Positions 1-20,602 of a stretch of DNA of 20,602 nt are shown here, piece by piece. Numbering within the stretch: position 1 is the stretch's first letter; each line of letters starts with the position of its first letter. The stretch lies in the NCBI RefSeq assembly GCF_006345805.1, contig NW_021823946.1, positions 1 through 20,602 on the forward strand, read 5' to 3'. The position numbers and the translations under genes were made by a program. Below the pieces are notes generated by a model. That model saw nothing but the letters and a program-made list of their open reading frames with translations, did no database searches and was not told the DNA's origin. This stretch comes from Octopus sinensis (taxonomy: Eukaryota).

Positions 1-14
1 ATGAGTAAAATTTT

Positions 15-190
15 TATTTTTCACGATATGCTGTTAAATCCCTCTTTGAAGAAATTTTTGAAGATGAACAACATTTAAAATACAATGGAAATTCGTCCAT
101 AGATTTTTGATAAAAGAAATGTATTTTGATTACCAATATCTCTACAATGGCATTAGAAGGCAACAAGAGCGATGAGAAAATAATATTTTG
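15..190 (+). pseudogene. possible decayed mariner transposase C-terminal fragment
   Basis: Manual translation across frameshifts gives KSLFEEIFEDEQHLKY...LYNGIRRQQER*ENNIL, resembling the mariner C-terminus (..L.GK.F.....K....FY..GI..L.ERW.K.I). Stops present; no TIR recognised. Confidence 0.4.
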
Positions 191-393
191 GAAGAAACAC
201 AAGGAGTATTGATGGAACCATCCGAAAAGGCGGAAATCACTCATTATGCATAATAAAATTGAACATGAAAAAAAACCAATACAGTGAAAAAATATTTGAA
301 AGAAATAATATAGTCAGTTATTTTTTTATCAATAAACAGATGAGTAAGCTGTTATGTAACTTGTGAGTATGCATATTTAGCATTGTGTTTATC

Positions 394-396
<3 letters not shown>

Positions 397-430
<34 letters not shown>

Positions 431-462
431 ATCGATCGATCGATCGATAGATAGATAGGTAA

Positions 463-525
<63 letters not shown>

Positions 526-550
526 TATATAGATGGATAGATAGATAGAT

Positions 551-582
<32 letters not shown>

Positions 583-620
583 CAGATAGATAGAGAGAGA
601 GACAGAGAGAGAGATGGATG

Positions 621-685
<65 letters not shown>

Positions 686-724
686 CAGATAGATAGAGAG
701 AGAGACAGAGAGAGAGATGGATGG

Positions 725-765
<41 letters not shown>

Positions 766-782
766 CAAAGAGATAGATAGAT
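397..782. repeat. compound microsatellite (TA)n-(GATC)n-(GATA)n-(GA)n
   Basis: Directly visible. The block gataacagatagatagagagagagacagagagagatggatgg recurs at ~578 and ~681 (the second copy has one extra GA). Confidence 0.95.
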
Positions 783-929
783 TATTTGAGAAATGATTTA
801 CGAGAAATTGTCCGCTAAACAGTTTCCTGTCCTCTTTCGTCATGTCAGGCTTCCCTTCTTCACTAACATTTCGATTATATTTCACAAACACAAAACATGC
901 ATAACACACATCACAAACACAAATATATA

Positions 930-970
930 CATGATATATATATATTGTGTGTATATATATATATATACAC

Positions 971-1042
<72 letters not shown>

Positions 1043-1095
1043 GAACGCATTTTTACACCTAGCACACACATATACTTAAACATATACGCACACAC

Positions 1096-1187
<92 letters not shown>
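930..1187. repeat. interrupted (TA)n microsatellites
   Basis: Directly visible; source of the YIYI ORFs. Confidence 0.95.
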
Positions 1188-1190
<3 letters not shown>

Positions 1191-1454
1191 TGAGTCAGTA
1201 TGTATGAGTAAGTATTGTGTACTTATGTGTTTGCGGTTGGTTGAATTACTTGCTTGTTTTTTGTTTTTTTTCCTTTGTTTGATATGCTAACTTGTCTGTT
1301 CAATTATTACTATGTCAAGCGACGTTAATACTATGAATAAATAAAAAATATTTATATAAATTCTGAAGTAAATATCTGTAAAAAGTTTTCTTAACGTGCT
1401 TGAGTTTTGTAACAACACTAATAAAAATGCTGCTACACCTTCTACTATTGATGC

Positions 1455-1494
1455 TATTACTACTACAACTACTGCTACTAATACTACTGCTATA

Positions 1495-1558
<64 letters not shown>

Positions 1559-1572
1559 TAATGATAATAATA
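1455..1572. repeat. (ACT)n/(AAT)n microsatellite
   Basis: Directly visible. Confidence 0.95.
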
Positions 1573-1574
1573 AA

Positions 1575-2125
1575 TGCCCTGATGCAAGATAAGGTAGTGG
1601 CTCTGATGGTTTCTGATGTTGACTGATTGAAAGTGTTATGTACATTGTTTTGCGTTGGTATGAAAGATGGGCTACAGCTAATATTCTGCTCAATACCACA
1701 TATTTGCTTGTCAGTTGTTTGACCTTAACCAGTTGAGCATGTCCCTTGGTGGCCGACAATATGTGCATCTCTGATTACGAGCAGAAGTAGTGGGGTGGGG
1801 GGCATATAGCCATATTTGAGGGAATTCTTTGGGGTTTGAATAATTCACCTCTGGAAATATGGGGTTTTTGTTCTCCTTAAACAAACCTTATTCAAAGACC
1901 CTTGTGCAGGATGGGCCACTCAACCTGAAGAAAATTCTAAACTGAGCCCACTTGCAAGGTCATGGGCTATTTATCTTGATATAAAATCACCATGTCGCGT
2001 ACATATGGTTGTGATGCATGTGCCTAGTGTACCCTTATCAGACAGGTAGTCATGATGGGTATACTGGGCTTCGTATATTTTATCCCAGTGTCTCTTTGAT
2101 GGCATGCACTGCTCTCTCGCTCAAT
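1575..2125 (+). mobile_element. ~550-bp dispersed non-coding repeat with (AAT)n tail, copy 1 (probable non-autonomous retroelement)
   Basis: Colinear end to end with 8482-9038 (shared atattctgctcaataccaca, tttgcttgtcagttgtttgacctt, ggtagtcatgatgggtatactgggcttcgtatatttta). Both copies start after (AAT)n and end in ctcaat followed by AAT repeats. Confidence 0.85.
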
Positions 2126-2173
2126 CATAATAATAATAATAATAATAACAACAACAACAACAAGACGACGACG

Positions 2174-2209
<36 letters not shown>

Positions 2210-2247
2210 GCAACAACAACAATAATAATAATAATAATAATAATAAT
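2126..2247. repeat. (AAT)n/(AAC)n compound microsatellite
   Basis: Directly visible. Confidence 0.95.
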
Positions 2248-2359
2248 TGACCAACCAACAACAGTCTGATCGCGATGATGCGTAGAAGGAATAAAATAAC
2301 AGAGAGGAAGGGGTCTAGAAATATTCAAAAACTGGACTCGTTACCTTTTTATATTTTTA

Positions 2360-3370
2360 ATTGATGTTGTTATTGTAATTATTCTTATTATGATCTTTAT
2401 CCGTATCATTATTAATAATTGAATCCATTATTGTTGTTGTTGATGTTGCTGCTGCTGCTGCTGCTGTTGCTTTTGACGTTTGTCTTTCTTCCTTATCATC
2501 ACACCGCTAGTGCTGACTTCCATATTCGAAACACATCAAATGATGCACGCCATTTTGATTGCTTTTCGTTGCATCTGTTGACTTTGTTATTGTTGCAGCC
2601 ATGTTGCTGCTTTTTGTTGTTATTACTGTTGTTACAGTTGACGGTATTTCTTATTATTGTTGTTCTTCTTCATCTTGTTGCTGTTGTTTCACTCGGTGTC
2701 ATCGTTGGTTTGCTCTTATTTTCGTTGCTGCCATATTGTGGCTACTTATTTATTTTGCAGTAACTGTTTTTGTTGCTATTGTTATTCTTCTGCATATGCT
2801 ATTCTCGTTGTTTCTCTTGTTATCGTTGCTATTGTTGTTGTTGTTGTTGTTGTTAGATTTGTGAATCTTAGGAAACCATAAGAGCCACTGCTTGGTATTG
2901 CATCAGAGCGTTCTTCTTCTTCCTCTTCTCCTTCTTCTCCTTCTTCTGCTTCTTCATATTCTTCTTCTTCCTCTTCTCCTTCCTCTTCTCCTTCTCCTTC
3001 CTCTTCTTCTGTCGTCGTCGTTGTTGTTTTTGTTGTTTCTTGTCATGCTGTTGTTAGTAGTCGTCGTAGTTGCCATTGCTATTTCGTTTTTGCTATTGTT
3101 GTTCGTTTCATTATTGATGCTGTTGTTGCTAATATTGTTATCAATATTGTTGCCGTTGTACTTTTTGCCTTTTTTTCGTGACTGTTTTTCTTGTCTTTAT
3201 TAAATACGTCCACTTGTTATTGTTATTGTTATTGTTGTTGCTAATATTATCATCTATGATGCTCTATTTGACACTGTCTCCCTTTCTGTTGCTAATTGTT
3301 GTTATTTTTGTTGTTATTGCGTGTCGATATTGCTTATTGCCGCAGTCGTTGTTGCTAATTTTTGTTTTCT
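2360..3370. repeat. degenerate trinucleotide low-complexity tract (TTG/CTG/CTT)
   Basis: Directly visible; source of the poly-Leu/Val ORFs. Confidence 0.85.
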
Positions 3371-3573
3371 ATTTTAGCAAAAGAAATTAAAATAACCATT
3401 GAAATTAGGCGTGGCATGCCTGGCCTAACAGCTTTGAGATACCAGTTCCATTTCACTGTCTTTTGGGATGTGTGTGTTTGTATGTATGTGTGTATGTGTG
3501 TGTGTACCCGAATTAACGGACCTTTACGAAATAATTTAGGAAAAATCTATTTCATTTAAATCTCAAAGACACT

Positions 3574-4414
3574 TGTTGTTGGAGCGTAATATCCCCTAAA
3601 ATGGCGGATTTTACAACCCCTCGACTGCACTTTATGCCCATTGTTGACAGGAAGATAATTCAGATCTCCTTTAGAGGAAAGCAATGGATTTTTCTTTCAG
3701 GAAATAGGAGAAAAAATTGAGTTTTTCCAGTCCTTGGTCATGCAGAAGAGCGTAAACTGAGGGAACCTTTCTCCTGAAATTACTGCATGTAAATCCTGAG
3801 AAATAACTAGGAATACCATGAGACAGTGTGAGAACTACCCTAAAGAAAACTGAATTTGAATGACAGAATTCCCTTATTGAACTGGTGGATAATCTCAGCA
3901 ATTGCCTATAAGCGTTTGCACTGAGAGTTATGTAGGCATATATTTTTCCTGTTATATTATGCGTTATTATCTGGACAAGCGTAGCTAACTTTATCACTAA
4001 GAGTATCAAAAATTAGAGACATCAAAATTGAAAGGCTGATAAAACTAAGTTAGCTTCTAAACATTTCGGAAGCCGGGTGTGAGATTCTCTATATATCTAT
4101 CAGAGGACAGGGATATTTTCAGTGCAGCCTGTGATGCATATAGATAGGGTAAGCCTCCATGTTTGATCAACTCAAAAGAATGTTATCCTTAGATTCATGA
4201 AAAGTAGGCCTCCTGTTCATCTACAGCTGAGGTGGATGACTTGGAACGTTTCTCAGGAAGTTCCCAGCTATGTTCGAGTTTCTATTTAGGAGGAGGAAAT
4301 GTTCCTTCCTGCGTGGGAGTATGTCTTCTGGATACGTCAGAATGTTTGCATTGTCGGCTGGCAGAAGGCATCCAGTTGATGTTCGTACTGGTCCAAATAG
4401 TCATTTCGCTTCAG

Positions 4415-4415
<1 letters not shown>
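3574..4415 (-). mobile_element. decayed RTE-clade LINE reverse transcriptase fragment
   Basis: Minus-strand translation across stops and frameshifts gives, in the expected order: LFGPVRTSTGCLLPADNANILTYPEDILPRRKEHF-LLLNRNSN...PTFHE; FELIKHGGLP; NITGKIYAYITL..KRL*AIAE; FQEK; LPVNNG..GC..APT. These match RTE/BovB-type motifs (W.EHF..LLN, ELIK.GG, SIAGKIFARIL, RQLQEK, FPVNNGVKQGCVLAPT). Confidence 0.8.
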
Positions 4416-4458
<43 letters not shown>

Positions 4459-4459
<1 letters not shown>

Positions 4460-4777
4460 ATATGATATATGAGGTTCATTTAAAATAAAATAACGATTTT
4501 ATCAAGTGGTCAGCATGGAAAAAATAACCTTCAAAGGAAATAATTATTAAAATTATAAATTAGGGTATCTACGAAATACCACCATGCTGAAAATAGCAGC
4601 CATGATCTGACTCTAAAACCACCTTAACTGTCCATATATCAACATGGAGAGAAAACAAAGAGACAAGATGAAACTAGTAAAAAATTACTGGATAATTCTA
4701 GATCCCGGATTTCTGGATTTGCATTTAGGAATGCTTTGCCTCGTCAGTAGAATACACACAGAAAAGAAACATAAATA
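4459..4777 (-). mobile_element. hammerhead-containing non-coding module between two (TA)n tracts (Penelope-like pLTR / retrozyme-like)
   Basis: Bounded by (TA)n at 4417-4457 and 4778-4792; carries a type I hammerhead motif at 4695-4753. The family assignment is inference. Confidence 0.6.
4695..4753 (-). ncRNA. type I hammerhead ribozyme motif
   Basis: Minus strand reads attcta CTGACGA ggcaaagcattcctaaatgcaaatcca GAAA tccggga TC tagaat. Helix I attcta/tagaat is 6 bp perfect, the core is intact, helix III is near-palindromic ATCCGGGAT, and the cleavage triplet is AUC. Helix II closure is imperfect. Confidence 0.75.
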
Positions 4778-4942
4778 CATATATATATATATACAAAAAG
4801 CAATAAAGATTCAAGTTAATTTAAATGAATTTACTTGAATATGGTACCTAACTTAGATGCACCAAAAAAAACTATACTTTTTTAACAATACAGTAATGTG
4901 GGGTGATTATAAGCGAGAAAGAAGCAACAAGAATGGATAGGT

Positions 4943-5033
4943 TTTTAGTACAATCGTTTCATACAAGGACAGGCTTTATTAAAAGTTGTAAAAATTACAG
5001 CATATAAACGTGTCCCGTACTCATCAGCTAAAA
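4943..5033 (-). ncRNA. type I hammerhead ribozyme motif (left-arm copy)
   Basis: Reverse complement of 5243-5333, with helix III ACGATTGT instead of ACAATTGT. Confidence 0.75.
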
Positions 5034-5242
5034 TACATGTGAGTTCTCTAGACATCCTAGTGGTTGAGGCTATACTCATGAAGTAATGTAGATAATTAAG
5101 TAACATAAACAGATTTCCAAAGTTCCAAAGTTCCATTAAAGAACTTTAATGAACTTTGGAAATCTGTTTATGTTACTTAATTATCTACATTACTTCATGA
5201 GTATAGCCTCAACCACTAGGATGTCTAGAGAACTCACATGTA

Positions 5243-5333
5243 TTTTAGCTGATGAGTACGGGACACGTTTATATGCTGTAATTTTTACAACTTTTAATAA
5301 AGCCTGTCCTTGTATGAAACAATTGTACTAAAA
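5243..5333 (+). ncRNA. type I hammerhead ribozyme motif (right-arm copy)
   Basis: ttttag CTGATGA gtacgggaca..(tgtaatttttaca)..tgtccttgtat GAAA caattg TA ctaaaa. It has a 6-bp helix I, a long helix II, palindromic helix III ACAATTGT and triplet GUA. Confidence 0.8.
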
Positions 5334-5361
5334 ACCTATCCATCTTGTTGCTTCTTTCTCG

Positions 5362-5363
<2 letters not shown>

Positions 5364-5441
<78 letters not shown>
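5364..5441. repeat. pure (TA)n microsatellite
   Basis: Directly visible. Confidence 0.97.
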
Positions 5442-5442
<1 letters not shown>

Positions 5443-5514
5443 GACATACGAATACTTACATATACGAACGTATACCAATTCTCACTCGGTACGAGTTTTG
5501 CTTAAGTCCCCCTT

Positions 5515-5662
5515 GTACCCCTTAGCGGCCCGACAAAAGAGAACCGACAGAATAGGTAACTAATTTCTAAAAAACAAACAACAATTTATTCAACTAAAAC
5601 CACACTTTCAAGGAGGTGCCCCCGAAATGGCTGCGGTCCCTTGACTGAAATACGTAACAGTA
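5515..5662 (+). mobile_element. diverged 3' part of a SINE (same family as 13871-14246)
   Basis: cttagcggcccgacaaaagagaaccgacagaatagg matches the reverse complement of cttattctatcggtctcttttgccgaaccgctaa at ~13893-13926. Confidence 0.65.
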
Positions 5663-5689
5663 TATATTATATAAAATGTAATAAGCATC

Positions 5690-5815
5690 CGCACAATTTC
5701 CATCTCACAAGCTGCTAGCTGACTCAAGAGTCTAGAAGAAACTTTTAGCCTAACACGTCTTGGATCGAGCACAAGAACAGATGGTTCTGAAGCGAACTTT
5801 GTAAGTGCACTGGCA
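5690..5815 (-). mobile_element. highly diverged SINE head fragment
   Basis: ccatctcacaagctgctagctgactcaagagtctagaagaaactt aligns loosely with ccactcacaaggctttggttggcccgagagtatagaaaaagatactt at ~14109-14155. Confidence 0.4.
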
Positions 5816-6329
5816 CTTTGGCGTTTATTTGCTTGCTTGGTGTATATTTTTTTTTTTGGTTTATATTTATTTTGTGTTTTAATATCTTTATTATTGTGGT
5901 TTTGTTCTGTTTAATTTTTGTTTCTTACATTAAACGCTAATCAAGCATTTCCTTTCAGTAAAATGTGTAAATTAGAGATAAAAATATTCAATCTTGTTTT
6001 CCTGTGCATTGCATGTTGTCAAGAGGTGACGTGATAAAATAAACTAAAATAAAACAAAAGAAAGACACTAAAATAGGAAGACATCTTTTTTTTATATGAA
6101 TTGTAGTTAAAACTTTATTTTTGTTTTTTTGTGTTTTTTCTTCTAAATATGCTTTTACCTTTTATGATGAGAACTATTCATATATCTGTTTTTAATTTTT
6201 GTTATTTTTCATTCTATTTTTTTTTTGCATATTATCATCATTGTCTTCCATATAATTATACATACACAGATGCACACGTACACACACATGCATTCATACA
6301 CACGCACAAACACACATATACATAAGCAT

Positions 6330-6431
6330 AAATATACATACACATAATATAGATATATCCGTATATGTGTACATGTATACAATATATACATATATATGTA
6401 TATATCTATATATATAAATATGCGGGAATAT

Positions 6432-6475
<44 letters not shown>

Positions 6476-6560
6476 ATACATACATACATACATATATAGG
6501 CGTGTAAATGTGTGTGTGTATATATGTGTGTGTGTGTGTGTTTGTGTGTGGGTGTGTACT
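6330..6560. repeat. (TA)n/(TG)n compound microsatellite
   Basis: Directly visible. Confidence 0.9.
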
Positions 6561-7108
6561 TTTCTAAATTTTATCTTTAAAAATGAATATTCTGAAAATT
6601 ACTTTTCTGAGCTTTTTAGTTTATGTTGTAATACTTATTTTTATTTTTTTCATTTGTTGTTGTTAAGATGGTAAAATTCTTTAAAAATTCTAAAATAATT
6701 TTTTTTAATTTTGTAATTTTTTTAAAATTTATTTTCGCATCTAAAATGCTTATTTATCTTCTTTTTTTTTAATCTTTTTATCTCAAGTAATTCTATTGGT
6801 ATTCATTATATTTATTTTCACATTTTTTTTATTCATTATCTTGTTGTCATTGTTGCTGTTGTTTTCTTTTTTTATTATTTATCCACTTATTTGATATTTT
6901 TGTTTTTTTTATTTTTCGTTTCTCTTGCTTCCTTTAAGTTTCACGCTGAAAGTAGAAGAAAAAGTTATCAATTATTATTTTTTTATATAATTTATTTTGT
7001 ATATAAAAAAAACTTAAAATTTTTATTGTTTTTTGTATCATTTTGGCTTCTTATTTGTTCCTTTTTTTGTTGCTGTTGTTATTCCTGGATGAGCTGTCAC
7101 TCTTGGTG

Positions 7109-7110
<2 letters not shown>

Positions 7111-7181
<71 letters not shown>

Positions 7182-7389
7182 AAATATTTTACTATCATTA
7201 TTGTTATTACTCTGACTGTTATTATTATCATAGCCTATTGTTTTTATTTTAAGTGTCATCATCATCCTCACCATCATCATCATCAACATCATCATCATTA
7301 TTACAACTATTAATATTATTATTATGTCTATTATAATCGCTGTTGTTATTATCATCATTATCCTATTATTTTATTACTATTTATTATTA

Positions 7390-7421
<32 letters not shown>

Positions 7422-7443
7422 GTTATTATTATCATTATTATCC

Positions 7444-7495
<52 letters not shown>

Positions 7496-7587
7496 ATCAG
7501 CAGCATAGCTGCTGTCATTATTATTATTATCACTATTATTTTTTATCATTATTATTATTATTATTGTTATCATCATCGTCATCATCG

Positions 7588-7618
<31 letters not shown>

Positions 7619-7635
7619 TATCATCATCACCATCT
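7111..7635. repeat. (ATT)n/(CAT)n compound microsatellite tract
   Basis: Directly visible. Confidence 0.95.
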
Positions 7636-8063
7636 ATAATAGTTCTAGTAATAATTTAGTTGTTGTCGTTATCAAATTCACTTAACTTATTTGAAATTTT
7701 AATTTTGATTTTCACATATTTTCTTTTTTGTTCTTATTTTTGTTATAAGTTAATATTCAGAAGTAATTAGTTTTATGGCTAATTAGGAAAAATGGCTATT
7801 GAACGCAATTACAATATCGAAATGGCAATCAGGACGATAATGAAAAGGAGCAGGAATAGGATGAGGAGTGGGAGAAGAGTGTGGGGGTGAGTGGAGTAGG
7901 ATGATGATGATGATGATTATGGTGACGATGATGATGATGATGATGAAGGAAGCGATAGGAAGGAAGGTAGTACTTCTATCACTACAGTCACAACTACATC
8001 TATAAGAGTTACTGATAATAAAATACTACTACTACTACAACTACTACTACTACTAACTACTAC

Positions 8064-8099
<36 letters not shown>

Positions 8100-8126
8100 T
8101 AATAATAATAATTGTTTTTGTTGTTG

Positions 8127-8322
8127 CCTCAATTTCGGCACAAGGGGAGGAGATTAGCAGATAGTATCGACCGAGGTATTTGACTTGTACTTTATTTTAT
8201 CGACCCCCCGCTAAAAGAATGAAAAGCAGATTGACCTCTGCGGGATTTGAACCCGGAGAAGAGCCCGAACAAATGCTGCCAGCCAATTTTCCGGCGGCTA
8301 ACTATTCTGCCTGTGCATCACC
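8127..8322 (-). mobile_element. old diverged tRNA-derived SINE
   Basis: tactttattttatcgacccc...atgaaaagcagattgacctctgcgggatttgaacc...ctaactattctgcc aligns with the SINE at 19961-20190. A B-box-like GGTTCAAATCC lies on the minus strand. Flanked by (AAT)n. Confidence 0.75.
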
Positions 8323-8385
8323 ATAATAATAACAATAACAACAACAGCAGGAGGGGGTAGCAACAGCAACAACAACAACAACAAC

Positions 8386-8478
<93 letters not shown>

Positions 8479-8481
8479 AAT
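8323..8481. repeat. (AAC)n/(AAT)n microsatellite
   Basis: Directly visible. Confidence 0.95.
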
Positions 8482-9038
8482 TGCCCAGATGCAGTATTAG
8501 GCAGTGGCTTTCATGCCTTCTGATCTTAACTGATTGGAAGTGTTATCATGTACATTGTTTTGTCATGGTATAAAAGATGGGCCACAGCAAATATTCTGCT
8601 CAATACCACAGGTTTGCTTGTCAGTTGTTTGACCTTTACCTGTTGAGCATGTCCTTTGGTTGTTGGCGCTATGTGGATCTCTGATCACAAGCAGAAGTAG
8701 TGGAGGAGCATCATAGCCATGTGTTGAGAGGAATTCTTTGCAGCTTGAATAATTCACCTCTGGAAACATGGGTGTTTCGTTCAACATCCTTAAACAAACC
8801 TTATTCAGGGACCTTTAGAGCGGGATTGTTACTCGACCAGAAGAAAATTCTAACTGGGCCCCACCTGCAAGATCATGTGCTGTTTATCTTGATATGAGAT
8901 CACCATGTCGCGCACCTATGGTTGGGATGCATGTGCCTGGTGTACCCTTATCAGACGGGTAGTCATGATGGGTATACTGGGCTTCGTATATTTTACTCCA
9001 GTGTCATTTTGATGGCATGCTCTGCTCGCTCACTCAAT
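8482..9038 (+). mobile_element. ~550-bp dispersed non-coding repeat with (AAT)n tail, copy 2
   Basis: Colinear with 1575-2125 in the same orientation. Confidence 0.85.
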
Positions 9039-9147
9039 AATAATTATGTATTTGTGTACATGTGTACATGGTAGGGTGTGCAAGCAAAAGAAAAATGTTG
9101 GCAGTGACTTCGGAGTTTCTTGATATTATGTGTGCATACACAATAAT

Positions 9148-9243
9148 GTATATATGTGTATATATATACATATATATACATATTATTATATAAACATATA
9201 TAACTATATATATATATATATATATAATATATATATATATAAT

Positions 9244-9301
<58 letters not shown>
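9148..9301. repeat. interrupted (TA)n microsatellite
   Basis: Directly visible. Confidence 0.95.
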
Positions 9302-9308
<7 letters not shown>

Positions 9309-9813
9309 TCGAAGGGAAATGAAATTAATAGAAATTTTTCCTTCCAGTGGTAAAAATTTTTTTCATTTCGTTGCTGTCGAATTTTCTCCTTAATTTTGTG
9401 GTTATAGAACCTAGCTGTTCTTTCTAGCGTGTTGAATTCCCTGTGTTTAAATGTACACTGTATATATATACATATATATATATATTGCACTTATAGTTAT
9501 ATCTATGTATGATTCTGTGTGTGTGCGTCTGTGTGTGTTTGCGTGTGTATGTGTGAGTGAGTGTGTGTGTCTCTGTGTGTGTGTGTGTGTGTGTGTATGC
9601 GTATCGAAACACGAATAATTTTACGTTCAATCTAGACAAATTGCTCGCAATCGACAGGCCACACAAGAACAAATTCATACTCAGATACTGGAGACCAGCA
9701 GCATCAACATCATCTTCTCCTCTGCTCCTTATCCTTTATCGATCTTTATCTTATACTGTTATAGGTCTTCCCACTGTGTTTCTCCCAAGTGTGCATGTGC
9801 GTGTGTCTGTGTT

Positions 9814-9849
<36 letters not shown>

Positions 9850-10028
9850 TATTCGGACAGATTTTAGTATCTTCTTTCGAAGTGGTGATGGTGGTGGTGA
9901 TGGTGGTGGTGATGGTTGTGGTGGTGGTGAGATCTATAGTATTTTTACATCATATAGAGACAAATTTCATTTGTAGCTGTGTATACATACATACAAACAC
10001 ACGTACAAAAATATATGTATATAAGCGG

Positions 10029-10074
<46 letters not shown>

Positions 10075-10577
10075 CAGAGAGAGAGTTATACATTATATAT
10101 TGATTTATAAAGACATTATATATCTATCTATATATAATATATAATATATATTATATATTATATATATTTATATATATATCTATATACAGTGAGAGAGAGA
10201 GAGAGAGAGAGAGAAAGAGCAGGAGGGGAAAGAGAGGGGGAGAGAGGGATACATACACACATCATGCGCATATCACTGAAAGACATATATTACGTTTGAT
10301 GCCATCGATTTTCTGACACGAAATCTTTCAGTAGTGTTGTTACTGATAGAAATGTGATGACGACGTCCTAACAACCTTAGTCACATTTAAATATACATTT
10401 TTCAGCAGTATTAAAAATCTATAACATGTTCGCCTCTTCATCATTGTAATAATAACTCGTTCTTTATTGGTCACAAGGGCTCGATATAGAATACAACCTG
10501 TGCCGTACAAAGGCGATTACAAAACGTATGAGATTTATAGATGAATAGAACTTGGGTACAATCGGGAATAGAATATA

Positions 10578-10742
10578 TTCTCTTCTACTCTAGGCACAAG
10601 GCCTGAAATATTGGAGGAGGGGCCAGTCGATTAATCGACCCCAGTACGCAACTGGTACTTAATTTATCGATCCCGAAGGGATGAAAGGCATAGTCGACCC
10701 AGGCGGAATTTGATCTCAGAACGTAAGGACAGGCGAAAGACC
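10578..10742 (-). mobile_element. tRNA-derived SINE, 5'-truncated, alternative 3' tail
   Basis: Shares the core actggtacttaatttatcga...atgaaaggca.agtcgacc..ggcggaatttga.ctcagaacgtaa with the other copies, but its tail is ttctcttctactctaggcacaaggcctgaaat. Confidence 0.9.
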
Positions 10743-10932
10743 TATTTCTATTTCTTTACTACCCACAAGGGGCTAAATACAGAGAGGACAAACAAGGACA
10801 GACAAACGGCTTAAGTCGATTATATCGACCCCAGTGCGTAAGTGGTACTTATTTAATCGAGCCTGAAAGGATAAAAGGCAAAGTCGACCTCGGCGGAATT
10901 TGAACTCAGAACGTAACGACAGACGAAATACC
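10743..10932 (-). mobile_element. tRNA-derived SINE, 5'-truncated
   Basis: Closely similar to 19961-20142; ends at gacgaaatacc. Confidence 0.9.
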
Positions 10933-11026
10933 TACTTCTTTACTACCCACAAGGGGCTAAACAAGGACAGACAAACGGATTAAGTCGATTACATCGACTC
11001 CAGTGCGTAACTGGTACTTAATTTAT
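10933..11026 (-). mobile_element. tRNA-derived SINE 3' half, cut off by the adjacent hairpin element
   Basis: Matches 19961-20067 with a short internal deletion. Confidence 0.9.
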
Positions 11027-11413
11027 GTATTACATCAGTTTTAAATGTCGAGCAATCTTCAGCAGAGAGGTTAATTTCATCATTAAGTGGTAGTATGTTC
11101 TTAATGATGAAATTAACCTCTCTGTCTATATATCTACCCTCTTTGTAATGTTAGCAAATGAAATAAGTTGTCCGTTTAATCAAAAACTTGTATATGTGGC
11201 TGAAGATTGCTCGACATTTTAAAACTGATGTAGTACTTACAGTGTTTAATAAAATGATGTAGCATAAAACAATTGTACTACACTACCTTGGATATTCTTG
11301 TTGTTTATTTTTATTATAATCACCCCATTTGATTTATATGGATAATACCATACGAAATTCTGATGCCTTTAACTTAAGTACCATAGTCATCTGAATCTAA
11401 ATTTTGCTGAACT
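11027..11413 (+). mobile_element. hammerhead-containing pLTR-like module with nested inverted repeats
   Basis: Outer IR 11027-11063/11199-11236; perfect 25-bp inner IR 11063-11087/11100-11124; hammerhead motif at 11195-11282. The module ends at (TA)n and shares downstream motifs with 4793-5033(-). Confidence 0.7.
11195..11282 (+). ncRNA. type I hammerhead motif with mutated core (GAAA>AAAA)
   Basis: tgtgg CTGAAGA ttgctcgacatttta...taaaatgatgtagcat AAAA caattg TA ctaca. It has the same ACAATTGT helix III and GUA triplet as 5243-5333. Confidence 0.65.
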
Positions 11414-11453
11414 TATATATATCTTTATATATATATGTATGTATGTATGTATG

Positions 11454-11488
<35 letters not shown>

Positions 11489-11515
11489 GATATATAACAC
11501 ACATATTATATATAC

Positions 11516-11546
<31 letters not shown>

Positions 11547-11589
11547 CATACATATAATATATATAGTGTTATTATAGATTATATACATC

Positions 11590-11625
<36 letters not shown>

Positions 11626-11643
11626 ATATACATAAACACATAT

Positions 11644-11692
<49 letters not shown>

Positions 11693-11792
11693 CACGATGC
11701 TACAACTTGAAAGTCGTATCTTTCTTAGCCTTTTTAGAATTCCCAGCATAAAATATACGTGTGTGTGTGCTTGTGTGCGTGCTTGTGTGTGT

Positions 11793-11835
<43 letters not shown>

Positions 11836-11851
11836 TGTGTGTGTGTGTGTG
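11414..11851. repeat. (TA)n, (TATG)n and (TG)n microsatellites with a short unique spacer
   Basis: Directly visible. Confidence 0.9.
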
Positions 11852-12065
11852 CTAGCACTTACTTCCATTTCATCTTACAACTAACAAACCAATTTTTCAT
11901 TAAACATCAAATTACTTCAATTTTACGCATCAAATATGTCTTTAATAAAATTTTTTGCAACACTGTCCAAGTAATCATCGTTTCTTCTTCTCCTTTCTTT
12001 TATTTTTCATTTCCTTAATGCGTAATTATTCCGGACTACGAACGTGTATCAATAGTACATCAATC

Positions 12066-12136
12066 TTATTCAACAATCTGATGAGCCATAGGCGAAACCT
12101 GAAGAACCTTATGCATATATCAGATATATTGAATAA
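12066..12136 (+). ncRNA. type I hammerhead ribozyme motif, compact helix II
   Basis: ttattcaacaat CTGATGA gcc-ata-ggc GAAA cctga...tcaga TA tattgaataa. The core is canonical with a G-C closed 3-bp helix II; helix I ttattcaa/ttgaataa has an imperfect proximal part; helix III has one mismatch. Confidence 0.75.
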
Positions 12137-12470
12137 ATTAACATAATCACTCTGTGCAGCCTTCTTGCTCATTGAATGGAACAGCAGTTATGCATACCAA
12201 AAGTTGACTTCCTATAGGCAAATATCTATATGTGTGTCTGATACACACAGACGTGCATGTCTGTGTGAATGTGTGCGTGTCTATGAGTGTGTGTGTGTTT
12301 GTGTATGCGTGCGACTGTATATGCATGTATATATGTATGTATCAACATACAAACTAATATTTGCTTATAGAAATATACATTGTATGATTGTATGTATGCT
12401 TATGTAAACATATACATACATATATATATAAGTAATATATACATACGTATATAAATTATATACACACACG

Positions 12471-12530
<60 letters not shown>

Positions 12531-12989
12531 GGGAGTATAACTCCAAACTTACAGGGGAAAATTCAATTTAGTATTGAATCAAATTTCACAATATAAATAT
12601 ATATACTTAAAAATCTATATTTTTTTCTATCAATAAACATATAACTAATAAATAGATTTGTCCATTATTACTTACATAAGTATTATAGATATCTTTAGAA
12701 AAAATTTAGGAAATACAATTAAAGAATTGAAGAATTCCAAATTAAAAACGTATAGCCTATCTTTATAAAATACTTATTATTACTATTATTAAAAACACTT
12801 TACGATCTAGAGAGGAAAGTGACTAACTAATATCTTAAAATTTACATTCAGATATAATAATTAAATAAATGTACATATCTAAATTATCATTAACAAATAA
12901 TAAAATTATAAATTCATATTCAACAATCAATAGTTATATAGAGTACAATACTATTTCTTAAATAAAAAAGTTTACTTATCTCTCAAAAA

Positions 12990-13657
12990 GCGTATCAATT
13001 TTCGTCGCCAGAAATGATTCGGTAAAGAAATCGTTGCTTGCGTCAATGATTTGAGCGGTGACGAGCAAGCAAACCAGCGGAGATTGTGGCTCGTTGATTT
13101 TTTGTTGTTGTCACTTAAAGCATGCGGAACACATGCTCCATACTTCTGAACCTTTCCCACCGATTGAAGATGCTTCTATATGGCAGTGTGGGAGCATTCC
13201 ATTTTCTCTGCCAGTTCCCTTGTCGTTTGACGAGAATATTCGTGCAAAAGTTGGTTAAATCGCTCTTCATCGAACTCGACTGGACGGCCTTAACGAGGTG
13301 CGTCTTTGAGGTCAAAATTTCCATATTTGAACTTGGCATTCCAATCACGAGCGGTTCTTTCAGCTATGGCACCCTCTTCATACACAGCACAAATGTCGCG
13401 AGCAGCTTTTTTACGGCCTTAGAACCTTGATTAAAATCAAAAAGAAGGTGTCGAAAATGCTCGTTTTTCTTAACTTGACATTCTATTTTAATGATCTGAA
13501 AATAAACAAAATCTTACTAAAATTAACTAGAAAAAAAAAACAGATTCCAAAATTATTCAAACATAGAATTGTCGAACAAAAAATAGATTTCAAAATTTAA
13601 AAACGCAATAAATTCCAAAATTTAAAAAATGGTGGAAACTTAGTTGACAACCCAATA
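12990..13657 (-). mobile_element. 5' half of a decayed mariner (Tc1/mariner) DNA transposon
   Basis: TA + TIR ttgggttgtcaactaagtttccaccattttt on the minus strand (13655-13625), followed by a transposase pseudogene. Truncated just after the first catalytic Asp; no second TIR. Confidence 0.92.
12993..13486 (-). pseudogene. mariner transposase N-terminal half (HTH domains to first catalytic D)
   Basis: (I)ECQVKKNEHFRHLLFDFNQGSKA..AARDICAVYEEGAIAERTARDWNAKFKYGNFDLKDAPR*GRPVEFDEE..QTTRELAEKMECSHTAI*KHLQSVGKVQKYGACVPHALS..RFLYRIISGDEN. This contains the mariner GRP, WVPHEL-like and TGDEKW-like motifs. The ATG is mutated to ATA, with stops and frameshifts. Confidence 0.92.
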
Positions 13658-13702
13658 TATAAAACTATATATATACATATATATATAATCTATATATATA
13701 AT

Positions 13703-13732
<30 letters not shown>

Positions 13733-13733
<1 letters not shown>

Positions 13734-13873
13734 CTTTATTTAAAAGCAGAAGAAAATATAACAAGCTGTTGTTCAGAGTTTCACGTTCATCGGACAGTTT
13801 TGTTAAAATTTTAAGAACCTCTCCGATGACCGGGAACGTGAATTCTGTGTAACAGATTTTGTTATATTTTCTT
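13733..13873. mobile_element. small fold-back element with degenerate hammerhead-like motif in both arms
   Basis: IR aagaaaatataacaa(13750)...ttgttatattttctt(13873). The minus arm reads ctgt CCGATGA acgt GAAA ctctgaac aacag and the plus arm CCGATGA ccgggaacgt GAAT tctgtg TA acag. Abuts (TA)n. Confidence 0.55.
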
Positions 13874-14246
13874 ATTCTTTGTAAGCCTAGGACTTATTCT
13901 ATCGGTCTCTTTTGCCGAACCGCTAATTTACAGGGACGTAAGCACACCAGCATCGGTTGTCAAGCGATGCTGGAGGGGACAAACACAGACACACAAATAT
14001 ATATACTACATGTACATATATATATTATATATATATATATATATTATATATATATATATACATACATACATATATACGACGAGTTTCTTTCAGTTCCCAT
14101 CAACCAATCCACTCACAAGGCTTTGGTTGGCCCGAGAGTATAGAAAAAGATACTTGCCCAAGGTGTCATGCAGTGGGACTGAATCCAAAACAATGTGGTC
14201 CGTAAGCAAGCTACTTACTACTTACCATACAGCCACTCCTACGCCT
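13871..14246 (-). mobile_element. tRNA-derived SINE with internal (TA)n, 3'-truncated
   Basis: The minus strand starts aggcgtaggagTGGCTGTATGGTAAG (A box) ... GGATTCAGTCCC (B-box-like), then caccttgggcaagt (CORE/MIR-like motif), an internal microsatellite, and a 3' body shared with 5515-5662. Confidence 0.85.
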
Positions 14247-14952
14247 ATGTATATATGTATATATATATACATACATATATATATATATATATATATGTAT
14301 ATATTATATATACATATATATACATACATATATATATATTTATATATTTATATATTATATATATATATGTATTTATGTATAAATACATATGCATAACATA
14401 TAAATGTTATACATATATATATATATATATATAATATTTATATACGTTTATACGTATACAAACTTCGAAGCACAATTAAAATATAACATTATACAATAAA
14501 ACTTGCTTTCCTCGACAAATTATTTTGTTCTTGAAAATAAAAAAAAATTGTAAATTATAAATTGTTAACCAATAAAAGCAATAAAATAGCAACAATCACA
14601 AACGCTATCTCGACCATGACAACAATAACCACAACAACAAAGCGAACAACAATAACGACAATCACGAACAGAGTTTTGAGTACAAGAAAAATTACAGCAA
14701 CAACTAAAGCCATGGCAACCTGTGCGTTGAACAAGTAATCTCGATACGAAAGCGTTATAGGAGACCCAATATCAAATATGATTCCTGAATTTGATATTCT
14801 ATGCAGTAGACATATTTTACAAGTCTGTACTTGGGTGTGTGTGTGTGTAGGTGTGGTGGCGATAAAATATATTGACAGACAATAAATAGATGTACCTAAC
14901 ACCCTGGAGAAAGAAAAGAAAAACTAACTTTTTCTCTCTCTCTCTCCTGTTT

Positions 14953-15020
14953 AATATATGAATATATATGTACATATATATATCATATATTAAACAGGAA
15001 TATATATAAGTACATGTGTC

Positions 15021-15071
<51 letters not shown>

Positions 15072-15076
15072 ATATA

Positions 15077-15112
<36 letters not shown>

Positions 15113-15161
15113 TGTATGTATGTATGTATGTATGTATGTTGGTACACACATTGCGTGTATA

Positions 15162-15200
<39 letters not shown>

Positions 15201-15471
15201 ATATATATATTCATATATTCATATATATATACATGTGTATAATATATGCAGCATGCATATATATGTGTGTATATATAATATATAATATATATATATATTA
15301 CTTTCTTATATATACATTTATATATGCATACATATATATATTAATAAATGAATATATATATACATATATATGCATAGATATATATACTATATATATATAT
15401 GTTATATACATACATATGCATGTATACATATGTATGCATATATATATATATATGTGTATATATATATAAAT

Positions 15472-15507
<36 letters not shown>

Positions 15508-15580
15508 CTATATATATGCATATATATATATATAAATATATATACATACACACATGCAAACATACATATATATATATGCA
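14953..15580. repeat. long interrupted (TA)n/(TATG)n tract
   Basis: Directly visible. Confidence 0.95.
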
Positions 15581-15599
15581 TCTTTTATCTTGTGGAGTG

Positions 15600-15642
15600 A
15601 GTCGGACAAGGGAATGATGACAGAGAAAGATACTGAGGGGTT

Positions 15643-15673
<31 letters not shown>

Positions 15674-16128
15674 GGTGAATAAGAGTGTCAGTGTGCTATA
15701 TAGATGAAGGGGGTGATCAAAAGAGATAGATATAAAGATACAATGCCACAGATTGACCGAGAGTTAGAGAAGTTCGTGGAGACAGTAATAGAGGGGGAGA
15801 AAGAGAGCGGGGAAAAGGGAGATATACAGAGATGGTTATAAGGGAGGGGGTAAAGAGAAAGAGATAATGACAGACATGGAGAGTGAAAGGACAGACTGAG
15901 GGGACAACTAGAAGAATGCCAAAGAGAGAAAGAGAGAGAGGGGTGAGAGAGAGAGAGAGAGACAGACGAGGTGAGATGAGCATAGAGTAAGAAAAGGAGA
16001 ACGGGAGTGTGAAAGAGAGGAAGAAGAGAGAAAGAGAGAAACAAGGAGAATAAGAGAAACATATAGATTCAAGGAGATAGAATGAGACTCAGAAAGAAGA
16101 GAGAGCGAGAGGAGAGACAGACAGACAT

Positions 16129-16160
<32 letters not shown>

Positions 16161-16250
16161 AGAAAAAGATGAGCATTGACAGAATGAAACTGACTGGCAG
16201 AGAAATAAAGACACACGGACAATGGAAGTAAGACAGACGAAAGAGACGGA
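15600..16250. repeat. purine-rich degenerate (GA)n/(GACA)n low-complexity tract
   Basis: Directly visible strand-asymmetric purine run. Confidence 0.8.
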
Positions 16251-16309
16251 CTGAACACACTCTAAAAGAGATGTTTTTTCTGCTCGTGGGCCATGGATAT
16301 CTCAGTTGA

Positions 16310-16537
16310 GGCGAGCTGTCAGAAACGTTAGCACGCCGGGCGAAATGCGTAGCAGTATTTCGTCTGCCGTTACGTTCTGAGTTCAAATTCCGCCGAGGTT
16401 GACTTTGCCTTTCATCCTTTCGGGGTCGATAAATTAAGTACCAGTTACGCACTGGGGTCGATGTATTCGACTTAATCCGTTTGTCTGTCCTTGTTTGTCC
16501 CCTCTATGTTTAGCCCCTAATGAGTAGTAAAGAAACA
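16310..16537 (+). mobile_element. near full-length tRNA-derived SINE with 15-bp TSD
   Basis: A-box-like TGTCAGAAACGTT, B-box-like GAGTTCAAATTCC, core gactttgcctttcatcctttcggggtcgataaattaagtaccagt. Flanked by the direct repeat gatatctcagttgag at 16296-16310 and 16538-16552. Confidence 0.95.
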
Positions 16538-16789
16538 GATATCTCAGTTGAGATACTGATAGTTGGAAATCAATCCAACAGACACGGAAATGTCACGAAC
16601 AAGGCTTGTCCCAGACGCATTTTGAACGACAAAACTGTTCTGTACGAAATCGTTCGGTGTCTGATCATTGTTTGCCCATGGATTTATGTTCAACGGCGGA
16701 TCCAGCAAGCAGCCAAGTCCACCGTGTCGATTATCTGACCGTCTTTCTTCGGTTGGAAAGCGAGGGTCCTTATTGCACGACTGATCACT

Positions 16790-16850
16790 ATGGCGAAAGT
16801 GCGTGCATGGCGAAAGGGCGTGCATGGCGAAAGGGCGTGCATAGCAAAGA
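16790..16850 (+). repeat. 17-bp tandem repeat x3.5 (atggcgaaagggcgtgc)
   Basis: Units at 16790, 16807, 16824 and a partial unit at 16841. Confidence 0.95.
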
Positions 16851-17330
16851 GGACACAAAGCAGAGGCAACGAATCCTTCGCATTTTTCAAGTCCCTAATA
16901 CCTCTTTGATGGTTCTTTTGATGGATGTGGATGGTGAGGGGCCAACCCGCAGTAAATTTACAAAAACCTGGGTGTGAGGGAGGCGAGCAAGAGCCCAGGG
17001 GATGAATCTGTTTAGTTCATGTGCCCTTAGGCCCTAATGATAATCAGGAATCTGCAGAGTTCGTTGATTCGACCCCAAGTGGCAGCATCAAACTCTATTG
17101 AGATTTTCTTCATTTCATTTCCGTTAATAGAGTTTTTTTTATATTTTCCGTGCCCCGTTTTTCTCATCATAGATTCTGTGAGTTGTAAACCCCCAATTTT
17201 TTATAATACACACACATACATAGAAACACACATACACACACACGGACACGGGCACACTCACACACACACACCATTTTATGTGTTTCGGAATGTCCCTTCA
17301 TCCGTCACCCTTGTGGCAAATCTTAAAGAA

Positions 17331-17420
17331 ATTATTATTGCTATCATCATAGTCATCATTATCATCATCATCATCCTCGTCGCCGATGTCGTCGTCATCA
17401 TCACATCATCATCATCATTG

Positions 17421-17455
<35 letters not shown>

Positions 17456-17456
17456 G

Positions 17457-17500
<44 letters not shown>

Positions 17501-17820
17501 GTCATCATCATCATCATCATCATCATCGTCATCATCATCATCGCCGATGTCACCGTCGTCATCATCCTCGTCGTCGTCGTCTTCGTCGTCGTCCGCATCG
17601 TCCTCACTATCCTCACCATATCATCATCACCATCATCATCACCATCATCATCATCATCATCCTCATCATCATCATCATCGTCATCATCATCGCCGATGTC
17701 ATCATCATCATCATCGTCGTCGTCGTCGTCCGCATCGTCCTCACTATCATCACCATATCATCATAATCATCATCACCTTCATCACCATCGTCATCATTAT
17801 CATCATCGTTATTATTGTTA
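17331..17820. repeat. (CAT)n/(CGT)n tract with higher-order duplication
   Basis: cgccgatgtc at 17381, 17542 and 17691; gtccgcatcgtcctcactatc at 17591 and 17728. Confidence 0.9.
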
Positions 17821-18359
17821 TTGGTATTTTTGTTGTTTTTGTTGTTATAGTTTTACAATATTGCTGTCTGTGTTCGAAATATTCTCCTCTGTATTAGGTT
17901 CCAATTTTTTTCTCTTTTTCTGTTTTTTCCCCCTTTTTTTCTTGTTAAACTTTAGAAAGGACGGAGGAAAGGGGAGAGAGAGAGAACAAAAAAAAGGGGG
18001 TTGAGGGCCCCCTTTGAAGCTTTCTGATTTCTTTATGCGAAACCCTACAGTCACCGCACACATCCCTTCCAACCCAGACCAACCCACCCGACACCCACGT
18101 ATCTGCACCACCACACACCCCGCCTACTCACAATATCCCCCCTCTCTCTCTCTCTCTCTCTTTCACTGTCTTTGTTTGTTCTCTAGGCAACCTTAAGGAA
18201 ACGATCCTTACACAACAACAATAACAACAGCAACAACAAATTATTAATTTTCTTTCCCATCATCAATAACGCCTCTTACGTAAAGGTATTGGCGCTTTTT
18301 TTTAATTATTTATTTGTTTGTTTGTTTGTTGTTCTTTTGTTGGGGGTTTGTTTTTGAGA

Positions 18360-18392
<33 letters not shown>

Positions 18393-18736
18393 ATTTATTT
18401 ATTCATTTTTTTTTGGTATTTCGATGCCAACAAAGGAACACGTTTCGATTCAAGGAATGTGGTGATTCGTTTATTGGTGCTTCTGTCGCCGATTCTAATC
18501 ATACAAAAAAAAAAGAAAAAAAAAAAAAAGAAAAAGGAATAGAAAAAAAAGAAAAAGAAAAAGAAAAAGAATATCTTACTGAAGAAATTTAATTACACCT
18601 CGTTTTGGACTTTGATTATTGAAGAAAAATAAAATAAAATAAAATAAAATAAAAATAAACAATAAACAATAATGTTAAAACAAACAATTCAAACAGTCGA
18701 CTTCTACCGAAGAGAAAAAACAAAACCATTTGCAAA

Positions 18737-19255
18737 TACTACTACTACTACTACCACTACTACTACTTCCACCAGCACCACCATCGCTACCACTACTACA
18801 GGATTCACTACTACTGCTACTACAACTACTATTACAACATTCACTACTACTACTGCAACTACCACTATATCCACTACTACTACCACCACCACCACATCCA
18901 CTACAACTACTACCACCACTACCACATTCACTACTACTACTACTACTACTACCACATCCACTACTACTACCACCCCCACATTCACTACTACTACCACCAC
19001 CACATCCACTACTACTACTACTACCACCGCCACTACTGCTGCATTAACTACTACTTCTACTAATTGTACTGATTCTGCTCCTAGCACTACTACTACTATT
19101 ACTATTGCGATTACAGTAAACGTCACAACTATCACAGAACACCACCACCACCACGACTACTACCAATACACTCACGACCACGACCGCAACCACTACGTAT
19201 GCCAGCGCCAGCACCTTCATTAAGACCAGTACCACCATCACAATTACTATCACCA
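18737..19255. repeat. (ACT)n/(ACC)n tract punctuated by recurring ttc/tcc
   Basis: Directly visible; reads as poly-Thr with alternating F/S. Confidence 0.9.
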
Positions 19256-19373
19256 TTTAGAATTGTCAACATATCGACATGGGAACCTTGGTGTGGTTAT
19301 TTGAGCTACTAAAAATAACAGTCAAATATCTTCCTCAAACTACAGGTAGTGTCTGACATCCTGAAATAAGAAA

Positions 19374-19445
19374 ATAGAAACGTACATTAGATACACACGA
19401 CACACGACATCTGAATATATATATTATATATATATATATATATAT

Positions 19446-19499
<54 letters not shown>

Positions 19500-19516
19500 T
19501 ATTATATGTATAGATA

Positions 19517-19574
<58 letters not shown>

Positions 19575-19713
19575 ATATATATATATATAATATATATTTT
19601 ATATATATATATACATATATATATACATGTATATTATATATATATATATATATCTATATATATATATATATTCAGATGTCGTGTGTCGTGTGTATCTAAT
19701 GTACGTTTTCTAT
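19374..19713. repeat. ~42-bp inverted repeat enclosing ~255 bp of interrupted (TA)n
   Basis: atagaaacgtacattagatacacacgacacacgacatctgaa (19374-19414) versus ttcagatgtcgtgtgtcgtgtgtatctaatgtacgttttctat (19671-19713), with one homopolymer indel. Confidence 0.95.
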
Positions 19714-19768
19714 ATGAATATATATATATATTTTATATATATATATATACATACACACACACACACAC

Positions 19769-19804
<36 letters not shown>

Positions 19805-19835
19805 TCATATATATATATATATATTATATATATAA

Positions 19836-19888
<53 letters not shown>

Positions 19889-19960
19889 GTGTGTGTGTTG
19901 TGTGGTGTGTGTATGTATATATATATATTAAAAATATATATATATATTCATATATATTTT

Positions 19961-20190
19961 TTTCTTTACTACCCACAAGGGGCTAAACATAGAGGAGACA
20001 AACAAGGACAGATACACGGATTAAGTCGATTACATCGACCCCAATGCGTAACTGGTACTTAATTTATCGACCCCGAAAGGATCAAAGGCAAAGTCGACCT
20101 CAGTGGAATTTGAACTCAGAACGTAACAACAGACGAAATACCACTAAGCATTTCGCCCGGCGTGCTAACGATTCTGCCAGCTCGCCACCT
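19961..20190 (-). mobile_element. full-length tRNA-derived SINE
   Basis: Reverse complement of the 16310-16537 family, with A box TGGCAGAATCGTT and B box GAGTTCAAATTCC. Confidence 0.95.
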
Positions 20191-20602
20191 TCACCGTGAT
20201 CACCGACCAGCGTCGTGGAGCTTTTAGGTGAGACAGAAAATAGAATTCACGATATATTATTCTGAAGCACTACTGTCGTTTCGACCCAACATGTGCCAGT
20301 ACCTAACTGGTAGGATGCTGTACAATCAGTTGTCGTGCATTATTGATGCGGCATGTCACCTGTAAGGTATGGGTACATGATGAATGGAAACGATCATGGT
20401 GGTTCTGAATAAAGAGCTTCGAAAATTCCATATTTTCTATCTCTCATCGGTTATATATAAACTCTTCGGACACAAGGGAGTTCCTAGTGTAAATAAATCC
20501 TGTGGCACATACATCTATATTGCTGTTGACACCAGGTAGCCGAATACTGTGGACGGGCTTTAAACAACGTAATACAAGGTGTATACCTGAATGTAAAATT
20601 TA

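What the first reader, a model, noticed from the sequence alone, without database searches (positions are those of the whole stretch)
4459..13873. Five divergent hammerhead-ribozyme modules lodged at microsatellites within 10 kb: candidate family of self-cleaving, microsatellite-associated retroelements
Seen: type I hammerhead topology (helix I-CUGANGA-helix II-GAAA-helix III-NUH-helix I') occurs at 4695(-), 4943(-)/5243(+), 11195(+), 12066(+) and degenerately at 13766/13823. Helix sequences differ between loci but pairing is kept, which is covariation-like evidence. All modules are non-coding, ~140-400 bp, and end at (TA)n (12066: TA/TG repeats); three are folded into inverted repeats. Established: Penelope-like elements carry minimal type I hammerheads with short palindromic helix III in their pseudo-LTRs, and often have inverted 5'-truncated pLTRs; non-autonomous retrozymes also exist. 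Inference: this genome holds many distinct, probably unannotated, ribozyme-bearing pLTR/retrozyme families that accumulate in TA repeats. No Penelope RT or GIY-YIG ORF is visible in the window.
Basis: partly seen in the sequence, partly recalled or inferred. Interest (0 to 1): 0.85.

Follow-up and report, generated by a model that had tools for sequence, protein, structure and literature searches.

The report
Penelope-type hammerhead stumps in TA repeats
These short self-cutting-RNA motifs are real and are most likely the leftover tail ends of several Penelope-type jumping genes pasted into TA repeats, a kind already known in animals; only one of the five is intact, cutting is untested, and one likely RNA sample shows editing-like changes at the motif's catalytic letters.

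Summary
The motifs exist, but only module B (4943-5033 minus, 5243-5333 plus; two arms of one hairpin) passes a strict type I hammerhead descriptor (0 of 200 shuffles). A has an extra A, C has GAAA changed to AAAA, D needs two lesions, E reads CCGAUGA. B and C are one lineage, so there are four lineages. A and B are very abundant repeats (about 2,800 contigs in each of two DNA runs); family variants give a two-sided change in A's helix I and restore its helix II. D found no copies. Head-to-head arms, a one-sided tail and (TA)n ends match Penelope-like insertions in print (PMC8557442, PMC3846280, PMC4209133). No parent ORF or tandem unit was found. One presumed-RNA run shows sense-strand A-to-G changes, including B's A15.1 and cleavage-site A17; a second does not, and no matched DNA exists. 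This scan noted the same architecture before on other DNA of this genome (e1-9514361, e1-8807173) and edited Penelope hairpins elsewhere. Verdict: new members of a known kind.

The parts
4460..4778 (-). Module A: 5'-truncated copy of a high-copy repeat between (TA)n 4420-4457 and (TA)7 4779-4792
   Evidence: (contig cover 4474-4761)
4695..4753 (-). Hammerhead A: helix I 6 bp, CUGACGA 4747-4741, stem II with inner hairpin, extra A at 4714, GAAA 4713-4710, near-palindromic helix III, AUC triplet (H17 = 4701)
   Evidence: family variants 4699, 4716, 4717 and loose end at 4724
4794..5140 (-). Module B left arm, with about 115 nt of 3' extension (4794-4909) that the right arm lacks
4943..5033 (-). 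Hammerhead B left: intact core, 60-nt stem-loop II, helix III with one G.U, GUA triplet; A15.1 = 4957, A17 = 4949
5136..5365 (+). Module B right arm, ending in (TA)39 at 5364-5441; 225 of 232 columns identical to the left arm
5243..5333 (+). Hammerhead B right: intact core, helix I 6 bp, 60-nt stem-loop II, palindromic helix III, GUA triplet
11022..11089 (-). Module C left arm: inverted, internally deleted partial copy with CUGAAGA at 11062, cut off by a SINE-like repeat
11090..11411 (+). Module C right arm: diverged relative of B including the 3' extension (213 of 343 columns identical, z 11.6), ending at the TA array 11414-11692
11195..11282 (+). Hammerhead C: 59-nt stem-loop II, A at the G12 position (11266), palindromic helix III; predicted inactive copy
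12066..12136 (+). Module D: CUGAUGA, 3-bp stem II, GAAA, long helix III with one mismatch, helix I slipped by 1 nt; no copies found; ends undefined
13735..13812 (-). Module E left arm: degenerate motif (CCGAUGA at 13793), ending at TA array 13655-13733
13808..13880 (+). Module E right arm: degenerate motif (CCGAUGA at 13823), 58 of 79 columns identical to the left arm

Best explanation
The modules are most likely 5'-truncated 3' ends (pseudo-LTRs) of at least four lineages of Penelope-type retroelements, which a Penelope endonuclease and reverse transcriptase would have pasted into TA repeats, often as two head-to-head arms. Shown: A and B are very abundant repeats; B, C and E are head-to-head pairs; copies of A are often inverted; most ends abut (TA)n; B's core is intact and A's family keeps its helices. 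Inferred from described elements: the endonuclease nicks AT-rich DNA, reverse transcription starts at one of two internal sites (one arm with, one without the extension) and stops early. The palindromic helix III predicts cleavage as a dimer in tandem transcripts or with protein help, not from a solitary stump; in B a read-through transcript is predicted to be a hairpin of about 220 bp that buries the ribozyme. C, D and E are likely decayed copies. Whether the donors of A and B encode their own enzymes is not known.
For: Strict motif above chance. 2,790 and 2,764 contigs laid on 4460-5140 in two DNA runs; summed depth 1e4-1e6 against 23-114 for single listed contigs (not a copy number). Family A: 4699 T>C at 60-83% plus the loose end at 4724 give a two-sided change in helix I; 4717 A>C (89-100%) extends helix II to 3 bp; N7 varies. 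13 of the 15 joints shown (of 20) join opposite strands within A. B and C share length and nested hairpin of stem II and the extension at 62% identity. Helix III self-duplexes -4.2 to -9.9 kcal/mol. Print: inverted 5'-truncated copy, one-sided tail, microsatellite bias (PMC8557442), head-to-head palindromic junctions (PMC3846280), opposite-strand and solitary minimal hammerheads (PMC4209133), AT-rich nicking and two start sites (PMC11167929). Weak lead: C's 5' end reads LNDEINLSVYI, and Neptune endonucleases end in GLNE/GLNG/GLNR.
Against: No parent RT or GIY-YIG ORF was found and no genome could be searched. The extension of B/C is about 115 nt, not the 30-40 nt described. B lacks the unpaired H after A9 and the G10.1-C11.1 pair of the PLE consensus, and its stem II is far longer. 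D has no copies at 80% identity in two DNA and two presumed-RNA runs. E-plus and D do not end at (TA)n. No target-site duplication is readable. The isolated motifs do not fold as hammerheads by minimum energy.
Confidence: 0.66

Rival explanations
1. A and/or B are pieces of non-autonomous tandem retrozymes (units of a few hundred bases that self-cleave and circularise) mobilised in trans by Penelope enzymes; the window holds only partial monomers.
For: B's upstream family sequence shows no recognisable protein end in the loose ends (read by eye); helix I is 6 bp and helix III 2 bp plus a palindromic loop, like canonical animal type I motifs; many small presumed-RNA runs hold about 0.4 of the words; retrozymes derive from pLTRs (bioRxiv 10.64898/2026.07.22.740005); earlier scan notes describe such units in this genome (unchecked).
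Against: No tandem unit in the window; no joint returning from the 3' to the 5' part of B among the 15 joints shown (the unit may exceed the stretch); no look-alike of A, B, D or E among the scan's noted stretches.
Confidence: 0.24
2. For D and E only: the motifs are chance or unrelated decayed sequence in AT-rich DNA, not ribozyme relics.
For: D has no copies; its half motif occurs in 11 of 500 shuffled windows; E has C at U4 in both arms and neither arm is complete; neither aligns with A, B or C.
Against: D's full lesion-tolerant pattern 0 of 500 shuffles (post hoc); E is a head-to-head pair ending at (TA)n like B, and the two arms complement each other to a type I layout (read by eye). One search also missed D's own locus, so its blank is weak.
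Confidence: 0.15
3. The hairpins are fold-back or MITE-like DNA elements, or the TA tracts grew next to the inserts afterwards, so that neither retrotransposition by Penelope enzymes nor targeting is involved.
For: B is a near-perfect 450-nt fold-back; the window is rich in TA tracts (46% of positions within 300 nt).
Against: Inversion points vary among copies of A, arms have unequal 3' ends, copies are 5'-truncated, and junctions lie within 3 nt of TA where the base rate within 10 nt is 4%.
Confidence: 0.05

Closest known systems
Hammerheads in pLTRs of metazoan Penelope-like elements (Cervera and De la Pena 2014, PMC4209133; seen: parts 1-2 of 4 of the text, supplement file 2 part 2; file 1 not searchable)
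   Same: Type I order, palindromic helix III, many unrelated families per genome, mostly solitary copies, pairs on opposite strands 100-700 bp apart; one row of Fig. S3 reads AGAAA like module A (row not identifiable).
   Different: B/C have a 59-60-nt stem-loop II (described helix II 7-8 bp with short loops), G.U or U.U at its base and no unpaired H after A9; no octopus entry in the file searched.
Insertion units of EN+ Penelope-like elements, esp. Neptune and Naiad (Craig et al. 2021, PMC8557442; seen: passages, supplement search and parts 54-55; Arkhipova et al. 2013, PMC3846280; passages)
   Same: 5' truncation, adjacent inverted copy with palindromic junction, extension on one arm only, bias for (TA)n.
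   Different: Extension about 115 nt rather than 30-40; no ORF seen; Naiads are reported to lack canonical hammerheads whereas B is canonical in order.
Poseidon element PAc of Anolis (Frangieh et al. 2024, PMC11167929; seen: parts 1-2 of 4)
   Same: AT-rich target, two internal start sites giving ends with and without a tail, hammerhead in the pLTR.
   Different: There the ORF starts inside the hammerhead and cleavage needs the protein; neither is shown here.
Animal non-LTR retrozymes (PMC7229834, passages; bioRxiv 10.64898/2026.07.22.740005, part 1 of 5 and passages, supplements closed)
   Same: Non-coding, type I hammerhead, abundant, present in presumed-RNA runs.
   Different: Defined by head-to-tail units and circular RNA; no tandem unit here.
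ADAR hyper-editing of repeat-derived dsRNA (PMC5625713, passages)
   Same: A-to-G clusters in palindromic repeats, very high in octopus.
   Different: Here the signal is on the ribozyme-sense strand only and hits two core positions; one run.

Membership tests
Type I hammerhead ribozyme | CUGANGA, GAAA, NUH with helices I-III in C-G-S order | tested here: met
   Met by both arms of B. A needs one extra A; C, D, E fail the strict test.
Type I hammerhead ribozyme | Compensatory changes among homologous copies | tested here: met
   A helix I two-sided change; B versus C stem II kept at 62% identity; helix III variants CAAUUG, CGAUUG and a G at 4952 in 26% of X4 depth (the partner position 4955 is not among the 40 of 73 rows shown).
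Type I hammerhead ribozyme | Site-specific self-cleavage | not testable with these tools
   Contigs cannot show RNA ends; a 245-nt X10 contig spans B's site uncut.
PLE minimal hammerhead consensus | Unpaired H after A9 and G10.1-C11.1 pair | tested here: not met
   B: no H, G.U pair; A: G-C pair, no H, extra A on the 3' side; consensus has exceptions lacking H.
EN+ Penelope-like element | ORF with RT and GIY-YIG endonuclease linked to the pLTR | tested here: inconclusive
   None in 12 ORFs or two stretches in six frames; C-peptide search blank; upstream of A and B not retrievable.
EN+ Penelope-like element | Inverted 5'-truncated copy at the 5' end | tested here: met
   B, C, E in the window; opposite-strand joints in A copies.
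EN+ Penelope-like element | Tail on one arm only (30-40 bp described) | tested here: inconclusive
   One-sided extension present in B but about 115 nt; depth drops near 4897-4910 in X2, less in X4 (depth is not copy number).
EN+ Penelope-like element (Neptune/Naiad) | Insertion bias for (TA)n | tested here: inconclusive
   6 of 8 ends examined at or next to TA tracts in this window; partly circular; no genome-wide flank count.
Non-LTR retrozyme | Head-to-tail units each with a hammerhead | tested here: not met
   None in the window; elsewhere in the genome not testable.
Non-LTR retrozyme | Circular monomeric RNA | not testable with these tools
   Only contigs of runs guessed to be RNA.
Non-circularly permuted hammerheads (SGC, CSG, GCS; PMC10085705, passages) | Blocks in a non-circular order | tested here: not met
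   Search over all six orders returned only the two C-G-S hits of B.

The most novel reading that the evidence does not exclude
B/C are a structural variant of the Penelope hammerhead with a conserved 60-nt stem II, and host ADAR edits the sense RNA at A15.1 and the cleavage-site A17 in about 30% of depth, so that RNA editing acts as an off-switch on a natural, very abundant ribozyme.
Probability: 0.12. Interest if true: 0.72.

Novelty: new member of a known kind. Interest (0 to 1): 0.36.

Why it matters
As it stands the window shows how densely an octopus-like genome is littered with hammerhead-bearing Penelope-type ends; my three searches joining Penelope or retrozyme hammerheads with octopus or cephalopod returned no paper devoted to such families, so they may be unannotated. 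The young, abundant B family offers a test substrate for two open questions: what the pLTR hammerhead does, and how the two-armed insertion forms. If the editing signal holds with matched DNA, it would be a natural ribozyme whose core is recoded by ADAR; a search for that (listing only) showed engineered cases only.

Tried and rejected
Whole-genome search: no genome held. Rfam: no hammerhead in the 150 of 199 rows shown. Minimum-energy folding of seven motifs: six unremarkable, D z -2.7 but in a non-hammerhead fold. Metagenome scan for B's pattern: 0 hits. Scan notes by sequence for B, E, D, A: nothing. Scrambled block orders, a lead from earlier notes: not found. D against four runs: 3, 6, 0, 0 contigs, all on a CT-rich stretch outside the motif; its own locus was not recovered either, so absence is not shown. 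Protein search with C's 42-aa 5' frame: no candidate (weak). Pfam: no RT or GIY-YIG in 12 ORFs or in 3510-4415 and 16540-17200 in six frames; the rest of the window was not scanned this way. No run is on record as RNA ('no RNA holder listed'); RNA labels are guesses. Cross-locus helix differences as covariation: rejected, loci are not homologous except B/C. A possible splice acceptor (AG just before CUGA in B) was noticed; no joint supports it.
Full report
Setting. The window is AT-rich animal DNA full of microsatellites, SINE-like repeats and a mariner remnant (Mos1 HTH, E 1.4e-7). I call it octopus-like from recalled repeat motifs and from earlier scan notes; no call named the organism, run labels are coded and no genome is held.

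Observation. A strict type I descriptor finds two cores, +5249 and -5027, the two arms of one inverted repeat (module B); 0 of 200 block-wise dinucleotide shuffles reach two. Allowing one extra base before GAAA adds A (-4747); allowing AAAA adds C (+11200); 0 of 200 shuffles reach those counts. D (+12078) needs a mismatch in helix III and a one-base slip in helix I: 0 of 500 shuffles under a descriptor fitted to it afterwards, 11 of 500 for its half motif. E reads CCGAUGA in both arms; a type I layout appears only when both arms are read together by eye. A search over all six block orders gave only B, in the ordinary order. Pairwise alignment shows B and C are homologous (213 of 343 columns, z 11.6), while A, B/C, D and E are not (best cross z 3.4). 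So five modules are four lineages, and helix differences between lineages are not covariation.

Repeat status. Laying 4460-5140 on four of the 24 listed runs gave 2,790 and 2,764 contigs in two presumed-DNA runs and 222 and 147 in two presumed-RNA runs; summed depth over A and B was 1e4-1e6 in the DNA runs against 23-114 for single listed contigs (the tool warns this is no copy number). For A, 4699 T>C (60-83%) together with the loose-end consensus at 4724 turns a U-A pair of helix I into C-G; 4717 A>C (89-100%) and 4716 G>A make a 3-bp helix II; no deletion of the extra A is listed, though 33 of 73 substitution rows are hidden. One row of Fig. S3 of PMC4209133 also reads AGAAA. Thirteen of the 15 joints shown join opposite strands within A at varying places, so inverted copies of A are common though this copy has none. 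For B, helix III varies among palindromic or near-palindromic forms.

Anatomy. B is a head-to-head pair with a palindromic junction near 5138; the right arm stops at 5365 in (TA)39, the left runs about 115 nt further to (TA)7, behind which A begins. C carries the same extension and the same long stem II (59 versus 60 nt, same nested hairpin). Depth drops near 4897-4910 in X2 and less in X4, a weak hint of two preferred 3' ends. Six of eight ends examined lie at TA tracts against a 4% base rate within 10 nt, partly circular. This is the insertion unit described for endonuclease-bearing Penelope-like elements: 5' truncation, adjacent inverted copy, one-sided tail, microsatellite bias (PMC8557442, passages; PMC3846280, passages), with hammerheads that are mostly solitary or paired on opposite strands (PMC4209133). 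In vitro, the Anolis element nicks AT-rich DNA and starts reverse transcription at two internal sites that define the tail; its ribozyme cleaves only with the protein and is dispensable for insertion (PMC11167929). Differences here: longer extension, much longer stem II, no unpaired H after A9. C's 5' end reads LNDEINLSVYI, like the GLNE/GLNG/GLNR end of Neptune endonucleases; this is a three-residue lead and a protein search with it was blank.

Mechanism. Most likely, Penelope-type endonuclease nicks (TA)n on both strands, the RNA's 3' region is copied from two start sites onto the two ends, and early stops leave head-to-head stumps (inferred). Self-complementary helix III (duplex -4.2 to -9.9 kcal/mol) predicts dimeric cleavage in tandem transcripts; a read-through of B is predicted to be one long hairpin (-378 kcal/mol) that buries the core. 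The main rival is that A or B are pieces of non-coding tandem retrozymes moved by the same enzymes; nothing here separates the two, and the bioRxiv preprint read (supplements closed) argues they are related anyway.

Editing-like signal. In run X18, T>C changes number 21 of 64 places, against 5 of 30, 5 of 30 and 5 of 41 in the other runs (Fisher p 0.006 against all three, 0.08 against the same organism's DNA run). Among the 40 rows shown, 11 are at 10% or more in X18 and under 1% in both DNA runs; 8 are T>C and none A>G (p 0.0009); all 8 have U or A as 5' neighbour on the ribozyme-sense strand (p 0.04). Two fall on B's A15.1 (30%, 11 contigs) and A17 (29%, 7 contigs). This fits A-to-I editing of sense transcripts, common in repeats and very high in octopus (PMC5625713, passages); G at the cleavage position is not cut and inosine is expected to resemble it (PMC3923133, passages), so impairment is predicted, not shown. 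Against: one run; X10 shows nothing; RNA is a guess; no matched DNA; a two-armed hairpin should be edited on both arms and the antisense arm has more A (238 versus 168), so the strand bias is unexplained; an expressed edited-and-reinserted subfamily, as earlier notes describe elsewhere (unchecked), remains possible.

Novelty and verdict. The kind is known and this scan has reported the same two-armed TA insertions on other DNA of this genome. Searches showed no paper on these octopus families or on a 60-nt stem II in pLTR hammerheads (listings only; subscription papers, Repbase and Dfam were not seen). New members of a known kind with two mild structural variants and one lead. Interest 0.36.

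Noticed in passing
window 12526-13660 (minus): Decayed mariner transposon; HTH_48 Mos1 domain E 1.4e-7 with stops read as X.
   Followed up: partly
window 10590-11020, 16310-16542, 19954-20186: Several copies of one SINE-like repeat, 88-91% alike; the copy at 10590-11020 is partly tandem and cuts off C's left arm.
   Followed up: no
window 1574-2120 and 8483-9040: Two copies of a roughly 550-bp repeat, each flanked by (AAT)n or (AAC)n tracts; read by eye, not aligned.
   Followed up: no
window 19380-19420 and 19670-19712: A short unique stretch is inverted around the long TA array 19415-19886, seen by eye.
   Followed up: no
window 5243-5248 and 5028-5033: Helix I of B ends in a U-rich AG directly before CUGA with a branch-like CUCAC upstream; in Drosophila Penelope an intron end maps to helix I. 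No spliced joint seen.
   Followed up: partly
runs X10 and X18 at window 5094: A second B subfamily diverges upstream of 5094 with the same loose end in both presumed-RNA runs; by eye it resembles C's 5' part more than the window's B does.
   Followed up: no
run X18 on window 4566-4635: Six editing-like T>C sites in the 3' part of module A, downstream of its ribozyme.
   Followed up: partly

What the first reader, a model, noticed from the sequence alone, without database searches (positions are those of the whole stretch)
4908..5367. 460-bp palindrome with a 2-nt loop carrying divergently oriented hammerheads with an unusually long helix II
Seen: arms of ~225 bp differing by only three events; each arm encodes a hammerhead (5243-5333 +, 4943-5033 -). 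Helix II is ~60 nt (gtacgggaca/tgtccttgtat, tttat/ataaa, tgtaa/ttaca) and helix III is the palindrome ACAATTGT, too tight to fold alone. Established: such minimal hammerheads are reported to cleave as dimers through palindromic helix III. Inference: this is a recent inverted pLTR duplication. Read-through RNA would form a >200-bp dsRNA that masks the ribozyme and is a potential ADAR/Dicer substrate, and the DNA could extrude a cruciform next to (TA)n. The helix II closing pair is G-U rather than G-C, possibly from CpG decay.
Basis: partly seen in the sequence, partly recalled or inferred. Interest (0 to 1): 0.75.

Follow-up and report, generated by a model that had tools for sequence, protein, structure and literature searches.

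The report
Head-to-head Penelope-type stub, long-stem hammerheads
This 460-base mirror repeat is two back-to-back copies of the end of a very abundant repeat, each carrying a hammerhead RNA motif with an unusually long, conserved stem; it is likely an insertion stub left by a Penelope-type jumping gene, an ordinary kind, and self-cutting is untested.

Summary
Observation confirmed: arms 4908-5141 and 5144-5367 differ by three events and carry outward-facing type I hammerhead motifs with a 60-nt helix II. The unit is larger than reported: the left arm runs 114 nt further (4794-4907), and (TA)n flanks both ends. In four public runs the arm is a very high-copy repeat that often ends in (TA)n at the short end, continues upstream of the centre, and shows other head-to-head joints; the centre lies on a native 14-nt micro-palindrome. 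A diverged relative 6 kb away is also head-to-head, keeps the tail, and keeps the long helix II with compensatory changes. Best reading: a Penelope-type insertion primed on both target strands from two RNA sites, a layout already in print; the scan found the same kind before on other DNA, including this genome. Corrections: only one arm has the perfect helix III palindrome; U at 11.1 looks like a clade trait, not decay of this copy; the two hammerheads cannot dimerise in cis. Unproven: the exact junction in independent data, a linked RT/endonuclease gene, cleavage, transcription. Interest low; the long-stem hammerhead is the only mild novelty.

The parts
4779..4793 (.). Left target remnant, (AT)7A microsatellite
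   Evidence: sequence
4794..4907 (-). One-sided tail, 114 nt, native continuation of the element beyond the short end; holds predicted stem-loops, the strongest at about 4809-4840
   Evidence: high summed contig depth over 4810-4907 in 4 of 4 runs; homologous to the tail of the relative at 11315-11415, 0 of 500 shuffles as good; fold
4908..5141 (-). Long (left) arm, element sense on the minus strand
4943..5033 (-). Type I hammerhead motif, helix III ACGATTGT, predicted cut after 4949
5125..5133 (.). Junction stutter: 8-nt tandem duplication plus one base, left arm only
5136..5149 (.). Native micro-palindrome TTAAAG-AA-CTTTAA on which the two arms meet
   Evidence: family contigs match the window from 5136 onward and have other letters before it (11, 6, 3 and 5 contigs in X1-X4); only inverted repeat with 6-bp arms in 5136-5363
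5144..5367 (+). Short (right) arm, element sense on the plus strand; last four letters TATA shared with the microsatellite
5243..5333 (+). Type I hammerhead motif: helix I 5243-5248/5328-5333, core 5249-5255 and 5316-5319, helix II 5256-5315 (G.U closing pair), helix III ACAATTGT 5319-5326, predicted cut after 5327
5364..5441 (.). Right target remnant, (TA)39
11024..11413 (+). Diverged relative in the same window: head-to-head copy with a broken inverted arm (11024-11087), 12-nt spacer (11088-11099), hammerhead 11194-11283 with 59-nt helix II and a G12-to-A change, same tail, (TA)n end

Best explanation
The palindrome is two back-to-back copies of the hammerhead-bearing end of a very high-copy repeat, flanked by TA microsatellite on both sides, and was likely made in one insertion event by a Penelope-type reverse transcriptase/endonuclease. 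Shown: head-to-head arms, a 114-nt tail on one side only, (TA)n at both outer ends, a junction on a native 14-nt micro-palindrome with a short stutter beside it, and a second, older head-to-head relative nearby. Inferred: the enzyme cut both strands of a (TA)n tract; one cut end primed cDNA at the short site (5363-5367) and the other at the long site 114 nt further along the same RNA species; both cDNAs stopped about 105 nt upstream of the ribozyme core, annealed through TTAAAG/CTTTAA and were filled in, leaving the 9-nt stutter. The AA spacer on the top strand says that the short-end (bottom-strand) cDNA is the one that crossed the micro-palindrome. The stub encodes no protein and is likely inert. 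Its hammerheads would cut only if transcribed outward from the centre and paired through helix III with a second RNA, probably weakly or with protein help; a read-through RNA would mask them. Whether the source is the pLTR of an autonomous Penelope-like element or a non-coding element that borrows its enzyme is open, about even odds.
For:: summed contig depth in X1 of about 0.4-1.3 million over most arm and tail bins, against 7-114 for the single contigs listed in its table 8; (TA)n loose ends before 4908 (20 contigs in X1, 8 in X4, among 24 rows shown of 690); one shared upstream continuation before 5136 in 4 of 4 runs; three other joints that map as head-to-head turns at other element positions (5051 to 5236, 5031 to 5318, 4953 to 5310; mapped). 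Both arms share the minority letter at 4989/5287 (family other letter 75-100% of depth), so they come from one template lineage; the relative carries the tail and ends in (TA)n within about 12 nt of the same long end, and turns 100 nt upstream of C3 (here 105 nt); the micro-palindrome is a weak hairpin (-0.2 kcal/mol) but a good duplex between two strands (-7.5). Literature: head-to-head inverted pLTRs with junction palindromes and a one-sided tail (PMC3846280, passages; PMC8557442, passages); cleavage and extension of both strands, two internal RT start sites that bound the tail, AT-rich targets, protein-assisted ribozyme (PMC11167929, parts 1-2 of 4); dual hammerheads 100-700 bp apart on opposite strands (PMC4209133, parts 1-2 of 4).
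Against: The exact junction is not confirmed independently: X1, X2 and X4 have no contig over 5130 or 5132, and the one X3 contig there (depth 18.5) has three one-base gaps. No RT or GIY-YIG gene was linked to the element: 0 such hits in 11 ORFs and in 51 read-through frames. The tail is 114 nt, against 30-40 bp in print. That tail and arm are contiguous across the family rests on depth, on the absence of a loose end at 4907 among the 24 rows shown, and on one relative, not on a listed bridging contig. Depth near the long end (4780-4809) is unusable because the tool skipped 4762-4805. The 5' parts of the element and the relative are not significantly alike (140 of 500 shuffles as good), so the shared turning point rests on distance only. 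The three other joints rest on one contig each; one has only 23 letters on its short side and the side lengths of the other two were not shown. No TSD can be seen inside (TA)n.
Confidence: 0.72

Rival explanations
1. Self-priming: one cDNA, primed at the short end, folds back on the native micro-palindrome and copies itself (or an antisense RNA self-primes, as proposed for rotifer Penelope); the tail is then added by a template switch.
For: The AA spacer and the stutter just inside the left arm fit snap-back of the bottom strand; the arms share a minority allele; self-priming was proposed from junction palindromes in PMC3846280 (Discussion passage).
Against: A snap-back copy of the short-end cDNA cannot contain the 114-nt tail, so a second priming or a switch is needed anyway; the hairpin is worth only -0.2 to -0.7 kcal/mol as DNA; snap-back from the long-end cDNA would leave TT, not AA, on the top strand.
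Confidence: 0.12
2. A single longer copy inserted first; a later replication or repair template switch at the micro-palindrome made the second arm and rejoined in the TA tract.
For: Micro-palindromes next to (TA)n are plausible switch sites (general knowledge, not tested); the right arm has two letters that differ from the common family form.
Against: The short arm stops at the site where many independent family copies end in (TA)n, which a host repair event need not respect; the relative shows the same layout; the element's upstream part would have to be lost in the same event.
Confidence: 0.07
3. Assembly or library fold-back artefact.
For: No contig of X1, X2 or X4 covers 5130 or 5132; near-perfect palindromes are a known artefact class (general knowledge).
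Against: The mirror stops at an element-specific end and the flanks are not mirrored; the arms differ in three places, one a 9-nt stutter; the junction falls on a native micro-palindrome; an older, decayed head-to-head relative lies in the same window. The runs may simply be individuals without this insertion, and 76-98% of X1, X2 and X4 was read.
Confidence: 0.06
4. A MITE or foldback DNA transposon family whose unit is the whole palindrome.
For: Long terminal inverted repeats and TA at both ends.
Against: The family continues upstream of the centre with other sequence, turns at other positions in other copies, has a one-sided tail and a conserved hammerhead.
Confidence: 0.03

Closest known systems
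EN+ Penelope insertions with inverted pLTR and optional tail (Adineta vaga Pen2a_Av and others; PMC3846280, passages seen; overview PMC8557442, passages)
   Same: Head-to-head inverted termini about 200 bp long, palindrome at the junction, tail on one side only, microsatellite targets that hide the TSD
   Different: No ORF in this insertion; tail 114 nt rather than 30-40 bp; link to an RT/endonuclease gene not shown
PAc (Poseidon, Anolis carolinensis) in vitro mechanism (PMC11167929, parts 1-2 of 4 read)
   Same: Two ends that would match two internal RT start sites; both target strands used; AT-rich target; hammerhead upstream of the start sites
   Different: No open frame starts in the ribozyme or tail here; start sites about 114 nt apart; a 4-nt TATA match to the target at the short end
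Type I hammerheads of metazoan PLEs (PMC4209133, parts 1-2 of 4 read; supplements not read)
   Same: Type I core, short self-complementary helix III suited to dimers, pairs of motifs on opposite strands 100-700 bp apart
   Different: Helix II is 60 nt and about 23 bp against 6-8 bp in the main text; 10.1-11.1 is G.U (U.U in the relative) instead of the highly conserved G-C; no extra base between positions 9 and 10.1
Metazoan non-LTR retrozymes (PMC7229834, passages; bioRxiv 10.64898/2026.07.22.740005, part 1 of 5)
   Same: Non-coding, AT-rich, high-copy, type I hammerhead; axolotl HHR_Amex2 also has a U.U at the base of helix II and cuts better as a dimer
   Different: No tandem units in this window; unit length and circular RNA unknown
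ASBVd type I hammerheads (PMC6155905, passages)
   Same: Unstable helix III, dimeric cleavage, helix II not of the short canonical kind
   Different: Viroid RNA, not a genomic retroelement; no sequence comparison was made

Membership tests
Type I hammerhead ribozyme | Core CUGANGA, GAAA and NUH in type I order with helix I closing the motif | tested here: met
   both arms, 6-bp helix I, GUA triplet; 0 of 2000 shuffled arms gave a hit
Type I hammerhead ribozyme | Paired helix II | tested here: met
   23 bp predicted; 3 of 10 basal pairs and 1 of 6 helix I pairs changed on both sides in the relative; 60 of 63 cells paired; only two lineages and a hand-set structure
Type I hammerhead ribozyme | G10.1-C11.1 closing pair (highly conserved, not universal) | tested here: not met
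   G.U in both arms, U.U in the relative; a U.U case that still cleaves is described in PMC7229834
Type I hammerhead ribozyme | Helix III, here self-complementary for dimer formation | tested here: met
   8-bp duplex between two strands: -6.4 (right), -5.8 (left, two G.U), -6.1 (mixed) kcal/mol; free cofolds of two copies did not return the active dimer fold
Type I hammerhead ribozyme | Rfam RF00163 gathering score | tested here: not met
   19.4 bits against 34, with 54 nt taken as an insertion
Type I hammerhead ribozyme | Self-cleavage | not testable with these tools
   needs an in vitro assay
EN+ Penelope-like insertion (inverted pLTR plus tail) | Head-to-head 5'-truncated termini with a junction palindrome | tested here: met
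EN+ Penelope-like insertion (inverted pLTR plus tail) | Native tail on one side only | tested here: met
   4794-4907, high-copy, homologous in the relative; longer than the 30-40 bp in print
EN+ Penelope-like insertion (inverted pLTR plus tail) | TSD or microsatellite target | tested here: met
   (TA)n on both sides and at family ends; a TSD cannot be discerned
EN+ Penelope-like insertion (inverted pLTR plus tail) | Linked ORF with telomerase-like RT and GIY-YIG endonuclease | not testable with these tools
   none in the window; no genome-wide search was possible; pattern scans found no longer family contig
Non-LTR retrozyme | Tandem units of a few hundred bp, each with a hammerhead | tested here: inconclusive
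   no tandem unit in the window; arrangement elsewhere in the genome not seen
Non-LTR retrozyme | Circular or monomeric RNA cut at the ribozyme | not testable with these tools
   only contigs were available, no raw RNA reads
MITE or foldback DNA transposon | Fixed palindromic unit shared by most copies | tested here: not met
   family runs on upstream of 5136 and turns elsewhere in other copies

The most novel reading that the evidence does not exclude
A clade of Penelope-mobilised elements in this animal uses a hammerhead with a conserved 60-nt helix II and a non-canonical G.U or U.U closing pair, which standard descriptors and Rfam thresholds miss. The long stem is a docking site for the element's protein, which switches on dimeric cleavage; two RT start sites about 115 nt apart bracket stem-loops in the tail; and head-to-head stubs turn about 100 nt upstream of the core because that is the 5' end of the RNA. 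The many stubs would then map promoter, start sites and ribozyme use in vivo.
Probability: 0.2. Interest if true: 0.5.

Novelty: new member of a known kind. Interest (0 to 1): 0.22.

Why it matters
As a palindrome it is ordinary: head-to-head Penelope-type stubs with opposed hammerheads are in print and this scan has met many. It adds two small things. First, a clean single event whose long end, short end, micro-palindrome junction, spacer letters and stutter can be read as a record of two-strand priming, in line with the only in vitro study of this class. Second, a hammerhead whose long helix II is kept with compensatory changes between diverged relatives while the usual G-C closing pair is absent; if it cleaves, it widens the known shape range of genomic hammerheads and implies that descriptor searches undercount them. 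Any dsRNA, editing or cruciform role is a generic property of long inverted repeats and has no evidence here.

Tried and rejected
Rfam on the whole window gave only hairpin-driven miRNA and sRNA hits below gathering scores (MIR841 103.9 of 200 bits); rejected as matches to any long hairpin. Exact-pattern scans for longer family contigs: metagenome contigs 0 hits in 2 of 2 scans; viral contigs 1 hit of 17 nt, L001, without helix I or similar flanks, taken as chance. Earlier findings by sequence and by relatives: nothing. Sequencing runs: no RNA holder listed; 20 of 24 rows hold part of the stretch, and only X1-X4 were laid. No contig cover at 5130 and 5132 in X1, X2, X4: a hole in contigs proves nothing. 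Pfam: 1 weak unrelated hit in 11 ORFs; 1 hit in 51 read-through frames, a mariner HTH fragment 8 kb away. Free folding of the monomer (z -0.35, 64 of 200 shuffles as good) and of the arm in context (helix I pairing probability 0.001-0.002) does not give the active fold; forcing it costs 1.0-1.3 kcal/mol on the 91-nt motif. Homology of the 5' parts of element and relative was not significant (140 of 500 shuffles). Literature for a long helix II in genomic type I hammerheads: 0 papers and 1 review whose passages do not describe one in retroelements; for the effect of G.U at 10.1-11.1: 4 papers listed, the passages of one read gave no measurement. No cephalopod Penelope hammerhead paper was found (listing only). 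A search on Penelope palindromes and hairpins listed 7 papers, none read. Considered and rejected: MITE, miRNA precursor, cis-dimer of the two arms, CpG decay of this copy at 11.1.

Full report
Observation. The palindrome is in the sequence as described. The arms are 4908-5141 and 5144-5367 and differ by an extra A at 4932/4933, a C at 4955 against A at the mirror position 5321, and 9 extra bases at about 5125-5133. The fold is -381 kcal/mol and none of 100 shuffles matches it. A type I hammerhead descriptor (consensus recalled) finds 5243-5333 (+) and 4943-5033 (-), each with a 6-bp helix I, a 60-nt helix II and a GUA cut site; 5 of 200 shuffled windows and 0 of 2000 shuffled arms give a hit. 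Rfam misses the motif in the whole window and scores it 19.4 bits, below the gathering score of 34, on a short stretch. Helix III is the perfect palindrome only in the right arm; the left arm has ACGATTGT, which still forms an 8-bp duplex between two strands with two G.U pairs.

The real unit. The window is microsatellite-rich animal DNA full of repeats; earlier scan notes call the genome cephalopod or octopus-like, which I did not test. Contigs of four public runs laid on 4480-5363 show the arm as a very high-copy repeat: summed depth in X1 is about 0.4-1.3 million over most arm bins, while the single contigs listed have depth 7-114. The tool warns that the sum is no copy number, so 'thousands of copies' is my inference. 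Depth stays high over 4810-4907, so the element runs on to the left of the palindrome. In the window this extension reaches 4794 and abuts (AT)7A; the right arm abuts (TA)39. Among the 24 loose-end rows shown (of 690), family contigs end in (TA)n before 4908 (20 contigs in X1, 8 in X4), and none marks another continuation at 4907. So there is a short end, used by the right arm and by many other copies, and a long end 114 nt further on, used by the left arm.

The junction. In 4 of 4 runs family contigs match the window from 5136 onward and carry one shared, different sequence before it (11, 6, 3 and 5 contigs). The native element therefore continues upstream and already contains TTAAAG-AA-CTTTAA (5136-5149), the only inverted repeat with 6-bp arms in 5136-5363. 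The arms meet on it. As DNA it is a weak hairpin (-0.2 kcal/mol) but a good duplex between two strands (-7.5). The 9-nt stutter lies just inside the left arm. Three joints (5051 to 5236 with 8 filler letters resembling nearby sequence, 5031 to 5318, 4953 to 5310) map as head-to-head turns at other positions of the element; each rests on one contig, and 16 joint rows were not shown. Against my reading, the window's own junction was not seen: X1, X2 and X4 have no contig at 5130 or 5132, and the single X3 contig there aligns with three gaps. The insertion may be absent from those animals, but independent confirmation is lacking.

A relative in the same window. BLAST of the long arm finds a 70% match over 148 nt at 11186-11327 (E 3e-7). 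This copy has the hammerhead (11194-11283, 59-nt helix II, G12 changed to A), the same tail (0 of 500 shuffles as good) and a (TA)n end within about 12 nt of the same long end. It too is head-to-head: 11063-11087 mirrors 11100-11124 around a 12-nt spacer, and 11024-11063 mirrors 11199-11239, so its inverted arm has lost an internal piece. It turns 100 nt upstream of C3, against 105 nt here; the 5' parts are not significantly alike (140 of 500 shuffles), so this agreement rests on distance only.

The ribozyme. Helix II folds as 23 bp (-11.3 kcal/mol). On a hand-set 21-pair structure over the two arms and the relative, 60 of 63 cells pair and 4 pairs change on both sides (3 in basal helix II, 1 in helix I); 10 of 500 shuffles reach that count, and slid registers give 0-1. 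This is only two lineages. Family variants, mapped, mostly respect the fold: 5287 A to G and 5309 C to T keep a wobble pair, 5283 is in the loop, 5279 T to C would pair with G at 5287 (linkage not seen), and 5265 A to T breaks a terminal pair. Position 11.1 is U in both arms and in the relative, which has U.U there, and no variant row at 4961 or 5315 appears among 40 shown of 46. So the non-canonical closing pair looks like a clade trait; old CpG decay in a master copy is not excluded. At 4955 the left-arm letter is carried by 74-93% of the depth laid on that arm; contigs with the other letter were partly laid on the right arm, so the true share is lower. Both arms share the minority letter at 4989/5287, which points to one template lineage. 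Free folding does not give the active form; in a read-through RNA helix I and II pair with probability 0.0. The two motifs are on opposite strands, so a dimer needs two RNAs or a tandem source.

Mechanism. Shown are the anatomy, the family ends and the native micro-palindrome. Inferred is the path: both strands of a (TA)n tract are cut; the two 3' ends prime cDNA at the short and the long site of the same RNA species; both cDNAs stop about 105 nt upstream of the core and anneal through six complementary bases; fill-in leaves the stutter. The AA on the top strand means the short-end cDNA crossed the micro-palindrome. Pure snap-back of that cDNA cannot supply the tail, and snap-back of the long-end cDNA would leave TT. 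The reading of two fixed start sites draws on PMC11167929 and on earlier scan notes; the notes are leads, and my support is. I give it 0.72, self-priming with a template switch 0.12, later duplication 0.07, artefact 0.06, MITE 0.03.

Comparison. PMC3846280 (passages) describes head-to-head inverted pLTRs, junction palindromes and a one-sided tail. PMC8557442 (passages) gives the same layout as typical and notes (TA)n targeting that hides TSDs. PMC4209133 (parts 1-2 of 4; supplements not read) reports hammerheads 100-700 bp apart on opposite strands, dimer-type helix III, low activity, helix II of 6-8 bp and a highly conserved G10.1-C11.1. PMC7229834 (passages) describes retrozymes and an axolotl hammerhead with U.U at the base of helix II. 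It works like an EN+ Penelope insertion; membership in a named clade needs the RT and endonuclease gene, which I could not link (none in 11 ORFs or 51 frames; pattern scans gave no family contig). I found no paper on a 60-nt helix II in retroelement hammerheads, but the library is partial and the supplements of PMC4209133 and the bioRxiv preprint (part 1 of 5 read) were not seen.

Verdict. A probably real, young, head-to-head stub of a Penelope-type element: a new member of a known kind, met before by this scan in the same genome (e1-9514361) and in others. Interest 0.22. The long-stem, non-G-C hammerhead is the part worth a bench test.

Noticed in passing
window 11024-11413: Diverged head-to-head relative of the element, apparently interrupting a copy of the dispersed repeat at 10930-11025; its inverted arm is internally deleted and cut short, as if the palindrome had decayed.
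   Followed up: yes
window 4471-4778, hammerhead 4695-4753 (-): A second, different hammerhead-bearing high-copy repeat directly left of the finding, between two TA tracts: 6-bp helix I, 27-nt helix II, near-palindromic helix III, an extra A before G12. One search shows 12 opposite-strand joints in 4533-4733 among 15 joint rows shown, so this family also seems to form inverted copies.
   Followed up: partly
window 12068-12137 (+): Worn hammerhead-like motif: intact CTGATGA and GAAA with a 9-nt helix II, a possible long helix III and bulged helix I, but no clean cleavage triplet; not returned by my descriptor.
   Followed up: partly
window about 12980-13640 (-): Broken mariner-type transposase fragment; Pfam HTH_48, E 5e-07.
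   Followed up: no
window 10634-11025, 16310-16542, 19954-20186: Several copies of one dispersed repeat of about 230 bp or shorter, 88-91% alike, in both orientations and partly tandem; SINE-like by recall, not tested.
   Followed up: no
window 1580-2110 and 8490-9100: Two diverged copies of another repeat (similar translations), no Pfam hit.
   Followed up: no
window 4794-4811 (-) and 5342-5363 (+): Both outer ends are preceded, in element sense, by a similar U-rich stretch containing TCTT and TTGCTT before the TA tract; possibly a start-site signal, not tested for chance.
   Followed up: no
window 4416-5441: Three TA tracts enclose two different hammerhead-bearing repeats in a row, suggesting repeated insertion into one microsatellite.
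   Followed up: partly
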